A DNA stretch of 64,000 nucleotides. Source: Ignavibacteria bacterium (lineage in GTDB: Bacteria; Bacteroidota; Ignavibacteria; DATCTW01). The notes beneath the pieces were generated by a model. It was given only the letters and a program-made list of their open reading frames with translations, had not been told where the DNA came from and ran no database searches. This document shows, one piece after another, positions 1 through 64,000 of the stretch; within the stretch, counting starts at the first letter, position 1, and each line of letters begins with the position of its first letter. The DNA is taken from assembly GCA_036567745.1 (NCBI GenBank), contig DATCTW010000041.1, forward strand, positions 124,260 through 188,259, given 5' to 3'. The translations under genes and the position numbers were made by a program.

Positions 1-899
1 GATAGGGTTTTTAACCATTTAGGAGGGTTTATTTCAAGTTCATTATAAGATTCGATATCTGAATAGTCATAAGAAAGATCTCCTTTATATGTAGAAACAA
101 CAAATTTATCATCTAATATGTAAATTGAAAAACTTGCCATTTTCATTTGCATGAAAATTAAATATATGGCTGGTATTAAAGGTAAGAAAAATAAGTATGA
201 TAATGGATTCAGAAATATCAATTGAGAGCTATTCAAGACAATAAATGGAATTACAAAAAACATAAAAAATAAAAGGTAAGCGATAAAATCACCTAATAAT
301 ATTCTCCATCTATCGTAATAAAATTCATTTTGACCATGCTTTTTGTATGGTAAAAATATGAATAATAATAACCCTAATAACAAAACAAAATAAGAATACT
401 TTCTTAATGGATAAAATATTTTTATTTTTGGGAAAGTATAAAACTGAAAATCATTATATGATGCTATCTCATATTTAACTTTTATTAGTAATGTGGTATC
501 TTTAGGTATCTGGATATAAATTTCTTTTGTGTTTGTATTAAATTTATCTTTAATTTGATTTAAAAGAGGATCGCTATCGCTGAAATAATATGAATTGCCG
601 AATTCACCTCTATTCTCTTTGAACTTATCGTCTTTTAATTCACCAAAAAAGTTTATCCATTCAGGGCTATCCTTTTTATAAATTTTATTTCTTGTTATTT
701 CTTTTATATAATCATTAATTGGTAAATCATAAATGTATGAGCTTTCTGTTTTGAAAAATAATTTTTCCTTTGATTTTTTTTGTTCATTTTCTGCATTGAA
801 CAACGAAACTTGATAATATGAAGTAATATAAGTGAAAAAGAAAAACCACACTCCTGTAATTATACAAAAAAGCAATATCCATCTACGATAGTATTCCAT
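1..899 (-). CDS. hypothetical membrane protein (3' end runs off the left edge of the window)
   Basis: I checked every in-frame triplet on the minus strand from ATG at 899-897 down to position 3 and found no stop in 299 codons. That is very unlikely by chance in DNA this AT-rich. Translation begins MEYYRRWILLFCIITGVWFFFFTYITSYYQ and has further hydrophobic stretches (YFVLLLGLLLFIFLPY, FIAYLLFFMFFVIPFIVL, YLFFLPLIPAIYLIF). It is absent from the ORF track because it is truncated. No family recognised. Confidence 0.6.
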   Translation of the reverse strand, partial: MEYYRRWILLFCIITGVWFFFFTYITSYYQVSLFNAENEQKKSKEKLFFKTESSYIYDLPINDYIKEITRNKIYKKDSPEWINFFGELKDDKFKENRGEFGNSYYFSDSDPLLNQIKDKFNTNTKEIYIQIPKDTTLLIKVKYEIASYNDFQFYTFPKIKIFYPLRKYSYFVLLLGLLLFIFLPYKKHGQNEFYYDRWRILLGDFIAYLLFFMFFVIPFIVLNSSQLIFLNPLSYLFFLPLIPAIYLIFMQMKMASFSIYILDDKFVVSTYKGDLSYDYSDIESYNELEINPPKWLKTL

Positions 900-906
900 A
901 TAAATA

Positions 907-2130
907 TTATTTACCCCAAAAATAAATTAGTATATCATCTATTAAAGCTCTCCAATTGCCCCAGGAGTGTCCTTCGTTTACTTCTTTATACATTAGTTCA
1001 TAACCATCAGCTTTTAAAATATCCCTGACTTTTCTTGTTAAATCAACTCCATCATTGATTGTGCCAGAAGTGAGAAATACTTTTTGATTGTGCTTTTCAG
1101 AGTTTTTATAGATTTCTTCCAACCTCGGAGCTCCGCTATACGCTGGTGATTGTATGGCTATTAATTTAAATATATCAGGTCTCATTAATGCAAAGTAAGT
1201 TGCACATACACCTCCATAAGATGTCCCTAATATTGCTCTATTATTGGGCGAATTGCTGGTTTTATATTTTAAGTCTATAATTGGAATTAATTCCTCTGAA
1301 ACAAATTTTAAATATTTTTCGTTTAGCAAAAATTGAGTTTCTCTTTTATTAATTTGCAAAGAGTCCGGATCTCGAGGATCTATAAATATTGCTATAATTG
1401 GCCTAATGAGATTTTTGGCAATTAAATTATCTAAAACAATAACCATACTGCCTTTTTGATCATCCATATATTCATGTCCATCAGTAACATAAATAACAGG
1501 TATATCATTTAGCTTATCATAATTGTATGGAAGATAAACGTGATAAAGTAGGCTGTATCCAAGATTTTTACTGTGAATGCGAATGTTTTCAATTAATTTT
1601 CCTCTCTGAATACTTGAATCTCTAATCACATAAGGAGATGGTTCCCAATCAGGCATTCTTAGTTCAGAGTTTGGACCAAAACCACTCATCTGAATATTTT
1701 CATTATCAGGATCTAGAATCCAATTACCATCGACTACAATCTTATAATCTAATCTTGCATCAGAAGGAAACTCTTTTTCTAGATACCATACGTCAATATT
1801 TTTTATCTTAACAGCATTTGAGTTATCTTGATTATGCCGACCCCATCCACTAAAATCACCTTCGAATGATACTTTTTTTGCATTACCCTTGTATAAAAAT
1901 ATTACTTGATTGTTTTGAGTAAAAGGAATATTTTTATTGTCTTTTAAATAGTTCCACAATTGATTTAACTGTGATTCTCTGTCTTCTTCTTTTTTTATTT
2001 CTGAAATTTTAAACAGCTCTTTTTTTAGATCATCACAGGTAATGATTTTTATTGAGTCATTAACCTGTGCTCTTATAAGATGAAAAAAAGAGAAAAACAA
2101 TATAACTGATACTATTAGAAATTTTTTCAT
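907..2130 (-). CDS. secreted esterase (esterase D / enterochelin-esterase-like alpha/beta hydrolase) with N-terminal E-set/CBM48-like module
   Basis: 407-aa ORF with signal peptide MKKFLIVSVILFFSFFHLIRA. It has an N-terminal beta-sandwich-like segment (VSFEGDFSGWG...DYKIVVDGNWILDP), then a 'putative esterase' type domain (YHVYLPYNYD...IPVIYVTDGHEY) with the GxSxG nucleophile elbow GTSYGG. Confidence 0.7.
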   Translation of the reverse strand: MKKFLIVSVILFFSFFHLIRAQVNDSIKIITCDDLKKELFKISEIKKEEDRESQLNQLWNYLKDNKNIPFTQNNQVIFLYKGNAKKVSFEGDFSGWGRHNQDNSNAVKIKNIDVWYLEKEFPSDARLDYKIVVDGNWILDPDNENIQMSGFGPNSELRMPDWEPSPYVIRDSSIQRGKLIENIRIHSKNLGYSLLYHVYLPYNYDKLNDIPVIYVTDGHEYMDDQKGSMVIVLDNLIAKNLIRPIIAIFIDPRDPDSLQINKRETQFLLNEKYLKFVSEELIPIIDLKYKTSNSPNNRAILGTSYGGVCATYFALMRPDIFKLIAIQSPAYSGAPRLEEIYKNSEKHNQKVFLTSGTINDGVDLTRKVRDILKADGYELMYKEVNEGHSWGNWRALIDDILIYFWGK

Positions 2131-2146
2131 ATCATTATTATTTAGT

Positions 2147-4606
2147 TTATTTTTTAATTTTTGCTATTCCCCAATCAGCATGGTCATAATCAATATTATC
2201 TCCTCCATCTAACACGACTAGTTTTAGCTTCTTAATACCATTAATATTTATATCACAAATTTCTGGTTTTGAATCATATTTGATTAAACCTGATTTCCAT
2301 AGAAGTTTATCATCGCCATATACTTCAAAAATAACACTACCTTTTTTCTGTTTTGTAACATAACTATCTAAACCAACAATAGAGTAGAAATTGCTGTAAA
2401 AACCTTTTATATCATATACAATCTCTGCGTTTGAATGAGTTCCCAATCCTTTATCATAGTATTTACCATCAATATTTATTTTTGATCCTACTATTGATTT
2501 ATCAGAATAAGGGTAATTTATGTATTCTATATTTGAATAAATTGGAATTATATCAGATAAATACACTTCATTTGAAAAACAATCTTCCTTTTTTAATTTT
2601 AAAGTATCTCTATTTTTACTTTCAGAACCATCATACCATACAGTAGCTATTTCAATAGTATTTTCATCTTGCAAATCATAATTCTCAATTTTGGCTTCAT
2701 TTGTTTGTGTAATTCCTAATGCTTTACCATTGAAATAAATTCTATTACCAGCATATAAGAAATAATTTGCTTTCCATTTTATATTTATTGTATTCATATT
2801 GCTGATTGAATAGGTAATTGGATCTGGGTTAAAAGGCGGATAATAATAGTTCTCTTTTGTTTTAAATTTTACTTTCCAGGATATTATACTATTTTTTTCA
2901 GGATATATTTTCACAACACTAAAATTATCATGATTTATAATTTCATTTTTTAATTTGTCTGTTTTACACTCCACAATTTCATAACCTTCTTTGCTCGGTG
3001 GATAAACAAAAGTTAACTCGTATACATCTCCTTTTATTACTTTGCTTTTCCCGTTGAATACCATAGTTTTTGGATCGTACTTTTCTTCAAGTAGATCTAT
3101 CCAGCCTTGTGTTATATGTCTATTTGTTGAAATTAGTTGAGGTTCATTTTTAACAGGTAATAAAGTAAGAACTCTACAAGCAGCATTACTAACATCAACG
3201 AAATATCCGTCATCCCATGCACCAAGATAATCTTTGTTCCAGAAATCATAAATATGATATTTTCCTTTTAATCCAAGATCCTGCCAATTTAAATAGAAAA
3301 TATCCGATTTATTTTTTGAAAGATTAAATACACCTATAACATCATATTCTTTATTCAGATGTTTTATTTTTAAATCCCAAATATTTTTTGGAATTTTATG
3401 ATTAAATAAGTCTATAGGTCTAATATCAACAGCAGGGAATACTCTTTTTAGAATTTCAACCCTTTCATTATTTAAATCCGGTAATCTATCACTTGCTAAT
3501 AGTGCTTGACCGGTTAAACCTTGTAGGGTTGCCCAAGCCCTAGCCATATCTATAGTAAGAGGATGTCGCAATAGCATAACATCTGGATCACAATACCACA
3601 CTATATTATGTAAGAAATAGTATTTCATTGTTGCATTAAAGGAAACACCAAAACCTGTTTCCCAATCTAAAATAACATCTCCATAAGTTCTTGAACCGTC
3701 CATTATCCCAATACCTTCAAGAGGAATACCCCAACATCCAAGCAAATATCTTTTTGGACCTATTGTCTCTTTCATTGTTTTTAGTGTATTTCTATAGAGT
3801 TCAATAGGATCTCCAGTTGAGTCATGCATAACCCCCTTTTTGTTTTTATATTCACTTACAACAATAGGTTGACCATCAATTTTGAAATAATCAAACCCCC
3901 AATCAGATAGTGTTTTAAATAAATTTGAAAAATATTCTTTAGTTTTTGGGTGAGAAGGATCAACAAGATATGTACCTTCCCATGTGTCAGAAGCAGTATT
4001 ACCAGATTTATCCAGTAAAAAATTATTCCATTCATCAACCACCTTCTTATTACTTTGTCCATGAGGTGCTAACCAAAGACCAGCTATTAAACCTTTATTC
4101 TTAATATAATTTGTTAGATATTTCATTCCTTCGGGGAATCTCTTATCAATTGTAGTCCAATCTCTGTTGGAATTTGTGCCGTGTCCTATGCCTTGCCAAC
4201 CATCATCTATCTGACAATAAACAGCACCATAATCTTTTAAGTTGCTTGATAACCAGTCTGCATTTAACATTACTTCTTTAGAAGATATTTCCTGATAATA
4301 ATAATACCATGAGCACCAACCTGATGGAGGTAAAGAGAAAATTGATTTATCAATGGGTTTATAGAAAGTAATTTTTAGATTTTCTTTATAGTAGTTTTTT
4401 ATTTCTTGGCCTGTTTTTAAAATGACCTTGTCTTCATAAGGGAAAAAATATCCCTGGTTAATTTCAACTGTTGGATTTCCTAAAGTCATAAACATAATAT
4501 TTTTATTTTCGTCATTTATTCTGCAAGGAATTTTATCAGGAAGCTTATCTTGTGCAAATGAATATGAAAGGGAAAGAATAAATAGAAAAGTAAAAAACTT
4601 TTTCAT
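2147..4606 (-). CDS. clan GH-D (alpha-galactosidase-like, GH27/GH36-type) glycoside hydrolase with C-terminal NPCBM carbohydrate-binding module
   Basis: 819-aa ORF with a signal peptide. Motifs SGWCSWYYYY...YCQIDDGWQ and DYFKIDG are typical of melibiase-type TIM barrels. The C-terminal ~150 aa (LSDIIPIYSNIEYINYPY...KGLGTHSNAEIVYDI...DHADWGIAKI) fit the NPCBM/NEW2 module pattern. Confidence 0.65.
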   Translation of the reverse strand: MKKFFTFLFILSLSYSFAQDKLPDKIPCRINDENKNIMFMTLGNPTVEINQGYFFPYEDKVILKTGQEIKNYYKENLKITFYKPIDKSIFSLPPSGWCSWYYYYQEISSKEVMLNADWLSSNLKDYGAVYCQIDDGWQGIGHGTNSNRDWTTIDKRFPEGMKYLTNYIKNKGLIAGLWLAPHGQSNKKVVDEWNNFLLDKSGNTASDTWEGTYLVDPSHPKTKEYFSNLFKTLSDWGFDYFKIDGQPIVVSEYKNKKGVMHDSTGDPIELYRNTLKTMKETIGPKRYLLGCWGIPLEGIGIMDGSRTYGDVILDWETGFGVSFNATMKYYFLHNIVWYCDPDVMLLRHPLTIDMARAWATLQGLTGQALLASDRLPDLNNERVEILKRVFPAVDIRPIDLFNHKIPKNIWDLKIKHLNKEYDVIGVFNLSKNKSDIFYLNWQDLGLKGKYHIYDFWNKDYLGAWDDGYFVDVSNAACRVLTLLPVKNEPQLISTNRHITQGWIDLLEEKYDPKTMVFNGKSKVIKGDVYELTFVYPPSKEGYEIVECKTDKLKNEIINHDNFSVVKIYPEKNSIISWKVKFKTKENYYYPPFNPDPITYSISNMNTINIKWKANYFLYAGNRIYFNGKALGITQTNEAKIENYDLQDENTIEIATVWYDGSESKNRDTLKLKKEDCFSNEVYLSDIIPIYSNIEYINYPYSDKSIVGSKINIDGKYYDKGLGTHSNAEIVYDIKGFYSNFYSIVGLDSYVTKQKKGSVIFEVYGDDKLLWKSGLIKYDSKPEICDININGIKKLKLVVLDGGDNIDYDHADWGIAKIKK

Positions 4607-4921
4607 ATAATTTACTCCTTTGATAATATTTACATAATAACTTAATTGATTTTTTTGATATTTGCAAGAAGTATAAAATTAATCGTTTGTTTAATTTTTT
4701 ATAAATATATTTTTAATTAATCCGAATTATTATTTTGCTTTTAGCTTAAGAGCTATGTAGTAATATTAGAAATGTTTGATATTATATTAATTCCCTCTTT
4801 TTTTATTTTAAAAAATTTATATGAAAAAAGGATACAATAATTATTTTATTCTTTTTTTATATTATAAAATTATAACAAAATGTTGTAATATTACTAAATT
4901 ATTACTCAATAATTGTATAGA

Positions 4922-6421
4922 TTATTTTTTTAATTCTAATTTTTCTTTTAGTAATCCTATATTATTAGTTAGGTTCCACCATCCATTTTTAAAACTTGCA
5001 TAATCGTATGAACCGGTCATAGCTACTGAATATCTAATGGAGTTTGCATAGAAAAGCCAACCTTTTATCCACTCTTGTTCAATAGTTTCATCAAAAGGAT
5101 TTTTGTTGTTTTGTATTTTCTTATCCCAAATCTTTTGCATTAATTTTGTAGATGTTTTAATTAAATTATCTGTTTCATAATTAGTTATATCAAACTTAGC
5201 AAAATGATTTTTCGTCCAAGATGAACTATGGCAGTTATTACAAATAGATACCATAAGCTCTTTACGTTTATTTATTTCAAGTGAATCTATTAAAAACTCT
5301 TTGGCTATTTCATTGTTAAAAGTTGCAGGTAAAGGTAATTTATCTTTATTAATTATTTCAAAAGTTTTTCCTGTTTTTGGTTGTGGATGAGTATAAATGA
5401 GCCCAAAAATTCTAACCCAAAGTCTTGCTCCAAAATCATGCGATCGATTTGCAATTATCTCATTTTCATTATTAACTATTAAACTATTATGACAGTAAGC
5501 ACAGGTTGGAGTAGGGAAGTCAACCCCTGCTTTAATAGGTACACTATCCCAGTTATATTTCGATTCATTTGAACTAAAAATATTTCCATGCTTGCTTTCT
5601 TTGTAAACCTCCCATGCTGGCACGTCTGGCTCTAGATGACATTGAGCACAGGTATATGGTTTCCTTGCTATTTCGATTGAAAAAGAATGACGGGGATGGC
5701 AAGCTGTACAAGAACCCCTACTTCCATCTGGATTGATTCTACCAACACCTTGATTTGGCCAATTTTTTAAGTTTGGTATTTCCATCTCGCCAAGTTTTGT
5801 TTCAATTTTTTTGCTTCCATTAACAACTATTTCTAATCCATGACAACCAAAACAAGTTACACTTCTTGTTTCATCTGAAGGTTTAGTGTTTTCTATTATA
5901 TCATTTTTAAAAGTTTTATTACTTATTATTGTATTAACTAAAAGAGAATAAACAGGATTGGATTCTAAATTGTGATAAGCGTATGATTTTTTGCTTATGT
6001 TATACTCGTTTACCTCATTTAAATGGCAGGTTTTACAGTCTTCAGGTGAAACTATTACATTTATATCAAAACCATTATGTTCAAAATTATCTTTATGGTT
6101 GTTTTTATTCAATGAGTGACATTCATAACAACCAACAATGTTATTTAAAAGATTTTCTTCGATGTTATCATTAGATATTCTTCTTTCAAGTTTTTGCTTT
6201 TGTAATCCCTCTGATGGAGTTGTTTTTGAATGTCTGCTTTGTTCCCATGATGTTACTATACCCGGAGTATATATTTTATGACATTCAATACACATTTCGG
6301 TTTCAGAAGAAATTTTGTTTTTATTATTATCAGAATTTCTATTGGTGAAGGCAGAGAGAATAAAAAATGATAAAAAAGCTAGTATTAAAAATATAACTTT
6401 TTTAATGCTTGTTTTAATCAT
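4922..6421 (-). CDS. octaheme c-type cytochrome, hydroxylamine-oxidoreductase (HAO) family
   Basis: 499-aa ORF with an N-terminal signal/anchor and exactly eight CXXCH motifs read from the translation: CIECH, CYECH, CKTCH, CFGCH, CTACH, CAQCH, CAYCH, CNNCH. Heme count, spacing and the CTACHPRHSFS context match HAO-like multiheme proteins. Confidence 0.85.
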   Translation of the reverse strand: MIKTSIKKVIFLILAFLSFFILSAFTNRNSDNNKNKISSETEMCIECHKIYTPGIVTSWEQSRHSKTTPSEGLQKQKLERRISNDNIEENLLNNIVGCYECHSLNKNNHKDNFEHNGFDINVIVSPEDCKTCHLNEVNEYNISKKSYAYHNLESNPVYSLLVNTIISNKTFKNDIIENTKPSDETRSVTCFGCHGLEIVVNGSKKIETKLGEMEIPNLKNWPNQGVGRINPDGSRGSCTACHPRHSFSIEIARKPYTCAQCHLEPDVPAWEVYKESKHGNIFSSNESKYNWDSVPIKAGVDFPTPTCAYCHNSLIVNNENEIIANRSHDFGARLWVRIFGLIYTHPQPKTGKTFEIINKDKLPLPATFNNEIAKEFLIDSLEINKRKELMVSICNNCHSSSWTKNHFAKFDITNYETDNLIKTSTKLMQKIWDKKIQNNKNPFDETIEQEWIKGWLFYANSIRYSVAMTGSYDYASFKNGWWNLTNNIGLLKEKLELKK

Positions 6422-6486
6422 TGTAACACCTGTGGATTAAAATAGATTATGTAATAATATAAATATGAAAATAATTAAATGCAATA

Positions 6487-6522
6487 AAACAAAAAAGGCT
6501 GCCTTATTAAAGACAGCCTTTT
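6487..6522 (-). terminator. rho-independent terminator downstream of the amidase/T9SS gene
   Basis: AAAAGGCTG (6493-6501) pairs with CAGCCTTTT (6514-6522). On the minus strand the 3' arm runs into TTTTTTGTTTT. Confidence 0.6.
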
Positions 6523-6540
6523 AAAACCAGAATAAAAAAT

Positions 6541-9027
6541 CTATTTTGTTAAAACCATTTTTATGGAAGTGATTTTTGAATCCGTGTACAATTTTGCAAA
6601 ATAGATTCCTGAAGGATAATTAGAAGCATCCCAGTTTATAATATGAATACCCTGAGGTAAATAATCTTTTATTAGTACTGTTACTTCTCTTCCAAGTAAA
6701 TCGTATATTATTAGTTTCACATTACTGGATTTTGGTAAGTTGAATTTTAATGTCGTTGATGGATTAAATGGATTCGGGTAATTTTGTGCCAGATAAACCT
6801 CGTCTGGTAGCACGTAATTTGTATTTTGTACTGAAGTAAGAGGTTTATCAATTTCAGCTAACGATAGCTCATCGAGATAAATTGAACCTTCAGGCTTACC
6901 TTTTGAAGGGTCATAAGTTAGTTGATAACTGTCAAATCTTAAATATGGTCCTACAACGGGTCCAGGATTAAGCCATGAGCCCATTTCATTATAATTTGTA
7001 AATTTCCATTCTATTAGTTTCCATCCGTACCAATCAATAGTAACCCAATTGCTTACTCTATGTTTTGTTAATGTAGAGCTATCATCAACGCAGAATCTAA
7101 TTTGATTTTTACTGCTATCACCAAATACTAAAGATTGTAAAACAAGTGATGTGTCTATCATTTTATTATAAGCTGTCCCTTTTGAAAGATAAACACGAAT
7201 TAAATTTTGAGTTCCATCTTTCACAAATGAATAATCTAATTTTGCAGAATATTTATCCTGTGAAAATGGATAGTATATATTACTATCTAATGATAATTTA
7301 GTCTTTTCCGGGTAAACCCCAATAGTGCTACCACTCATTGTTGGTTGCCACCAATTATCTATACCCTGTGAGAAATCCTCAAGTGTTGTTACCGATTTAT
7401 ATTTTCTGTTGTTTGTGTTAACATAAAAATAATAAATAGATTTCATTGTGTTTTGGAAAATATCTTTTGCGGTATTATATATCAGAAGCACATAAACAGA
7501 GCTAGTATCCATTTGATTCTTCATCTTAACACAAACGTTGGTTTTATTATCAAGGTTATAAAACATCATATCTATTGGTTGGTCTATAGAATTCTTCCTT
7601 AATGCAATTGAAGATCTTAGTGAAGTTGTATCCATTAGTTTGTTAAAAGTAAATGTAATTGTACCCAATGTACTAAAATCTTTTAATGTTGAGTTTTTGG
7701 CAGGGTATGAGGATAGAACAAATGGTCTCTCATCATCAGATATCAAAGTTTTAAATGTAAGTATAAATGGATCTCCTGATACTCCATCCCCATTTCCATC
7801 AATAGAAAAACCTGCAATATCTTTTGCTGTTGTATCAATAAGAATAGTATAAGTAGTCTTTGAGTTTAACGGGGCAAGTGGTGTAAAACGTAAACTCATA
7901 TTAGAGTTTGACCAGCTGAAAGAACCCTCAACATTTGGTGTAATTTTAAATGCTTGTCTTACAGATGCGGTATCCATTGGTTTTGTAAATGTAAAATCGA
8001 AATATGAAGTAACCGAAACAGTAGTATCACCAGTTTTAAAGTTTGATGTAGCAACCGGAGGAATAAAGTTAATTAAAGTTTTATCTATGAATTTGATTTC
8101 ACCTTTATTTATTGTTACAAAGGCTGAATCAGGTAAATAATTTGGAGCTTCATATATTATTTTATAGTTACCAGCAACTAATTTATCAAACATGTAAAAA
8201 CCATTGTTATACCTATCACCTGTATAAGTAGAGTCAATTGGTAATATTTTTACATTCAAATAATTTATTGGATTATTCGAAGTCATATCTTTAATAATGC
8301 CAGCTATTATGCATAATGTATCGGGCGGAACACCAAAATATTCCATTATACCATTTCGAATGGCATAAGCTTCCATTTTTCTATAATGATTATTCATTAA
8401 TCTTCTTGTTTCAGGAAAATAATCGTGAAATGAACCTTCTGAAAGCTCACCTGGCATTACAAGACCTTTTAGTACACCTAGATTATAACCATCTTGTGGG
8501 CCACCGTAGAAAGTATAATCAAGATAAGTTGTTGAACCAGATGTGCGTAGATTTCTTACAAAATGTTTACCTAAAATATTGCTCATAGTTACAGCTTCAG
8601 GGAAAGCTGCTTTTCTCGTTGGAATATCCTCTTTTACCAACATCATTGTTGAATTAATACTATTATTTGGGGATTTAGAAGAAGCATTACTATGAATAGA
8701 GTGAAACCATGTTACATTGTTTGCATTAGCTAATTGCCACCTCGCTGTTAAAGATGGTTCTTCATCGTTTGGGTAGTAATTAGTATATCTTGTAAGAATA
8801 ACCCAGGCTCCAAGCTCTTTTAACATTGGTTCAAGTAACAGGGCTTTTTGGAAATTACTTTCTGATTCCCAAAAATCTGTACCAGGATCTGGAACTACGT
8901 GTCTATCGTTTGCAGGGTTATTACCTCCGTGTCCCGGATCAATACAAAATTTTAAACCAGAGAGATCCGTTCTCTGAGCAAGAAGTGTTATTGTAAAAAT
9001 TATATATAGAAAAAATATCTTTTTCAT
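6541..9027 (-). CDS. N-acetylmuramoyl-L-alanine amidase domain protein with Ig-like repeats and T9SS C-terminal sorting domain
   Basis: 828 aa with a signal peptide. The N-terminal Amidase_3-type motif is FCIDPGHGGNNPAND. The central region has SbsA/Big-like repeats (FTFTKPMDTASV, FTFNKLMDTTSL). The C-terminus NYPNPFNPSTTLKFNLPKSSNVKLIIYDLLGREV...IYFAKL is a classic T9SS (Por secretion tail) sorting domain. Confidence 0.8.
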   Translation of the reverse strand: MKKIFFLYIIFTITLLAQRTDLSGLKFCIDPGHGGNNPANDRHVVPDPGTDFWESESNFQKALLLEPMLKELGAWVILTRYTNYYPNDEEPSLTARWQLANANNVTWFHSIHSNASSKSPNNSINSTMMLVKEDIPTRKAAFPEAVTMSNILGKHFVRNLRTSGSTTYLDYTFYGGPQDGYNLGVLKGLVMPGELSEGSFHDYFPETRRLMNNHYRKMEAYAIRNGIMEYFGVPPDTLCIIAGIIKDMTSNNPINYLNVKILPIDSTYTGDRYNNGFYMFDKLVAGNYKIIYEAPNYLPDSAFVTINKGEIKFIDKTLINFIPPVATSNFKTGDTTVSVTSYFDFTFTKPMDTASVRQAFKITPNVEGSFSWSNSNMSLRFTPLAPLNSKTTYTILIDTTAKDIAGFSIDGNGDGVSGDPFILTFKTLISDDERPFVLSSYPAKNSTLKDFSTLGTITFTFNKLMDTTSLRSSIALRKNSIDQPIDMMFYNLDNKTNVCVKMKNQMDTSSVYVLLIYNTAKDIFQNTMKSIYYFYVNTNNRKYKSVTTLEDFSQGIDNWWQPTMSGSTIGVYPEKTKLSLDSNIYYPFSQDKYSAKLDYSFVKDGTQNLIRVYLSKGTAYNKMIDTSLVLQSLVFGDSSKNQIRFCVDDSSTLTKHRVSNWVTIDWYGWKLIEWKFTNYNEMGSWLNPGPVVGPYLRFDSYQLTYDPSKGKPEGSIYLDELSLAEIDKPLTSVQNTNYVLPDEVYLAQNYPNPFNPSTTLKFNLPKSSNVKLIIYDLLGREVTVLIKDYLPQGIHIINWDASNYPSGIYFAKLYTDSKITSIKMVLTK

Positions 9028-9929
9028 TATTTCATCTCCTCATAAGTTAATATATAAAGATCCCCTTCCAGTGAGGAGAAAACAATTTTGTTCTCAGTTG
9101 GTGAGCATATTGGATTTAGTTCGATTACATTTTTATCATTTGTAAGTTGTATATTTTGTTTGCCATCTATTGATGTGCAGTAAATATCAGAAGAAATAAT
9201 ATTATAACCATCGTCTTTATCGTTCATATATACTACCCATTTACCATCTTTTGTGAAACAGGGTGAGTTTTTTCTTCCAAGAAAAGAAATGATTTCTCCT
9301 TCTAAAGTACAAATAAAGGTTCCTTTTGACATTTCATAAGCTAATAGTAACTTACCGTCTGGAGAAATTGATGGCCAGATATAGCTACCATTTATTATAG
9401 GGTCAAAAATTTCTTTTTTACCATCTTTTAATATTATAATTTTTGTATTTTCAATACCAAGTAATTTTACATCTTTGGTTTTCGGAGGCTCAATATTTAA
9501 CTTACCCCTATTCTTTGTATACAGTATTTTACCTGAAAGTAAAAAAGGGGTGGAAAGCTCTTCTGCGGTTTCAATTATTGATGACTTGTTGTTGTTTAAA
9601 TTTACTTCTATTATTTCCTGGTAGCGATTTACCCCGTTATATATACTTCTTCTATAAGTAATAGTTGAATCACCTATTGCATAATCGAAACCCGAAAATT
9701 TATCGTTTGTGATTAAAATAGGAGTTTTGTCTTTTAGAGATAATTTCCATATACCATCATAATTGATGTTAGTAAAAAATAATGAAGAACCATCTGGGGA
9801 AAATTTAGCTTGAAAAGCAGGTGTGGTATTTGATAAGTTAATTCTCTCAATATCAATTACCTTTATCTGAGTAAACGAGGTAAAAGTAAAAGAAAGAATT
9901 AGTAAAATAGTTAGTGATAATTTTTTCAT
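9027..9929 (-). CDS. TolB-like / PD40 beta-propeller repeat protein (secreted)
   Basis: 300 aa with a signal peptide. It has repeated SPDG..L.F / SPDGKLLL / TKDGKWVVY / SPTENKIVFSS blades typical of WD40-like PD40 propellers. Its stop overlaps the downstream start by 1 nt (TAATG). Confidence 0.65.
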   Translation of the reverse strand: MKKLSLTILLILSFTFTSFTQIKVIDIERINLSNTTPAFQAKFSPDGSSLFFTNINYDGIWKLSLKDKTPILITNDKFSGFDYAIGDSTITYRRSIYNGVNRYQEIIEVNLNNNKSSIIETAEELSTPFLLSGKILYTKNRGKLNIEPPKTKDVKLLGIENTKIIILKDGKKEIFDPIINGSYIWPSISPDGKLLLAYEMSKGTFICTLEGEIISFLGRKNSPCFTKDGKWVVYMNDKDDGYNIISSDIYCTSIDGKQNIQLTNDKNVIELNPICSPTENKIVFSSLEGDLYILTYEEMK

Positions 9930-10289
9930 TTATCCCTCATTGTTTTATAATTCGACTTAAATTATGAAAAATAATTATTTAAATCAATGATATTTATTAA
10001 TAATGATAAAAAATTAATAAAATAAATCATAAAATATTGATTAGTTTTTTCAAAATATTAATATATATAATTATTTTTTCTATATTTAGATCAATCGTAA
10101 TTTATTAGATAAAAAGGTCATAAATTTTTCTCTTTATTTTTAATTTTTTTGTTTTTTGACTTTGAAAAAAGCTAATAAAATCAGTATAAAAAAAATTTTT
10201 TAAATTTTATAAAAAATACTTGCTTTTAAAATTATATTGACTAACTTTAAATCAGTTTGTTTACAATTCATTTAAAGAGAGATTTCCAT

Positions 10290-10637
10290 ATGAAAAAAAA
10301 CGAAAATTCATTGACTGAAAAGCTGCTTCAAATTGGAAATCCGAAGTTCTGGGGGCAGAACTTTAAGGTATTTTTAAAGGGGGGATTTTTCAAAGAGGGG
10401 GCATTAATCAGAGTTAACTGGTCAATGCGGTACGGCAAAGTAATTGGTTTTTGTCTGTTGAGAGAAGGAAATCGGGATACAAAGATCAATCTTGAAGAAG
10501 TAGTTAATATTGAAAAAAATGAAAAATCAACCATGCTTGCCTCTAAGTCTTCGGACTTGCAGGTTGATATGCAAGGCATTCAAAAAACACTTAATAAGCT
10601 TAAACAGGAGCTTATTCCTTCTCAGATCGTTGAGTAG
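10290..10637 (+). CDS. hypothetical protein (uncertain; lies in a locally GC-enriched patch that is open on both strands)
   Basis: ATG at 10290 is preceded by AAAGAGAG. The ORF track's M at 10257 is a TTG. Product: MKKNENSLTEKLLQIGNPKFWGQNF...QELIPSQIVE, no family recognised. Overlapping ORFs on the opposite strand and in another frame weaken the coding call. Confidence 0.35.
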   Translation: MKKNENSLTEKLLQIGNPKFWGQNFKVFLKGGFFKEGALIRVNWSMRYGKVIGFCLLREGNRDTKINLEEVVNIEKNEKSTMLASKSSDLQVDMQGIQKTLNKLKQELIPSQIVE

Positions 10638-10648
10638 TTTTCAGGTTT

Positions 10649-10686
10649 GGGGTTATTTAAAAATAAAAACTTTTTTGAATAACCCC
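10649..10686. terminator. possible bidirectional terminator hairpin between convergent genes
   Basis: GGGGTTATT (10649-10657) pairs with AATAACCCC (10678-10686), with a 20-nt AT-rich loop. Confidence 0.35.
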
Positions 10687-10694
10687 AATTATTT

Positions 10695-11654
10695 TTAATG
10701 AATGATCTTATTTGCCTTTCTTAAAAATTCATCTGATAATTTAACGTTAAGCTTATTAGCAGCTTTGGTATTAACTGAAAGTATCATTCTATTTAGTCTT
10801 TTAAATGGTATTGATGAAGGGTTTTTCCCTTCCAATACATCTGCAGTTATCAATCCTGTTTCATAACCTAATTTGTAAAAATCTAAACATAGCCCCAATA
10901 TTGCACCCGAATTTACCTGAACGATTTGATTACATATTATAGGGATTTTATAGCTATTAGCTTTTATAACAATTGAGTCAAAAGAGCTTGCAGTAAGTAC
11001 ATCAGAAATTTGATATATTACTTTTATTCCGCTATTAATAAGTGAGTCCATTGCTTGTGAGATATCAGAGACGTCATTTATAGGAACTTGTTTTACATAA
11101 ATTTTATTTTTTAATGCTTCGTTTTTTTGTACACTCGCATAATAGACTGAGTTTGGTTCTGATGGTGTGTAAAGTGTTCCAATTCTGTTTACTTCAGGAA
11201 ATAATTCCTTTATTATCTGTATGGTCTCTTTTATAGGAGCTGTGCTGGGCACACCTGTTACCAGTGGATGATGCATAGAGTCAGTAATTCCAGCACCAAT
11301 TATAAATGGATTAGCAACGGAAGAAAAAATAACAGGGAATGTTACTTTTTCATCTATTAATGATTTTAAGCTAATAGTTGAAAGAGCGATTGCTAAATCA
11401 ACTTTTTCTTCAACAAATTTTTTTGTTATTTTGTTTACAGCTGCAAAATCTCCTTCTGCGTTTTTTTCTAACAAAGTAATATTTTTACCTTTTTTGAAGC
11501 CCCTATCTTCAAGAGCTTTTAATATGCCATCTTTGCAAAGCTCCGTAGGTGGATCTGACGCTAATAAAGTTATGCCTATAATTCTATTTTTTTTGGTTTC
11601 ACTACAAGAAAAAAATAAAAAAATAATTAGCCAGATATAAAAATATTTTTTCAT
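10695..11654 (-). CDS. ABC transporter substrate-binding lipoprotein (ABC_sub_bind-like)
   Basis: 319 aa with lipoprotein signal LIIFLFFSC. The periplasmic-binding-protein-like layout (IGITLLASDPP...GFKKGKNITLLEKNAEGDF...) resembles PF04392-type binding proteins. Confidence 0.6.
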   Translation of the reverse strand: MKKYFYIWLIIFLFFSCSETKKNRIIGITLLASDPPTELCKDGILKALEDRGFKKGKNITLLEKNAEGDFAAVNKITKKFVEEKVDLAIALSTISLKSLIDEKVTFPVIFSSVANPFIIGAGITDSMHHPLVTGVPSTAPIKETIQIIKELFPEVNRIGTLYTPSEPNSVYYASVQKNEALKNKIYVKQVPINDVSDISQAMDSLINSGIKVIYQISDVLTASSFDSIVIKANSYKIPIICNQIVQVNSGAILGLCLDFYKLGYETGLITADVLEGKNPSSIPFKRLNRMILSVNTKAANKLNVKLSDEFLRKANKIIH

Positions 11655-11659
11655 AAATT

Positions 11660-12484
11660 TTAAGGTAAATCTGATGTAATTGGTTGACCATTTGCCGAAG
11701 CTACTTCAGGTAATTTATACCCATTATCTGAATATAATTTTACTATAGAGTTATAGATATTAATAGCAGGTGTTATTTGTTTGCTTGCTTCGGATGAAAT
11801 ATCGGTTGCTCTGGTTATTGATTTTTGTAAACAACGGGTTTTTTTTGCTGCACTCAGTGGATCATTTATTGATGATTTTACATTGTCTATTTGTGATTTC
11901 CCTTGAGTAACTATTAAACTTGATAAACTTACAGTTGCGGCATCATAAATTAATGCGTATGTAAGATGTATATATGCTTTATCCAAAAAACTTTTTTTCT
12001 CAGATGATATTTTCTGATTCATTTCTGTAAGTTCTTTCATTTTAGCTTGTAATTGAGGGTCATTTAATAATTCCAAATATTTAGCTTGTTTCTCATCTTC
12101 AGTAGCGGTTTTAGAAAGATGAGCTATTTCAATCTCGATTTTATCTAACAAATCTTTTTCACCAACCGCATTAAGAAAATTTGTGTTAGAAGATACTAAA
12201 TATCTTGTTGCTTCTTTGTGAACCATATCAAATCGAGGTATATTACCTATCCATGATGTTACTTTTGAGTAATTATTACTTAAAGATTTATCTGCAGCCT
12301 TTAGCACTCCACTTTTTTGGATTAGTGGGCTAATATCCTGTACTTTATGTTTATATGTTTCAAAAGTTGAAGCAATAATATCAACTTCATCAGTACAGTT
12401 ATCTGTACCAAGAAACTTATCACCAACAGAACAACCAAAAATAAAAATTATTAATACAAAAAAAGTGTAACAAATTTTCTTCAT
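11660..12484 (-). CDS. hypothetical lipoprotein
   Basis: 274 aa with lipobox LIIFIFGC. The body is helical/coiled-coil-like. No family recognised. Confidence 0.55.
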   Translation of the reverse strand: MKKICYTFFVLIIFIFGCSVGDKFLGTDNCTDEVDIIASTFETYKHKVQDISPLIQKSGVLKAADKSLSNNYSKVTSWIGNIPRFDMVHKEATRYLVSSNTNFLNAVGEKDLLDKIEIEIAHLSKTATEDEKQAKYLELLNDPQLQAKMKELTEMNQKISSEKKSFLDKAYIHLTYALIYDAATVSLSSLIVTQGKSQIDNVKSSINDPLSAAKKTRCLQKSITRATDISSEASKQITPAINIYNSIVKLYSDNGYKLPEVASANGQPITSDLP

Positions 12485-12496
12485 CTTTACATCCCT

Positions 12497-13255
12497 TCAG
12501 TTTATTGTTCTTAAAACTAATATTAAATTTTGTGAATTTTTAATAGAATAATCATTCATATTCAGATCGCCATATTCATTTAATATTTCAAAACCAAATT
12601 CAGTAAATAATTTTAATATTTCTGAATATGTATAACCGTATAATGACGTTGAAATTAGTTTGTGCTTTAGAATATTTGAATTTTCTTTTTGGATAATTAG
12701 TATATTAAAGTTTATTTTATTGTTATCTAAAAAGTCGTAGAATCTTATATATAGTTTATCTTTCACATCTCTTATATTGATAATTCTTTCTTTTTCGATA
12801 AATATCTTATCGTAGTTTAAAATTTGGAAGACAAAAATTGAATTTTCTGAAAGCATATTTTTTAATGAGTTAATAAAGTTATTCAATTTTGTTTTTTCAG
12901 TAATATGGGCAAGACCATTACCCATAAAAAAAATTGCGTCATATTTATTTTGGTTTCTTTCAGAATGTTGTTCTAATGTCTCCTGATAAAATTTTATATT
13001 ATTATAATTTTTTGCATTCAATTTTGCTTTCTCAATCATTCCTAATGATGGATCTATACCAATAGTATCTATACCAAGTGAAGAAAGTATAATAGAATGT
13101 GCACCTGTACCACATCCAACATCAAGTGCACTTTTAAAATTGTACTTGTTTTTTAAGTTTTCAAAAAAATTTTTTTCTTTCTCAATTCGTGATTCAAATA
13201 AGGTCATCTCATCATATTGAGATGCAAATTGATCGTAAAATAATTGGTAATCCAT
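12497..13255 (-). CDS. class I SAM-dependent methyltransferase
   Basis: 252 aa with SAM motif I LDVGCGTGAHS, followed by the conserved acidic loop IGIDPS. Confidence 0.8.
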   Translation of the reverse strand: MDYQLFYDQFASQYDEMTLFESRIEKEKNFFENLKNKYNFKSALDVGCGTGAHSIILSSLGIDTIGIDPSLGMIEKAKLNAKNYNNIKFYQETLEQHSERNQNKYDAIFFMGNGLAHITEKTKLNNFINSLKNMLSENSIFVFQILNYDKIFIEKERIINIRDVKDKLYIRFYDFLDNNKINFNILIIQKENSNILKHKLISTSLYGYTYSEILKLFTEFGFEILNEYGDLNMNDYSIKNSQNLILVLRTIN

Positions 13256-13318
13256 TTTAAAATTTAGGATAACAATAAAACATTGATAATTTGTAAATTT
13301 TTTTTATATTAAAAAATA

Positions 13319-14461
13319 ATGAGATTAAAATTAAAAAGCAATCCTTTAGTTAGAAAACTAGACCGTATTTTAGGTGTCACTCTACTATTCTTTTTTTCTA
13401 TTTTTAAGAGGAAGAAAGAAAATTTGGCTAGTGAATTCAAAAAAATTCTCTTAATCAGGTTTGCTGCAATGGGGGATACAGTTCTCTTAATTCCTGCAAT
13501 AAGGTCTATCAGAAAAAGAAATCCTGAAGCTGAAATTGATTTTTTTGCTTCAAATATTAATTATGATGTTATTAATTTATGCCCCTATATAGACTATAAA
13601 TATAGATTTGAATTTTCAAAAAAAATAGATAAATTAATTAAGAACTTTTACCTCATAAAAATGCTTCGCAAAAATAAATATGACCTTATTATTGATTTTG
13701 AACCTTTTGTTAGATTGACCGCCCTTATTTCCTATTTTCTGAAAGGTAATTTTACAATTGGTTATAATACTGAAAATCAGTATAAACACTTAATTTTTGA
13801 TTCTTATGTAAACCATTCTAACGATAAACACGAAATTGATAATTTTTTCTCATTAATATCATTGATAAATTGTAATAATTTTGATAAACACCTTGAACTC
13901 TGGACAACTTCTGAAAGTGAAAGAAAAGTTATAGATAAACTTAATTCTTTAAATAATAAAGAAAAACTAATTGTAATTCATCCTTCTACAGGGGGTGTAA
14001 ATCATCCAAGGCAATGGCCTGAAGAATACTTCATAGAATTAATAAAATATTTAAAAACAAGAGTAGAATGTAATATTATTTTAATTGGTAGTAAATCTGA
14101 AAAAGAAGTATCCAATGTGATAATGAAACATCTTGCTAATGAAGTGTATGATTTTACAGGAGAAACAAATTTATATGAAACTATTGAACTCATAAAAAGA
14201 GCTAACTTGTTTATAAGTGGCAATACTGGCACCATGCATATTGCTTCTGCTTTCGATATCCCTTTAATTGCTTTACACGGTCCAACTAATCCCTTAAGGT
14301 TTGGTCCTTTAGGTAAGAATAGTTATGTGATAAAATCTCAAATTCATTGCTCTCCTTGTTTGAATCTCGGTTTTGAATATGGGTGTGATAAATACCCTTG
14401 CATGAAGTTGATTACCCCTAATGATGTAATAAAATTTATCAATTTAAATAATATTTTATAA
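13319..14461 (+). CDS. glycosyltransferase family 9 (LPS heptosyltransferase-like)
   Basis: 380 aa. ILLIRFAAMGDTVLLIPAIRSIRK at the N-terminus and GNTGTMHIASAFDIPLIALHGPTNP near the C-terminus are the typical GT9 (RfaF/RfaC-like) signatures. Confidence 0.8.
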   Translation: MRLKLKSNPLVRKLDRILGVTLLFFFSIFKRKKENLASEFKKILLIRFAAMGDTVLLIPAIRSIRKRNPEAEIDFFASNINYDVINLCPYIDYKYRFEFSKKIDKLIKNFYLIKMLRKNKYDLIIDFEPFVRLTALISYFLKGNFTIGYNTENQYKHLIFDSYVNHSNDKHEIDNFFSLISLINCNNFDKHLELWTTSESERKVIDKLNSLNNKEKLIVIHPSTGGVNHPRQWPEEYFIELIKYLKTRVECNIILIGSKSEKEVSNVIMKHLANEVYDFTGETNLYETIELIKRANLFISGNTGTMHIASAFDIPLIALHGPTNPLRFGPLGKNSYVIKSQIHCSPCLNLGFEYGCDKYPCMKLITPNDVIKFINLNNIL

Positions 14462-14489
14462 GCTTTTTAAATTTTATAAGGAGTCTGAC

Positions 14490-15098
14490 ATGGTTATCTC
14501 AATTAATCCCCGGAATCCACAAAAAAGACATCTCGATAAGATTGTTGAAGTATTGAAGAATGGTGGTGTTATAATTTATCCAACAGATACTTATTATGGC
14601 TTTGGTGCAAGTTTGATGAGTTCAGATGCTATTGATAAGTTATATAAGTTAAAAAAACAGGAGAAAAACAAGTTTTATAGTTTTATTCTTCCGGATTTAA
14701 AGAATATTAGTGAGTATGCCATGGTTTCTGATTATGCTTTCAAAGCATTAAAATATCATCTGCCGGGACCGTATACTTTTATATTGCCCGCTTCTAGAGT
14801 TATACCAAAAAAATTGTGGAGTAAACGGAAAACAGTTGGAATAAGAATTCCTGATAATAAAATTTCTACAGCAATTGCTAAAGAATTGGGCCATCCAATT
14901 GTTAATACTACTTTACTTGATAAAAAAGATGAAGGAATATTCAACCCAGATTTGATAGATAAAGAGCTCGAAAATAAAGTCGATTTAGTTGTTAATGGTG
15001 GAATTATTGAACCACAGCAATCTACAGTAATCGATTTAACTAACGATTCTCCTGAAATCATTCGTGAAGGTGCTGGAAGTATCGATTGGTTTAAATAG
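14490..15098 (+). CDS. tsaC: L-threonylcarbamoyladenylate synthase (TsaC/YrdC family)
   Basis: 202 aa. YPTDTYYGFGA, GPYTFIL and STVIDLT motifs match YrdC/Sua5-domain proteins. RBS GGAG lies upstream. Confidence 0.85.
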   Translation: MVISINPRNPQKRHLDKIVEVLKNGGVIIYPTDTYYGFGASLMSSDAIDKLYKLKKQEKNKFYSFILPDLKNISEYAMVSDYAFKALKYHLPGPYTFILPASRVIPKKLWSKRKTVGIRIPDNKISTAIAKELGHPIVNTTLLDKKDEGIFNPDLIDKELENKVDLVVNGGIIEPQQSTVIDLTNDSPEIIREGAGSIDWFK

Positions 15099-15122
15099 AT
15101 AAGAATTAATTTTAAGATTTTG

Positions 15123-15196
15123 TGCGCCCGAAGGGATTCGAACCCCTAACCCTCAGTTCCGTAGACTGATGCTCTATCCAGTTGAGCTACGGGCGC
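15123..15196 (-). tRNA. tRNA-Arg (anticodon ACG)
   Basis: The reverse complement reads GCGCCCG TA GCTC AACTGGATA GAGC A TCAGT CTACGGA ACTGA GGGTT AGGGG TTCGAAT CCCTT CGGGCGC A. This is a complete cloverleaf with a 7-bp acceptor stem, anticodon loop CU-ACG-GA and a GTTCGAAT T-loop. The 3' CCA is not encoded. Confidence 0.9.
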
Positions 15197-15250
15197 ATTG
15201 TTAAACAAAAATAATTATATTTTTCATATAATTCAAGAACATTTATTGTA

Positions 15251-16108
15251 CTATAATAATAACTTTGTTTTGTCTAATTCCTTATCAAAATTTTCTTTAT
15301 TATTCTCGTAAATACCGATTAATTCCTGTTCATTATCAATACCAATAATTTTTAAGTTATCAAAATTGGTAACAATTTTATCTTCTAATTGAAAGTTACC
15401 AATTTTTAAATTTTGTGAAAGATATTCTGTATAGTGTATTATTGTAGTTAATTTTGGATTTATAGATGCCTTTTCTGGTGTATGATGGTATTTTACTGCT
15501 TCGACTAATTGGGGTGGAAAATTCCATTTTTCAAGTAACCAGGAACCAATTTCTGTGTGTGTTGCACCAAATATTTCGTTTTCAATATCTAGTAGATTTT
15601 TATCTTCTTTTGAGGTTAGTTCTAAAAGTTGATTAAATTCTTTTTGAAAAAATTGACTCATTATAAAGATACCCATATCGTGAATCAACCCAGCAATAAA
15701 TGCTTCACCAACCAATGGGTATTTTATCGATTTAGCAATTTCGCGACTTATAACGCTTGAGCTTGTAAGATGTAACCAAAAGCTCTCTGTATTAAATTGA
15801 TCGTTTTTATAATTTTTGAAATGACCAATATAAGAAGCGCTTAGTACAATTTCTTTAACAGCCTCATAACCTAAAATAGTAATTGCAAAATCTATCGTAG
15901 AAATTATTCTTGGATAACTAAAAAATGGTGAATTAGCAACCTTTAATACTTTTGATGTGATTACTTGATCTTTTGCAATTGCTTTACTTAATGTTTGTAC
16001 ATTAATATTTGGATTATCAATCATTCCAATTATTTCCATTGTTATATTAGGTAAAGGTGGAAGATTGATAATATTTTGCACCTGGTTCTTTAAATTCTCA
16101 ATTGCCAT
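15251..16108 (-). CDS. HDOD domain signalling protein
   Basis: LPPLPNITMEIIGMIDNPNINVQTLSKAIAKDQVITSKVLKVANSPFF is a typical HDOD N-terminus, and GLIHDMG is an HD-like motif. I place the start at ATG 16108 (GGAGA 5 nt upstream) rather than the ORF-track maximum of 16153. Confidence 0.8.
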   Translation of the reverse strand: MAIENLKNQVQNIINLPPLPNITMEIIGMIDNPNINVQTLSKAIAKDQVITSKVLKVANSPFFSYPRIISTIDFAITILGYEAVKEIVLSASYIGHFKNYKNDQFNTESFWLHLTSSSVISREIAKSIKYPLVGEAFIAGLIHDMGIFIMSQFFQKEFNQLLELTSKEDKNLLDIENEIFGATHTEIGSWLLEKWNFPPQLVEAVKYHHTPEKASINPKLTTIIHYTEYLSQNLKIGNFQLEDKIVTNFDNLKIIGIDNEQELIGIYENNKENFDKELDKTKLLL

Positions 16109-16327
16109 AGGTCTCCATAAATAAGATGTAAAATAATAATAATGTATTGTCAAAAAATCAATGTAATTTTTTTGTTGTTTATGTTGTATTATTGTAACTT
16201 TTTATAATTTTTTTCGTATATAAATAAATAATTATATATTGAATAAAATGTATTTGAAATATTTTTTTTCTTTTATCTGTAAAATATTTTCCATAAATTT
16301 TACCTATCACAATTTTAGGAGGTATCA

Positions 16328-19072
16328 ATGAAAGTTCATTCTGTTTTACTATTAGCACTAACCTTTTTTGTGGCAGTAGTTTCTATTGCTCAAAACAAAA
16401 ATTTAAAAAACGTAATAGACATACCATATAAAAAGTATGTTTTGAAAAATGGCTTAACTCTTATTATTCACGAAGATCACAAAGCACCAATTGTAGCAGT
16501 AAATGTCTGGTATCATGTTGGTTCTAAAAATGAAAAAGAAGGGAAAACAGGTTTTGCTCATTTGTTCGAACATTTAATGTTTAATGGAAGTGAACATTAT
16601 GATGATGATTATTTCAAACCTTTAGAAAAAGTTGGTGCAACAGATTTAAACGGAACTACCAGTGAGGACCGGACTAACTATTTTCAAAATGTACCTACAT
16701 CGGCTTTAGATTTAGCTTTATTTATGGAATCAGATAGAATGGGGCACTTAATAGGTGCAATAACTCAAGCAAAACTTGATGAGCAACGTGGAGTTGTTCA
16801 GAATGAAAAAAGACAGGGAGAAAACCAACCTTACGCTATAGCTGATGAATTAATAACAAAAGCTATATACCCAAAAGGCCATCCTTATTCATGGACTGTT
16901 ATCGGATCGATGGAAGATTTAGATGCAGCAAAATTGAGCGATGTTCACGAATGGTTTAAAACTTATTATGGTCCTAATAATGCAGTGTTATGTATCGCTG
17001 GTGATGTAAATCCAGAAGAAGTTAAAGCAAAGGTTGAAAAATATTTTGGTGATATTCCTCCTGGTCCTCCAGTAAGTAAATTTAAAGCATGGATTGCAAA
17101 AAGAACTGGCTCTCAAACACAGGTTGCACAAGATCGCGTTCCTCAAGCTATGTTAATTAGAGTATGGAATATTCCACAATGGGGTACAGAAGAAGGGGTA
17201 TATCTCCAATTATTTGCTGATATTCTTGGAAATGGGAAAACTTCAAGATTATATAAAAGATTGGTTTATAATGAACAGATTGCAACTAATGTAAATTGTA
17301 GTGCAAGCCTTGGTGAAATAGCTGGACAATTTTATATTCAGGTTATGGCAAAACCCGGTATGGATCTTGAAAAGATTAAAAAAGGTGTTAATGAAGAGTT
17401 AGAAAAATTACTCAAAGAAGGTGTAACCGAAAAAGAACTCTCTGCAGTCCAAACAAACAGATATGCGAATTTTGTAAGGGGTGTTGAACGTATTGGTGGC
17501 TTTGGTGGGAAATCCGATATTTTAGCTATGAATGAAACCTATGCTGGCACTCCAGATTATTATAAAACTACTATGTCATGGATGTTAAACGCTACTCCAA
17601 AAAAAGTTACAGAAGCAGCTAAAAAATGGTTAACTGATGGCGATTATAATCTTGAGATTTATCCTTATCCAAAATTAGAAGCTGTAAAAAGTGATGTTGA
17701 TAGAAGTAAATTACCCGAAACAGCGAATCCTCCTGAACCAAAATTTGTTTCATTTACAAGAAAAACTTTATCTAATGGTTTGAAGGTTGTTTTAGCTGAA
17801 AGACATAATATACCAGTTGTGAATTTTAATTTAATTTTTGACGCAGGTTTTTCTGCAGATCAATTTGCAGCTCCAGGTACCGCCAGTCTAACAAGTGGAG
17901 TTATTGACGAAGGTACAAAAACCCGAACCTCTTTGCAAATTAGTGAAGAATTACAGAATCTTGGTGCATCTTTAGGCTCTTCCGCAGGTCTCGATTTTTC
18001 TACCTTAACCCTCTCAGCCTTAAAGATGAATCTTGATAAATCTTTAGAAATTTTTACTGATGTATTATTAAATCCTTCCTTCCCACAATCTGATTTTGAT
18101 AGATTGAAGAAAACTCAATTAGCCCAAATTAAACAGGAAAAAACTACTCCAAGAATGATAGCTTTACGTGTTTTCCCTAAAATTTTGTTTGGAGAGGGTC
18201 ATGCCTATGCTAACCCATTTACCGGTAGTGGCTATGAAGAATCTGTTGAAAAAATGACTCGTGAAGACTTGATTAAGTTTTATAATACATGGTATAAACC
18301 AAATAATGCTACTCTGGTGGTAGTGGGTGATATTACAATGGATGAATTGGTACCGAAACTTGAAAAATTACTTAAGAATTGGAAAGCTGGTGAGGTACCA
18401 AAGAAAAATATTTCAACTGTTAGTAATAAACCTAAATCGGAATTTTATTTGATTGATAAACCAGGTGCTCAACAATCTGAAATTTACGCAGTAAATCTTG
18501 CTCCACCTTCAAATGACCCAAATGATATTTCAATTGGATTGATGAATTATATTTTAGGTGGTGCATTTACTTCAAGAATTAATATGAACCTTAGAGAAGA
18601 TAAACATTGGTCTTATGGTGCAAGAAGTAGTGTAGTTGGTGCAAAAGCTCAACGTCCATTTTTAGTTGGCGCACCTATTCAGGGTGATAAAACCAAAGAA
18701 TCAGTTCTCGAAATATATAAGGAATTAAAAGGTATTCTTAGCGATAAACCAATTACTGAAGATGAATTGAACAAAGTAAAGCAGAATAGACTTTTGAGTA
18801 TGCCTGGCTCTTGGGAAACTAATAACGCAGTGATGTCTTCATTAGTTAATATAGTAACGAATAATTTACCAGATAATTATTATGATAATTATGTGACTGA
18901 AATAAAAAATTCTACTATAGAAAAGCTATCAAAAGCTGCTTCAATTACTGTTTTCCCAGATAATATGGTATGGGTAATTGTGGGAGATGTAAAGAAAATT
19001 GAAGCAGGTATAAAAGAGCTAAACCTTGGTAATGTTCATATCATTGATCCTGATGGAAACCCTGTAAAATAA
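16328..19072 (+). CDS. M16 (pitrilysin/insulinase) family zinc peptidase, two-unit fused form
   Basis: 914 aa with a signal peptide. The inverted zinc motif HxxEH is present as HLFEHLMFNGS, with downstream E (NGTTSEDRTNY). A second inactive M16-like half follows. RBS AGGAGG lies upstream. Confidence 0.85.
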   Translation: MKVHSVLLLALTFFVAVVSIAQNKNLKNVIDIPYKKYVLKNGLTLIIHEDHKAPIVAVNVWYHVGSKNEKEGKTGFAHLFEHLMFNGSEHYDDDYFKPLEKVGATDLNGTTSEDRTNYFQNVPTSALDLALFMESDRMGHLIGAITQAKLDEQRGVVQNEKRQGENQPYAIADELITKAIYPKGHPYSWTVIGSMEDLDAAKLSDVHEWFKTYYGPNNAVLCIAGDVNPEEVKAKVEKYFGDIPPGPPVSKFKAWIAKRTGSQTQVAQDRVPQAMLIRVWNIPQWGTEEGVYLQLFADILGNGKTSRLYKRLVYNEQIATNVNCSASLGEIAGQFYIQVMAKPGMDLEKIKKGVNEELEKLLKEGVTEKELSAVQTNRYANFVRGVERIGGFGGKSDILAMNETYAGTPDYYKTTMSWMLNATPKKVTEAAKKWLTDGDYNLEIYPYPKLEAVKSDVDRSKLPETANPPEPKFVSFTRKTLSNGLKVVLAERHNIPVVNFNLIFDAGFSADQFAAPGTASLTSGVIDEGTKTRTSLQISEELQNLGASLGSSAGLDFSTLTLSALKMNLDKSLEIFTDVLLNPSFPQSDFDRLKKTQLAQIKQEKTTPRMIALRVFPKILFGEGHAYANPFTGSGYEESVEKMTREDLIKFYNTWYKPNNATLVVVGDITMDELVPKLEKLLKNWKAGEVPKKNISTVSNKPKSEFYLIDKPGAQQSEIYAVNLAPPSNDPNDISIGLMNYILGGAFTSRINMNLREDKHWSYGARSSVVGAKAQRPFLVGAPIQGDKTKESVLEIYKELKGILSDKPITEDELNKVKQNRLLSMPGSWETNNAVMSSLVNIVTNNLPDNYYDNYVTEIKNSTIEKLSKAASITVFPDNMVWVIVGDVKKIEAGIKELNLGNVHIIDPDGNPVK

Positions 19073-19093
19073 AAAATAATATTTATTTAAGTA

Positions 19094-19121
19094 AAAGGGG
19101 GTAAATTTACCCCCTTTTTTT
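19094..19121 (+). terminator. rho-independent terminator after the M16 peptidase gene
   Basis: GGGGGTA (19097-19103) pairs with TACCCCC (19108-19114) around a 4-nt loop and is followed by T7. Confidence 0.75.
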
Positions 19122-19207
19122 ATGTCTTAAATAAATGATTTGAAATTTTAAAAGAATATTATTACTATTATTGTAATCATTAAAAATACAAAATACATAA
19201 TACAAAA

Positions 19208-20026
19208 ATGGATCTATCTTTAAATTATGATGTAGTAAGAAAAATACTTGTTGATTTTATTCGTTACGAGTTAAAAAGGGTAGGTATAAGTAATGGAATT
19301 ATTGGTTTATCTGGTGGAGTTGACTCAGCAGTATCTGCTTTCCTAACAGCTGAAGCTTTAGGTCCTGAGAATACATACTGTATAATGATGCCTTACAAGA
19401 CAAGTAATCCCGATAGTTTGAATCACGCTAAATTGGTGGTCGAAAAATTAAAATGCAAGAGCGAAGTTGTAGACATATCTCCAATGGTGGAACCTCTTTT
19501 TAATTTAGACCCTCAAATGAATAATGTAAGAAAAGGTAACATCATGGCCAGGGAAAGAATGATTATTCTTTATGATTTTTCTTCTAAATACAATGGATTA
19601 GTAATTGGAACAAGTAATAAAACAGAAACTTTGCTTGGTTATTCTACCATTTATGGTGATAATGCTTGTGCTATCAATCCTATTGGGGATTTGTATAAAA
19701 CTCAAATATGGCAATTAGCAGAATTCCTTGGTGTTCCTGAGGATATTATAAAAAAACCACCTTCAGCAGATTTGTGGAGTGGTCAAACAGATGAAGCTGA
19801 ATTAGGTTTTACTTATAAGGAAGTTGATCAATTGTTATATCAGATGGTTGATGAAAGAAAATCTAACGAGGAACTAATCGAATCAGGATATAGTAAAAAT
19901 TTTATAGAAAAAGTAAAAAGTATTATTCAAAAAACACAATATAAAAGAAGAACACCGCTTATCGCAAAGCTTACTTATAGAACGGTAAACCTTGACTTTC
20001 GTTACTCAAGAGATTGGGGAACATGA
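19208..20026 (+). CDS. nadE: NH3-dependent NAD+ synthetase
   Basis: 272 aa with PP-loop GLSGGVDSAV. Length and motifs (GTSNKTE, GDLYKTQ) are typical of NadE. Confidence 0.85.
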   Translation: MDLSLNYDVVRKILVDFIRYELKRVGISNGIIGLSGGVDSAVSAFLTAEALGPENTYCIMMPYKTSNPDSLNHAKLVVEKLKCKSEVVDISPMVEPLFNLDPQMNNVRKGNIMARERMIILYDFSSKYNGLVIGTSNKTETLLGYSTIYGDNACAINPIGDLYKTQIWQLAEFLGVPEDIIKKPPSADLWSGQTDEAELGFTYKEVDQLLYQMVDERKSNEELIESGYSKNFIEKVKSIIQKTQYKRRTPLIAKLTYRTVNLDFRYSRDWGT

Positions 20027-20081
20027 TCCCTGAAATTATTCTCAAAAATTTTTTTATTAACTTTTTTCTATGAGGTATCTT

Positions 20082-20303
20082 ATGGAAGAAACTGCATTGA
20101 ATCATATTATGGATGGAATAGATATAGAAACTTATCTTACATGTCAAAATGAAGAAGAAGGGAAATTCCTTGCCAGAAAATTAGGTGAAGAATTAAATCT
20201 TGGTGAGGTTGATGTTATGTACTGTGAATTTGATGGTTTTGGTGTAAGAGTGCGTTTGAGAAAATATATAGTAAAACCTGGTGATAAATATAATTGGATA
20301 TAA
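20082..20303 (+). CDS. small hypothetical protein upstream of the B12-domain gene
   Basis: 73 aa from ATG 20082, with GAGG 6 nt upstream. The ORF track starts 4 codons earlier at 20070. The product is acidic and no family is recognised. It lies 32 nt upstream of the next gene on the same strand. Confidence 0.45.
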   Translation: MEETALNHIMDGIDIETYLTCQNEEEGKFLARKLGEELNLGEVDVMYCEFDGFGVRVRLRKYIVKPGDKYNWI

Positions 20304-20335
20304 TTAAAAATAAGTGAACATAAAGAGGTTATAAG

Positions 20336-22138
20336 ATGGCTAAGAATATTCTATGTGTTCCACTTGATCCGGTTCATGATGTTGGTTTAAAAATAATTAG
20401 AAATGCTCTTTTAAACAAAGGGCATAATGTAGATTTGTTGATGCCTGATTTACCAAATGAAGAAATTATTAACTTCGCTCTTAAGAAAAAGTACGATTAT
20501 ATTTTAGTAAGTAGAACACTTGGATATGGTGTATATGAGTTACTCGCAAAGTTTATCGATTTATGTGATGCTGCTGGTATTAGGGATACCGCTAAACTTG
20601 TAATAGGTGGTAAACCTATCACACCTCAACTTGCTGCAGAACTAGGTTTTGATAAAGGTTTTTCATCTTCATCGTCTATTGAGGAAATTGTTTCATATAT
20701 CGAAGGTAAAGAAATAACCTCTGATATGAATAAATATAAAAAAGTTAAAAAAGATTTCATCTCAGAACACTCTTATCAGTTTTTTAATAAAGAAATTGAG
20801 CAAGCTCTAAATATAATAGCAGATAAATTCCTTAATTGGGCTAAAGATAAAACTTCAGATGGAATTCTAAGAGCAGAGTTAATGCGAAATTATATTACTT
20901 CAGGTAAAAAGGATTCAAAAGCTTATGAAGAATATCTAAAACTCTGTGATGAAGAAATAAAAGTCTGTAATACTGGTGAAAGATATATAAAAGGTGTTAG
21001 AGTAATTGAAGAAGATGAACTTCTTAAGCTTGATAACTTCCTTCAAAATAGAATGGCATATCAACCAGTAAAAATTCAACACTCGAATACTCATCCATTA
21101 ATATTTAAGTTTCTTGGTAGTGGATGCCCTATTATGGATATTGTTCACGGTAAAATTTGCGAAAGATGGGGAGTTGATGGATTCTTATTAATCAATCCTT
21201 CATGGGAAGCAAGATACGAGGGTTTATTACATAACTACCTTACTCACCAGAACGATGGTACTATTACTTCTTTAGAAAATATTTTACTTGTAAAAAAATA
21301 TCTTTTAGATGGCACCTATCTTACTGTTAGAGCTCATAGAGGATTAAATACACCTGAAACTACTATGCTTGCTGGTGAAGCTGGTGCAGATATGACAAAA
21401 ATTAATTTGGTTTATGGTTCTTTGGGTGCTGGTACTGATCCAGAAAGGTTAGGTGTTGATGGTTTACAAGCCATAAAGTATGCAGCTGAATACAACATGC
21501 CTTTTGATATTCCAGGCAATGATGAGCTTAGTGGAGTGCCAGCTTATAAAACTTTGGCTGGATTATTAATAAATGTAATGATTGGTTTGAAAATTGGTGC
21601 CAAACCAATACCTAAACCATTATTCTGTTATGGTCCCCATATTATGATTAATGGTCAAATGGATAAGAATTACATAGATTATAATTATGCAAAAATACAG
21701 GCTCTAAGAGAAATCGCTGATTTACCCATTTGGCCCGGTGAACCAATTGCTTTTATGACTCAGAGCGAAGAAAGGGTTCAATCTGCGAATGCTACTTCGT
21801 ATCATTCTGCGTTAGCAGCCTTCTTGGGTGTTGATGCTATTACTATTGCTTCTACAGATGAAGCTTATTCAAGGGGACCTATTTGTGTAGCTTCAAGAAT
21901 TGATAGTCTAAGAGCTGTTCAAGATGCTTTTAAGTTTATTGGCGATACAAAAATTGAACCTACGAAAATGTGTGAGGTTTACAAAAATGAGATGATAGAA
22001 AATATTTACTCTGTTTTATCATCTGTTGCAAGAGAAGATAATTTACCTCAAGCAATTTATAAGGGTATATTGGGTAATAAAGAAGAAGATGGTGCATACC
22101 CCGGCACTTTTGGTAAAGGTACTGTAAGATGCAAATAA
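20336..22138 (+). CDS. cobalamin-binding-domain protein fused to a lysine-5,6-aminomutase / glutamate-mutase-like TIM barrel (B12-dependent mutase family, substrate unknown)
   Basis: 600 aa. The N-terminal ~130 aa look like a Rossmann-type B12-binding domain (NILCVPLDPVHDVGLKIIRNAL...ILVSRTLG...VIGGKP). The remainder resembles the large subunits of B12 (amino)mutases (RAHRGLNTPE..., ITIASTDEAYSRGP, C-terminal KGILGNKEEDGAYPGTFGKGTV, similar to the KamD tail). Assignment is from memory of family motifs, not a search. Confidence 0.55.
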   Translation: MAKNILCVPLDPVHDVGLKIIRNALLNKGHNVDLLMPDLPNEEIINFALKKKYDYILVSRTLGYGVYELLAKFIDLCDAAGIRDTAKLVIGGKPITPQLAAELGFDKGFSSSSSIEEIVSYIEGKEITSDMNKYKKVKKDFISEHSYQFFNKEIEQALNIIADKFLNWAKDKTSDGILRAELMRNYITSGKKDSKAYEEYLKLCDEEIKVCNTGERYIKGVRVIEEDELLKLDNFLQNRMAYQPVKIQHSNTHPLIFKFLGSGCPIMDIVHGKICERWGVDGFLLINPSWEARYEGLLHNYLTHQNDGTITSLENILLVKKYLLDGTYLTVRAHRGLNTPETTMLAGEAGADMTKINLVYGSLGAGTDPERLGVDGLQAIKYAAEYNMPFDIPGNDELSGVPAYKTLAGLLINVMIGLKIGAKPIPKPLFCYGPHIMINGQMDKNYIDYNYAKIQALREIADLPIWPGEPIAFMTQSEERVQSANATSYHSALAAFLGVDAITIASTDEAYSRGPICVASRIDSLRAVQDAFKFIGDTKIEPTKMCEVYKNEMIENIYSVLSSVAREDNLPQAIYKGILGNKEEDGAYPGTFGKGTVRCK

Positions 22139-23163
22139 TTGGTATTGTTGGAACCGCTAAGAATACCGGAAAAACTACAGCTTTAACTTCTATACTTGAT
22201 AGTCTATCAAAAAATGAATTCTCTTTAGGTGTTACAAGTATTGGTTATGATGGTGAGGATATTGATAATTTAACTTTTTTACCTAAACCTCGAATATTTT
22301 TAAAGGAAGGCGTAATAATTGCAAGCTCTTCACTTACATTTGAAACCTCAAAGATTAAATACGAAATTTTATACGAAACAGATATATATACTCCTCTTGG
22401 CAAGGTGATAATTGCTAAAGTATTAGAGCCTGGTAAAATAGTGATTGCAGGTCCAAATAATATTAAAGATTTAAAAAAAATAATCGCTCTATTCAAAACC
22501 CTCAATACAGATTTTCTTTTTGTTGATGGTGCAATGAATAGAATGGCTCCTATGTACTTAGCAGATAAGGTTATTTTTTCAACAGGTGCTTCCAGAAGTA
22601 CAGAGATAAAAAATATTGTAGAGGAAATTTCTTTAATAAGTTTAATATTTAATAAAAATATAATGCCCCAATATGATATAAATAACAATTGTTTCTTTGT
22701 TAAGAACGGAGAGTTACAGGAAACAGAAATTAAATCACTTTTGACAAAAGATGATTTATTGAAATTATTTTCATATCGACCAGAAAATTATGAGAAAGTT
22801 GTAATAAAAAATATTTTTTCCTCAGCTGTTGTAAAAGAGTTTGTTCAGGAAATACTTAAGAAAAAAGATACTTATGAAATGGTATTTCTTGAACCATTTA
22901 GATTACTATTATCAATGAATGATATCACTATTTCAGGGTTCAGAAGAATGTTTACAAATAGTATAAATATTTCTTTTATCTATAAACCCAGTTTGATTGC
23001 AATAACAGTTAATTCATTTTATCCTAAATATGAAAACTTCCATTTTACTGCTGGATACATAGATAAGTATTTACTTAAGAAAAGTGTTGTTGAAGGAGTA
23101 ACTGTTCCAGTTTTTGATATTTTTGAAGAGGGTAGTAAAGATTTAGTAAAATTGTTATTCTAA
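22129..23163 (+). CDS. P-loop NTPase of unknown function, translationally coupled to the B12-domain gene
   Basis: 344 aa with Walker A GTAKNTGKTT at residues 8-17. Its ATG at 22129 lies 10 nt inside the upstream gene (stop 22136-22138). Confidence 0.55.
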   Translation: MQIIGIVGTAKNTGKTTALTSILDSLSKNEFSLGVTSIGYDGEDIDNLTFLPKPRIFLKEGVIIASSSLTFETSKIKYEILYETDIYTPLGKVIIAKVLEPGKIVIAGPNNIKDLKKIIALFKTLNTDFLFVDGAMNRMAPMYLADKVIFSTGASRSTEIKNIVEEISLISLIFNKNIMPQYDINNNCFFVKNGELQETEIKSLLTKDDLLKLFSYRPENYEKVVIKNIFSSAVVKEFVQEILKKKDTYEMVFLEPFRLLLSMNDITISGFRRMFTNSINISFIYKPSLIAITVNSFYPKYENFHFTAGYIDKYLLKKSVVEGVTVPVFDIFEEGSKDLVKLLF

Positions 23164-23168
23164 AATAT

Positions 23169-23990
23169 ATGAAGAAAAATATTTTGTTAAATAAACCCAA
23201 AAAGTCTTTAGGTCAGAACTTTTTAATTGATGAAAATATTTCAAGAAAAACCGTAAAACTGCTTGATATAAAACCAGAAGATTATTTTTTGGAAATAGGT
23301 CCAGGTTATGGCTCCCTTACCAAATATTTAATTGAACAAACAAAAAATTTAATATGCGTTGAAATAGATAAAGAGATTTTTAAAAATATTTCAGAGAAAT
23401 ATTCTGACATAAAAATAATTAATGAAGATGTTTTAAAAATAAATTTTAATTCTTTAGCTGAAGGTATTGATAGATTAAGAGTTGTTGGTAACATCCCTTA
23501 TAATATAACTTCACAAATAATATTTCATATTATTGACCAGAGAGAGAAAATTAAGGATTTGACAATTATGGTGCAATTAGAAGTTGCAGAAAGAATAATA
23601 GCCAAACCAAAAAGTAAAGAGTATGGTATACTTTCTGTAATTTCTCAAGCTTATTCAACCCCAAAACTATTATTTAAAGTGCCTCCACAATGTTTCTTTC
23701 CTAAACCAAAAGTTTATTCTGGAATGCTTCATTTTGATTTTACAAATAATTTAAATAATAAGATAGTGAATCATAATTTATTTAGAAAATTAGTTAGAAC
23801 TACTTTTGCAAAGAGAAGAAAAATACTAAAAAATAGCTTAAAAGATATTGATGAGAAATTGGATTTAAATGCTTTTGATATGTATTTATCTAAAAGACCA
23901 GAAGAGCTTAGTATACATGAGTTTATTGACTTAAGTAACAAAATTAATACAATTATTTCAGATCCCGGATCTTCTTATGACGTTTCTTAA
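23169..23990 (+). CDS. rsmA: 16S rRNA (adenine1518/1519-N6)-dimethyltransferase
   Basis: 273 aa. KKSLGQNFLIDENI, EIGPGYGSLT and GNIPYNITS are the KsgA/RsmA signatures. Confidence 0.9.
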   Translation: MKKNILLNKPKKSLGQNFLIDENISRKTVKLLDIKPEDYFLEIGPGYGSLTKYLIEQTKNLICVEIDKEIFKNISEKYSDIKIINEDVLKINFNSLAEGIDRLRVVGNIPYNITSQIIFHIIDQREKIKDLTIMVQLEVAERIIAKPKSKEYGILSVISQAYSTPKLLFKVPPQCFFPKPKVYSGMLHFDFTNNLNNKIVNHNLFRKLVRTTFAKRRKILKNSLKDIDEKLDLNAFDMYLSKRPEELSIHEFIDLSNKINTIISDPGSSYDVS

Positions 23991-25292
23991 TTCTTCCTTC
24001 CCCTCTTTAATTATTTCCTCTTCGTCGTATCTTAAGTTCACTTTATTTTTGATTACAAACTCTCCGTCAATCATTACAGAATCAATATTATCGTTAGAAG
24101 ATGAATAGACTATCGTAGATAATATTGAATTTAAATCATCGTTTATTAAGGGATTCTGAATTTTATTTAAATCCCAGAAAACAAGATCTGCTTTTTTCCC
24201 AATTTCGATGCTTCCTATTTCGTTTTCTTTATGTAAAGTTTTTGCACCACCAATTGTTGCAATTTCAAAAATTTGTTTTGCTGAAATGATAGTTGGTGAT
24301 TTTATTTTTTGTATCAAAGCAGCTAATCTCATCTCCGTTAATATATTCAAGTTATTATTACATGGGGCACCATCTGCTGCTATTGATAGCGTGATGCCTC
24401 TTGATATATATTCCGGAATATTGGCAATACCTGAACCAAGTTTAAGGTTAGATGATGGGCAGTGTAATACTTTTGTGTCCGTATCTTTTAATAAATCTAT
24501 TTCATTTTCGTTAAGCCAAATGCAATGTGCAAGGCAAGTTGTATTACCTAATAATCCCATATCATAGAATATTTCAATATTTCTTTTGCCTGTACGATTT
24601 ATCACAGCTTGTAATTCATTCTTGTTTTCTGAAGCGTGTGAATGAAATAGTGTGCCCTTTATATCATTATGTAATTTATAAGTCTCAATTAATAATTCAT
24701 CTGAACAAGATAGAATGAACCGTGGTGCAAAAGCATATTTTAGTCTAGTGTTATTTTTTTTTGAAATATAATTTGCCAAAGAAATCGATTTTTCAATTGA
24801 TTCTTTTGTAGTTTCTTTATATTTAGGGTAAGAATCGTTAATATCCATCATTGCTTTACCTAAAAAAGCTCTTAAGCCACTTTTTTCAACTTCATCAATT
24901 ATTATTTCTTCATGGTTTAGAGCCCCCATATCCATTATTGTTGTAGTACCACATCTAAATAATTCTGAGATTCCAATTTTAGCGGAAATAGCAATAGATT
25001 TTTCGTTATGTGCAAATTCTAAAGGGAATATGTATTTGTTAAGCCAATCTAATAGTTCTACATCATCTGCTAAACCCCTAAATAATGTTTGGCAAAGATG
25101 TATATGTGGTTGAATAAATCCAGGTGTACATAACAAACTATCGAAGTTATAAAATTCATAAAAATTATTATTTGCATTATCTGCGCTTTTTATATGAGTT
25201 ATTATATTATTTTCTATTATAATATCTACATTTTTTCTTAATTTAAAGGGAAAGCCTTCTAATAATTGAGCTACTCGAATTTTCTTTTTCAT
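23958..25292 (-). CDS. amidohydrolase, MTA/SAH deaminase (MtaD) / chlorohydrolase-type
   Basis: 444 aa. The metal-binding HxH is in PGFIQPHIHLCQTLFRGLADD. LFHSHASEN and VLHCPSSNLKLGSG are typical of the TRZ/ATZ-MtaD subgroup. Confidence 0.75.
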   Translation of the reverse strand: MKKKIRVAQLLEGFPFKLRKNVDIIIENNIITHIKSADNANNNFYEFYNFDSLLCTPGFIQPHIHLCQTLFRGLADDVELLDWLNKYIFPLEFAHNEKSIAISAKIGISELFRCGTTTIMDMGALNHEEIIIDEVEKSGLRAFLGKAMMDINDSYPKYKETTKESIEKSISLANYISKKNNTRLKYAFAPRFILSCSDELLIETYKLHNDIKGTLFHSHASENKNELQAVINRTGKRNIEIFYDMGLLGNTTCLAHCIWLNENEIDLLKDTDTKVLHCPSSNLKLGSGIANIPEYISRGITLSIAADGAPCNNNLNILTEMRLAALIQKIKSPTIISAKQIFEIATIGGAKTLHKENEIGSIEIGKKADLVFWDLNKIQNPLINDDLNSILSTIVYSSSNDNIDSVMIDGEFVIKNKVNLRYDEEEIIKEGKEELRNVIRRSGI

Positions 25293-27340
25293 TTTCCTAG
25301 TAATGTTATTATATTATGAATCATAAATCCTTTTAAGGAATCTCCACATAATGGATTATAAATAAAATCAATTGATTGTGTTTTAACTAACTCATCTGCT
25401 TTCATTACCCAATCAGCAGTATCTGGTACTACAAGGTTTCTATTTGGTGGTAAATAGGATGATAATTTCCCAATTATTGTCAATGCTTCATTCTCTTTTT
25501 CCACACCAGAATAAATCAGGCTTAATTTAATAATCTGGTCAGAAGGTACATTTATTGGATATGGTAAATTTGCTTCAGGAGAATATTCATGGAATGACCA
25601 AAAATATTTAGGATGTTTGTAAAGCGTAGTGCTATCCCAATGACCAACTAACATAACTGATAATGGTTGTGATCCTAAAAAGTGAAAATCAAAATGACTT
25701 AAGATAAAGCTTCTTGTTTCAGGTGTAAGTGTTGTGTTTATTCTAGCATCAGCTATAATCCAACCCGACTTATGTTCTTTAAGAAAATTGAGAAAACTTC
25801 TATGATTAATCATTGAATTTGGATAAAGAGTTGTATCTTTAACCAATTCATCTGCAACATTAAATTTATTTAAATTTACAATAACTTGTCTTAAACCATA
25901 AATATTTCTATCAATATAAAATTCTGCTATTCTTGGCATTAAACAAATAACATCTTCTCCTTCTTTTATGTTATCGTTTACGTATTGGCAAGCATGTCTA
26001 TAGGGATAAAAAGTATATTCTCCAATATTTGCATCTAAATATATGTTTTTTTTCATTTTTATTTCAAATAAGTTTTTATAATCTTTATAAGGAATAGTTA
26101 ATGATATTATTATTAAAATAGTAGTAAAACTTATTATATCTAAAGCATTTTTATTCAGAAAAGAGAAAAATTTTTTTATCAGTAAAAAAAGAAAAAATAA
26201 ACCAATCGCAATATAAGTTAAATAAAAAGGATATATTGGGAAAAAATATCTTTGTTGTAAAACATGTATGAAAAAACCTAAAATAATTAGATTAGAAAAA
26301 AACATTGAATGTAAGAAAAATAGAAATTTTTTGTTTTCAATAATAAAAAAGCTTAAGATGAAACCCAATAATGCAAATATCCATAAATAATTGAAATCAT
26401 AATTAAATAATTTAAAGTAATGTTTCACTCCTTTAAAAGGATCATCTTTCAAAAAATCAATTGTTCTTTTTATATTTGGAGAAACAACATCTATAGTTCC
26501 TTTTTGTTGAAAAAATTCAACAAACAAATTGCTTTCGATTAATAACCAACCAAAAAGGACAACAAAAATAAATATAAAACCTAAAAATAGAAAATAATAT
26601 TTTAAATTTTTGTTTTTCTTATCATAAGTAAAATGATAAAAGAACATTATGAAAAAGTAAAATATTGCTGTAATCCAGAACAATACAACCCACGGGTGAA
26701 TTAAAATAGAAATTATAAACAATAATATAAAAATTATGAAATGTTTTAATGAAAGAAAATTAAGAAAGTCTTTATATAAAGATTTATCAATAACATAATT
26801 TGTGTTAATACTTTTGAGCAAAAATAATGATAAAATTAGATATGAAAATTGTAAAGCTGTATAAGGTCTTGCTGTTCGTGAAAAGAATACTTCAAAAAAA
26901 GATACGGATAATAAAATGCTTGTGAATAATGCAATTGTTTTATTAGTGTTTTTTTTTAAAAAGAAATAATTAAATATTATACAAATTACACCAAATAATG
27001 CGGATGGTAATCTGGCTGAAAGTTCATTTATGCCTAAAGAAAGAAAAAAAATATATTGTAACAGTGTAAATAAAAACGATGTTTGATATTCGCTGCCGGT
27101 TCCAGTAATTAATTTTTTTGCAGCAGTCATTGTATATGCTTCGTCTTCATTTATCCATAATTGGCTTATATTTATTATTCTAAGTAAAAGACCTATTAGA
27201 ATAAATATAATTAGAATAATTAAGATAAGATTTTGTGAATTTACTTGTTCTTTATTTGTTAATAGATCAAGTAATTTATTGTTATAATTGGAACTTGTCT
27301 TTGATTTATAGTAAATTTTATTTTTTTTCCTTTTACTCAT
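25289..27340 (-). CDS. ArnT/PMT-like (GT39/GT83-type) polytopic membrane glycosyltransferase
   Basis: 683 aa with more than 10 predicted TM segments. The first-loop acidic motif NEDEAYTMTAAKK and a large C-terminal soluble domain are present. Its stop overlaps the amidohydrolase start (ATGA at 25292-25289). Confidence 0.65.
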   Translation of the reverse strand: MSKRKKNKIYYKSKTSSNYNNKLLDLLTNKEQVNSQNLILIILIIFILIGLLLRIINISQLWINEDEAYTMTAAKKLITGTGSEYQTSFLFTLLQYIFFLSLGINELSARLPSALFGVICIIFNYFFLKKNTNKTIALFTSILLSVSFFEVFFSRTARPYTALQFSYLILSLFLLKSINTNYVIDKSLYKDFLNFLSLKHFIIFILLFIISILIHPWVVLFWITAIFYFFIMFFYHFTYDKKNKNLKYYFLFLGFIFIFVVLFGWLLIESNLFVEFFQQKGTIDVVSPNIKRTIDFLKDDPFKGVKHYFKLFNYDFNYLWIFALLGFILSFFIIENKKFLFFLHSMFFSNLIILGFFIHVLQQRYFFPIYPFYLTYIAIGLFFLFLLIKKFFSFLNKNALDIISFTTILIIISLTIPYKDYKNLFEIKMKKNIYLDANIGEYTFYPYRHACQYVNDNIKEGEDVICLMPRIAEFYIDRNIYGLRQVIVNLNKFNVADELVKDTTLYPNSMINHRSFLNFLKEHKSGWIIADARINTTLTPETRSFILSHFDFHFLGSQPLSVMLVGHWDSTTLYKHPKYFWSFHEYSPEANLPYPINVPSDQIIKLSLIYSGVEKENEALTIIGKLSSYLPPNRNLVVPDTADWVMKADELVKTQSIDFIYNPLCGDSLKGFMIHNIITLLGK

Positions 27341-27437
27341 AAATATAATTCCAAATTCTTATATCTTATTATTTTATTGTAATTTAGAAATTTTTTAATT
27401 AAATTTCAACCAAAACAGAAAATTTCTCATATTTATT

Positions 27438-28877
27438 ATGCACGAAAATTATATTATATCTTTATTAGAAAATTACAATAAAACTAAAATAAATTTCTGG
27501 AATAATATAGCTGAGAAAAATGATTTAGACAAAAGTACTAAAAGGTTTTATAGGAAGTTAATTTCAAAAATTTATAAAATATTAATTCCTGAAGGTTACA
27601 GAATTCTTGAATTAGGTTGCGGTGAGGGGGATTTGCTTAATGATTTAAAACCTTCTTGTGGTGTGGGTATTGATTTTTCTGATAAAATGATTGAAAAGGC
27701 AAAAGCAAAACATCCAAATTTACAATTTTTTGAATATGATGTACATGATATACCCTTAGAAGATAAATTTGACTATATAATTCTTTCAGATTTGATAAAT
27801 GATGTTTTTGATGTTCAATTACTTTTCAGAAATTTAAGAAAATTTTGTACTGAATCAACAAGGATTGTATTCAATTTTTATTCTCATCTTTGGGAATTGC
27901 CTTTAAATATTTCTTCAAAATTAAAACTGAGAAAAGAATATAAACAACAAAATTGGTTAACAGTAGATGATTTAGAGAATATTTTAAAGTTAGAGAATTA
28001 TGAGATTGTTAACAGAAGATCAGAAATTCTATTCCCTTTTAATATTCCTTTATTATCTCAATTTTTAAATAAATTTCTTGTAAAACTTTGGCCTTTTAAT
28101 TTATTATCTCTCTCAAACTTTTTAGTTGTCAGGTTAAATGTTAAAATGCGTGAGAATAAATCATCAGTATCTGTAATTATTCCGGCAAGAAACGAGGAGG
28201 GACATATTGAAGAAATATTTAAACGTGTTCCTGAAATGGGTTCATTCACAGAGTTAATCTTTGTTGAAGGTAACTCTACAGATAATACTTATCAGAAAAT
28301 AGAAGAGTGTATAAGAAAACATCAAGATAAGAAATGCTTCTTATATAAACAAACAGGAAAAGGTAAAGGAGATGCAGTACGTCTTGGTTTTGAAAAAGCT
28401 AGTGGTGATATTTTGATGATTTTAGATGCCGATATTACTGTTCCACCGGAATACTTGCCAAGGTTTTATGATGCAATTGAAAACAACTATGGTGAGTTTA
28501 TAAATGGTGTAAGGTTGGTATATCCAATGGAAGAAAAAGCTATGAGATTTTTTAATCTCTTAGGAAATAAATTTTTTAGTTTAGCTTTTTCCTGGTTGTT
28601 GAGTCAAAAAATAAAGGATACTCTTTGCGGTACAAAAGTTCTTAGAAAAAAAGATTATGAAAAAATCGCTGCTAATCGATCATATTTTGGTGATTTCGAT
28701 CCTTTTGGTGATTTTGACTTACTTTTTGGAGCTGCAAAATTAAATTTAAAGATTGTTGATTTACCAATCAGGTATGGGCAACGTGTTTATGGCACAACAA
28801 ATATTCAACGATGGAAACATGGTTTTTTATTACTAAAAATGGTAATATTTGCAGCAAAAAAGATAAAATTTATTTAA
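27438..28877 (+). CDS. fusion of a class I SAM methyltransferase and a GT2 (polyprenyl-phosphate glycosyltransferase-like) domain
   Basis: 479 aa. The N-terminal domain carries ILELGCGEGD. The C-terminal domain carries VSVIIPARNEE, ILDADITVP (DxD) and a terminal TM helix, as in ArnC/DPM1-like GT2 enzymes. Confidence 0.8.
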   Translation: MHENYIISLLENYNKTKINFWNNIAEKNDLDKSTKRFYRKLISKIYKILIPEGYRILELGCGEGDLLNDLKPSCGVGIDFSDKMIEKAKAKHPNLQFFEYDVHDIPLEDKFDYIILSDLINDVFDVQLLFRNLRKFCTESTRIVFNFYSHLWELPLNISSKLKLRKEYKQQNWLTVDDLENILKLENYEIVNRRSEILFPFNIPLLSQFLNKFLVKLWPFNLLSLSNFLVVRLNVKMRENKSSVSVIIPARNEEGHIEEIFKRVPEMGSFTELIFVEGNSTDNTYQKIEECIRKHQDKKCFLYKQTGKGKGDAVRLGFEKASGDILMILDADITVPPEYLPRFYDAIENNYGEFINGVRLVYPMEEKAMRFFNLLGNKFFSLAFSWLLSQKIKDTLCGTKVLRKKDYEKIAANRSYFGDFDPFGDFDLLFGAAKLNLKIVDLPIRYGQRVYGTTNIQRWKHGFLLLKMVIFAAKKIKFI

Positions 28878-28885
28878 AAAAAATT

Positions 28886-29653
28886 ATGGATTCATATAAT
28901 CATCTTGATGATCCTTCAATAGTAAATTTTAGATCAACTATTATAAAGAAAAAGAAATTTTTATATAAAATTTATGAAGAATGGTATACAATTATTCGAA
29001 ATAATTTATCAAGTAATGATCAACCTGTATTAGAGATAGGTTCGGGGCCTGGTTTTTTAAAACAATTTTGCAAAAATAAAAAAATTATTACTTCAGAAAT
29101 AATGTATAATAATAAAGTTGATTTGATATTTGACGCTGCTAAATTATTTCCTTTTAAAAACAATTCCTTGTCTGCAATAGTAATGACCGATGTATTACAT
29201 CACTTACCTAACGTAAAAACATTTTTTGAAGAATCTATTAGAGTATTAATAGATAATGGTAAAATAATTATGATAGAACCATGGTGTACCTTTTGGTCAA
29301 AATTTATTTATTCAAATTTTCATCATGAAACCTTTGATACTGAAGTGAAAGAATGGGAATTTGAAAGTAGGGGTCCTCTATCTGATGCTAATGGAGCATT
29401 ACCTTGGATAATTTTTAAACGAGATTATTTAATCTTCTCAAAACTTTATCCTCAATTAGAACTTAAAACAGTAAAACTATTAATGCCTATCAGTTATCTA
29501 TTATCTGGTGGATTTTCTTATCCATCATTAATACCTCATTTTTTTTATAAATTAATTAGAAAATTTGAAAATTTTTCAAATGTGGTCAATAAAAAAATGG
29601 CAATGTTCGCTTATATTGAAATAATTAACCATAAAATAAATAGATATGAGTAG
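28886..29653 (+). CDS. class I SAM-dependent methyltransferase
   Basis: VLEIGSGPGF motif. I start it at ATG 28886, 9 nt after the upstream stop. The ORF-track start at 28811 would overlap the preceding gene by 67 nt. Confidence 0.7.
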   Translation: MDSYNHLDDPSIVNFRSTIIKKKKFLYKIYEEWYTIIRNNLSSNDQPVLEIGSGPGFLKQFCKNKKIITSEIMYNNKVDLIFDAAKLFPFKNNSLSAIVMTDVLHHLPNVKTFFEESIRVLIDNGKIIMIEPWCTFWSKFIYSNFHHETFDTEVKEWEFESRGPLSDANGALPWIIFKRDYLIFSKLYPQLELKTVKLLMPISYLLSGGFSYPSLIPHFFYKLIRKFENFSNVVNKKMAMFAYIEIINHKINRYE

Positions 29654-30197
29654 GTTTTTTCGTTTCATCAAAAAATATAATAAAAAAATCTTATTTATAA
29701 TTGCTGAAGAGTATATAGGTTTTTTTGTAAGATATCTTCCAGGTTATTTAGGTTTTTTATTAAGATTTATTTTTTATAAACCAATATTTAAAAGGCTTAA
29801 ATTTTTGCCACTAATTTACCCAGGCACATATTTTACTCACTCATATGGAATTTCAATAGGTAAAAACTTTTCAATAAATTCTGGTTGTGTGATAGATGGG
29901 CGTGGTGGAATTGTAATTGGTGATAATGTGATGATAGGTCCTAACACAGTAATCGTATCTTCATCCCATCAATATAATAATATTGATAAGCCAATGACTT
30001 ATTTAGATCATTTATTTAGTCCTGTTATAATCGAAAATGACGTATGGATAGGTGCTAATGTTTTTATAAAAGGAGGTGTTCGAATTAAAAGCCATTCTAT
30101 TATTGCTGCTGGTTCAGTAGTTTTAAATGATGTTGAGGAATATAGTATCGTTGGTGGAATACCCGCAAAATTTATAAAGGATAGAAGAAAACAATAA
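29646..30197 (+). CDS. hexapeptide-repeat (LbH) O-acetyltransferase
   Basis: 183 aa with repeated [LIV]G..xx hexads (IGDNVMIGPNTVIV, VWIGANVFIKGGVRIKSHSIIAAGSVV) and the end VGGIPAKFIK, as in WcaF/Maa-type acetyltransferases. It overlaps the upstream stop by 8 nt. Confidence 0.8.
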   Translation: MSRFFRFIKKYNKKILFIIAEEYIGFFVRYLPGYLGFLLRFIFYKPIFKRLKFLPLIYPGTYFTHSYGISIGKNFSINSGCVIDGRGGIVIGDNVMIGPNTVIVSSSHQYNNIDKPMTYLDHLFSPVIIENDVWIGANVFIKGGVRIKSHSIIAAGSVVLNDVEEYSIVGGIPAKFIKDRRKQ

Positions 30198-30324
30198 AGT
30201 AACTTTATATTATTTATTTTTATCAATTAATCTTTTTTTTCTTGCTAAATAACATTACATTTGTTATTTTAAAATAAATTCTTATCAAAGAAAAAAATAA
30301 ACAAATTACCGAAGGAGGTTTCGT

Positions 30325-30987
30325 ATGGGTATTTTTGCAAGAATGAGTGATATCTTTAAAGCAAATATTAATGATTTGCTTGATAAAGCTGAAGATCCTG
30401 AAAAGATGATAAAACAGATGGTTATTGAGATGGAAGAAGCTGTTAGCAAAGCCGCAACTGCTGTAGGTCAGGCTATTGCTAATGAAAAGATGTTACAAAA
30501 ACAGGTTGATGATAAAAAGAAAGCAGCTGAAGATTGGCAAAAAAAGGCTATCCAGGCTGTTAATGCAGGTCGTGATGATTTAGCCAAACAAGCTCTCGAG
30601 AAGAAAAATAGTTTTTCAAAGGCAGCTAATGATCTTGAACCACTTTTGATTGAGGCTAGAAATACTTCCGCTAATTTAAGAGCTCAATTAGATAAGTTGA
30701 GAGCTAAACTTGAAGAAGCTCGATTAAGACAAAACACATTAATTGCAAGAAGTCAAGCTGCTAAAGCTAAAAAACAAATTGCTGCCAGTGTATCTGGTAT
30801 TGGTGATGATGCCTTTGCAAACTTCGACAAATATGAACAAAAAATTATCAAACAAGAATCCGAAGCAGATGCTCTTTCTGAACTTGCTGGCCAGGATACC
30901 AGGCTAGAAGATGAATTTGCTAAATTAGATTCTGGTACAGCCGTTGATGATGAATTAGCACAACTTAAAGCATCATTAAACAAATAG
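30325..30987 (+). CDS. pspA: PspA/IM30 family membrane-stress protein
   Basis: 220 aa. MGIFARMSDIFKANINDLLDKAEDPEKMIKQMVIEMEE is the canonical PspA/Vipp1 N-terminus, followed by coiled coil. RBS GGAGG lies upstream. Confidence 0.85.
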   Translation: MGIFARMSDIFKANINDLLDKAEDPEKMIKQMVIEMEEAVSKAATAVGQAIANEKMLQKQVDDKKKAAEDWQKKAIQAVNAGRDDLAKQALEKKNSFSKAANDLEPLLIEARNTSANLRAQLDKLRAKLEEARLRQNTLIARSQAAKAKKQIAASVSGIGDDAFANFDKYEQKIIKQESEADALSELAGQDTRLEDEFAKLDSGTAVDDELAQLKASLNK

Positions 30988-31015
30988 TTTTGAACTTTAA
31001 TTAGGAGCATTAAAA

Positions 31016-31597
31016 ATGGCTAAAGCAATAAAAAAATCGGTTAAAAAAACTACAGCAAAAAAAACTAAAGCTGCTGTTAAAATTACTAAAAAATCATCAA
31101 AAAATAAATCTGTTGCTAAGGTAACAAAAAAGGTTTCTACACCTAAAAAAGTAAAAGATATAGTCGCATATACTAAAAAGAATGTGAGAACTTATTTAAA
31201 GAAACTATTTGGTAAAAATGTTCAAGAAATTGATGATAGATTCCTCATTGTAGAGGGCTCTGCAGTTGTTCAAATCATTGTAAGACCATGGTACGATGGA
31301 GATAGCGTTGTAGATATCTTCTCATTCGTAGTTGAAGGTGCAAATATTACTCCAGAGCTTACTAATTTCTTGCTTAGAAAAAATGCAACTTTACACTTTG
31401 GGGCTTTCGGTTTAACTTTTGATAATACTGTTATTTTTAGTTACTCGCTTGCTGGTTCAAATTTAGATTTGAATGAATTAAAGGCTGCATTACAAACTGT
31501 TGCTACAATATCAGATTATTATGATGACCAAATTGTTTCTATCGCAGGTGGTAGAAGGGGAATTGATGTTAAAAGGTTGGTTTCAAACGCCGAATAA
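31016..31597 (+). CDS. hypothetical protein: lysine-rich histone-H1-like tail plus YbjN-like (T3SS-chaperone-like) domain
   Basis: 193 aa. Residues 1-50 are AKK/TKK repeats (AKAIKKSVKKTTAKKTKAAVKITKK...). The C-terminal ~130 aa (FLIVEGSAVVQIIVRPW...VVDIFSFVV...LHFGAFGL...FSYSLAG) resemble YbjN-family folds by pattern only. It lies 28 nt after pspA, with RBS AGGAG. Confidence 0.45.
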   Translation: MAKAIKKSVKKTTAKKTKAAVKITKKSSKNKSVAKVTKKVSTPKKVKDIVAYTKKNVRTYLKKLFGKNVQEIDDRFLIVEGSAVVQIIVRPWYDGDSVVDIFSFVVEGANITPELTNFLLRKNATLHFGAFGLTFDNTVIFSYSLAGSNLDLNELKAALQTVATISDYYDDQIVSIAGGRRGIDVKRLVSNAE

Positions 31598-31606
31598 AAT
31601 TAATTC

Positions 31607-31648
31607 AAGAGAGTTTAGTTAAATATAATTAAACTCTCTTTTTATTTT
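31607..31648 (+). terminator. rho-independent terminator after the pspA two-gene unit
   Basis: AGAGAGTTTA (31608-31617) pairs with TAAACTCTCT (30-39 of the same hundred) around a 12-nt loop, followed by TTTTTATTTT. Confidence 0.6.
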
Positions 31649-31676
31649 GTACTTTTTTTAATTAAAGGATTCTTTT

Positions 31677-32471
31677 ATGATTTATGTTGGTATTTTTTTA
31701 GTGGTTTTAGGAATTGTATCAATTTTTATTAATGTTTTCAATAAACGAAAGTTGTTCAATATTAAAGCTACACAGACTTTCAAAGCAAAAGATATTAATG
31801 ATTTGTGTGAGTCTGTAAAAGAAGAAATTGGACCCGGTTCTTTCAATAAAGTTTTGGAGGTAAAAGGGTTTATTCGAAGTGATAATCCTTTAATTGCTGA
31901 ACTTTCTGGTCAGGAGTGTGTTTACTATTCAATGAAAGTTACACGTGAGTATGAAGAGAAATATACTGCCTATGAAAACAATAGACCTGTTACTCGTACT
32001 AGAAGAGGTAGTGAAATTATTTCTTCAAATACTCAATCAGTCCATTTTTATGTTGAAGATGATACAGGTAAAATACTTGTAAACCCCAATGATGCAAGTA
32101 TTGATGGAATTAAATCCGTAGATCGATTTGAACCACACACTAGTAACACTGGAACTTTAAGATTTGGTAATTTTTCTTTGCCAATATCAATCTCATCTGG
32201 TTCTAGAACTTTGGGTTATAGATATGTTGAAGAAATAATCCCTATCAACAGACGTGTTTATGTATTAGGAGAAGCTTCTGATTCTAGTGGTGAGCTAATG
32301 GTTCAAAAACCTAAAGATAAAAAAGAGACTTTTTTAATTTCTCTTCGCTCAGAAGAAGAAATAATTGCCAGCACAGAAAAAATTGTAAAATTATCTTTAA
32401 TTGGAGCCATTCTTGGCTTATCAATAGGAATTATTCTTGTTGTGATTTCTATAATTAACAATGATTTTTAA
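31677..32471 (+). CDS. two-TM membrane protein, GIDE-like (PF12483-type) architecture
   Basis: 264 aa with an N-terminal TM (IYVGIFLVVLGIVSIFINVF) and a C-terminal TM (LIGAILGLSIGIILVVISII). The central beta-rich region has the YVEEIIPINRRVYVLGEA core seen in bacterial GIDE-domain proteins. Pattern-level call only. Confidence 0.45.
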   Translation: MIYVGIFLVVLGIVSIFINVFNKRKLFNIKATQTFKAKDINDLCESVKEEIGPGSFNKVLEVKGFIRSDNPLIAELSGQECVYYSMKVTREYEEKYTAYENNRPVTRTRRGSEIISSNTQSVHFYVEDDTGKILVNPNDASIDGIKSVDRFEPHTSNTGTLRFGNFSLPISISSGSRTLGYRYVEEIIPINRRVYVLGEASDSSGELMVQKPKDKKETFLISLRSEEEIIASTEKIVKLSLIGAILGLSIGIILVVISIINNDF

Positions 32472-32748
32472 ATATTATTTTTGAGTAAAAAAATTAAAAT
32501 TCATCTGTTTTTGCTCTATCTCTATACATATAGACTTATTTAATTATCCTTTTAGATTATAAAGATCGTTTTGTTTGATAAATCTTTTCAAAATCATTTG
32601 TTTGTTTTACTTCCCTGAAACTATTTCAATATATAATAAATTATTAGTTTTATACTATTCAAAAAAAATTTAATATATATAAATATATATATTGTAAAAA
32701 AGTAATTTTTTTCTTAAATTATAAAGATATTAACTCTAAAGGTACTAA

Positions 32749-33621
32749 ATGGTAGATAAAATTGTAATTTTGGCTGGTGGTATTTCTTCTAGAATGAAGG
32801 AAAGACCCAAAGAGATTGATGAATCTTTATTTAATCTTTATAATGAAGCTGACTCAAAAGCAAAAAGCATGATTTCACTTGGTGAGGGTCATAGGCCTTT
32901 TCTTGATTATCTTCTTTTTAATATAATGGAAGCCGGTGTTACTAATGTATTAATTGTGATAGGAGAAAAAGATAATTCTATACCAGAATACTATGGTAAA
33001 AATGGCTCTAATAATAAATTTCACGATTTATTAATTTCTTACGCTATCCAAAAAATCCCTTCACATCGTTCTAAACCCTGGGGCACTGCTGATGCTTTAT
33101 ATCAGGGATTGTTACAGGTGCCTCATTGGAAAGGAAATGACTTTTTAGTTGTTAATAGTGATAATCTTTATTCAACTGAAAGCCTCCGAAAGTTGATTGA
33201 ATGTGATAGCCACCATGCTTTAATTGATTATGATAGAGATGGTTTTAACTTTGAATCTGATAGAGTAAGTAAATTTGCAATTACTAAAAAGAATGAAAAA
33301 GGTTTTTTAATTGATATTATTGAAAAACCAACTCCAGAACAAATAAAATCTTGTGTTGACTCAGAAGGTAAAGTCCGCGTTAGTATGAATTGCTGGAGAT
33401 TCAATTACGACCAATTATTCCCTTATCTTGAAAACTGTCCTGAAAATCCAATTAGGAAGGAAAAAGAATTGCCAACTGCTGTGTTAAATATGATTAAAGA
33501 TTACCCAGATACTGTTTTAGCAATTCCACATAAAGAACACGTGCCTGATTTAACAAGCAAGGATGATCTTAAACCTGTCTTAGAATATCTAAAGGAAAAA
33601 TATAAAGTTTTTACTCTATGA
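32749..33621 (+). CDS. sugar-1-phosphate nucleotidylyltransferase (NTP_transferase family)
   Basis: 290 aa. The N-terminal ILAGGISSRMK is the G-x-G-x-R(x)nK nucleotide-binding signature, and VVNSDNLY is the conserved acidic motif. Confidence 0.7.
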   Translation: MVDKIVILAGGISSRMKERPKEIDESLFNLYNEADSKAKSMISLGEGHRPFLDYLLFNIMEAGVTNVLIVIGEKDNSIPEYYGKNGSNNKFHDLLISYAIQKIPSHRSKPWGTADALYQGLLQVPHWKGNDFLVVNSDNLYSTESLRKLIECDSHHALIDYDRDGFNFESDRVSKFAITKKNEKGFLIDIIEKPTPEQIKSCVDSEGKVRVSMNCWRFNYDQLFPYLENCPENPIRKEKELPTAVLNMIKDYPDTVLAIPHKEHVPDLTSKDDLKPVLEYLKEKYKVFTL

Positions 33622-33625
33622 AATA

Positions 33626-35098
33626 ATGAATATTGATTATTTTATTCAAGAATTAAAAAAGAATCCTTCGAAATATATAGATGAAATTAAAAATATTTAT
33701 CAATGTGATGATAATTCTGCCTTAGAATATTTAAATCTTTATAATAATCTTCTAATTGAGTTCAAAACACTTTTCCCTGAAAGTAAAGAAATTGGAATCA
33801 TTCGAGCACCAGGCCGCGTAAATTTAATTGGTGAACATACTGATTATAATGCTCTTCCAGTTTTACCGATTGCTATTGATAAAAATATTATAATAATTTT
33901 TTCACCTGTAAATGATTCGACTATCAGAATTTATAATCATGATCCAGGTTTCGAATATCGTGAATTTGAAATTTCTGAGAATACTAAACCTTATGAAACG
34001 GGGGATTGGGGTAATTATGTAAAAGCTGGTGTTTTGTGGAATAAAGAAAAAGGGAAAAAGGGATTTAATGCACTGATTTATGGTGATATACCTTCTGCTG
34101 CTGGGCTATCCTCTTCGTCTGCTCTTGTAGTAGCTTCTGCATTAACGTTTTTACAATCAAATAATATTAACCCTGATTTATTACTTTTAGCTGATGAATT
34201 AGCAAAAGCTGAACAATATGTTGGCACTATGGGTGGAGGTATGGATCAAACCATATCATTATTGGGTAAGGAAAATAAAGCTTTACAAATTAATTTTCAC
34301 CCCTTAAGTGTAAAGGAAGTTGTAATTCCGAATGAAATATGTTTTGTTGTTATCAATAGTTTGGTTAAAGCTCCAAAAACTAAAAACGCTAGATTAAAAT
34401 ACAATAGAAGACCAATTGAATGTAAAATTGCTCTTGACGTAGTTAATAAATATATTGTTAATAGATTTAATTCAGCATTTAATTATTCTTTTATTGGCAA
34501 TCTTGTAAAAAATTTTCCATCTTTTAATCAAAATTTTATTAACGATATTTTAGATAATGTCTTAAATAAAGAATCATATTCTACAGCTCAAATAGTTAAT
34601 ATCTTGGGAATTGATGAAGAACAATTCAAAGATAAATATTTATTATTGAAAGATGGATCTTATTTTGATGAACCTACTGATGGTTTTAAACTTCGTCAAC
34701 GATTTCAATATGTAATCGAGGAAGGTTTAAGAGTAAGTAGGGCAGTTGATACATTAGAAAATAATAATATTACCCTTTTTGGGAAACTGATGGTTGACTC
34801 ATATTTCGGTGCAAGAGATTTGTATGAAATAAGCACTCCAGAAATAGATTTTCTTGTAAGAGAAGCTCTAAAGTGTGGGGCAATAGGCTCAAGGCTTACT
34901 GGTGCGGGATTTGGCGGTTGTGTGATAAATTTAATTTATAAGAAAGATGCTTATTCTTTTCTTGAAAAAATGAAAGATTTATATTTCTTTAAATACATCC
35001 CTGAAACACATCCTGAAATTTCAGTTAATAAGAATATAATTGATAATTATATATTTATTTGCAAACCCTGTCGTGGTGCAGGTTTAATATTTTCCTGA
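33626..35098 (+). CDS. galactokinase-family GHMP sugar-1-kinase (long, GALK2/GalNAc-kinase-like form)
   Basis: 490 aa with the galactokinase signature GRVNLIGEHTDYN, GHMP motif II GLSSSSALVVA and motif III TGAGFGGCVI. It lies 4 nt after the nucleotidyltransferase. Confidence 0.85.
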   Translation: MNIDYFIQELKKNPSKYIDEIKNIYQCDDNSALEYLNLYNNLLIEFKTLFPESKEIGIIRAPGRVNLIGEHTDYNALPVLPIAIDKNIIIIFSPVNDSTIRIYNHDPGFEYREFEISENTKPYETGDWGNYVKAGVLWNKEKGKKGFNALIYGDIPSAAGLSSSSALVVASALTFLQSNNINPDLLLLADELAKAEQYVGTMGGGMDQTISLLGKENKALQINFHPLSVKEVVIPNEICFVVINSLVKAPKTKNARLKYNRRPIECKIALDVVNKYIVNRFNSAFNYSFIGNLVKNFPSFNQNFINDILDNVLNKESYSTAQIVNILGIDEEQFKDKYLLLKDGSYFDEPTDGFKLRQRFQYVIEEGLRVSRAVDTLENNNITLFGKLMVDSYFGARDLYEISTPEIDFLVREALKCGAIGSRLTGAGFGGCVINLIYKKDAYSFLEKMKDLYFFKYIPETHPEISVNKNIIDNYIFICKPCRGAGLIFS

Positions 35099-36253
35099 TC
35101 AACTCTTATATACTCTCCCTTTCCACTCTACTCTTGGATTAATAAAAACTAAGAAAGGTAAAAGAAATACATAGGTGGTATAATAAATTTCAAACACCAA
35201 AAAGTATTTATATAGGTGAAGTAAATTGAATTTTTTTAATGAAAATATTAAAAAGAGAAAATCTAAAACAAGTTTTGTAGTAATTACTAACAGCTTATAA
35301 TATAATGTAGTGCAAATAAAAGGAATAAAAATTGTGAGTCCACTTATAAGAAAACCTGCAGTCATTAATACAAAACCAATGAATGGAGCTTTTTTGCCTC
35401 CCATACCCCATCTTTTTTTCTGTTTTATAATTTCTTTAAATGATGAGCAAGCTTTTGATAATGCAAGATTCCCTGTTTCGAATGGATACTTGCATTTCCA
35501 TTTTTTAGTTTTTACTACTGCTTGTAAAAGAGCAAAATCTTCTGTTATACTAAATTTTAAATTCTGGTAACCACCAACTTCATCATAAGCCTTTTTTCTG
35601 AATGACATATTATTACCTACACAAGCCAATGGTATACCAAGTCCAAAACTACCAGATGCCACTGTTAACAAATAAACCCAATCTAATGATTGCATGCCTT
35701 CAAAAATGTTTTTATGTTCTACGTAGGTAAAACCGCATACTATGCCTGTAGTATCATCATAATATTTAACTATGTCTTTTATCCATGTTTTTTTGAAGGT
35801 GCAATCTGCATCCGATGTAATAATAATTTCACCTTTAGCGTGCTCTATACCTTGTGCTAATGCGTTGGTTTTACCTAATAATTTCCAATTTCGCTCTTCT
35901 GGAATAATTGTTTTAAAATTGTAAAATAAACTTTTATAGCTATCTATTATACTTTGAGTATTATCTTCAGAATGATCATTGACTATAATTATTTCAAGTT
36001 TATCCTTTGGATAGTCTACGTTGGATAGTGATAGTAAGCAATCACCTATATTTTTTTCTTCATTTCGAGCAGCAATTATAACACTAACAGAAGGTGTAAA
36101 ATGATATGATTTTTCCCTATAAGACCTGTAAACACCAATCGAATATGTTAGTAATTGAAAAAAATAAAAACAACAGCAAAAAATTATAAAATCTTCTACA
36201 CTCATATTTTTCTTTAAGAAAAAAAATTTAATTAAATATAATGCCTTTTTCAA
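35099..36253 (-). CDS. membrane-embedded GT2 family glycosyltransferase
   Basis: 384 aa with VSVIIAARNEEKNI, ITSDADCTF (DxD) and QKKRWGMG (QxxRW-like) motifs plus N- and C-terminal TM helices. This is a processive-type GT2 layout. Confidence 0.75.
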   Translation of the reverse strand: MKKALYLIKFFFLKKNMSVEDFIIFCCCFYFFQLLTYSIGVYRSYREKSYHFTPSVSVIIAARNEEKNIGDCLLSLSNVDYPKDKLEIIIVNDHSEDNTQSIIDSYKSLFYNFKTIIPEERNWKLLGKTNALAQGIEHAKGEIIITSDADCTFKKTWIKDIVKYYDDTTGIVCGFTYVEHKNIFEGMQSLDWVYLLTVASGSFGLGIPLACVGNNMSFRKKAYDEVGGYQNLKFSITEDFALLQAVVKTKKWKCKYPFETGNLALSKACSSFKEIIKQKKRWGMGGKKAPFIGFVLMTAGFLISGLTIFIPFICTTLYYKLLVITTKLVLDFLFLIFSLKKFNLLHLYKYFLVFEIYYTTYVFLLPFLVFINPRVEWKGRVYKS

Positions 36254-36622
36254 GTTAAAAATATTTAATATTTCTTGAAATTTATTAATAATTATTTATC
36301 ATAAATAATAACAATATAAATAATTTATTTATTCATATAAAATTATATTGACATAATTAAAATATAATTATATATTTGAATAACCTAACACACATAATAA
36401 AAATAAACAAAGGGGTAAGAATATGACAATACACGAAAAACAACACACGAAAAACACTATTTCTATCATACTTACTTAATAGTACTCTATTCTTTTATTT
36501 TATAGTATTTTGTATTTGTACAATTATTATTGGATGTAATGAAGCTACAAATGAAAGCTTACCTTTAGAGAACACAATCTTAAGAGAAAACAATATTACT
36601 TTTTTGAAATTTTCTAACTTGT

Positions 36623-37336
36623 TTGAATTCTGAGTTAAAAAAAGAATCTGTAAAATATATAAAAGCTTTTGATAATAAAGGCAATATAATAATGCTTGAT
36701 AAGAAAAAAACTCCCGACTATCCGGTAATAGTAATTAGTATAAATGAAAGGCTTGATGAGAATGGTAAGGTAAGGGAATGTTACCTAAACAAAAAAGATA
36801 TTTTATTAAATAATGAAAGCAATAATCTTGTTTTAAAGAAAATGTTTAATAATGATAAACCAATAAAAATTTTATCTGATTCTGTTGGCACTGGTGGAGA
36901 TGATTCTCCTGATGTTACTTATACATATAAATTAATGTTATGGGAATTTGATTTAACAGGATCTGGGTTAAATCATTTTCAAGATGGTAATGGTTGGCTG
37001 GAAGGAGATCCCGAGTTTTATTTTGATATATGGAAAGTAGGAACATCAATTGAATATAAAGGAAGATCATATGTTCAAATAGATGATGACCCTCACTGTT
37101 ATTATACTAGTTTAGAGCTTCGACCCGTAACAAATAATTTTGGTCAGTACAATGTTCAACTTAGAATTGCAGAAGAAGATGGTGGTGTTTTTGGAAGTGA
37201 TGATGAGATGGAAACAGTTTTTAAAGAACGCACTTCTAGTACAATATCTTCAGTGTTTCCATTTAATATACCAAATGGATGGTATGACGGGATAAATGGT
37301 TATGTAAATATTAAAATAAATTGGATTAAATATTAA
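36623..37336 (+). CDS. hypothetical protein; probably the C-terminal part of a lipoprotein gene interrupted by two frameshifts (see findings)
   Basis: The 237-aa ORF begins at a TTG with no RBS and no signal peptide. A good RBS plus ATG (36423) and a lipoprotein signal peptide lie just upstream in the two other frames. Confidence 0.45.
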   Translation: MNSELKKESVKYIKAFDNKGNIIMLDKKKTPDYPVIVISINERLDENGKVRECYLNKKDILLNNESNNLVLKKMFNNDKPIKILSDSVGTGGDDSPDVTYTYKLMLWEFDLTGSGLNHFQDGNGWLEGDPEFYFDIWKVGTSIEYKGRSYVQIDDDPHCYYTSLELRPVTNNFGQYNVQLRIAEEDGGVFGSDDEMETVFKERTSSTISSVFPFNIPNGWYDGINGYVNIKINWIKY

Positions 37337-37378
37337 TTAATAAGAGGTCATTAAATTTGTTAATATACTTTTATATTT

Positions 37379-38278
37379 ATGATTAATAAGAAAAATAAAA
37401 TTTTATTATTATTTTATTGTTTATTATTTTTGTTAATAGTTATCTCTTGCAATGAAACACTGGAAATTGATATACCTGACTTTTCAGAAAAGTTAGTAGT
37501 AGAATCTTTTCTTGTAAATACTTCTAATAGAATATTTCTTAAGCTAAGCAAAACCGTTTCACCGTATAAAAAATTATCTTGGTATGATACTACATTATTA
37601 GTGCATAATGCTCAAGTTAAAGTGAAATTAGATAATAATGAATATAATATGATTGAAGATACAATTAGTTCAGTCTATTATAATGGTTATATTTACAAAA
37701 TATTCAGAAAAACAGGAGAGTATTATATTAATAATGTAAATCTTTTAAATGTAAATAAATGTGAATTAAATATTGATTACAAAAATAATCATGTTAATTG
37801 TATAGAATATTTTCCTGATATAGTACAAATTGATAGTATACAAACAACCTTATATCAAAAAAAACTAAGTAACTGGTCTAATCCAATTAATTATTTAAAG
37901 ATAAAAATCTTTGCAAATTTTCCTAAGAATCAAAAGAGTTTTTATAGAATTTGTCTTGTAAGTAATTATGGGTCTTTAGATTATGAATTTGAAAATATTG
38001 AAACAGATTATTTTATTCACTTATCAAATGAGAATTATGAAATTATTGATTTAAAATTAAAGTATGAGAATTTAGAGTATTATCTAAAGAGGACAAGGGT
38101 TTATTTAGATCATATTACTGAAAATCATTATAATTTTATGAAAGCTAAAAAAAATCAAGAAGAGGATGTTGACAACCCTTTTGGTTCTGAAGGAATACAA
38201 ATACCTACAAATATAACAAATGGTCTGGGAATTTTTACCTGTATTGCGAGAGATACAATATGCATAAATATAAAATAA
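37379..38278 (+). CDS. DUF4249-like lipoprotein
   Basis: 299 aa with lipobox LLIVISC, then EKLVVESFL and the C-terminal NITNGLGIFTCIA pattern characteristic of DUF4249 proteins, which partner TonB-dependent receptors in Bacteroidota-like genomes. Confidence 0.65.
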   Translation: MINKKNKILLLFYCLLFLLIVISCNETLEIDIPDFSEKLVVESFLVNTSNRIFLKLSKTVSPYKKLSWYDTTLLVHNAQVKVKLDNNEYNMIEDTISSVYYNGYIYKIFRKTGEYYINNVNLLNVNKCELNIDYKNNHVNCIEYFPDIVQIDSIQTTLYQKKLSNWSNPINYLKIKIFANFPKNQKSFYRICLVSNYGSLDYEFENIETDYFIHLSNENYEIIDLKLKYENLEYYLKRTRVYLDHITENHYNFMKAKKNQEEDVDNPFGSEGIQIPTNITNGLGIFTCIARDTICINIK

Positions 38279-40461
38279 TATTTTTTTTGACCTTATTAAC
38301 TTGTATAGTTAATGCTCAAGGATTGTATAAAATAAATGGTATAGTTGTAGATTCTGTAAGTAAGGAAGCACTTGTAAGTGCTACTGTTATAATTGAAGGG
38401 AAAAAGATCGGTACTATTACAAATCAATCAGGTTGGTTTGCTATTGAAATTAATGCATATGATAATTTATTAATTTCGTTAGTTGGATATAATACTAAGA
38501 GGGTTAAAGGTATTGATATAATTAAATCAGAAATGCCATATGTTGTGGTTTTGTCAGAAAGCCCTGTTTTATCAAAAGAAGTAGTCGCTGAAACTGAAAA
38601 TAGACGCGAGAAAAATCTTAGATTATTGGGATATGAACAATTGACTGCTAATCAAATAAAATATACACCTTCTTTTGGAGGTGAATCAGATATTATGAAA
38701 ACTATTCAAATGATTCCTGGTGTAACATCAGCTAATGAAAATTCTACAAAATTAAATATAAGAGGAGGTGAAAGTAATCAGAATTTAATTCTTATTGATG
38801 GAGTTCAAGCTTATAATCCAATGCATTTGTATGATTTTGTAAGTTCGTTTAATACAGATGCTATTAGTAATGTAGAACTTTTTAAGGGTTCAATATCATC
38901 TGAGTATTATGGAAAATTATCTTCTGTATTAAAGATTAACTTAAAAGAAGGCAATAAATATAAATTAAGATGGGGTGGGGGAATTAGTATTCTTTCATCA
39001 CAATTATATATTGAAGGTCCTATTAATCAGAATATTTCTTATATGTTTTCTTTAAGAAGAACTTACCTTGATTTAATTTTAAGATTGTCAAATTCAGATG
39101 CTGGCTATTCCTTTAATGACTTATATGGTAAAGTTACATATCAAATATCTAAAAAAAGTAAATTATTTCTAAGTGGTTATTGGGGTTTAGATTACGCAAC
39201 GGATTTTGGTAATGAATTAAATTATAATAAATGGGGAAATCATGTAATTCATCTGCGTTATAATTATATTTGGAATAATAATATTTTTAGTGATTTTTCT
39301 TTTTCTTATTCTAAATTTTTTACAAATTTCAATTGGGATATTTACCATAAAAGCCCTTATGTTATCGATTATTCATTTAAAAATTTGAATGATATCATAA
39401 TATCTAATAAAAATAGTATAAAAACAGGTGGAGATATTCATTTTTATGATTTTAAAATAACATCTGAGATGTTTTCAAGAACAAATGATATTAGTCATTT
39501 TATTAATTCTTATGAGGGTAATTTTTTTATAAATTGGAAACATAATTTTAGTGAAAAATTTATTTTCGAAATGGGAGCAGTTTATTCTTATTTTTCAGAA
39601 AATAAAACTAAGGAAAAATCATCGATTTTCGAACCAAGATTAAATTTATGTTATTATTTAAGCGATAATTTTTCTATAAAGGTTGCCTATACTCAAATGC
39701 ATCAGTTTATTCATTCTATAGCACCTTATAATTATTATCTGCCAAATGATATTTTTTATCCAACATCTGAAAAATTACCATACATGAAAGGTAATCAATT
39801 TACAATTGGATCATCGAAAGTATTTAATGTGTTAAATTCTGAATATGATGTTTCAATGGATTTATATTATAATGACATGAAAAATGTTCCTAACATAAAA
39901 AATCATTTTGATAATACAGATCCGTATCTATTACCAGATCAACTTACTATTGGAAAAGGGTGGGGATATGGCTTAGAGTTTCAATTAGCTAAAAAAGAAG
40001 GAAAGGTAAATGGTTGGATAAGTTATTGTTGGAATAGAGCTAAGAGGTTATTCGACGGTATAAATAATAATGAACCTTATGATCCAAAATTTCATAAAAC
40101 TCATCAACTAAACTTTGTTTTAAATTATAATATATCTGAAAAATTTAAATTAGGAGCCATTTATATAATTTCTTCTGGTCAGCCACTTACTTTGCCATCG
40201 CATAAATATTATATAGATGATAAACCTTATGTTTATTATGGTAATATTAATAGTTTTCGTTTGCCATATTATAGTAGGCTTGATCTGAATATTGTGTATT
40301 GTTTTAATATGTGGAATGGAAGTTGGGAATTGTTTGGTTCAATTTTTAATTTGTTAATGAGAAAAAATCCTTCATTTCTATATTTTGATATTAGCGAAGC
40401 ACGTTTTGAAAAAATTAGTCTTGGATTGATACCTACTATTGGAGTTAAATTTCATTATTAA
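38260..40461 (+). CDS. TonB-dependent receptor with N-terminal carboxypeptidase-regulatory-like domain
   Basis: 733 aa with a signal peptide and a CarbopepD_reg-like domain (YKINGIVVDSVSKEALVSATVIIEGKKIGTITNQSGWFAI). The plug region is PSFGGESDIMKTIQMIPGV...RGGESNQNLILIDG, followed by a beta-barrel ending in an aromatic residue (VKFHY). The start overlaps the upstream gene by 19 nt. Confidence 0.8.
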   Translation: MHKYKIIFFLTLLTCIVNAQGLYKINGIVVDSVSKEALVSATVIIEGKKIGTITNQSGWFAIEINAYDNLLISLVGYNTKRVKGIDIIKSEMPYVVVLSESPVLSKEVVAETENRREKNLRLLGYEQLTANQIKYTPSFGGESDIMKTIQMIPGVTSANENSTKLNIRGGESNQNLILIDGVQAYNPMHLYDFVSSFNTDAISNVELFKGSISSEYYGKLSSVLKINLKEGNKYKLRWGGGISILSSQLYIEGPINQNISYMFSLRRTYLDLILRLSNSDAGYSFNDLYGKVTYQISKKSKLFLSGYWGLDYATDFGNELNYNKWGNHVIHLRYNYIWNNNIFSDFSFSYSKFFTNFNWDIYHKSPYVIDYSFKNLNDIIISNKNSIKTGGDIHFYDFKITSEMFSRTNDISHFINSYEGNFFINWKHNFSEKFIFEMGAVYSYFSENKTKEKSSIFEPRLNLCYYLSDNFSIKVAYTQMHQFIHSIAPYNYYLPNDIFYPTSEKLPYMKGNQFTIGSSKVFNVLNSEYDVSMDLYYNDMKNVPNIKNHFDNTDPYLLPDQLTIGKGWGYGLEFQLAKKEGKVNGWISYCWNRAKRLFDGINNNEPYDPKFHKTHQLNFVLNYNISEKFKLGAIYIISSGQPLTLPSHKYYIDDKPYVYYGNINSFRLPYYSRLDLNIVYCFNMWNGSWELFGSIFNLLMRKNPSFLYFDISEARFEKISLGLIPTIGVKFHY

Positions 40462-40580
40462 TTTTATTTATGATAGGTAACTAATTTACAAAAATATGCG
40501 ATTTTTTGATAATATTATTTTTTAATGTAAAATAAAAAAAGGTGATTTATTATAGCTCTTTTAAAAAAAATTATAAAACT

Positions 40581-41324
40581 TTATTTTATCGATTTAGCAC
40601 TTAATTCAATATTAGTGCCGTTTTCTTTTTCAGTATATGTTTTGCGTTCCTTTATAGGGCCAACCCCTTCTGCAAACCAGATTTGATAATATGTGCCAGA
40701 TCTTAAAGTAACCCCTGCTATACTTAATGAGTAGTACATTTCAATTTTATTACATTTATATCCAGCGGTATTCTCAGGTACGCTTATTTTATCCTGATCG
40801 AATATATAATCCTGTATTTTAATATTTAGGGGAACAGGGTATTCTGTGTTTGATAAAGATGTTGAAACAGTAATAGTAGTATCAATAATTGTATAATAAG
40901 AAAGTGTGCCAGCTCCTCTTATGAAAACAGGTGCCCATTTATAAAATATTAATTTATTGTTATTTGATAATGGAAAGATAAACTTCATATAATAACTAAT
41001 AGTATCATCTGAAGCTGATTTGTAAACATAGGTTGTATCAGTTTTTTCAATAGAACCAGATATGTTATAGTAGGTTTCTAACATTGGGTACCCGATTCTA
41101 TCAATTACATATTTTGAAGATCCTATTTCTCTGATAAATTTTCTATCTGTACCTTCTATTTTTGTAAAACTTGAATCGAGATCATACATATTATACTCAA
41201 GTCTATTACCTTGAGTTAAAGGAAATAAATTATTACCAATTATTGGGTTATAACTATCATCTTTGCTACAGCCATAAATTGATAAAATCAATAAAATGAG
41301 AAATAGGATCTTTTTTTTATACAT
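40581..41324 (-). CDS. hypothetical lipoprotein
   Basis: 247 aa with lipobox LSIYGC and a beta-rich body. No family recognised. Confidence 0.55.
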   Translation of the reverse strand: MYKKKILFLILLILSIYGCSKDDSYNPIIGNNLFPLTQGNRLEYNMYDLDSSFTKIEGTDRKFIREIGSSKYVIDRIGYPMLETYYNISGSIEKTDTTYVYKSASDDTISYYMKFIFPLSNNNKLIFYKWAPVFIRGAGTLSYYTIIDTTITVSTSLSNTEYPVPLNIKIQDYIFDQDKISVPENTAGYKCNKIEMYYSLSIAGVTLRSGTYYQIWFAEGVGPIKERKTYTEKENGTNIELSAKSIK

Positions 41325-41330
41325 TTAGAT

Positions 41331-42254
<924 letters not shown>

Positions 42255-42284
42255 TTACCCCCATGCTCCTATAAAATAAATTAA

Positions 42285-42536
42285 TTAGTTTTGTATTACG
42301 TTAACGTAATTTCTTCCACCTGTGCTGTTAAAAAGTACTACACCATCTTTTAGTGCAAATAAGGTATCATCACTCCCTATACCTACGTTTTTACCCGGGT
42401 GATATTTTGTTCCTCTTTGTCTAACGATAATATTGCCAGCACGAACCTTCTCGCCGCCAAATTTCTTTACACCCAATCTTTGTGAATTACTATCTCTTCC
42501 GTTCCTTGATGAACCTACACCTTTTTTATGTGCCAT
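42285..42536 (-). CDS. rpmA: 50S ribosomal protein L27
   Basis: 83 aa, [28 protein letters not shown]... Confidence 0.95.
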
Positions 42537-42566
42537 AATAATCTCCGGAATTATTATTTTAAAATC

Positions 42567-42875
42567 TTAACTAATTTTACTAATTTCAATTTGAGTATAC
42601 TGTTGTCTGTGTCCTTTTAAAAGACGATAGCTTTTTCTTCTTTTTTTCTTAAAAACAAGAACTTTATCATCTTTTATGTGTTTTAATACTTTGGCTTCTA
42701 CTGTAGCGCTATCTACAAAAGGGGTGCCAATTTTAATATCGTTCTCTTTTTCAAGAAAAAGAACTTTCTCAAATTTTACATCCGTTCCTTCTTCATTCTT
42801 TAAATGAGGAACAAATATTTTATCCTTCTCTTTGACCTTAAATTGTTTACCGCTAATTTCTACAATTGCGTACAT
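42567..42875 (-). CDS. rplU: 50S ribosomal protein L21
   Basis: 102 aa, [22 protein letters not shown]... Confidence 0.95.
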
Positions 42876-43004
42876 CTAAATCGACTCCTTAATTTTGATT
42901 TTTTTAGACTCCAAATTTACCATTTTTTTTATTTAAAGTCAATGCTAATTGTCTTGTTTTTCGATGAATATATTAAAAATAATAAATATATGCTTATAAT
43001 CACA

Positions 43005-43853
43005 TTATTTAAAATTATTATATAAACAATATTTAATATTTTCTGCTTTTATATAAAAACTCAAACAAAATGAGTTATTTCGTCTTTTTATAATGTTTGT
43101 CATTCCCATAGAAACGCCTGCTATAGTTATCTTATTATTTTGTTCATAATAAACAAGACCCCCACTATAACCCGGTCTGAATTTGGGATTTTCGATATAT
43201 ATTTCATTTAAATTTATTACATTTTTATTTTTTTCGAATTTGATGATGTTTTGGTTATTTATTCTTTTAATGCCAATATCTTGTTCAATATCTCCTAAAG
43301 TTAAACCTCTTTCCCAATTAAATTTATTAACAAATGGAAAAGCAAGTATTTTTAATGAATCGATTTCATTGAGCTTTTGCGTTGAAAAATTGTTGATGTC
43401 TAATGCTTCATTCCAAAGAACTTCGTCATCTATTTGAATTCTTGTTAAAAATATTTCGGCGATAGCAATATCATAAGTATAAAAAGTTGTATCGTAATAT
43501 GTAAGATTTACTTTATCATCTGGATGGAATTTCCATTCGTTTTTGTAAATTGTATATTTTTTTACTGAGCAAACAATTTCTTTTCTTTTATCGTATTTTT
43601 TAGAAAAGTTAAACATGCAATCTGTCGCAGAGTCTTTTTCAATAACATGTTTTGCTGTAATTAAAAATAATCTGTTAGGATATTTAATACTATCTTTTAT
43701 TAAAATTGCGGTACCTGTAGGAATTTTATATTTTAAGCCATTTTCATCGGTATAGTTCGTAATTTTAACAATTGGTAAAATACTTCTTTTCAAGTTGTTT
43801 TCTGAAAAACAAATTGATACTATAATTATATATATTGTTATAATTTTTTTCAT
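43005..43853 (-). CDS. secreted trypsin-like (S1-type) serine peptidase
   Basis: Catalytic triad context is LITAKHVI (His), YDIAIAEI (Asp) and PGYSGGLVY (Ser). I start at the internal ATG 43853, which gives a clean signal peptide MKKIITIYIIIVSICFS. The ORF maximum is 43919. Confidence 0.6.
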   Translation of the reverse strand: MKKIITIYIIIVSICFSENNLKRSILPIVKITNYTDENGLKYKIPTGTAILIKDSIKYPNRLFLITAKHVIEKDSATDCMFNFSKKYDKRKEIVCSVKKYTIYKNEWKFHPDDKVNLTYYDTTFYTYDIAIAEIFLTRIQIDDEVLWNEALDINNFSTQKLNEIDSLKILAFPFVNKFNWERGLTLGDIEQDIGIKRINNQNIIKFEKNKNVINLNEIYIENPKFRPGYSGGLVYYEQNNKITIAGVSMGMTNIIKRRNNSFCLSFYIKAENIKYCLYNNFK

Positions 43854-43984
43854 AAAGTTAAAATAATTATAACCAATTATTTTGTCAATTCTAATTAGAT
43901 TAATTGATTTTTTTTTCAAATTTCCTTGATATTAAAAAAAAATATTTATAACTTATAATAACATTCAAAAAACTTAATAAACTT

Positions 43985-44440
43985 ATGGATGAATCAAAAA
44001 CAGAAGTTAATACTCAACCCAAAAAAATTAAAATTTTAGTTGTTGATGATGATCCTCAAATTAGAAGGTTGATCAAAGTAACATTGCAAAGTAAATTTAA
44101 TTTTGAAATACTTGAAGCTGAAAACGGTTTGGCTGCGTTACAGAAAATTGAGATTGAAAAACCTTTTTTAGTAATGCTTGATATAATGATGCCTGAGCTA
44201 AATGGAATTGAGTTAATTGAAAAACTTAAAGCGAATGAAGAAACAAAAGACGTTCCTATCATTATCTGTTCCGCTGTAAATGATAGAAGTAGAGTAATTG
44301 AGTTATTTAATAAAGGAGTGGCTGATTATATAGTAAAACCTATAAACCCAATTATCTTATCCAACAAAATAACACAATATATTAAGATATATTTAGATAA
44401 GATTATTAAGAAAGGTCCGGTATCAAACGAAAAACAATAA
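43985..44440 (+). CDS. stand-alone response regulator receiver domain (CheY-like)
   Basis: 151 aa with KILVVDDDPQIRRLI, the phospho-acceptor context LVMLDIMMPELNG, and a conserved CSA...K pattern. Confidence 0.85.
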   Translation: MDESKTEVNTQPKKIKILVVDDDPQIRRLIKVTLQSKFNFEILEAENGLAALQKIEIEKPFLVMLDIMMPELNGIELIEKLKANEETKDVPIIICSAVNDRSRVIELFNKGVADYIVKPINPIILSNKITQYIKIYLDKIIKKGPVSNEKQ

Positions 44441-44452
44441 TTTTATATAATA

Positions 44453-44493
44453 ATGTTTCAATACTCTTTAATATCTAAAAAGTATTGAAACAT
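44453..44493. terminator. bidirectional terminator hairpin between convergent genes
   Basis: A perfect 13-bp stem: ATGTTTCAATACT (44453-44465) pairs with AGTATTGAAACAT (44481-44493), with a 15-nt loop. Confidence 0.5.
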
Positions 44494-44510
44494 TATATGT
44501 TATTTAAGTT

Positions 44511-44912
44511 TTATTTTTTGTCTTTTAAAAATGCTCCAAGTAGTTTATCAACCTTGTTAACGTGATTATACCACCAATCAACTAATAATGGTTGTGCTTC
44601 AACGACGATTGTTGAGGTAACTCCCTCTTTATCAAGTCTTGTTTTTAAATCTTTAAATTGATTTGTAAATGATTCGTGTTGTTTTTTATGTGAATCATAC
44701 TCTGGATATTTATGGGCAGTCATTAATCTTTCTTCAGTTCCAAAATGAACAACCAGATATTGGTTCACAAATTTAAATGTCTCTTCGATTACATCTCTTC
44801 CTTTCCCAGCTTTCATTGCTTCGATGAGCTTATTAATCCTATCAAATAGTTCTTTGTGCTGATCATCAATTTGATCATTTCCAGTAGAAAGGTTTTGACT
44901 CCATACTAACAT
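44511..44912 (-). CDS. bacteriohemerythrin
   Basis: 133 aa. WSQNLSTGNDQIDDQHKELF, HFGTEE and HKKQH match the His/Glu iron ligand pattern of the hemerythrin family. Confidence 0.85.
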   Translation of the reverse strand: MLVWSQNLSTGNDQIDDQHKELFDRINKLIEAMKAGKGRDVIEETFKFVNQYLVVHFGTEERLMTAHKYPEYDSHKKQHESFTNQFKDLKTRLDKEGVTSTIVVEAQPLLVDWWYNHVNKVDKLLGAFLKDKK

Positions 44913-45076
44913 AAGGCCTCCAAATGATTATTGATTTTTACATAAATAATGTAAAAAATTTAAACAAAATTATCAAGAAAATTCTTGTTTTATTAGGTTT
45001 TTCAATAGCTACAAGTTTTTAATTTGACTTTTTCCCAATTTTTGATTATTATAGTATACTTTATTGGAATTTTTTT

Positions 45077-45997
45077 ATGAATAACGTTCTAAGAGTTATT
45101 TTAATTATTGTTGGTATATTTGTTGGATTAGCATTTCTTTCTGTAGGTATAGGACTTTTTGTTCTTGCTGATGCTATCACTTCACCTCTGGATATGGGTG
45201 AGGAAGATATTTCTGGTGCTACAGGTCCAAGAGTTGCTGTTGTAGAAGTAAAAGATATAATTTCATCTTCGGAAGATATTATTAGGCAACTGAAAAAATA
45301 CCAAAAAAATAAAAATGTTAGAGCTATTGTTGTTAGAGTTGAATCTCCCGGTGGTGGTATAGCTCCAAGTCAGGAAATATATGAAGAAATTAAGAAAATA
45401 AAAGATTCTGGTAAACCTGTAATTGTTTCTATGGGTAGCCTTGCTGCTAGTGGAGGTTATTATATCTCTTTAGGTGCTTCTAAGATTTTTGCTAATCCCG
45501 GTACTTTAACAGGTTCCATAGGTGTTATATTGGAATATCCCAATTTTAACCAATTGATGGATAAAGTTGGTATAAATATGACAACAATTAAAAGTGGTAA
45601 AATGAAAGATGCAGGTTCTCCTTTTAGAAAAGCTAATGAGGAGGATCAAAGGTATTTCCAACAATTGATTGATAATGGCTATGAACAATTTATTGAAGCT
45701 GTTATGTTAGAAAGGAAAATAAGTAGAAGTGAAATAATTAAACTTGCAGATGGTAGAGTCTTTACTGGAAAACAGGCTTACGAAAATAATTTGGTTGATA
45801 CTTTGGGTACATTTGAAGATGCCATCTTGTATGCAGCAAAACTTGGAAATATTGAAGGAGAACCAAAAATCTTAAAAGAAAAGAAAAAACAAACTTTTCT
45901 TGACTTAATGGTATCGAAAATATTTGGTAAACCTATAGGTGAAACAACAGGTATTTTAGGTTCACCGAATTTACAATATAAATTTTCAATCTATTAA
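45077..45997 (+). CDS. sppA: signal peptide peptidase SppA, 36K type (S49)
   Basis: 306 aa with an N-terminal TM, RVESPGGG, MGSLAASGGYYIS (Ser nucleophile) and KSGKMKD (Lys) motifs. Confidence 0.85.
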   Translation: MNNVLRVILIIVGIFVGLAFLSVGIGLFVLADAITSPLDMGEEDISGATGPRVAVVEVKDIISSSEDIIRQLKKYQKNKNVRAIVVRVESPGGGIAPSQEIYEEIKKIKDSGKPVIVSMGSLAASGGYYISLGASKIFANPGTLTGSIGVILEYPNFNQLMDKVGINMTTIKSGKMKDAGSPFRKANEEDQRYFQQLIDNGYEQFIEAVMLERKISRSEIIKLADGRVFTGKQAYENNLVDTLGTFEDAILYAAKLGNIEGEPKILKEKKKQTFLDLMVSKIFGKPIGETTGILGSPNLQYKFSIY

Positions 45998-46011
45998 TTT
46001 ATAGGTTATCT

Positions 46012-46323
46012 ATGACAAAAGCTGATATTGTAAACAAAGTTGCTGAAGCTACTGGTATTACTAAAACTGAAACAGAAGCTGTTATTGATGGCTTCATTAT
46101 TACAATTATTAATGCTTTAAAAAATGGTGAAAGTGTTGATTTGAGAGGATTCGCAACTTTTTCCGTTAAAAAAAGAAAATCAAAGATAGCGCGTAACCCA
46201 AAAACCGGTGAAACAATCGAACTAAAAGAACGATACGTTCCAACTGCCAAAATTTCAAAACAGTTTAAACTTGCTGTAAGTGAAAGCTTGAAAGTTGAAG
46301 ATAATAAAAGTGAAACAGAATAA
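46012..46323 (+). CDS. hup: HU family DNA-binding protein
   Basis: 103 aa, MTKADIVNKVAEATGITKTETEAVIDGF...RNPKTGE. Confidence 0.9.
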   Translation: MTKADIVNKVAEATGITKTETEAVIDGFIITIINALKNGESVDLRGFATFSVKKRKSKIARNPKTGETIELKERYVPTAKISKQFKLAVSESLKVEDNKSETE

Positions 46324-46329
46324 AGTTGT

Positions 46330-47040
46330 ATGTCACAAAAAGATAATGTAAATAATATTATATGCCCGAACTGTAAAAAAGTAGTTAGATCTGATGACTC
46401 CTTTTGCAGATATTGTGGTTTTGAATTGAAACCCAAAGATTCTATTGTATATATCGATTCTAAAAAGAATTTGTCAAATAGATTGGTTTTAATCTTTTCG
46501 TTTTTGTTGTTATTATTAGTTGCTTTGATTTTTATTATAAATAAGAATCTTAAAAATAATACCAATAACTTGAAAACAGATGTAAATACTGAACAGGTGC
46601 CTTCTACTCAACTAATTAACCAACAGAAAATATCAGAATTAAAGGCTATTGTTGAAAGAAATCCTAAGGATTTAGATAATCTTATTTCTTTAGCAAATTT
46701 ACTTCATGATTCTGATTTACCTGCGGAAGCAATTATTTATTATAAGAAATATCTTGAATTAAACAATAAAAATGCTGATGCAATGGTAGATATGGCTATT
46801 TGTTATTTTAATTTGGGTGATAATGAAACCGCAAAAAAACAGATTAATGAAGCTATAAAGATTTCTCCTCAACATCAAAAGGCTTATTTCAATTTAGGAG
46901 TTATCTATCTTAATGAAGGTAATGTAAAGGAATCAAATAATTATTTTCAAAAATGTTTTGATATTAATCCACTTTCACCTACTGGTATTCAGGCGAAAGA
47001 AATTTTAGAACAACATAAAAATATTAAATTAAATAAATAA
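46330..47040 (+). CDS. zinc-ribbon / single-TM / TPR repeat protein
   Basis: 236 aa with CPNCKKVVRSDDSFCRYCG, a TM helix LVLIFSFLLLLLVALIFII, and three TPR-like repeats (AIIYYKKYLELN..., AICYFNLGD..., AYFNLGVIYL...). Confidence 0.7.
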   Translation: MSQKDNVNNIICPNCKKVVRSDDSFCRYCGFELKPKDSIVYIDSKKNLSNRLVLIFSFLLLLLVALIFIINKNLKNNTNNLKTDVNTEQVPSTQLINQQKISELKAIVERNPKDLDNLISLANLLHDSDLPAEAIIYYKKYLELNNKNADAMVDMAICYFNLGDNETAKKQINEAIKISPQHQKAYFNLGVIYLNEGNVKESNNYFQKCFDINPLSPTGIQAKEILEQHKNIKLNK

Positions 47041-47068
47041 TTAATTCTATCGATTTATAGGAGGAAAG

Positions 47069-47164
47069 ATGCCCTGCGGGAAGAAAAGGAAAAGACATAA
47101 AATGGCTACGCATAAGAGAAAAAAAAGACTTAGAAAGATGCGTCATAAAAAGAAAAACCGCTAG
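47069..47164 (+). CDS. bS22-type (AURKAIP1-like) mini ribosomal protein, 31 aa; below the ORF-track size cut-off
   Basis: AGGAGG (47059-47064) lies 4 nt before the ATG. Translation is MPCGKKRKRHKMATHKRKKRLRKMRHKKKNR*. From memory this closely matches the extremely basic ~30-aa bS22 proteins of Bacteroidota (MPSGKKRKRHK.ATHKRKKR...). Confidence 0.7.
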   Translation: MPCGKKRKRHKMATHKRKKRLRKMRHKKKNR

Positions 47165-47177
47165 GATTTTTTGAATA

Positions 47178-47205
47178 GCTGCCAGAATTAGCTTATTTTG
47201 GCAGC
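47178..47205 (+). terminator. possible terminator hairpin after the bS22-like ORF
   Basis: GCTGCCA (47178-47184) pairs with TGGCAGC (47199-47205). There is no immediate T-tract, so the call is weak. Confidence 0.3.
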
Positions 47206-47393
47206 CATACCTTACCTTTTTATTTTATTTCTGTAAATTTATCCATATCTTACTTTATCGAAAATATAATTAAAATAAAAATTTTCGATTAGTACTTAAC
47301 ACATATCTACTAAATAGTTATTATTCTTTTTTTGCTTTTTTGGGAACCATGATACGTGAAAAATAGTATAAAAAGAGTCAGAAAAAAATATAG

Positions 47394-47422
47394 TTGACTT
47401 TAAGTAATAATTTCTTTATTAT
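47394..47422 (+). promoter_or_regulatory. candidate sigma70-like promoter for the 1391-aa T9SS cargo gene
   Basis: TTGACT (47394-47399), a 17-nt spacer, then TATTAT (47417-47422), about 57 nt upstream of the start codon. -10-like hexamers are frequent in AT-rich DNA and the promoter consensus of this lineage is unknown. Confidence 0.3.
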
Positions 47423-47478
47423 AATTAAGAGACAGTTTCCAATTTTCCAAAAATTTTTTACTCTAATTTAAGGAGGTT

Positions 47479-50400
47479 GTGATGAGGGTATTAATAAAAG
47501 TATTATCCTTATTCTTACTATGTATTTCTTTTTTATTTTCTCAAAATGTTACGAACGATATTCAAAAATTGAGAAATGGATACTTACCCGAAAATAATGG
47601 TGATTATCAGAACAAGCTAAACACAATTGCTAAGGTTCAAAATAACAGAATAACCTGGAAAACAGGGACTGGTACATACCTTGATAGTTATATATGTTAT
47701 GGAGATGCCGCTGATCCAATCAAGTTCACAATATTAATTGATCGTGATGTAAAAGATTTAAAAAATATTAAACTTACTTTGAGTGTTTGGGATGTAGATG
47801 AAGCTCAAGGCGAAGTGGATGTTGTATCTATAAATGGACATGCTGTTGGTATTCTGCACGGTGCAAATGATTCCTGGAGTGTTAACAACTATACATTAAC
47901 CCCAAGTATGTTAGTAGGGGGCACTCCACAAAACCCGGGTGTTAATGAGATTGTAGTTGATTTAACTGTGAGCGGATGGTGTGTAACAGTTGATTGGGGA
48001 GCAATATCAGCCGATGGCGATGAATTTAATGTTGTATCTCATACTCCATTAAATAAACAAACAGGAGTAGATTTCGAGAAACCTGATATTAAGGCTGTTT
48101 TTAATTTGGAACCTGATTCAAAGACAATTAACTCCAATACTTTTGTCGTTTCTTATTGGGATAAGAATAATATGTCTGTGCCAATTTCAGGTTCTTATTC
48201 AGTTGATTCAAAAACTAATACCGTTACTTTTACTCCTTCTTCTAAATTGTTGGATGGTGTAAAGTATAAAGTTGAGATTAAAGGTGGTACTAATGGCGTT
48301 AAAAGCACTTCTGGTGCTACTATGAAAAAGGCTAAGGTTTTCTATTTTACAACTGTTCCTGAAATTACTGTTGAAAAAGTTGTACCTGTTCAAACTGCTG
48401 AAGGCGCAAATATGATTGCTTTCAAAAATGGTGTTGTAAGAGTTTATGCTTATATAGATGTAAAGCAAAATGTTGCCTTAAATGGCCAGGTTGATAAAAT
48501 TGATAATGTTGATGTTAAACTTGAACAACCTGGATATGTAATTGGTACAAAAAAAGTAACAATAAAGCGTAAAGATAAGTTTACTAAACGTGAGTTAACG
48601 CAAGGGACTTTTACCATTAACTTTTTCGATTGGTTCCCACCTGCAGGGGGTAGTTCATTAACAGCAACTGTTGGAGTTACTTCGTCTTCTAATACTTATA
48701 GAGAATATAAAGTAACAAACACTTACACGACATTGTCAAAGTTTAAGGATCTTAAATATGTTGTTCAACCCGTACTGGTTGGTTCTTGGAAAACATCACC
48801 ACCTGCTTCTTTCCCAAATTTAAGCTTCTTTAATGGTTCTGATGTTTTTACTTATCAAATATTCCCTGTTTCAAGTGTATCGCATAGTACTTTACCTGCT
48901 TTGCCTATAAGTCAGCCAGCGTATAGCCCGATGGATCAGCAAACTTATGTGTTTTGGGAATTACATAATTCAAGAATAAGGAATTCATCAACTTCTGATT
49001 TTATTGCAGGTTATACCCCAAGCGGATGGCTTGGTGCCATAGGTTACTCTTCATTTCTTTTTGGTGATGTAATTGCTATTGATGAGGTATTCTGGGATGT
49101 AATACCAACACACGAGTTTGCTCATAATTCAAATTATCTTGGTACAGGTCATACAGATGGGCCTATTGGCTCACTTCAAACATGGACTATCGAAGGCTTT
49201 AAAATATATCCCGGTGGCAGTAGTGGAGAACAATATTCAAAAAAATATGGTGTATTCCCAGCTGGTGTACCTTTAAGCTTTATGAATACTGATCCACCAC
49301 CAAATCATTTAGCATGGATTACAAATGAAGACTATAATACCTTATTAAATAGATTACCAAAGATTGGTAACGGTAAAAACTTAGAAAAAACTATGCTGGC
49401 AGAAGTAATGATATTAGGTGGTTATCTCAGTTCTTCTGATAATGTGATTTTAGAACCTATACAAAGACAAAATTACACTGTTGTTAACTTTTCAAATTCT
49501 GGAAGCTACTCTATTGAACAACTTAATTCTTCTAATAGTGTGCTAGCCACTAACAATTTTAACCCTTCACCTGAGTTTACTGGTAAAGATGGCTTGAAAT
49601 ATCGTTACTTTAGTGAGGTAATACCTTACAATGCACAAGCTACAAAAATTAGAATCAAAAAAGGATCAACAGTTTTAAAGGAAATTGTTAAATCAAATAA
49701 TGCACCTGTGGTAAGCATTACTTCACCAACAACAAATGCTATATGGTCTGGTAGTAGAACAATAACATGGACGGCTTCGGATGCTGATAAAGATACACTT
49801 TATTATGATATAAAATATAGCAGTGATGGCGGAACCAATTGGATACTACTCGCCAGAAATTATCAGGGTAATTCTCTCAATATTAATACTAATACTTTAA
49901 CAAATAGCAACAACGCTGTAATTAGTGTAACTGCAACCGATGGTTTTAATTGTACAACTTCTACAGCTAGTTTTTCTGTTGCTAATGGATTGACTGTTAT
50001 TAGTACACTACCTCAAAATAATGCTACAAATGTATCTACTAAAACAGCTATTACTTTCTGGTTATCTTCTAAAATTAAATCTTCTGATGTTACATCTTCA
50101 ATTTTTACCTTAACACAAAACATGACAACAATTAATGGAACTTTAAAGTATAACAATATTGATAACTCAATTACCTTTACTCCTTCAGCTGATTTAACCC
50201 CCGGTTTAAATTACGTTGCCAGATTAAAGGCTGGTTTAAAAGATTCTCTTAATAACCAACTTGCTAATGATTATGTGATTAGTTTCTATGTTCAAAATGA
50301 TTCTAGTTTGTATGTAGATTCACATTCACCACAGGCATTTGAACAATCTGTACCTGTAAATAGTTCAATTACTGTTTACTTCTCTAATTCAGTGAATTCA

Positions 50401-51654
50401 TCTACAATTAATACAACTACATTTTCTGTCAAAGAAAACGCAACTGGTGCAACTGTTCCAGGTACAGTTACCTATAATTCAAACACAAAGTCAGCAGTAT
50501 TTACACCAACAAGTTCACTAAAAGAATCTACTGAATACAAGGTTACTTTAAGCTCTCAAATAAAATCTTCCTTAAATAAACCTCTTGATAGTAACTATGA
50601 ATTTTTGTTTACAACAGGCTCTGGGACTATTTCAAACGTTCAATTATTAGGTAGTTATTCAGATATGGGTATTGATGATAATTCTAATGGTAAATATGAT
50701 TGGCTTGCCATTGATGTTGATGTAAATGTGAAAAATGCTGGCACATATTCAATCAACGGAAGGCTTGCTGATAAGAATAACAATGAGATTTTATGGGCTG
50801 CAACAAATAATCAGAGCTTAACTGCTGGTGCGAACAAAATTAGATTGAAATTTGATGGTAAAATTATAAATGCCTATTCAACTGATGGACCTTATAAGCT
50901 TACTGATTTACAAATTTATAGCACTCAAAATACAGAAGAATCAGACTGGATTTCTGAAGCTTATACAACAAAATCTTACAAAGCCTCTGATTTCGAAACA
51001 AGTAATATACCAGTAGCAATTAACTTTACTCCTTCTGATGGTTCTACAGGAGTGCCTACAAATGTCTCAATTACAGTCACATTTACTCGTAATATGAATG
51101 CATCGAAAATCGATACTAACTCTTTCTACATTAGAACAGCTACCGGTGCTAAAGTGCCAGCTACAGTAACATATAATTCTGCTACAAGGGTTGCTACCCT
51201 AACACCAAAAACACCTTTACAACCAAATACCTCTTATACTGTTACTATTTCAAGTAATATTACAGATGAGCAAGGCACAAAATTGCTTAAGCAGTATAAC
51301 TGGACTTTTATGACTGGGGCAGGTGTTTCCGATGAAACAGGTGCTATCACTAACTTAGTTACCTATCCAAACCCATTTCCTCATTCATCTTTACCAGATG
51401 GAGGTACAAAATTTGCTTTCAATCTATCTGATAATGGTACTAAGCTTAGAATTGTGATTTATACAGTATCAGGTGAATTGGTAAAGGAAATTGAAACCTC
51501 ACAGGTAAGAAAAGGATATAACGAGATTTATTGGAATGGTTATAATAAAGAAAATAAACCGGTCTCCAGTGGAACATACATCTATATTATCTATTTTACA
51601 GATAGTTCAAATAAAGAAAATAAAAAGATTGGAAAACTATCTGTTTTAAGGTAA
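47479..51654 (+). CDS. very large secreted protein with multiple SbsA/Big_5-type Ig-like domains, an HExxH segment and a T9SS C-terminal sorting domain
   Basis: 1391 aa. RBS AAGGAGG sits at 47470-47476, so ATG 47482 is the likely start (GTG 47479 in the track). It has a signal peptide and at least six repeats of the pattern 'P.N.ATNV....I...FS..I..S..T...F.L...' (e.g. TVISTLPQNNATNVSTKTAITFWLSS, NFTPSDGSTGVPTNVSITVTFTRNMNAS). There is a THEFAHN (HExxH) motif. The C-terminus YPNPFPHSS...KLRIVIYTVSGELVKEI...GTYIYIIYF is a T9SS-type sorting domain. Confidence 0.8.
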   Translation: MMRVLIKVLSLFLLCISFLFSQNVTNDIQKLRNGYLPENNGDYQNKLNTIAKVQNNRITWKTGTGTYLDSYICYGDAADPIKFTILIDRDVKDLKNIKLTLSVWDVDEAQGEVDVVSINGHAVGILHGANDSWSVNNYTLTPSMLVGGTPQNPGVNEIVVDLTVSGWCVTVDWGAISADGDEFNVVSHTPLNKQTGVDFEKPDIKAVFNLEPDSKTINSNTFVVSYWDKNNMSVPISGSYSVDSKTNTVTFTPSSKLLDGVKYKVEIKGGTNGVKSTSGATMKKAKVFYFTTVPEITVEKVVPVQTAEGANMIAFKNGVVRVYAYIDVKQNVALNGQVDKIDNVDVKLEQPGYVIGTKKVTIKRKDKFTKRELTQGTFTINFFDWFPPAGGSSLTATVGVTSSSNTYREYKVTNTYTTLSKFKDLKYVVQPVLVGSWKTSPPASFPNLSFFNGSDVFTYQIFPVSSVSHSTLPALPISQPAYSPMDQQTYVFWELHNSRIRNSSTSDFIAGYTPSGWLGAIGYSSFLFGDVIAIDEVFWDVIPTHEFAHNSNYLGTGHTDGPIGSLQTWTIEGFKIYPGGSSGEQYSKKYGVFPAGVPLSFMNTDPPPNHLAWITNEDYNTLLNRLPKIGNGKNLEKTMLAEVMILGGYLSSSDNVILEPIQRQNYTVVNFSNSGSYSIEQLNSSNSVLATNNFNPSPEFTGKDGLKYRYFSEVIPYNAQATKIRIKKGSTVLKEIVKSNNAPVVSITSPTTNAIWSGSRTITWTASDADKDTLYYDIKYSSDGGTNWILLARNYQGNSLNINTNTLTNSNNAVISVTATDGFNCTTSTASFSVANGLTVISTLPQNNATNVSTKTAITFWLSSKIKSSDVTSSIFTLTQNMTTINGTLKYNNIDNSITFTPSADLTPGLNYVARLKAGLKDSLNNQLANDYVISFYVQNDSSLYVDSHSPQAFEQSVPVNSSITVYFSNSVNSSTINTTTFSVKENATGATVPGTVTYNSNTKSAVFTPTSSLKESTEYKVTLSSQIKSSLNKPLDSNYEFLFTTGSGTISNVQLLGSYSDMGIDDNSNGKYDWLAIDVDVNVKNAGTYSINGRLADKNNNEILWAATNNQSLTAGANKIRLKFDGKIINAYSTDGPYKLTDLQIYSTQNTEESDWISEAYTTKSYKASDFETSNIPVAINFTPSDGSTGVPTNVSITVTFTRNMNASKIDTNSFYIRTATGAKVPATVTYNSATRVATLTPKTPLQPNTSYTVTISSNITDEQGTKLLKQYNWTFMTGAGVSDETGAITNLVTYPNPFPHSSLPDGGTKFAFNLSDNGTKLRIVIYTVSGELVKEIETSQVRKGYNEIYWNGYNKENKPVSSGTYIYIIYFTDSSNKENKKIGKLSVLR

Positions 51655-51702
51655 ATGATAATTTAGATTTATGTAAAATTAATTTTTAAAAGGAGAATAA
51701 CA

Positions 51703-52659
51703 ATGAAAAAATATTTTATAATATCTATTATAGCTTTAGTTTCTATTCTTAATTTCTCTTATTCGCAGAGTGAGAAAAATGGGACAACTTCTGCTAATTT
51801 CTTGAAACTGGGGGCTGGTTCTAGAGTGGCTGCTATGGGTTCTTCTGGTGTAGCTATTGCTAATGGTGCTGATGCTATTTATTGGAATCCTTCTTTGCTT
51901 GGCTTACAAAATTCAGGTGAATTATTGCTTTCATATAATAAATGGATAGCCGAAACACATAATAGTTTTATCGGTATTACCTCTACATCTAATATGGGTA
52001 CTTTTGGTTTCGGTTTATTAGCTTTTACAAGTGGGGAAATGAAACGTACTGAAGCTATACCCGGAATAAATGCCCCTTATACCCAAGATGGTACCTTCTG
52101 GAATATTGATGGTGCATTGTATGTTAGTTATGGAGTTGATGTTTATAAAAATACCTGTTTTGGTTTAAGCCTAAAAGGAATATATCAAAATATAGCTGAG
52201 GAATCCTTTTTTGGTGGGGCTGTTGATGTAGGTCTATCAACAAAATTTAGTGTTAACGATTTTGGTTTTAGTGTAGGTCTTGCTGTGAATAATCTAGGTC
52301 CTAAAATGAAATATAAAAATGAAGAGGTTGATTTACCACTTATAATTAATGGTGGTGCCGCTGTTAGATTTTATGAGAATAAGGCTCTTGTCTCATTATC
52401 TGGTGGCTCTATAGATGGTAATACAGTTATTAGATTTGGTGGTGAATTTACTCCAATTGAATATGTTTCTATAAGACTTGGTTATAGAACGGGTCTTGAT
52501 GATATAAGTGGTGATTTAATTGGGCTCACAGCAGGTATTGGTTTGCAATACTCCGGGTTAAAACTTGATTATGCTTATAATGCTTATGGTGATCTAGGTC
52601 ACGTACATAACATTTCTTTAACGGTAATTCCTTCACTTTTTAACTTTGGTGATAAATAA
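51703..52659 (+). CDS. PorV/PorQ family outer-membrane beta-barrel (T9SS-associated)
   Basis: 318 aa with a signal peptide. NGTTSANFLKLGAGSRVAAMGSSGVAIANGADAIYWNPSLLG matches the family's N-terminal signature. The body has alternating beta-strand patterning and an aromatic-rich C-terminus. Confidence 0.7.
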   Translation: MKKYFIISIIALVSILNFSYSQSEKNGTTSANFLKLGAGSRVAAMGSSGVAIANGADAIYWNPSLLGLQNSGELLLSYNKWIAETHNSFIGITSTSNMGTFGFGLLAFTSGEMKRTEAIPGINAPYTQDGTFWNIDGALYVSYGVDVYKNTCFGLSLKGIYQNIAEESFFGGAVDVGLSTKFSVNDFGFSVGLAVNNLGPKMKYKNEEVDLPLIINGGAAVRFYENKALVSLSGGSIDGNTVIRFGGEFTPIEYVSIRLGYRTGLDDISGDLIGLTAGIGLQYSGLKLDYAYNAYGDLGHVHNISLTVIPSLFNFGDK

Positions 52660-52673
52660 TTAATTTAGATTAG

Positions 52674-52705
52674 AAAAGCTTCCGCCATAAAAAGCGGAAG
52701 CTTTT
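52674..52705. terminator. bidirectional rho-independent terminator
   Basis: AAAAGCTTCCGC (52674-52685) pairs with GCGGAAGCTTTT (52694-52705) around an 8-nt loop, with A/T tracts on both sides. It lies between convergent genes. Confidence 0.75.
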
Positions 52706-52715
52706 TTATGAAAAG

Positions 52716-54110
52716 TTATAATGAAAAGTAATCAGAGTATTTTATTGTAAAGTCTTCCGGATAAAACACGCCATACTCTTTTACTAATTTGTATTTGCCT
52801 TTATGTTTACCTTTTATGATTATATCAATTATGTCTATTAACCTGTCTATCTCTTCAAAGGTATTATAAGCACCGAAAGAAACTCTTACTGCACCAGGTA
52901 ATTCGCTTTTATCTCCACTAATAATTTTTTGTATTAGCTCATCACTCTCTTTTTTATCAACCTTCATTAACTTTTTAAGATATGGGTGTGCACAAAAACA
53001 ACCACTTCGTACACCTATACCAGCTTCTGCACTAAAAATTGCTGCAACCAGTTGATTTGGTAAAGTGCCAATATTAAAAGCAACTACACCAAGTCTATTT
53101 TCAAGATCATTTGGGTTGTGTGGGCCTAGAATTGAAATTTCTTTTCTATCATTTAACCTTTCTAATAAATATTTGGTTAAAGATTTTTCGTGTTCATCTA
53201 GAGCTTCCATAGTAAAATCATTTAATACTTGTATTGCTTTTGCCAGAGCAATGGCTCCTACAACATTTGGGCTACCAGCTTCTTCTTTTTCAGGCAAGTC
53301 AGCCCAATGCACCTCGTCATGAGTTACAATTTTAACAGTACCACCACCAACTTCTGATGGTTCCCCTTTTTCTAATAATTCTTTAGGTGCAATTAATACT
53401 CCGATTCCAAAAGGTGAGTACATTTTATGAGCAGAGAAAACTAAAAAATCAATATGTTCAGGGTGGTTAGAAGGATACATATCAATTTTTTTATGTGGTG
53501 CTAGTTGTGCTGCATCAACTAAAAATTTTACTCCATATTGATGAGCTATTTTAGCGAATTTATGAATGGGATTGCATATACCAGTTATATTAGAAGCTCC
53601 AGTTATGGCTACTAATTTTACTTTCCCTTTGTTTTTCTCTAACTTTTGTATATAATCATTTTCATTAAGAGAGCCATCTTCGTTTATGTCAATGTATTCA
53701 ACTTTTGCAAAGCGTCGATATGGTAAATCGTTTGAATGATGTTCCATCCACGAAGAAATAACTACATCATCTTTTGTTAAATTTAATCTCGATGAAATTT
53801 TATTTATTGCTTCTGTTGTGTTTTTTGTGAGTATAACAGTTTGTTTTTCTAGGTCAGCACCAACAAATTTACTTATTATTTCATGCGCATCATCATATGC
53901 TTTTGTAGAAACTAGTGATTTAAAACCTGCTGCCCTATGAACTGCAGAATACCATTCAAGAAATTTAATTATCGTTTCATTTACTTCTGTTAATGAGGGA
54001 GTGCTGGCTGCGTTATCGAAAAAGACATATTGCTTATAAGAGCCATCAAGTAAGGGAACTTTTTTATCAATTCCACATATTATTTTTCTAAATTCATTAA
54101 TATTTCTCAT
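52716..54110 (-). CDS. class V aminotransferase-fold PLP enzyme (cysteine desulfurase/SufS-CsdA-like)
   Basis: 464 aa with PLP-lysine context FLVFSAHKMYSPFGIGVL, the ITGASNITG motif, and a C-terminal Cys-containing loop VRSGCFCAHPY. Confidence 0.8.
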   Translation of the reverse strand: MRNINEFRKIICGIDKKVPLLDGSYKQYVFFDNAASTPSLTEVNETIIKFLEWYSAVHRAAGFKSLVSTKAYDDAHEIISKFVGADLEKQTVILTKNTTEAINKISSRLNLTKDDVVISSWMEHHSNDLPYRRFAKVEYIDINEDGSLNENDYIQKLEKNKGKVKLVAITGASNITGICNPIHKFAKIAHQYGVKFLVDAAQLAPHKKIDMYPSNHPEHIDFLVFSAHKMYSPFGIGVLIAPKELLEKGEPSEVGGGTVKIVTHDEVHWADLPEKEEAGSPNVVGAIALAKAIQVLNDFTMEALDEHEKSLTKYLLERLNDRKEISILGPHNPNDLENRLGVVAFNIGTLPNQLVAAIFSAEAGIGVRSGCFCAHPYLKKLMKVDKKESDELIQKIISGDKSELPGAVRVSFGAYNTFEEIDRLIDIIDIIIKGKHKGKYKLVKEYGVFYPEDFTIKYSDYFSL

Positions 54111-54120
54111 AAATTACCAA

Positions 54121-55116
54121 CTAGAAATTATTCCATAATTTTATTAAGTTATCAAAGCTTGCTGTAACAAGTATATTTTTCCAAAAAGTTATTGCAGAAA
54201 CTATATTTCTATGTGCATTTATATTAAGTTCAAGTTTGTAATTACCCATATTCCAGACAAATATGTTTTTATCCCATCCTGATGAAACAAGATACTTCCC
54301 ATCAGGTGAAAAAGCTAATCCGCTTACAATATCATAATGTGCTTTTAAAAGTTTAATTGGTTTATATCCCTTAAGTGATATTATACTGATAGTACCGTTT
54401 TCGTATCCTATGGCAATTTGTTTATTTTGAAAAATAGTTATGCTTGTAACCTTACTTTTCTGGCTACTAATTTTTTTTGTTACTTTAAAAGTTTTTGGAT
54501 CAAAAATTAAAACATCTCCACCTAAAGTGCCGAATAATATCGTATTGGTATTTTCAATTCTGTTTAATGAGGTGATTTTTGATGTATTGTAAAATTTCTT
54601 TAGTACTCTTTGATTGTTAATATTAAGTAAATATACAGAATCAACTACTATTAAAACCAGTGAATCGTTTACAAATTTTAAATTATTTATACATTTATTT
54701 GTGAAAGATATTTTCTGAATTGTTTCATTAGTATTGATATCGTAAAACAAAATATCACCAGATGAACTTCCAGAAGCTAAAATATTTCTGGTTCTATTTA
54801 TATCTAATGCGTTTATCCAACCACTATGCTTTATATTTAATTCTGAGAGTACTTTTTTTGAGTTTACATTATAAATTTTACCATCACCATCACCGATATA
54901 CAGATTATCATTATCTGATAATAATACAATAATATCAGAAGATAAGGAATATGTTGTGTCTAATTTTATTTTTGTTTTAAGAATATTTTCAGATTGGGAT
55001 AGAAGTAATGTGTTTGTTATGAATAGAATGCCAAATATTATAATTATTTTATTTTTCATATTTCCCATTTTAAAATTATAGTTTATTAATATAAATCTTT
55101 TATTTATTTTTTTCAA
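54121..55116 (-). CDS. secreted WD40-repeat beta-propeller protein
   Basis: 331 aa. Repeats end in canonical WD-like dipeptides (SSGDILFYD, GWDKNIFVWN, SFDNLIKLWN) and include GHSGWINAL-type strands. The true start is probably an internal Met (MGNMKNKIIIIFGILFI...). Confidence 0.75.
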   Translation of the reverse strand: MKKINKRFILINYNFKMGNMKNKIIIIFGILFITNTLLLSQSENILKTKIKLDTTYSLSSDIIVLLSDNDNLYIGDGDGKIYNVNSKKVLSELNIKHSGWINALDINRTRNILASGSSSGDILFYDINTNETIQKISFTNKCINNLKFVNDSLVLIVVDSVYLLNINNQRVLKKFYNTSKITSLNRIENTNTILFGTLGGDVLIFDPKTFKVTKKISSQKSKVTSITIFQNKQIAIGYENGTISIISLKGYKPIKLLKAHYDIVSGLAFSPDGKYLVSSGWDKNIFVWNMGNYKLELNINAHRNIVSAITFWKNILVTASFDNLIKLWNNF

Positions 55117-55238
55117 TCCATTAACAGAAGTATATCTTTTTATTATGCTTGTATAATAAAAAATAATATACTGCTGAATGTTTATATTATAATATTTATT
55201 TGTGGTTGAGCTTTTGATGAAAAATTTTCAAAAACATA

Positions 55239-57998
55239 TCAATCTAAAGTATAACCTAGTGAGAAATAGAAAAATACCGGACCAAATATAAATGGATTAT
55301 TTGGGAGGTTCCTACTAGAAATAAATGAATTGCCTAATGAAAATATTGAGGGCCCAACTGGTGTATCTAATGCAAAACTAAGCCCGAGACCATGTCTTAG
55401 ATTTTCTAGTTTTATAGCCTCTGTTTTTTCCCATACAGAACCAACATCATAACGCAAACTTATATAAGTATCAAAAAATAGTTTAAATGGAAGAAGCCAC
55501 CTATATTCAAGGCTTGTTACAAATATTTGTCTTCCTCTGAATTCATTGTCTCTTAAACCAAAGAAAGAATTTTGTCCCCCTAGTTTATATTGTTCTGTAT
55601 ATGGCAAAGTATTATCACCATAACCGAAAATTATTTTAGGATGAAATGTATTTGTGTTTCTTGCGGTAACAAAAAATTCATAACTTATAAATGTTTTTGT
55701 AAAAGAAATTCCTGTACCTAATTTAGCAGTAGAAATTTCATGATAGACATTAAGATACATTCCCTTTTTAGGAAATGGATATAAGTCCTGTGAATCAAAA
55801 ATTAAACCTCCTTTTATACTTGATATATTATGTTTGCCGACAGGAAATCCATCACCATTGTGAGCAAATATTTTTTGATGTTCATATTTGTACTCACCAT
55901 ATAGAAAACCTAACTTTTTATACATGCCTCCAAAAGTTATTGATGGACCATATTTTATTTCTCTAAACTCACCGGATTCTTCTCTTTTCCATCGATTAAG
56001 TTTATTTGTTGGAACGGTTCTGTAGCTATATTGATCTTCAAATTGGTATTTAAATTTTGTTTTTAGGAAAAAGGGGGTATTGAATATTTTATTTGTTTTA
56101 AAATCAATTGAAGAACTCGTATTTCTAAAACCACCTTGAAAGTTAATGCCATACTCTGCACCCCCACTAAATAAATTTTCATTTCTAAAATCAAGGTATA
56201 TCTGTGAGTGTTTTTCATTATCAACTCTAATTCCCAATCTCATAATCTCTGGAGGTTTTTCTGTTACTTTTATGTTGACATCTGGTTGTTCCATTGTATA
56301 GTTTACATCGATAATAACATTTTCAAAAAGATCTGTTGATACAAGATTGTTTAACCCTCTTGTTGCTAAATTAATGTTAAATAGATCACCTTTTTGTAAA
56401 GGGAATTCCCTTAAAATCACATAATCTTTTGTATTGTTATTACCTATCACATTTACTTTATTTATTCTACCCTCGGTTATATAAATCGACAGATTCTGTT
56501 TGATACTATCGAAATCAACTTTATATATTTTCGCAAGAGATAGACCAATGTTCCTATATTTTTTTATAATGCTATCTGTAACTCTTGACCATAATTTATG
56601 ATTAAATGGTTTATCAATAAAAATCGAAAAAAGTGAATCGATATAATATCTTGATAAAAGAGAATCACCTTCTACTGATATTGATTTTATATAAGGGTAT
56701 GGTTCAAGGTTATAGTTTAATGTATATGCTTTTTCGTTTTTTGTTAATACACAATATACATCTTTATAATAACCAGTAGATTTAATTTCTTTTGTGGTAT
56801 TCAAAATATCAATTTCAGTTATTATTCTATTTTGCTGTCTGTTTATTACTTCGTTCTCTATGTCAAGAGGAATGTGTGAACCAGAAAAACTTACAGAAGT
56901 TATAAAATATTCTTTATTATTGTTGTATAGATTGCTTAAAGAATCTCTCTTTTTATTTATTTCAGAAATTTTTTTTATGGCGTATTTTTCCCCTACGCTA
57001 ATTATCGAATCCGCCTCATTAAAACTGGTTGATGAGTATTTATGTAAATCTGGTGAAATCACAATGTCAGAGCTTTTTAGTTCTCTATTATCAAATTCTG
57101 CTTGCATAACTGAAAGCATTTGGTCAAGCACTTCCCAGGGGGCATTTATTTCTTCTTTTTTTCTTAAACCGCTTGTTGTATTCACTGAAATCACCAGATC
57201 ATATCCTGCATTGATAGGGAAGTGTGCAGGAATATTTGCTAATATTCCTCCATCAATTAATTTTAATGAATCTCTTATTATTGGGGGATTAAGTAAAGGC
57301 CAGGTAAAGCTAGCTCTTATTGCTTCACTTAAATTACCTGAATCTAATGCTATGCTTTTGCCATGCGTTAAATCTGTAGTAACAGGATAAAACTTTATGG
57401 GTAATTCGTTAAACTTTTCTGTATGATGTATGCCCTGTAGTACTAAGCCATTAATTAAATTAGTAATTTCGTGACCACTCGATAAACCAGATGGAATTAC
57501 AGGTTTTAAATTTTGGAATCTTAAAGTAAAAAAGCTCTTTGAAAATGAAAGCTTTTGATCTTGATATAAGTATTCTCTTTTTACATCTTTTGTAATAGAA
57601 AAAAAGGAATTTACATCAACTGATTTGAGTAATGTTTTTAATTCCTCAGTTGAGTATCCGATAGAATATAAACCTCCGATTATTGCTCCAATGCTGGTTC
57701 CATAAATAGCATGAATTGGAATCTTATGTTCATTAAATACTTCTAACACTCCAATATGAGCTAAACCTCTTGCACCACCACCACTTAGTACTAAAGCAAT
57801 TTTTGGTTCTTTGACTCTCAGTTCAGGTATTTTGGGAAAATTTTCTGTATGTATAATTGTATCATATTTGGGTCTTATGATTATTTGTTCTTGATTTTGA
57901 GCATTGGATAAATCATTGATAAATAAATTTAATAATAAAACAAAAGTAATAATTATACTCGATAATTTTGTTTTAATTATTTTATTTGCAGAGGTCAT
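55239..57998 (-). CDS. patatin-like phospholipase fused to POTRA + Omp85/BamA-type beta-barrel (PlpD-like, type Vd secretion architecture)
   Basis: 919 aa. The patatin oxyanion hole is ALVLSGGGARGLAHIGVL, the nucleophile is GTSIGAIIGG and the Asp motif is LIDGGILANIP. A POTRA-like segment follows (ITEGRINKVNVIGNNNTKDYVILREF), then a long C-terminal barrel ending FSLGYTLD. Confidence 0.85.
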   Translation of the reverse strand: MTSANKIIKTKLSSIIITFVLLLNLFINDLSNAQNQEQIIIRPKYDTIIHTENFPKIPELRVKEPKIALVLSGGGARGLAHIGVLEVFNEHKIPIHAIYGTSIGAIIGGLYSIGYSTEELKTLLKSVDVNSFFSITKDVKREYLYQDQKLSFSKSFFTLRFQNLKPVIPSGLSSGHEITNLINGLVLQGIHHTEKFNELPIKFYPVTTDLTHGKSIALDSGNLSEAIRASFTWPLLNPPIIRDSLKLIDGGILANIPAHFPINAGYDLVISVNTTSGLRKKEEINAPWEVLDQMLSVMQAEFDNRELKSSDIVISPDLHKYSSTSFNEADSIISVGEKYAIKKISEINKKRDSLSNLYNNNKEYFITSVSFSGSHIPLDIENEVINRQQNRIITEIDILNTTKEIKSTGYYKDVYCVLTKNEKAYTLNYNLEPYPYIKSISVEGDSLLSRYYIDSLFSIFIDKPFNHKLWSRVTDSIIKKYRNIGLSLAKIYKVDFDSIKQNLSIYITEGRINKVNVIGNNNTKDYVILREFPLQKGDLFNINLATRGLNNLVSTDLFENVIIDVNYTMEQPDVNIKVTEKPPEIMRLGIRVDNEKHSQIYLDFRNENLFSGGAEYGINFQGGFRNTSSSIDFKTNKIFNTPFFLKTKFKYQFEDQYSYRTVPTNKLNRWKREESGEFREIKYGPSITFGGMYKKLGFLYGEYKYEHQKIFAHNGDGFPVGKHNISSIKGGLIFDSQDLYPFPKKGMYLNVYHEISTAKLGTGISFTKTFISYEFFVTARNTNTFHPKIIFGYGDNTLPYTEQYKLGGQNSFFGLRDNEFRGRQIFVTSLEYRWLLPFKLFFDTYISLRYDVGSVWEKTEAIKLENLRHGLGLSFALDTPVGPSIFSLGNSFISSRNLPNNPFIFGPVFFYFSLGYTLD

Positions 57999-58755
57999 TT
58001 ATTAGTTTTGCACTTTTAATGTTGTCAAATATTTTTTTTACAGAATTTATCAGGGAAAGGTCTATACTACATATCTCGTATTCTTTTGTAACCTTTGTAA
58101 ACTTGACTTCATTTCCAAAAGGATCAAATACATAAGATTTACCACAATGAATATCATTTTTTGAATTAACACCAATTACAAATATCTGATTTTCAATTGC
58201 TCTTGCTTTCAAGAGGGTTCTCCATATTTCTTCTCTTTCTTTGGGCCACCATGCCTGTACTATTAATAAATCCATGCCTTCTTTTGCCCTTTTTCTTGCA
58301 AGTTCAGGGAATCTTAGATCGAAGCAAATTATGTTACCAACTTTTATTTTATTACCGCGTAAATTAACTGTAAAATTTTTTGTGTATTTACCCGGCTTAA
58401 ATAATTTATGTTCATTTAATGGTTTGAATAAGTGAATTTTTTCGTATTCATTTATAATTTTACCATTATATAATGCTAATGAAACATTCTTTCTATCTTT
58501 ATGAGAGTGACCAATAGGGAAGGTGCCTGGGAATAATAAAATTTTGTTTTCTTTTGTAAAATTTAGAAGTGATTGTATAAATGGTTCATCCTTTGTTATA
58601 AAAAAATCGTTTTCTTCCTTAAAAACCGAATAACCTCCCAAAATCATTTCAGGCATTATAATGATATCTATATTTTTTAATTGTGCTTTAAGACTTTTAT
58701 TATTAATGGTGTTTAATGAATATGATAAACATATATTCAAGTTTTTATTTTTCAT
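57982..58755 (-). CDS. carbon-nitrogen hydrolase family protein (nitrilase/omega-amidase-like)
   Basis: Glu, Lys and Cys contexts are IIMPEM, YEKIHLF and VGNIICFDLRFPEL. I start at ATG 58755 (GGAGAAAAA immediately upstream). The ORF maximum is 58800. The 3' end overlaps the patatin gene start by 17 nt. Confidence 0.8.
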   Translation of the reverse strand: MKNKNLNICLSYSLNTINNKSLKAQLKNIDIIIMPEMILGGYSVFKEENDFFITKDEPFIQSLLNFTKENKILLFPGTFPIGHSHKDRKNVSLALYNGKIINEYEKIHLFKPLNEHKLFKPGKYTKNFTVNLRGNKIKVGNIICFDLRFPELARKRAKEGMDLLIVQAWWPKEREEIWRTLLKARAIENQIFVIGVNSKNDIHCGKSYVFDPFGNEVKFTKVTKEYEICSIDLSLINSVKKIFDNIKSAKLINDLCK

Positions 58756-58847
58756 TTTTTCTCCATAATAATTAAATAATAATATAATTAGTTGTTTCAT
58801 TATTTTTCAAGGTTATTATATAGTATGCTTTAAAAGATTATAGCAAT

Positions 58848-60914
58848 GTTGCTACATCTTCTCATATACCATTAAAGTAAACGAAGCGAGATGTTTCAAT
58901 TACCATAGGGGTAGAGCCCCTAAATGTTTGTAGAAAGACATGTAAAAACAAAACAAGCACCGTAGGTGCGACACGTATAGATATGTCAGGGCTACGCACC
59001 TTTTGAATTTTTAACGCATTAACGATTCGGTTACGTTAGAATCAGAGCCCCGATATGTTTGTAGAAATGTAATCGAAAACATAACAAGCACCGTAGATAC
59101 GACACGTATAGACATTTCGGTGTTACGCACCTTTTGAATTTTTAACGCATTAACAATTCTATTACGTTAGGGGCAGAGCCCCGATATGTTTGTAGGAAGA
59201 CATGTAAAAACATAACAAGCACCGTAGGTGCGACAAGCATAGACATGTCAGGGCTACGCCCCTAAAACAATTATCTGACCATAATTCTACAAACATATCG
59301 GTGCTACGCACCTTTTGTATTAACGACAAATAAATGTTTCCCTTACCATAGTGTCAGAGCCCCGTTATGTTTGTAGAAAGCACGAACAAAAACATAACAA
59401 GCATCGTAGATGCGACACGTGTAGACATTTCGGTGTTACGCTCCTTTTGTATTTATTACATATCAACGTTTTGTTTACATTAGGGGCAGAGCCCCGATAT
59501 GTTTGTAGGAAGACATGTAAAAACATAACAAGCACCGTAGGTGCGACATGTATAGACATGTCAGGGCTACGCCCCTAAAATATTTATCAAAATATAAATC
59601 TACAAACGTTTCTGTGCTACGCACCTTTTGTATTTACAACGCAGAAATTTTTTGATTACCATAGGGGCATAGCCCCGTAATGTTTGTAGAAAAACGAATA
59701 AAAAACATAACAAGCGCCGTAGGTGCGACACGTATATACATGTCAGGGCTACGCCCCTAAAACATTTATTTGCCAAAAATCTACAAACGTTTCGGTGCTA
59801 CGCACCTTTTTTAACATTATAAAAAATCATGAGAAACGATGTTTTGTAATTTAGGGGCAGAGCCCCGAAATGTTTGTAGAAATACGAACAAAAACATAAC
59901 AAGCACCGTTGGTGCGACATGTTAAAACATATCATGGCTACACATTTTTTGTATTTATTACGCATTGACGTTTCGATAGGGGCAGAGCCCCGATATGTTT
60001 GTAGAAAAACGAATAAAAAAACATAGCAAGCACCGTAGGTGCGACACGTATAGACATGTCAGGGCTACGCCCCTAAAACATTTATCTGACCATAATTCTA
60101 CAAACGTTTCGGTGCTACGCACCTTTTATATTTACGAAGCAAAATGTGTTGGTTACGATAGGGGCATCGCCCCGATATGTTTGTAGAAAAACAAATTAAA
60201 AAATATAATAAGCACCGTAGGTGCGACACGTAAAGATGTGTCAGGGCTACGCCCCTAAAACATTTATCAAATCATAAACCTACAGACATATCGGTGCTAC
60301 GCACCTTTTGAATTTATTACGCATTGACGTATTGATAGGGGCATCGCCCCGATATGTTTGTAGAAATGTAATCGAAAACATAACAAGCACCGTAGGTGCG
60401 ACATGTGTAGACATGTCAGGGCTACGCCCCTAAAACATTTATTTGCCAAAAATCTACAAACGTTTCTGTGCTACGCACCTTTTTTATTTATAACACAAAA
60501 ACGTTTTGCTTACGATAGGGACAGAGCCCCTAAATGTTTGTAGAAATACGAACAAAAACATAACAAGCACCGTAGGTGCGACACGATAAAAAATTATATT
60601 CGTTTCTGTTCTATGCACCTTTTTTATTAACGACAAATAAATGATATGCTTACCATAGGGGCAGAGCCCCGAAATGTTTGTAGAAAGACATGTAAAAACA
60701 AAACAAGCACCGTAGGTGCGACACGTATAGACATGTCAGGGCTACGCCCCTAAAACATTTATCAAATCATAAATCTACAAACGTTTCGGTGCTACGCACC
60801 TTTTGAATTTTTAACGCATTAAAGATTCGGTTACGTTAGGGGCAGAGCCCCGAAATGTTTGTAGAAAGCACGAACAAAAACATAACAAGCGCCGTAGGTG
60901 CGACACGTATAGAC
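58848..60914 (+). repeat. tandem array of 13 composite GC-rich hairpin units (125-190 nt each), family unassigned (REP/BIME-like or tandem small-RNA genes)
   Basis: The GGGGCAGAGCCCC hairpin recurs at 58908, 59039, 59170, 59351, 59483, 59664, 59854, 59979, 60161, 60338, 60518, 60658 and 60839. A degenerate remnant sits at 58848-58907 and the last unit is truncated near 60914. Each long unit contains GGGGC-AGA-GCCCC, GCACC-GTA-GGTGC, AGGGC-TAC-GCCCC and GGTGC-TAC-GCACC hairpins in a conserved order. Strand is given as + only because the terminator-like hairpin plus T-tract reads on that strand. Confidence 0.9.
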
Positions 60915-60989
60915 CTCAAAAAAAAATTAGAATTGAAACTAAAAATATACTTTAATATATTGTTATGAGTTAATCAAAAAAATTATATT

Positions 60990-62345
60990 ATGGCAAAACA
61001 AAAATTAATATACTTTTGCAAAAATTGTGGAAATGAATCGCCAAGATGGATTGGGAAATGCCCGGTTTGTGGTGAATGGAACCAATATATTGAAGAAAAG
61101 GTTATTGAAAATAAAAATAAAAATGTAAGAAAAGCTCATGAAAATGAAAATACACCTTTTTTACTCAACGAAATTGAAACTGATAGCGAGATAAGAATAA
61201 AAACACACATTGAAGAATTCGATAGAGTATTGGGTGGTGGTATAGTTACTGGTTCAGTAATTCTTTTAGCAGGTGATCCTGGTATTGGTAAATCTACTTT
61301 GATGCTACAGATTGCACAAAAGGATTTTAATAAATCTATTCTTTACATAACAGGTGAAGAATCTTTACAACAAATAAAATTAAGAGCATCAAGACTTGGG
61401 TTAAATTCAAATACAACCTATTTTTTGGCTGAAACAGAATTGGATGCTATCGATAAAGTAATCGAAAAAATAAAACCTGAAATAATAATTATCGATTCTA
61501 TACAAACGGTCTATCACTCTTCTTTCGATAATGCACCTGGCAGTATCACACAAATAAAAGAATGTACCTATAGATTAATGCAGGTTGCTAAAACTAAAAA
61601 TGTTTCTGTATTCATAGTTGGCCATATAACAAAAGATGGGCTTATTGCTGGACCAAAAATTCTGGAACATATAGTTGATACTGTATTGCAATTTGAAGGA
61701 GATAATAATTACTCCTATAGAATTTTAAGATCAGTTAAAAACAGATTTGGTTCAACAAATGAAATCGGTATTTTTGAAATGACATCTTCTGGTTTAACAG
61801 AAGTTAAAAATCCATCTGAAATATTTTTATCACAAAGACAAATAAATTCTTCCGGCTCTACAATAGTATCTACTATAGAAGGCTCTAGACCAATACTTAT
61901 TGAGGTTCAAGCATTGGTTACTCATACAAGCTATGGTATACCTCAAAGATCATCAACTGGTTTTGATCATAGAAGGCTTGCAATTTTATTAGCTGTAATT
62001 GAAAAACGATTAGGAATAAAACTCGGTCAATATGATGTTGTTACTAACATAGCTGGAGGTGTAAAGGTAACAGAGCCTGCTGTAGACTTAGGTATTATCT
62101 CCTCAGTAATTTCAAGTTATAAGGATGTTCCCATAAATTCAAAAATGGTCGTAATAGGTGAGGTTGGGTTATCTGGAGAAGTGAGAGCTGTTAACTTTAT
62201 GGAGAAAAGACTTCAGGAGACAAAAAAACTTGGTTTCTCGAAAGTAATTATTCCTAAAAATAACATAAAAGAATCAAAAAACATAAGTGATATCGAAATT
62301 ATACCTGTTAGTACAATAAATGAATGTCTTTCTCATTTAATTTGA
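60990..62345 (+). CDS. radA: DNA repair protein RadA/Sms
   Basis: 451 aa with the N-terminal zinc ribbon CKNCGNESPRWIGKCPVCGEWN, Walker A GDPGIGKST, the KNRFG motif and a C-terminal Lon-like domain. Confidence 0.95.
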   Translation: MAKQKLIYFCKNCGNESPRWIGKCPVCGEWNQYIEEKVIENKNKNVRKAHENENTPFLLNEIETDSEIRIKTHIEEFDRVLGGGIVTGSVILLAGDPGIGKSTLMLQIAQKDFNKSILYITGEESLQQIKLRASRLGLNSNTTYFLAETELDAIDKVIEKIKPEIIIIDSIQTVYHSSFDNAPGSITQIKECTYRLMQVAKTKNVSVFIVGHITKDGLIAGPKILEHIVDTVLQFEGDNNYSYRILRSVKNRFGSTNEIGIFEMTSSGLTEVKNPSEIFLSQRQINSSGSTIVSTIEGSRPILIEVQALVTHTSYGIPQRSSTGFDHRRLAILLAVIEKRLGIKLGQYDVVTNIAGGVKVTEPAVDLGIISSVISSYKDVPINSKMVVIGEVGLSGEVRAVNFMEKRLQETKKLGFSKVIIPKNNIKESKNISDIEIIPVSTINECLSHLI

Positions 62346-62396
62346 TACTAACTTTATAATTAAAGATAATCGATTTTTTTATAAATTGGTAAATAA

Positions 62397-64000
62397 ATGA
62401 ATATTATTAAAAAAGTAATTTATGTTATTATTCAGGTGAGCGTAGTTATTTATCTAAGCCTTTTGGCACAAAAAGGATTAGAGATAATTCCAGTACCAGA
62501 AGTCTTTAAAAACATGAGCCTCATTGAATTAGATGACTTAGATAGAAGCATACTTCAATCTGCAGTAGATTTAAAATCGAAATTTGTTTCAAGCCAAGAA
62601 GCCATTGATACAAATATAATAATAATTAATGTGGAGACTGCAAATCCTGTACCTCGTGGAGAGATAGCAAAAGCCATAAAGTTTTTGAAGGATAATGGAG
62701 CTAAAACAATAGCTTTAAATGTTTTTTTAGATGAACCAAGAGATGATATTGATCCACAATGGGATGGTGATCTTGCCGAAGCCATTGAATACAAAACTCA
62801 AAATGTTTTAGGAATTAATGGCTTTCAATATTTTGTGAATGATAAAAATGAAATAGATACAATGCTATCATTAAATCCAATAGAAAAATTTAATAAAATG
62901 AAGGCAGTTGGCTTTGGAAATCTTGAAATGACGCCAGAAAATGAAGGTAGCATTGTCCAGCAGTTTTACCCAAATGCATTTTTTAAAGGTAAACCCTTAA
63001 AATCATTTCCACTTGCAGTTGCTGAACATTATGATAGCAGCAGAGCAAAGATACTTAGCAATAAATTTGATAAAGAATATGTTAACTTTTATAAAAAAGA
63101 ACTATTCAAAGTATGGAATTTAAGTTTTCTTACTAATCCAATAATCAACAATGCTTTTGCACCTTTAATAAAAGATAAGCTTTTTATTATTGGATATATC
63201 AATCCAGAATCTGACCCATTAAAATTTAATATGTATAGCACACCTATTGGAAAGCTCGAACATATTTTTGTCTATGCTGGCATAATAAGTGATATTCTAA
63301 CTCATAAATTTGTACCAGAATCTCCTTTTATTGTAGATATGATAGTAGGAGTAATATTTTGCCTTTTGAATATAATGCTTTTTTCAATTGCCAGTAAAAA
63401 AACATCATTATGGGAAAAGTTTACAGGTGTAACTCTTATACCATTAGAAATTGTTTTTATTTATATAGTGGTAATATTTGTTTTTGTTTTCTTTAATTAT
63501 AAGTTATCGGTAGTAATACCCAGTATAATAATTATAATATCTATTCCTTTAAACAGTTATACACACAAAAAGATTTTACCATTAATGCAAAAGTACTATT
63601 CAATTTTTAAATATAGAAATATACCCTATCCTTTTTTACAACAATATTTAAACATTTTTATACATGAGAAAAGATCGATAAGAATGTTTACTACTATATT
63701 TGGTATTCAAAGGGTACTCTGGCTACTAAATGCTTTCTCTGTAATTGAGGTAATTCAAAAAACATCGAGAAAAATTGATAACAATTTATTTGACACCCTT
63801 AATATAAAAAGTTGGGATGATCTATATAAATTTGTATCCGAAAATAAAAACTTGCCTATAAATTCAATTATATATAGTATACTTAACGAAGTAAAAGAAA
63901 ATATTCCTGAATTATCAAAGCTATCAGATGAATACTATAGGATTTACACTCACAATAACTTAAAGAGAGAATTATATTCCAGAATAGAAGAAGAAAAAGA
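62397..64000 (+). CDS. CHASE2-domain membrane sensor (3' end runs off the right edge)
   Basis: I translated 62397-64000 codon by codon: ATG, then 534 sense codons without a stop. It has an N-terminal TM. The periplasmic region has the CHASE2-like core IIIINVETANPVPRGEIAKAIKFLKDNGAKTIALNVFLDEPRD, followed by three TM helices (VDMIVGVIFCLLNIMLFSIA, LIPLEIVFIYIVVIFVFVFF, LSVVIPSIIIIISIPL). It is absent from the ORF track because it is truncated. Confidence 0.7.
   Translation, partial: MNIIKKVIYVIIQVSVVIYLSLLAQKGLEIIPVPEVFKNMSLIELDDLDRSILQSAVDLKSKFVSSQEAIDTNIIIINVETANPVPRGEIAKAIKFLKDNGAKTIALNVFLDEPRDDIDPQWDGDLAEAIEYKTQNVLGINGFQYFVNDKNEIDTMLSLNPIEKFNKMKAVGFGNLEMTPENEGSIVQQFYPNAFFKGKPLKSFPLAVAEHYDSSRAKILSNKFDKEYVNFYKKELFKVWNLSFLTNPIINNAFAPLIKDKLFIIGYINPESDPLKFNMYSTPIGKLEHIFVYAGIISDILTHKFVPESPFIVDMIVGVIFCLLNIMLFSIASKKTSLWEKFTGVTLIPLEIVFIYIVVIFVFVFFNYKLSVVIPSIIIIISIPLNSYTHKKILPLMQKYYSIFKYRNIPYPFLQQYLNIFIHEKRSIRMFTTIFGIQRVLWLLNAFSVIEVIQKTSRKIDNNLFDTLNIKSWDDLYKFVSENKNLPINSIIYSILNEVKENIPELSKLSDEYYRIYTHNNLKRELYSRIEEEK

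Follow-up and report, generated by a model that had tools for sequence, protein, structure and literature searches.

A tandem array of 13 palindromic units between divergent hydrolase and radA genes is probably a BIME/REPIN-like cluster related to a Y1 transposase element

The window, that is, the whole 64-kb stretch of DNA analysed here, contains between two divergent genes an array of 13 tandem units that is probably a BIME/REPIN-like cluster of a non-autonomous palindromic element, with each full unit being a gene-less miniature of an element organized as A-B-[Y1 transposase gene]-C-D. The repeat family seems to be previously undescribed, and the array seems to be what Bacteroidota have in place of the REP/BIME/REPIN clusters known in E. 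coli and Pseudomonas. The analysis established the anatomy of the unit, the link between its modules and Y1 genes, the dispersal of the family over many sites, the copy differences at the orthologous site, and the conservation of sequence without covariation. Judged from its sequence, the Y1 partner belongs to the little-studied IS200-related "subclass 1.2" of Y1/HUH proteins, and the four modules are presumed, by analogy, to be the recognition hairpins of this single-strand DNA transposase.

RESULTS

The array consists of 13 direct units and lies outside genes

The window was searched with the 31-mer TAGGGGCAGAGCCCCGAWATGTTTGTAGAAA at a threshold of three or fewer mismatches. The result showed 13 plus-strand matches in the 58848–60914 region, starting at positions 58906, 59037, 59168, 59349, 59481, 59662, 59852, 59977, 60159, 60336, 60516, 60656, and 60837, while none was expected by chance and none was found in any of 100 shuffles. 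These matches agree exactly with an earlier note on this DNA, in which 13 direct copies had been placed by the first G of GGGGC. Tandem Repeats Finder, proposed there as a check, gave periods of 131/132, 181/182, 140, 313, and 498 in the array, and the periods from unit to unit were 125–190 nt. The G+C content was 39% in the array and 29% in the window, and strict hairpin modules numbered 17 in the array against 0.06 expected. A module scan of the 64-kb window found none beyond the array; the rest of the window holds just low-complexity AT-rich chance repeats.

The array sits outside genes, between the hydrolase gene and radA, which are divergent. The open reading frames within it, already regarded as artefacts, are 50–75 aa long, occur on both strands and had no Pfam match. 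The radA start at 60990 was confirmed; the hydrolase start given as 58755 is an in-frame ATG, but the first ATG is at 58800, 15 codons upstream. The Logan short-read assembly of SRR2059973, in which the encoded RadA and hydrolase are identical to those of the window, is interrupted at either edge of the array, indicating that the repeat is real, with the copy number of 13 resting on the window assembly. The array and its units are as follows.

Whole array, 58906..60914, no strand: 13 tandem units (seven full, five internally deleted, one truncated) with about 45 small GC-rich hairpins
Left junction, 58848..58905, no strand: about 20 nt beside the first hairpin (…GATGTTTCAATTACCA) are like the inter-unit linkers
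u1, 58906..59036, plus strand: 131 nt; A, B, and one C/D hybrid hairpin
u2, 59037..59167, plus strand: 131 nt; A stem degenerate, B stem broken (GCACC/GATAC), C deleted
u3, 59168..59348, plus strand: 181 nt; full A-B-C-D
u4, 59349..59480, plus strand: 132 nt; A degenerate (GTGTC), D degenerate, C deleted
u5, 59481..59661, plus strand: 181 nt; full A-B-C-D
u6, 59662..59851, plus strand: 190 nt; full A-B-C-D with a longer linker
u7, 59852..59976, plus strand: 125 nt; A, B (loop GTT), and a degenerate C/D hybrid hairpin
u8, 59977..60158, plus strand: 182 nt; full, four of four modules identical to the consensus
u9, 60159..60335, plus strand: 177 nt; full, with the central spacer variant GACACGTAAAGATGTGTC
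u10, 60336..60515, plus strand: 180 nt; full
u11, 60516..60655, plus strand: 140 nt; A (one stem mismatch), B, and a degenerate D, C deleted
u12, 60656..60836, plus strand: 181 nt; full, reference unit
u13, 60837..60914, plus strand: 78 nt; A and B only, truncated after GACACGTATAGAC

The full units are therefore u3, u5, u6, u8, u9, u10, and u12 (177–190 nt) and the internally deleted ones u1, u2, u4, u7, and u11 (125–140 nt), and truncation of the last unit at 60914 was as previously described. The short units carry either C/D hybrid hairpins or fusions of the B tail with the D tail. The hybrid hairpin of u1, AGGGCTACGCACC at 58988–59000, joins the 5′ half of C to the 3′ half of D; u1 is apparently a deletion through recombination between hairpins C and D. 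In u2 the B tail is fused to the D tail and the D hairpin lies at 59119–59131. The A tail (GATATG) and the D tail (CATATC) of u3 pair perfectly, and the B stem of u4 is compensated (GCATC/GATGC). Some inter-unit linkers resemble the left flank of the array.

A full unit contains four copies of one small module

The full unit of 181 nt repeats one small module four times. The module has a GC stem of 5 bp, a loop of 3 nt, and then a GAYAY… tail, and its consensus core is A-GCNCC-GTA-GGNGC-GACA. The order of blocks within the unit at 60656–60836 had been read correctly in the earlier note. The modules of this unit, u12, are listed here; C and D, hairpin and tail, are read on the minus strand.

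Module A, 60658..60686, plus strand: hairpin GGGGC-aga-GCCCC and tail GAAATGTTTGTAGAAA
Module B, 60707..60735, plus strand: hairpin GCACC-gta-GGTGC and tail GACACGTATAGACATG, including the 19-mer AAGCACCGTAGGTGCGACA
Module C, 60725..60750, minus strand: hairpin GGGGC-gta-GCCCT and tail GACATGTCTATAC
Module D, 60774..60800, minus strand: hairpin GGTGC-gta-GCACC and tail GAAACGTTTGTAGA

With A and B on the plus strand and C and D on the minus strand, the unit is nearly palindromic, and its own pattern finds it on either strand. The tails of A and D are complementary and pair, B and C have a common near-palindromic centre, and in u12 the C tail overlaps the B tail; the base of the C stem is a conserved G.T. 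The unit contains inverted doublets able to form one long hairpin, as in a REPIN, and its folding gave z = −7.5 on the plus strand and z = −5.6 on the minus strand. The modules are invariant in sequence and the linkers variable. GTAG occurs in the module only across the loop/stem junction and within the tail (TTTGTAGA), not at the 5′ foot. The units of the window are most alike among themselves (85–94%, differences of 6–15%).

The modules are linked to Y1 transposase genes

The 19-mer of module B was found in at least 81 stretches from distant phyla, compared to roughly four expected, and the same 81 loci contained 184 strict modules against eight in shuffles. The range of the module covers Bacteroidota, Acidobacteriota, Ignavibacteriota, Verrucomicrobiota, and other phyla. 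A Pfam Y1_Tnp protein of about 150 aa was encoded within tens of nucleotides of a module at 14 of the 81 loci. For the converse test, 80 Y1 loci were picked on the protein alone and then scanned for modules. Module density at these loci was about 3.3 per kb within 150 nt of the Y1 gene and 0.067 per kb more than 1 kb away, a difference of about 50-fold, and the modules point inward (25:3 upstream and 47:4 downstream). The negative control, 41 RadA-bearing loci (400 kb), yielded eight non-consensus matches; RadA relatives in that genome collection reach a best identity of about 55–57%.

The Y1 gene lies exactly between B and C in L212, L222, and L253, three metagenome contigs that share the A/D module subtype of the window and are close to it in G+C; the Y1 protein of L212 has 153 aa. 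Since such low-GC contigs read A-B-[Y1 gene]-C-D (L212 and L253) where the window reads A-B-C-D, the window unit can be regarded as a gene-less miniature. No Y1 gene was found in the 64-kb window by tblastn. A 95%-identical Y1 was found in the same metagenome samples as contigs bearing the orthologous or related arrays, which is co-occurrence only; the nearest Y1 proteins (P0001 and P0002) are those of ENA and JGI samples rather than of the Logan sample SRR2059973. The search for a RAYT or IS200/IS605 Y1 transposase that had been proposed earlier proved decisive, and the suggestion of a BIME/REPIN-like cluster of extragenic palindromes is supported, as the modules flank Y1 genes in related contigs and across phyla.

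The protein matched Pfam PF01797 (E 1e-24 to 1e-26) and carries the motif YIxNQxxHH (Y---Q--HH). It scored 64–77 bits with the NCBIfam IS200 model NF033573 (cut-off 55), which it passes, and 19–23 bits with the RAYT model REP_Tyr_transpos (cut-off 80), which it fails. Among PDB entries it is closest to the TnpA proteins of ISDra2 and IS608, and no RAYT was matched.

Arrays occur at many sites and vary in copy number at the orthologous site

In low-GC metagenome contigs, arrays of the same composite were seen in at least 17 different flank contexts. When the window was compared with metagenome contigs by megablast, no flank matches appeared; the orthology of L219, L232, and L213 was recognized through protein-level and blastn-task searches. 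At the orthologous hydrolase/radA site, related lineages have about one, three, and 13 units with identical junctions. L232 has three units with the same left and right junctions (97%/96% amino acid and 84.5% DNA identity), L213 has about 1.3 units, and the L219 contig ends inside the array. The roughly 20 nt beside the first hairpin at the left junction (…GATGTTTCAATTACCA) recur at the orthologous position of L219, L232, and L213 in conserved form, and L232 also shares the truncation point of u13 and the right flank (an A-run and TTAGAATTGAAAC). Unit u11 is like unit 2 of the L232 array, and the spacer variant of u9, GACACGTAAAGATGTGTC, is close to variants at loci L220 and L249.

DISCUSSION

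The array compared with known repeat systems

The array shares several features with the REP/BIME/REPIN–RAYT systems of Enterobacteria, Pseudomonas, and Stenotrophomonas: extragenic palindromes that are short and GC-rich, inverted doublets folding into a larger hairpin, clusters reiterated together with flanking DNA, a Y1/HUH gene between inverted copies of the same repeats (a "REPtron", here in related contigs), and copies at orthologous sites in related lineages. The differences are also clear. The RAYT partner (TnpA-REP) is of class 2 (Y---NP), whereas the partner here is of the IS200-related subclass 1.2 (Y---Q--HH). The canonical REP has GT[AG]G at the 5′ foot of the hairpin, which the present module lacks, having instead a 3′ GACA/GAYAY tail and a GTA loop. 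The array unit has two hairpins per palindrome arm, and so four per unit, unlike REP/BIME/REPIN. Classical REPs are lineage-specific, but the core hairpin here is nearly identical across phyla, and the hosts are Bacteroidota and other non-proteobacterial phyla. REPs are more typical of the 3′ ends of genes than of sites between divergent promoters, which counts against a REP-like reading.

The Y1 protein corresponds to subclass 1.2 of Quentin et al. (2018; PMC6006769) in length (about 148–155 aa), in the motifs DH[IV]H, WQ, and YIxNQxxHH, and in its occurrence in Bacteroidetes. This subclass is probably the "IS200 Group 3" of Bertels et al. (2017; PMC5581495), for which abundant flanking 16-mers without gene duplication were reported. 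Quentin et al. listed no REP for subclass 1.2, but their search required the 5′ GT[AG]G foot (PMC6006769). Compared with subclass 1.2 as published, the genes here stand between copies of a defined hairpin module, which also occurs in dispersed form and in arrays, and the published range of taxa is narrower, with Acidobacteriota, Ignavibacteriota, Verrucomicrobiota, Cloacimonadota, and others added here. An element type not yet described, another candidate of the earlier note, is true in a weak sense: the repeat family and its link to subclass 1.2 are not in the searchable literature, although an element of this kind, REP/REPIN-like and Y1-linked, is known. No paper with the module sequences was found, and RepRanger 2025 counts generic palindromes only.

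Alternative explanations

An unlikely but not negligible alternative is that the array belongs to an active selfish IS200/IS605-type MITE (PATE-like) and not to a domesticated REP/RAYT-type system, the Y1 protein being a true IS transposase and the 181-nt units recently mobile miniatures. The Y1 protein does belong to the same Pfam/NCBIfam family as the IS608 and ISDra2 enzymes, with the model scores and closest structures given above, and the small subterminal hairpins of these elements are likely recognition elements, like the modules here. TTAC, the target of IS608, shows enrichment at one place only, immediately 5′ of module A, and so adjoins one end, and, as in PATEs, the gene-less derivative retains both ends (A-B-C-D vs A-B-[Y1]-C-D), the unit being the gene-bearing element minus its gene. 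However, the ends of IS200/IS605 elements are two distinct, like-oriented sequences, whereas the modules on either side of the gene here are of one type and stand in inverted rather than direct orientation, a hallmark of REP/RAYT. There is no tnpB, and the miniature forms long tandem arrays. Lineages whose DNA differs by about 15% carry the units at an orthologous site, and the units themselves are 6–15% diverged; as they differ to this extent and several are decaying, current mobility is doubtful. The literature likewise argues against this alternative: the genes of subclass 1.2 were reported to be low in copy number, about 36% identical to one another, and without IS-type ends (PMC6006769), with no duplicates or plasmid copies in the probably equivalent IS200 Group 3 (PMC5581495).

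It is very unlikely that the array is a cis element serving the host, with protein-binding or structure-forming sites that insulate or tune the divergent hydrolase and radA promoters, as BIMEs bind gyrase and IHF. Its position between divergent genes, its retention at the orthologous site in related lineages, and the comparable roles reported for REP/BIME elements (PMC3733652) fit this idea, but the copy number varies about tenfold between close lineages, the units decay, and the same arrays occur in many unrelated contexts. The array in the window is an ordinary repeat cluster for which no host function was seen; an influence on the two divergent promoters, which had also been proposed, is possible.

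The idea of a tandem family of structured small RNAs, in which each unit would be a gene ending in a GGTGCTACGCACC-TTTT terminator, is the most improbable of the three. The strong folding of the full unit (z = −7.5), the T-run 3′ of the D hairpin on the plus strand, and some U.G tail pairs on the plus strand agree with it. However, Rfam 15 gave nothing at gathering thresholds, and at E ≤ 10 only weak matches far below these thresholds, mostly to eukaryotic miRNA precursor families. In 30 units from many loci, the RNAalifold covariation term was 0.05 and double changes occurred in two of 25 pairs, an analysis that is uninformative on structure because the modules are nearly invariant. Sigma-70-type promoter-like sites numbered nine against 9.2 expected, which is weak evidence since the model does not cover Bacteroidota-type promoters. 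A structured RNA family is thus unlikely, given the negative results for Rfam, covariation, and promoter enrichment. In addition, terminator-like hairpins occur on both strands, the minus strand folds equally well, the same modules flank the transposase gene in inverted orientation and occur both ways at many loci, and one site has one, three or 13 copies, with five of the 13 units decayed. The small-RNA candidate of the earlier note is therefore disfavoured. Its rejection of CRISPR was correct, given periods of 125–190 nt, composite units, and variable linkers that recur between units; CRISPR, type III toxin–antitoxin RNA repeats, and tRNA-like arrays were all dropped on unit length and anatomy.

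Proposed origin and significance of the array

Y1 enzymes process folded single-stranded REP or IS ends (PMC8266576, PMC6006769). For the BIME/REPIN-like cluster preferred here, analogy with IS608/ISDra2 TnpA and E. coli TnpA-REP suggests that a Y1 enzyme acting in trans would bind the folded hairpins on single-stranded DNA, for example on the lagging-strand template, and that its cutting and rejoining beside the hairpins would have seeded one unit at the hydrolase/radA site. The anatomy of the array suggests that its growth and shrinkage took place mostly through local unequal recombination or replication slippage between neighbouring units, and that the units with internal deletions resulted from recombination, either of the C hairpin with the D hairpin, which has the same orientation, or of the B tail with the D tail. 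The divergent intergenic region is probably permissive and allows the element to persist there, which would require no host benefit, and its hairpins could secondarily affect local DNA structure or transcription.

REP/REPIN–RAYT is the textbook example of the long-term persistence of a transposase together with its miniature repeats in bacterial lineages. To our knowledge, it is known almost entirely from Proteobacteria and class-2 RAYTs. It is quite possible, and we put it forward with caution, that the module A-GCNCC-GTA-GGNGC-GACA and Y1 subclass 1.2 form an unrecognized REP/RAYT-like partnership extending over several phyla, a second and independent route from an IS200-type element to a (semi-)domesticated repeat, with a hairpin almost unchanged between Acidobacteriota and Bacteroidota and built up in low-GC Bacteroidia into a four-hairpin "double REPIN" and kilobase arrays. 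The array and its link to Y1 genes also suggest that the step from an IS200-like enzyme to a REP-type system was taken more than once.

Subclass 1.2 has been described as having neither IS-type ends nor REPs (PMC6006769), and the array provides a concrete anatomy for its DNA partner: four modules, a gene-bearing parent, dispersed arrays, and a site with one, three or 13 units. With the modules and the parent form defined, the predicted substrate of subclass 1.2 is directly testable in vitro. On the practical side, the array accounts for the assembly breaks at such loci in these Bacteroidota.

The array consists of near-palindromic units built from one hairpin module

The block that an earlier note described as recurring 13 times in direct orientation was searched as a 31-mer. 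The result showed 13 plus-strand matches, at exactly the positions first read, and no match in any shuffled sequence. Tandem Repeats Finder gave periods of 131/132, 140 and 181/182 nt and also higher-order periods of 313 and 498 nt. The G+C content of the array was 39% compared to 29% for the window, in line with the view that the conserved blocks are richer in G+C than their surroundings, and the ORFs within it were 50–75 aa long, on both strands and without a Pfam match. Units (u1–u13) were classified by MAFFT alignment and by locating the four conserved blocks through approximate matching; the modules below are those of u12.

57982–58800, minus strand: C-N hydrolase gene, in the same operon as a patatin/Omp85 protein
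58906–60914: array of 13 tandem units
Full units u3, 5, 6, 8, 9, 10 and 12 (n = 7): 177–190 nt
Internally deleted units u1, 2, 4, 7 and 11 (n = 5): 125–140 nt
Last unit (u13): truncated at 60914
60658–60686, plus strand: module A, hairpin GGGGC-aga-GCCCC, tail GAWATGTTTGTAGAAA
60707–60735, plus strand: module B, hairpin GCACC-gta-GGTGC, tail GACAYGTATAGAC
60725–60750, minus strand: module C, hairpin GGGGC-gta-GCCCT, tail GACATGTCTATAC
60774–60800, minus strand: module D, hairpin GGTGC-gta-GCACC, tail GAAACGTTTGTAGA
60990–62345, plus strand: radA

A full unit contains one small module four times, each copy having a G+C-rich stem of 5 bp and a loop of 3 nt, followed by a tail beginning GAYAY. 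Because two modules lie on the plus strand and two on the minus strand, the unit is a near-palindrome whose arms each carry two hairpins; the tail of A pairs with that of D, and the tails of B and C overlap to form a near-palindromic centre. The unit's own search pattern matched it on both strands, and both strands gave much better folds than shuffled sequences did (z = −7.5 and −5.6). A strict module scan of the window detected 17 modules compared to 0.06 expected, every one within the array and none in the rest of the 64 kb. In module C (60738–60750 in the window, and all C copies in the database loci L212–L254), every locus carried a G·T mismatch (A·C on the other strand) at the stem base (GGGGC-gta-GCCCT), which may mark the gene-proximal hairpin out for the enzyme.

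The short units are deletion products, as read directly from their hybrid hairpins and tail fusions: in u1 and u7 the 5′ half of C has been joined to the 3′ half of D in a single hairpin, the B tail is joined to the D tail in u2, u4 and u11, and several stems of the short units are broken.

The hydrolase and radA form a divergent pair around the array. The hydrolase ORF has two in-frame ATGs (region 58753–58800): 58800 gives the longest ORF, and 58755 is the start read earlier. The intervening residues (…NYYGEK) seem to be kept in a distant ortholog, L213. The T9SS domains (PorV and CHU_C) place the window in Bacteroidota. A tRNA at 15123–15196 (minus strand, 67 bits) was the sole Rfam gathering-threshold match in the whole 64-kb window.

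Conservation resembles that of DNA motifs rather than structured RNA

A family of structured small RNAs had been among the proposed readings. Although RNAalifold, applied to 30 units of many loci, recovered all four hairpins and the pairing of the tails, the covariation term was 0.05, with a double change in only two of 25 pairs. An Rfam search with the array returned nothing. Sigma-70-type promoter-like sites, the type scanned for, were not enriched in the array (9 compared to 9.2 expected), and as the hydrolase and radA both point away from it, read-through transcription is not expected. Terminator-like hairpins were enriched on both strands (27 compared to 2.1 expected). These findings speak against the small-RNA reading. 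In the same 30 units the modules were nearly invariant while linkers varied freely, a pattern that, judged from sequence, resembles protein-recognised DNA motifs in related copies, not structured RNA.

The hairpin core is shared across phyla

Module B has a 19-mer core, AAGCACCGTAGGTGCGACA, which was searched in a collection of species-representative genomes (about 1.2e12 positions). At least 81 stretches (L001–L081) were found compared to roughly 4 expected, in Acidobacteriota, Bacteroidota, Ignavibacteriota, Verrucomicrobiota, Cloacimonadota, Dormibacterota and others, and a genome often had several of them. In the surrounding DNA the module was repeated with a lineage-specific tail, the invariant core being A-GCNCC-GTA-GGNGC-GACA. 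These loci contained 184 strict modules compared to 8 in shuffles; 41 control radA loci gave 8 matches in 400 kb, all non-consensus. Classical REP sequences differ even among related genera. The identity of a 19-nt core across phyla is thus unusual, and points to a strongly constrained enzyme–DNA interface or to horizontal spread. In Acidobacteriota (L002, L004, L007, L009, L021, L031, L041 and similar loci) a longer second hairpin follows the module (…GACA-NNGTTAGCCCAGCCCG-TAA-GGGCTGGG…), which makes a different composite upon the same core hairpin.

Modules flank genes for an IS200-like Y1 transposase

In 14 of the 81 loci, mutually homologous proteins of about 150 aa were encoded within tens of bases of a module, and inward-facing modules bracketed the gene. 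These proteins belong to Pfam Y1_Tnp (PF01797), a tyrosine transposase family. A search for a RAYT, the Y1 partner of REP sequences, or an IS200/IS605 enzyme had been suggested; Y1 genes are indeed flanked by modules in DNA related to the window, but the protein passed the NCBIfam IS200 model and failed the RAYT model. Its closest solved structures were ISDra2 TnpA and IS608 TnpA, and no match to the E. coli RAYT structure was obtained at E ≤ 1. The family is large, with 1,723 proteins (E ≤ 1e-30), which the sources call either 'IS200/IS605 family transposase' or 'RayT', a generic COG label.

Conversely, 80 Y1 loci were taken by protein similarity alone from at least 596 in the collection. Strict modules lay no further than 150 nt from the gene on its upstream side in 19 loci, on its downstream side in 33 and on each side in 13. 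They faced inward by 25:3 upstream and 47:4 downstream, and module density was about 3.3 per kb beside the gene compared to 0.067 per kb at distances above 1 kb. Inverted flanking repeats are a hallmark of the RAYT 'REPtron', a RAYT gene with its flanking repeats, and not a trait of IS200/IS605 ends.

The protein carries the motifs (D/N)H(I/V)H … WQ … YIxNQxxHH, which agree with those of 'subclass 1.2' in Quentin et al. (2018; PMC6006769). That subclass was described as low in copy number, without IS200-type ends and with no REPs tabulated; the REP search in that study demanded a 5′ GT[AG]G at the hairpin foot, which is absent from the modules described here. 'IS200 Group 3' of Bertels et al. 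(2017; PMC5581495), the IS200 group nearest the RAYTs, with no duplicates, no plasmid copies and abundant flanking 16-mers, is probably equivalent to subclass 1.2.

Outside Bacteroidota, 23 and 15 strict modules within about 6.4 kb surround a subclass-1.2 Y1 gene in L158 (Desulfonema magnum chromosome NZ_CP061800, 3072427–3078885) and L171. Both may be additional clusters of the REPtron-like kind, in assemblies that are complete or long. Four Bacteroidota-like RadA or Y1 contigs (L099, L107, L171 and L193) are titled Acinetobacter, Vampirovibrio, Acidimicrobiia or Bifidobacteriaceae, probably through binning or labelling errors in public records.

The unit appears to be a gene-less miniature of a Y1-bearing form

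A pattern spanning modules A and D, which define the window's own module subtype, found seven genome loci and 40 metagenome contigs, the latter mostly of 25–35% G+C and from anaerobic digesters and activated sludge, with the four-module composite in tandem arrays and at least 17 distinct flank contexts. In L212, L222 and L253 a Y1 gene (153 aa; DHIH, WQ and YIENQKNHH) lies exactly between the B and C modules, so the autonomous form is A-B-[Y1]-C-D. The unit of the window (A-B-C-D) therefore appears to be its gene-less miniature; a tblastn search of the 64-kb window itself gave no Y1 gene. Around the Y1 gene of L064 (Weeksellaceae), aga-loop and gta-loop modules alternate at about 50-nt spacing, two on each strand, the same architecture as the window's unit.

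These results bear out the candidate of a BIME/REPIN-like cluster. With its extragenic palindromes and inverted doublets, and a Y1 gene with inverted repeat copies on either side in related DNA, the array would work like a REP/BIME/REPIN cluster by structural criteria. It differs from canonical REPs in lacking the GT[AG]G foot and from REP/RAYT systems in that the linked enzyme is not a class-2 RAYT; it shares the enzyme type with IS200/IS605, whereas the architecture of the ends differs. The module sequences were absent from the searchable literature. The window itself holds a repeat cluster with at most a candidate host role, and the interest lies at the family level, in the pairing of subclass-1.2 Y1 enzymes with a hairpin conserved across phyla.

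The array persists at an orthologous site, in copy numbers that differ between lineages

In L219 (patatin protein 99.6% and hydrolase 96% identical) the contig ends inside the array. L232, a 1,491-nt contig 84.5% identical to the window in DNA, carries the N-terminal parts of both the hydrolase (97%) and RadA (96%). Its 527-nt intergenic region holds three units (A-C-D, A-B-D and a truncated A-B), and it shares its left junction, truncation point and right flank with the window. In the more distant hydrolase-side ortholog L213 there are about 1.3 units, oriented as in the window, and the far neighbour is a different one. The array was thus present at this site in a common ancestor and its copy number has changed since, to about 1, 3 and 13 as assembled, although repeats can be collapsed in assemblies of short reads. 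A Logan assembly with identical RadA and hydrolase breaks at both array edges, which confirms the repeat, not its length. In the Logan contigs L123 and L124 the distance from radA and the hydrolase to the contig end is 108 nt and 179 nt, and L064, a MAG, has an N run at 5331–5470; it is likely that short-read MAGs systematically under-represent arrays of this kind.

The window's units are closest to one another (85–94%) and to the L219 unit (88–93%), those of other loci being somewhat less similar. Since they differ by 6–15%, amplification was not recent. Four of the 12 inter-unit linkers aligned to the left flank better than all 500 random 42-mers; the shared part is about 20 nt beside hairpin A and is kept at the left junction in L219, L232 and L213. 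This likeness fits tandem duplication of the unit with flanking DNA, as reported for REP clusters (Di Nocera et al.; PMC3733652).

Proposed mechanism

Beside the observed anatomy, Y1-gene link, dispersal, orthologous persistence at variable copy number and deletion products, the following mechanism is proposed. The Y1 enzyme, supplied in trans, would recognise the folded hairpins on single-stranded DNA and cut and rejoin beside them, seeding units at new sites, with IS608/ISDra2 TnpA and E. coli TnpA-REP as models (PMC6006769, PMC8266576). Arrays would then expand or contract by local unequal recombination or slippage, as the anatomy suggests. IS608 uses TTAC as its target and cleavage motif. 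Here TTAC was present no more than 10 nt 5′ of module A in six of nine window copies (58895–60840) and 29 of 83 elsewhere (L212–L254), compared to none of three and none of 52 for D, and likewise never 5′ of B or C. The TTAC beside A may mark a cleavage, target or insertion site.

Follow-up and report, generated by a model that had tools for sequence, protein, structure and literature searches.

REP/REPIN–RAYT systems are the textbook example of a domesticated transposase that lives with its own short repeats and, to our knowledge, have been described almost exclusively in Proteobacteria and a few Cyanobacteria. Transposases of the IS200/IS605 family recognise small DNA hairpins together with nearby short sequences on single-stranded DNA (ssDNA), and non-autonomous derivatives consisting of hairpins only (PATEs) exist. 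The term 'REPtron' denotes a Y1 transposase gene together with the cognate hairpin repeats on either side of it, as in Proteobacteria (Nunvar 2010, PMC2817692; Di Nocera 2013, PMC3733652; Corneloup 2021, PMC8266576). In canonical REPs, a GT[AG]G tetranucleotide stands 0–2 nt 5′ of the foot of the stem (PMC6006769; PMC8266576). Subclass 1.2 of the TnpA-Y1 enzymes, found in Bacteroidetes or Cyanobacteria, comprises proteins of about 148 amino acids with the motifs DH[IV]H, WQ and Y---Q--HH (Quentin et al. 2018, PMC6006769); that paper, the only one found to describe the subclass, lists it without REPs and without IS200-type ends, at a mean of 1.7 copies per genome with 36% identity between copies. 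Here we describe a tandem array of hairpins in a 64-kb stretch of DNA (the whole of which we call the window) and compare it with these systems.

Anatomy of the array and its modules

The array (58900–60915, + strand) occupies a divergent intergenic region between a nitrilase-superfamily amidohydrolase gene (57982–58800, − strand) and radA (60990–62345, + strand), both of which lie outside the element. It is composed of 13 units, all on the + strand: seven long (about 181 nt), five short (about 131 nt) and one terminal half unit. Units 1 and 2 (58900–59161) are short, 131 nt each, and contain hairpins H1 and H2 followed by a single H3/H4 hybrid hairpin. Unit 3 (59162–59342; 181 nt) is long, consisting of a 143-nt four-hairpin element and a linker of about 38 nt. 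After it come the short unit 4 (59343–59474; 132 nt), the long units 5 and 6 (59475–59845; 181 and 190 nt), the short, degenerate unit 7 (59846–59970; 125 nt), the long units 8, 9 and 10 (59971–60509; 182, 177 and 180 nt), the short, degenerate unit 11 (60510–60649; 140 nt) and the long unit 12 (60650–60830; 181 nt). Unit 13 (60831–60915) is the half unit, H1–spacer–H2 only, a form of termination also seen in arrays at other loci. The count of hairpin–tail modules is thus 45 (7 × 4 + 5 × 3 + 2), within the range of 45–50 of the original prediction. Motifs of 17 and 26 nt from the array occur 13 times each, against 0.00 expected from shuffles.

In each module, a G/C hairpin of 5 bp, closed by a 3-nt loop, is followed by a 3-nt linker and the tail ATGTTTGTAG; the four modules of a long unit run in the order forward–forward–reverse–reverse. 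ATGTTTGTAG is the form of the tail in the lineage of the window; across the family the consensus is NTRTTTRTAG. In unit 3, the outer module H1 (59170–59195, + strand; hairpin 59170–59182) reads GGGGC-AGA-GCCCC GAT ATGTTTGTAG, with a tail, GATATGTTTGTAG, that ends at 59195. The inner module H2 (59219–59244, + strand; hairpin 59219–59231) reads GCACC-GTA-GGTGC GAC AAGCATAGAC and has a degenerate tail. On the opposite strand, the inner inverted module H3 (59237–59262, − strand; hairpin 59250–59262) reads GGGGC-GTA-GCCCT GAC ATGTCTATGC (as reverse complement, GGGGC-GTA-GCCCT GACATGTCTATGC) and the outer inverted module H4 (59287–59312, − strand; hairpin 59300–59312) reads GGTGC-GTA-GCACC GAT ATGTTTGTAG (as reverse complement, GGTGC-GTA-GCACC GATATGTTTGTAG). 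The sequences and positions stated in the original prediction are all confirmed, and the 15-nt inverted repeat that it placed between the H1 and H4 tails (59181–59195 and 59287–59301) is exact. H2 and H3 share an 18-nt quasi-palindromic centre, the very spot at which relatives carry a Y1 gene. The GTAG lies 9 nt 3′ of the stem, closing the tail at 13 nt, and not at the 5′ foot, as the original prediction had already noted; the opposite strand has CTAC 9 nt 5′ of the stem, and a second GTAG straddles the loop and the 3′ arm.

The four modules had been proposed to be paralogous, and an independent test bears this out. A covariance model, R1, which was built on modules from the window and other metagenome contigs, all of the H1/H4 type except two that combine an H2-type hairpin with a complete canonical tail, scored H1 and H4 of unit 3 at 42.1 bits (E 2.2e-10) and 42.8 bits (E 1.3e-10) and recovered the H3 modules of the window at 21.2 bits (E 2.7e-4) and its H2 modules at 11–21 bits (E 3.5e-4 to 0.2), most of the matches to H2 and H3 spanning the whole model. 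In other lineages (L149, L122 and L125), H2-type or H3-type hairpins are followed by a full or nearly full canonical tail. In a Saprospiraceae metagenome-assembled genome (MAG), the four hairpins are identical, GGGGC-AGC-GCCCC.

The stems of the hairpins covary across the family. A 5-bp stem with at most one mismatch stands directly upstream of 83% of 244 distinct tail sites, compared with 6% in shuffles. Among 101 distinct modules, pre-selected for no more than one stem mismatch, pairing holds in 95.2% of cells, and both sides have changed at five of the five pairs (150 cells). This gives a covariation score of 0.733, compared with 0.181 for shuffles and no more than 0.22 for slid registers. 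Folded as ssDNA, unit 3 forms one long hairpin with two inner local hairpins (ΔG −31.8 kcal/mol, z −5.4), in line with the expectation that a long unit can fold as one REPIN-like hairpin; folded as RNA, it gives z −5.9.

Within the window the module family is confined to this one array: the best R1 match in the remaining 62 kb reaches 8.9 bits (E 1.2). The original prediction saw no RAYT gene in the window, and a tblastn search for Y1 likewise found none there.

A Y1 gene between inner modules in relatives

The search for a Y1/HUH gene proposed earlier proved fruitful in related bacteria. A Pfam search of open reading frames (ORFs) bracketed by arrays detected a Y1_Tnp gene (PF01797, E 1.2e-28) at L117 (2028–2489, − strand), where it lies between H2-type and H3-type modules, the H2 module ending 10 nt from its stop codon. 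The product has 153 amino acids, and 1,769 homologues were retrieved at E ≤ 1e-10. Nine further lineages, namely L166, L169 (Flavobacterium branchiophilum), L173 (Ca. Kryptoniota), L175 (Spirosomataceae), L177 (Peijinzhouia), L178 (F. gilvum), L179, L185 and L186, have + modules immediately before the Y1 gene and − modules immediately after it, as found with R1 or by direct reading. The order outer–inner–gene–inner–outer, with the tails pointing toward the gene, is therefore common to all ten lineages examined. The gene-bearing element is about 0.7 kb long and has no tnpB.

An alignment of 12 sequences of 152–155 amino acids has a mean column identity of 79%, and the catalytic residues are invariant (D54, H55, H57, W95, Q96, Y115, Q119, H122 and H123). 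The motifs are DHxH, WQ and Y---Q--HH, with Y-I-E-N-Q-x-x-H-H as the tyrosine motif; a regular expression for HUH...Y enzymes that requires Y-x4-[NPQ] misses this clade, which has Y-x3-Q. The protein scores 80.8 bits against NCBIfam transpos_IS200 (NF033573; cutoff 55) and 30.3 bits against REP_Tyr_transpos (cutoff 80). Its nearest solved structures are the TnpA proteins of ISDra2 (3e-8) and IS608, and the solved structure of Escherichia coli TnpA-REP gave no match at E ≤ 1. Judged by these sequence criteria, the enzyme is an IS200-like TnpA-Y1 of subclass 1.2 and not a classical RAYT.

The Y1 genes of L166, L173 and L175 adjoin restriction–modification or other defence genes, and P0010 occupies the same locus at each of the 6 places shown, out of 24 contigs read. 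The enzyme may serve a host function other than moving these repeats.

Gene-less copies and array dynamics

The family is widespread in FCB-group bacteria of 25–64% GC, both as REPIN-like single palindromes and as arrays. A pattern with 23 specified bases matched 46 metagenome contigs (GC 0.25–0.64); it demanded exact ATGTTTGTAG and CCGTAGGTGCGAC, so conservation among these 46 loci is partly by construction. About 300 tail sites were collected from 47 loci. Single inverted palindromes occur at L128, L143, L161 and L038, and arrays in the window, at L117, L124, L158 and elsewhere. The Y1 gene is missing from 47 of 49 repeat-bearing loci (46 metagenome and three viral), and among repeat-bearing contigs it is present on two contigs of one locus only. 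A contig scan with the short pattern GCCCCNNNATGTTTGTAG returned 115 mostly chance single matches, from which two loci of the Saprospiraceae MAG were kept, both of which carry the element. L032 and L038, from one MAG, have the inverted ends GTAAAAAC...GTTTTTAC with A-rich flanks in which the direct target duplication expected of a MITE is not clear.

Comparisons between relatives reveal changes within arrays. At the locus of the array, with flanks 94–96% identical, L141 has about three units against 13; in L127 (about 97% identity), the second unit is different. Two changes separate the orthologous loci L125 and L148, namely a 55-nt tandem copy and a 52-nt H3×H4 deletion bounded by AAACATGCCGCC. 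The short units are, by their sequence, products of this kind of deletion between H3 and H4 and no separate design. Their junctions differ, the hybrid of unit 1 being joined within the hairpin loop and that of unit 2 within the tail, so several independent deletions gave rise to them. Among the loci compared, no empty or filled insertion site was found. BLAST searches with two units against plasmids and phages gave no match, nor did a protein-database search with a spurious ORF of the array, and all-against-all clustering of ORFs near the repeats found no recurrent gene family.

All the polymorphisms observed can be explained by recombination or slippage, which, together with the single locus in the window, would suit a passive satellite, a local tandem duplication that happens to contain hairpins and owes neither its origin nor its spread to an enzyme. 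This already disfavoured reading is the least probable of those considered, as the module, its tail conserved and its stems altered in a compensatory way, recurs at many unrelated loci in taxa of 25–64% GC and brackets a conserved Y1 gene in ten of the ten lineages examined.

We also considered tandem small-RNA genes or a transcription-control region with a promoter and terminator in each unit, the link to Y1 being secondary. Terminator-like patterns of a hairpin followed by T residues number 27 against 2.5 expected from shuffles, the RNA fold of unit 3 has the z of −5.9 given above, and about 11 of 17 arrays aim at the start of the next gene. The Bacteroidetes −7 promoter consensus is TAnnTTTG; GATATGTTTG fits it, and the linkers show TTTG-N20-TTTG spacing. 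This promoter reading of GATATGTTTG was rejected, since it leaves the conservation of ten positions and the mixed orientation of the arrays unexplained: the 10-mer is conserved at 10 of 10 positions including GTAG, which a promoter would not need, and about 6 of the 17 arrays are convergent with respect to their neighbours. Moreover, promoters of the sigma-70 type show no enrichment (9 against 9.2), the unit is a near-perfect palindrome on both strands with stems of just 5 bp, unit number ranges from about 3 to 13 between close relatives, and neither AT-rich nor GC-rich members match an Rfam family. We therefore regard an RNA-based or promoter-based origin as very unlikely. The Rfam 15 search, at gathering and E-value thresholds, returned nothing relevant for the array or the GC-rich members, and only a tRNA elsewhere in the window.

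Comparison with REP–RAYT and IS200/IS605 systems

Several features are shared with REP/REPIN/BIME–RAYT systems: short G/C hairpins that carry a conserved GTAG; dimers in inverted orientation, able to fold as a single long hairpin; clusters that reiterate dimers in tandem with flanking DNA; a Y1/HUH gene bracketed by its own inverted repeats (here in relatives, not in the window); and gene-less copies that outnumber copies of the gene. Others differ. Here GTAG lies 3′ of the stem and closes a conserved 10-nt tail, whereas that of REPs stands 5′ of the foot; the stems have just 5 bp, two modules (outer and inner) stand at each end and arrays reach 2 kb; the enzyme is of the IS200-like class 1, whereas RAYTs are class 2 with the tyrosine motif YxxxNP; and the hosts are FCB-group bacteria. 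The original reading of the array as a REP/BIME element was therefore largely right, because the Y1 gene sits between the inner modules in all ten lineages: palindromic units with a Y1/HUH tyrosine enzyme, REPIN-like single copies and clusters were upheld, but the enzyme is no classical RAYT, the GTAG is not in the canonical position, as that reading had itself noted, and the window has no such gene.

Agreement with subclass 1.2 extends to the signature, the size and the Bacteroidetes sources of the enzyme (Flavobacterium, Peijinzhouia and Spirosomataceae by name, and also Kryptoniota). In contrast to the published description of that subclass, the genes have double-hairpin flanks in 10 of 10 lineages examined and are accompanied by families of gene-less copies.

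The enzyme also shares its Pfam and NCBIfam family with the Y1 HUH transposases of IS200/IS605 elements such as IS608 and ISDra2. The gene-bearing element could thus be an ordinary IS200/IS605 insertion sequence that moves by strand-specific, IS608-like peel-and-paste, with nothing REP-like about it and with PATE- or MITE-like non-autonomous remnants in the window. Beyond the transpos_IS200 score and the best structural matches, this would fit an element of about 0.7 kb that lies between unrelated genes in different taxa, also within operon-like runs, and a hairpin followed some 9 nt on by a conserved tetranucleotide, which resembles the right end of IS608 (geometry in PMC8266576). However, the ends of IS608 are not inverted repeats and act on one strand, whereas those described here are inverted, doubled and symmetric: in place of the different same-strand left and right subterminal hairpins of IS200/IS605 elements, we found inverted repeats of two similar modules each. 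Subclass 1.2 is, in addition, reported at low copy number and without IS200-type ends (PMC6006769), gene-less copies, far more numerous than the gene, occur as dimers and clusters in the manner of REPs, and the single conserved locus of P0010 in the 6 places shown is at odds with an ordinary mobile element. Taken together, these features make an ordinary insertion sequence unlikely.

Other repeat classes were set aside. The REPs of Bacteroidetes RAYT subclass 2.6 (Quentin et al., Table S1) are unlike these modules, and the CGTC-type REPs of Di Nocera do not fit because their stems are 8–9 bp long. On anatomy alone, we dropped CRISPR (no variable spacers), integron attC sites (no GTTRRRY core), type III toxin–antitoxin repeats, ribozyme arrays and iterons. 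Motif strings searched in full-text literature gave unrelated primer matches only.

Discussion

Relatives carry the same four hairpins around a Y1 gene, and the array is thus most likely an amplified empty shell: we consider it probable that a REPtron derivative, gene-less and REPIN-like, was amplified in tandem to form it. Support comes from the module and its covariation, the architecture of gene plus modules in ten lineages, the gene-less copies at multiple loci of related genomes, and the changes in copy number and H3×H4 deletions between close relatives. The complete element consists of an outer and an inner module on each side, inverted and with tails inward, around the 153-amino-acid Y1/HUH ssDNA transposase; the unit of the window lacks the gene, and its two inner tails meet in the 18-nt quasi-palindrome. 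By analogy with the TnpA proteins of IS608 and ISDra2 and with TnpA-REP, the enzyme may bind the extruded hairpins on ssDNA and read or cleave the tail near GTAG. This cleavage model is drawn by analogy only, as the inward tails, the GTAG 9 nt 3′ of the stem and the inverted ends match neither IS608 nor canonical REPs. Gene-less copies would be dispersed by the enzyme in trans, and arrays would then grow and shrink as the paralogous modules recombine unequally or slip during replication, taking the linker of about 38 nt with them. Transcription may also be affected, for instance through weak bidirectional termination.

A broader proposal, to which we give about an even chance, is that the 'orphan' subclass 1.2 has its cognate DNA, hitherto overlooked, in these modules. 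They would then belong to a REPIN/RAYT-like replicator of FCB bacteria that arose from the IS200 side, independently of the proteobacterial RAYTs, with a different recognition geometry (a hairpin plus a 3′ 10-nt tail ending in GTAG, and doubled inverted ends) and a tendency to fill AT-rich intergenic regions with kilobase arrays. If this is true, a clade described without an associated DNA structure would gain a defined, synthesisable substrate, and the lifestyle of a transposase with its hairpin repeats would have arisen at least twice within the Y1 family. It would also account for the kilobase repeat arrays that break FCB metagenome assemblies, given that the only other assembly with the radA of the window breaks off inside the array and many Y1 genes come from contigs of less than 2 kb. 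With its conserved tail 3′ of the hairpin and its doubled ends, the family would offer a natural experiment on how HUH enzymes read the DNA beside a hairpin.

Architecture of the array

A nitrilase-superfamily amidohydrolase gene (57982-58800, minus strand) and radA (60990-62345, plus strand) diverge from a 2.2-kb intergenic region, which 13 head-to-tail units fill from 58900 to 60915: seven long (177–190 nt), five short (125–140 nt) and a final half unit, with 45 hairpin–tail modules among them. Core motifs of 17 nt and 26 nt occur 13 times each (0.00 expected from shuffles), with no occurrence outside the array in the whole 64-kb window. A long unit opens with module H1 (GGGGC-AGA-GCCCC, GAT and the tail ATGTTTGTAG), followed by a spacer of about 23 nt and H2 (GCACC-GTA-GGTGC with GACACGTATAGAC), which overlaps the inverted tail of H3. 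H3 itself is inverted, reading AGGGC-TAC-GCCCC on the forward strand; a second spacer leads to the inverted H4 (the tail CTACAAACRT, then NNN and GGTGC-TAC-GCACC), and a linker of about 38 nt completes the unit. The sequences and coordinates in the original prediction for unit 3, a long unit, are all correct. Folded as single-stranded DNA, this unit forms a single long hairpin with H2 and H3 as local hairpins (ΔG −31.8 kcal/mol, z −5.4; 0 of 200 shuffles equally stable). Judged from their sequences, the short units are deletions between H3 and H4 modules, with junctions that differ: unit 1 is joined within the loop, units 2 and 4 within the tail. In addition, the H1 tail ATGTTTGTAG and the pre-H2 segment GTAAAAACAT form an extra imperfect inverted repeat (59186-59213 and equivalents in other units), and a similar motif, GTAAAAAC, makes up the outermost inverted ends of the element in a Saprospiraceae metagenome-assembled genome (MAG; L038 3171-3345).

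Paralogy of the modules and extent of the family

A covariance model (R1) was built from 101 distinct hairpin-plus-tail modules of the window and other contigs, all of H1/H4 type apart from two that combine an H2-type hairpin with the full canonical tail, and was run without filters across the entire window. Every H1 and H4 module scored 32–43 bits, H3 modules 21 bits (E = 2.7e-4) and H2 modules 11–21 bits (E = 3.5e-4 to 0.2); the best score in the rest of the window was 8.9 bits (E = 1.2). Intermediates exist in other lineages: H2-type hairpins are followed by a perfect GACATGTTTGTAG tail in two contigs (L149 and L122), H3 carries the tail ATGTTTATA in L125, and in the Saprospiraceae MAG one hairpin, GGGGC-AGC-GCCCC, occupies all four positions. 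Because R1 recovers all four types and such intermediates occur, the predicted paralogy of the four modules is sound.

A metagenome scan with the pattern ATGTTTGTAG-N20-32-CCGTAGGTGCGAC (estimated chance matches <1) returned 46 contigs with GC contents of 0.25 to 0.64, among which sequence conservation is partly by construction because the pattern fixed 23 bases. Three GC-rich contigs (L128, L143 and L161) carry single near-perfect palindromes of 135–215 nt with the architecture of the window unit; in AT-rich contigs the elements form arrays, and one contig often has them in several intergenic regions (L117, L137, L139 and L140); L131 holds the bare module four times as 25-nt head-to-tail copies. 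At 83% of 244 distinct tail sites the sequence directly upstream forms a 5-bp stem with no more than one mismatch, compared with 6% of shuffled flanks. In the 101-module alignment, pre-selected for at most one stem mismatch, pairing holds in 95.2% of cells; two-sided changes occur at all five stem pairs (150 cells), and the stem covariation score is 0.733, compared with 0.181 in shuffles and at most 0.22 in slid registers. Real tail variability is visible in the later, protein-anchored loci, where the tail is NTRTTTRTAG and the terminal (G/A)TAG is most constant. The repeats neighbour ordinary chromosomal genes, such as those for SecA, GH92 and Rnf, and the Saprospiraceae MAG firmly anchors the family in Bacteroidota.

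As for the window's host, T9SS/FlgD-Ig-like C-terminal sorting domains on large secreted proteins (6541-9027, minus strand; 47479-51654, plus strand; also L139 791-8020), together with SusC-like proteins, place this AT-rich (~29% GC) organism in the FCB group. A 919-aa open reading frame (55239-57998, minus strand) joins an N-terminal patatin-like phospholipase region to a BamA/Omp85 beta-barrel (residues ~500-905). The window has one tRNA (15123-15196, minus strand) and no rRNA. Elsewhere, two arrays enclose a cassette for an outer-membrane beta-barrel protein, an ImmA/IrrE-type peptidase and an HTH protein (L147 765-2368).

Instability of the arrays

In a relative with flanks 94–96% identical, the same locus (L141) has about three units, compared with 13 in the window, and at ~97% identity the second unit differs (L127). 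The orthologous loci L125 and L148 are one 55-nt tandem copy apart, and are also separated by a 52-nt H3/H4-type deletion with the direct repeat AAACATGCCGCC at its borders. An array of small RNAs or terminators could account for an excess of terminator-like patterns (27 against 2.5 expected) and for the fit of GATATGTTTG to TAnnTTTG, the Bacteroidetes −7 promoter consensus. However, there is no Rfam match, array orientation relative to neighbouring genes is mixed, all 10 tail positions are conserved and unit number differs fourfold between near-identical strains, which makes this reading very unlikely; a side effect on transcription is possible.

In a relative (L118 1-1588), a flank 91% identical to the amidohydrolase side of the array (window 58674-58823) is followed by one unit and then by a downstream gene other than radA, an arrangement that suggests rearrangement at the repeat. 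The exact RadA protein is on only one other public contig (L165, a Logan assembly), which starts within the last array unit (window 60882-60990 = L165 1-109). Many homologues of the Y1 enzyme described below lie on contigs shorter than 2 kb. Short-read assemblies are evidently broken by these repeats. Mobility is putative, as neither filled nor empty insertion sites were found.

A Y1 transposase gene inside the hairpin shell

Open reading frames enclosed by arrays were searched against Pfam. One, of 153 aa (L117 2028-2489, minus strand), is a Y1_Tnp protein (PF01797, 100 bits, E = 1.2e-28) surrounded by four hairpins of the window's types. An H2 module lies 10 nt from its stop codon, and ~100 nt upstream of the start codon lies an H3 module and next to it H4, so the gene sits exactly at the H2–H3 centre of the unit; L132 shows the same locus. 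A search at E ≤ 1e-10 yielded 1769 homologues of the protein; many are 60–68% identical, with source names from Flavobacterium, Peijinzhouia, Luteibaculaceae, Spirosomataceae and Candidatus Kryptoniota.

Flanks were inspected in nine further lineages. Upstream, an outer and an inner module lie on the plus strand within ~170 nt in most (in Peijinzhouia, L177, the nearest begins ~200 nt before the start). Downstream, an inner module begins 2–40 nt past the stop codon in all nine, and an outer module follows ~25–30 nt beyond it on the minus strand (degenerate in L179). All tails face the gene (R1 20–40 bits plus sequence reading). Gene-less copies lie near the Y1 element in L166 (2387-2542, between two hsdS genes) and L177. 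The window centre, GCCCT-GAC-ATGTCTATAC|GTGTC-GCACC, corresponds to GCCCT-GAC-ACGTATATTAAT...gene...TTTCC|GTGTC-GCACC in L117. Given these matching flanks, the window unit would thus be the same shell without its gene. A passive satellite would account for neither the cross-phylum distribution of the family nor its adjacency to a Y1 gene, and is extremely improbable.

Three Y1 genes of this class lie in or beside defence loci (L166 1-8460; L173 2068-5462; L175 3860-7218): one has an integrase/hsdS pair on one side and hsdR (type I restriction–modification) on the other, another adjoins an MmeI-type enzyme, and the third lies between EcoRI-like methylase and Fic/GmrSD genes. Chance insertion into variable islands could explain these positions, as could a functional link. 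A single Y1 protein sequence (P0010; L179-L184) recurs across many sequencing runs, on 24 contigs. All six places shown are one locus, with an ABC-F ATPase gene on one side and GatD/GatE-like genes on the other, and the gene looks fixed and non-hopping.

Enzyme class and proposed mechanism

The Y1 enzyme scores 80.8 bits against NCBIfam transpos_IS200 (cutoff 55) and 30.3 bits against REP_Tyr_transpos, under the cutoff of 80. Its closest solved structures are ISDra2 TnpA (2XM3, 3e-8) and IS608 TnpA (2A6M); the same search gave no match to the E. coli TnpA-REP structure at E ≤ 1. Across 12 aligned homologues (mean column identity 79%), D54-H55-x-H57, W95-Q96 and Y115-x3-Q119-x2-H122-H123 are invariant, and these residues are the TnpA-Y1 subclass 1.2 signature given by Quentin et al. 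2018 (PMC6006769), a subclass for which that study records no REPs. The REPs that it gives for Bacteroidetes RAYT subclass 2.6 are unrelated to the modules.

Judged by its family, the enzyme would suit an ordinary IS200/IS605 element with PATE-like remnants. That origin does not explain ends that are inverted and doubled, a gene present in few copies or the excess of gene-less copies, and we consider it unlikely. Inward tails and doubled inverted ends match neither IS608 nor E. coli REP geometry. The predicted REP/RAYT-like nature of the repeats is supported in substance but not as classical REP–RAYT membership, of which the element fails two defining features, GTAG position and enzyme clade. 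The window array probably arose by tandem amplification of a four-hairpin derivative that lacks the gene; its parent would be a REPtron-like system based on an IS200-like Y1 transposase of subclass 1.2. No later work on this subclass turned up in the literature searched, where its link to these repeats appears undescribed.

By analogy with IS608/ISDra2 TnpA and TnpA-REP (summarized in PMC8266576), a Y1 dimer would bind hairpins extruded on single-stranded DNA, the adjacent conserved tail would provide specific contacts and cleavage-site choice, and the enzyme could also work in trans, on copies without a gene. Arrays may then grow and shrink as paralogous modules recombine unequally or slippage occurs between them, with the linker moving along; Di Nocera et al. 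(PMC3733652) report this behaviour for clusters of REPs.
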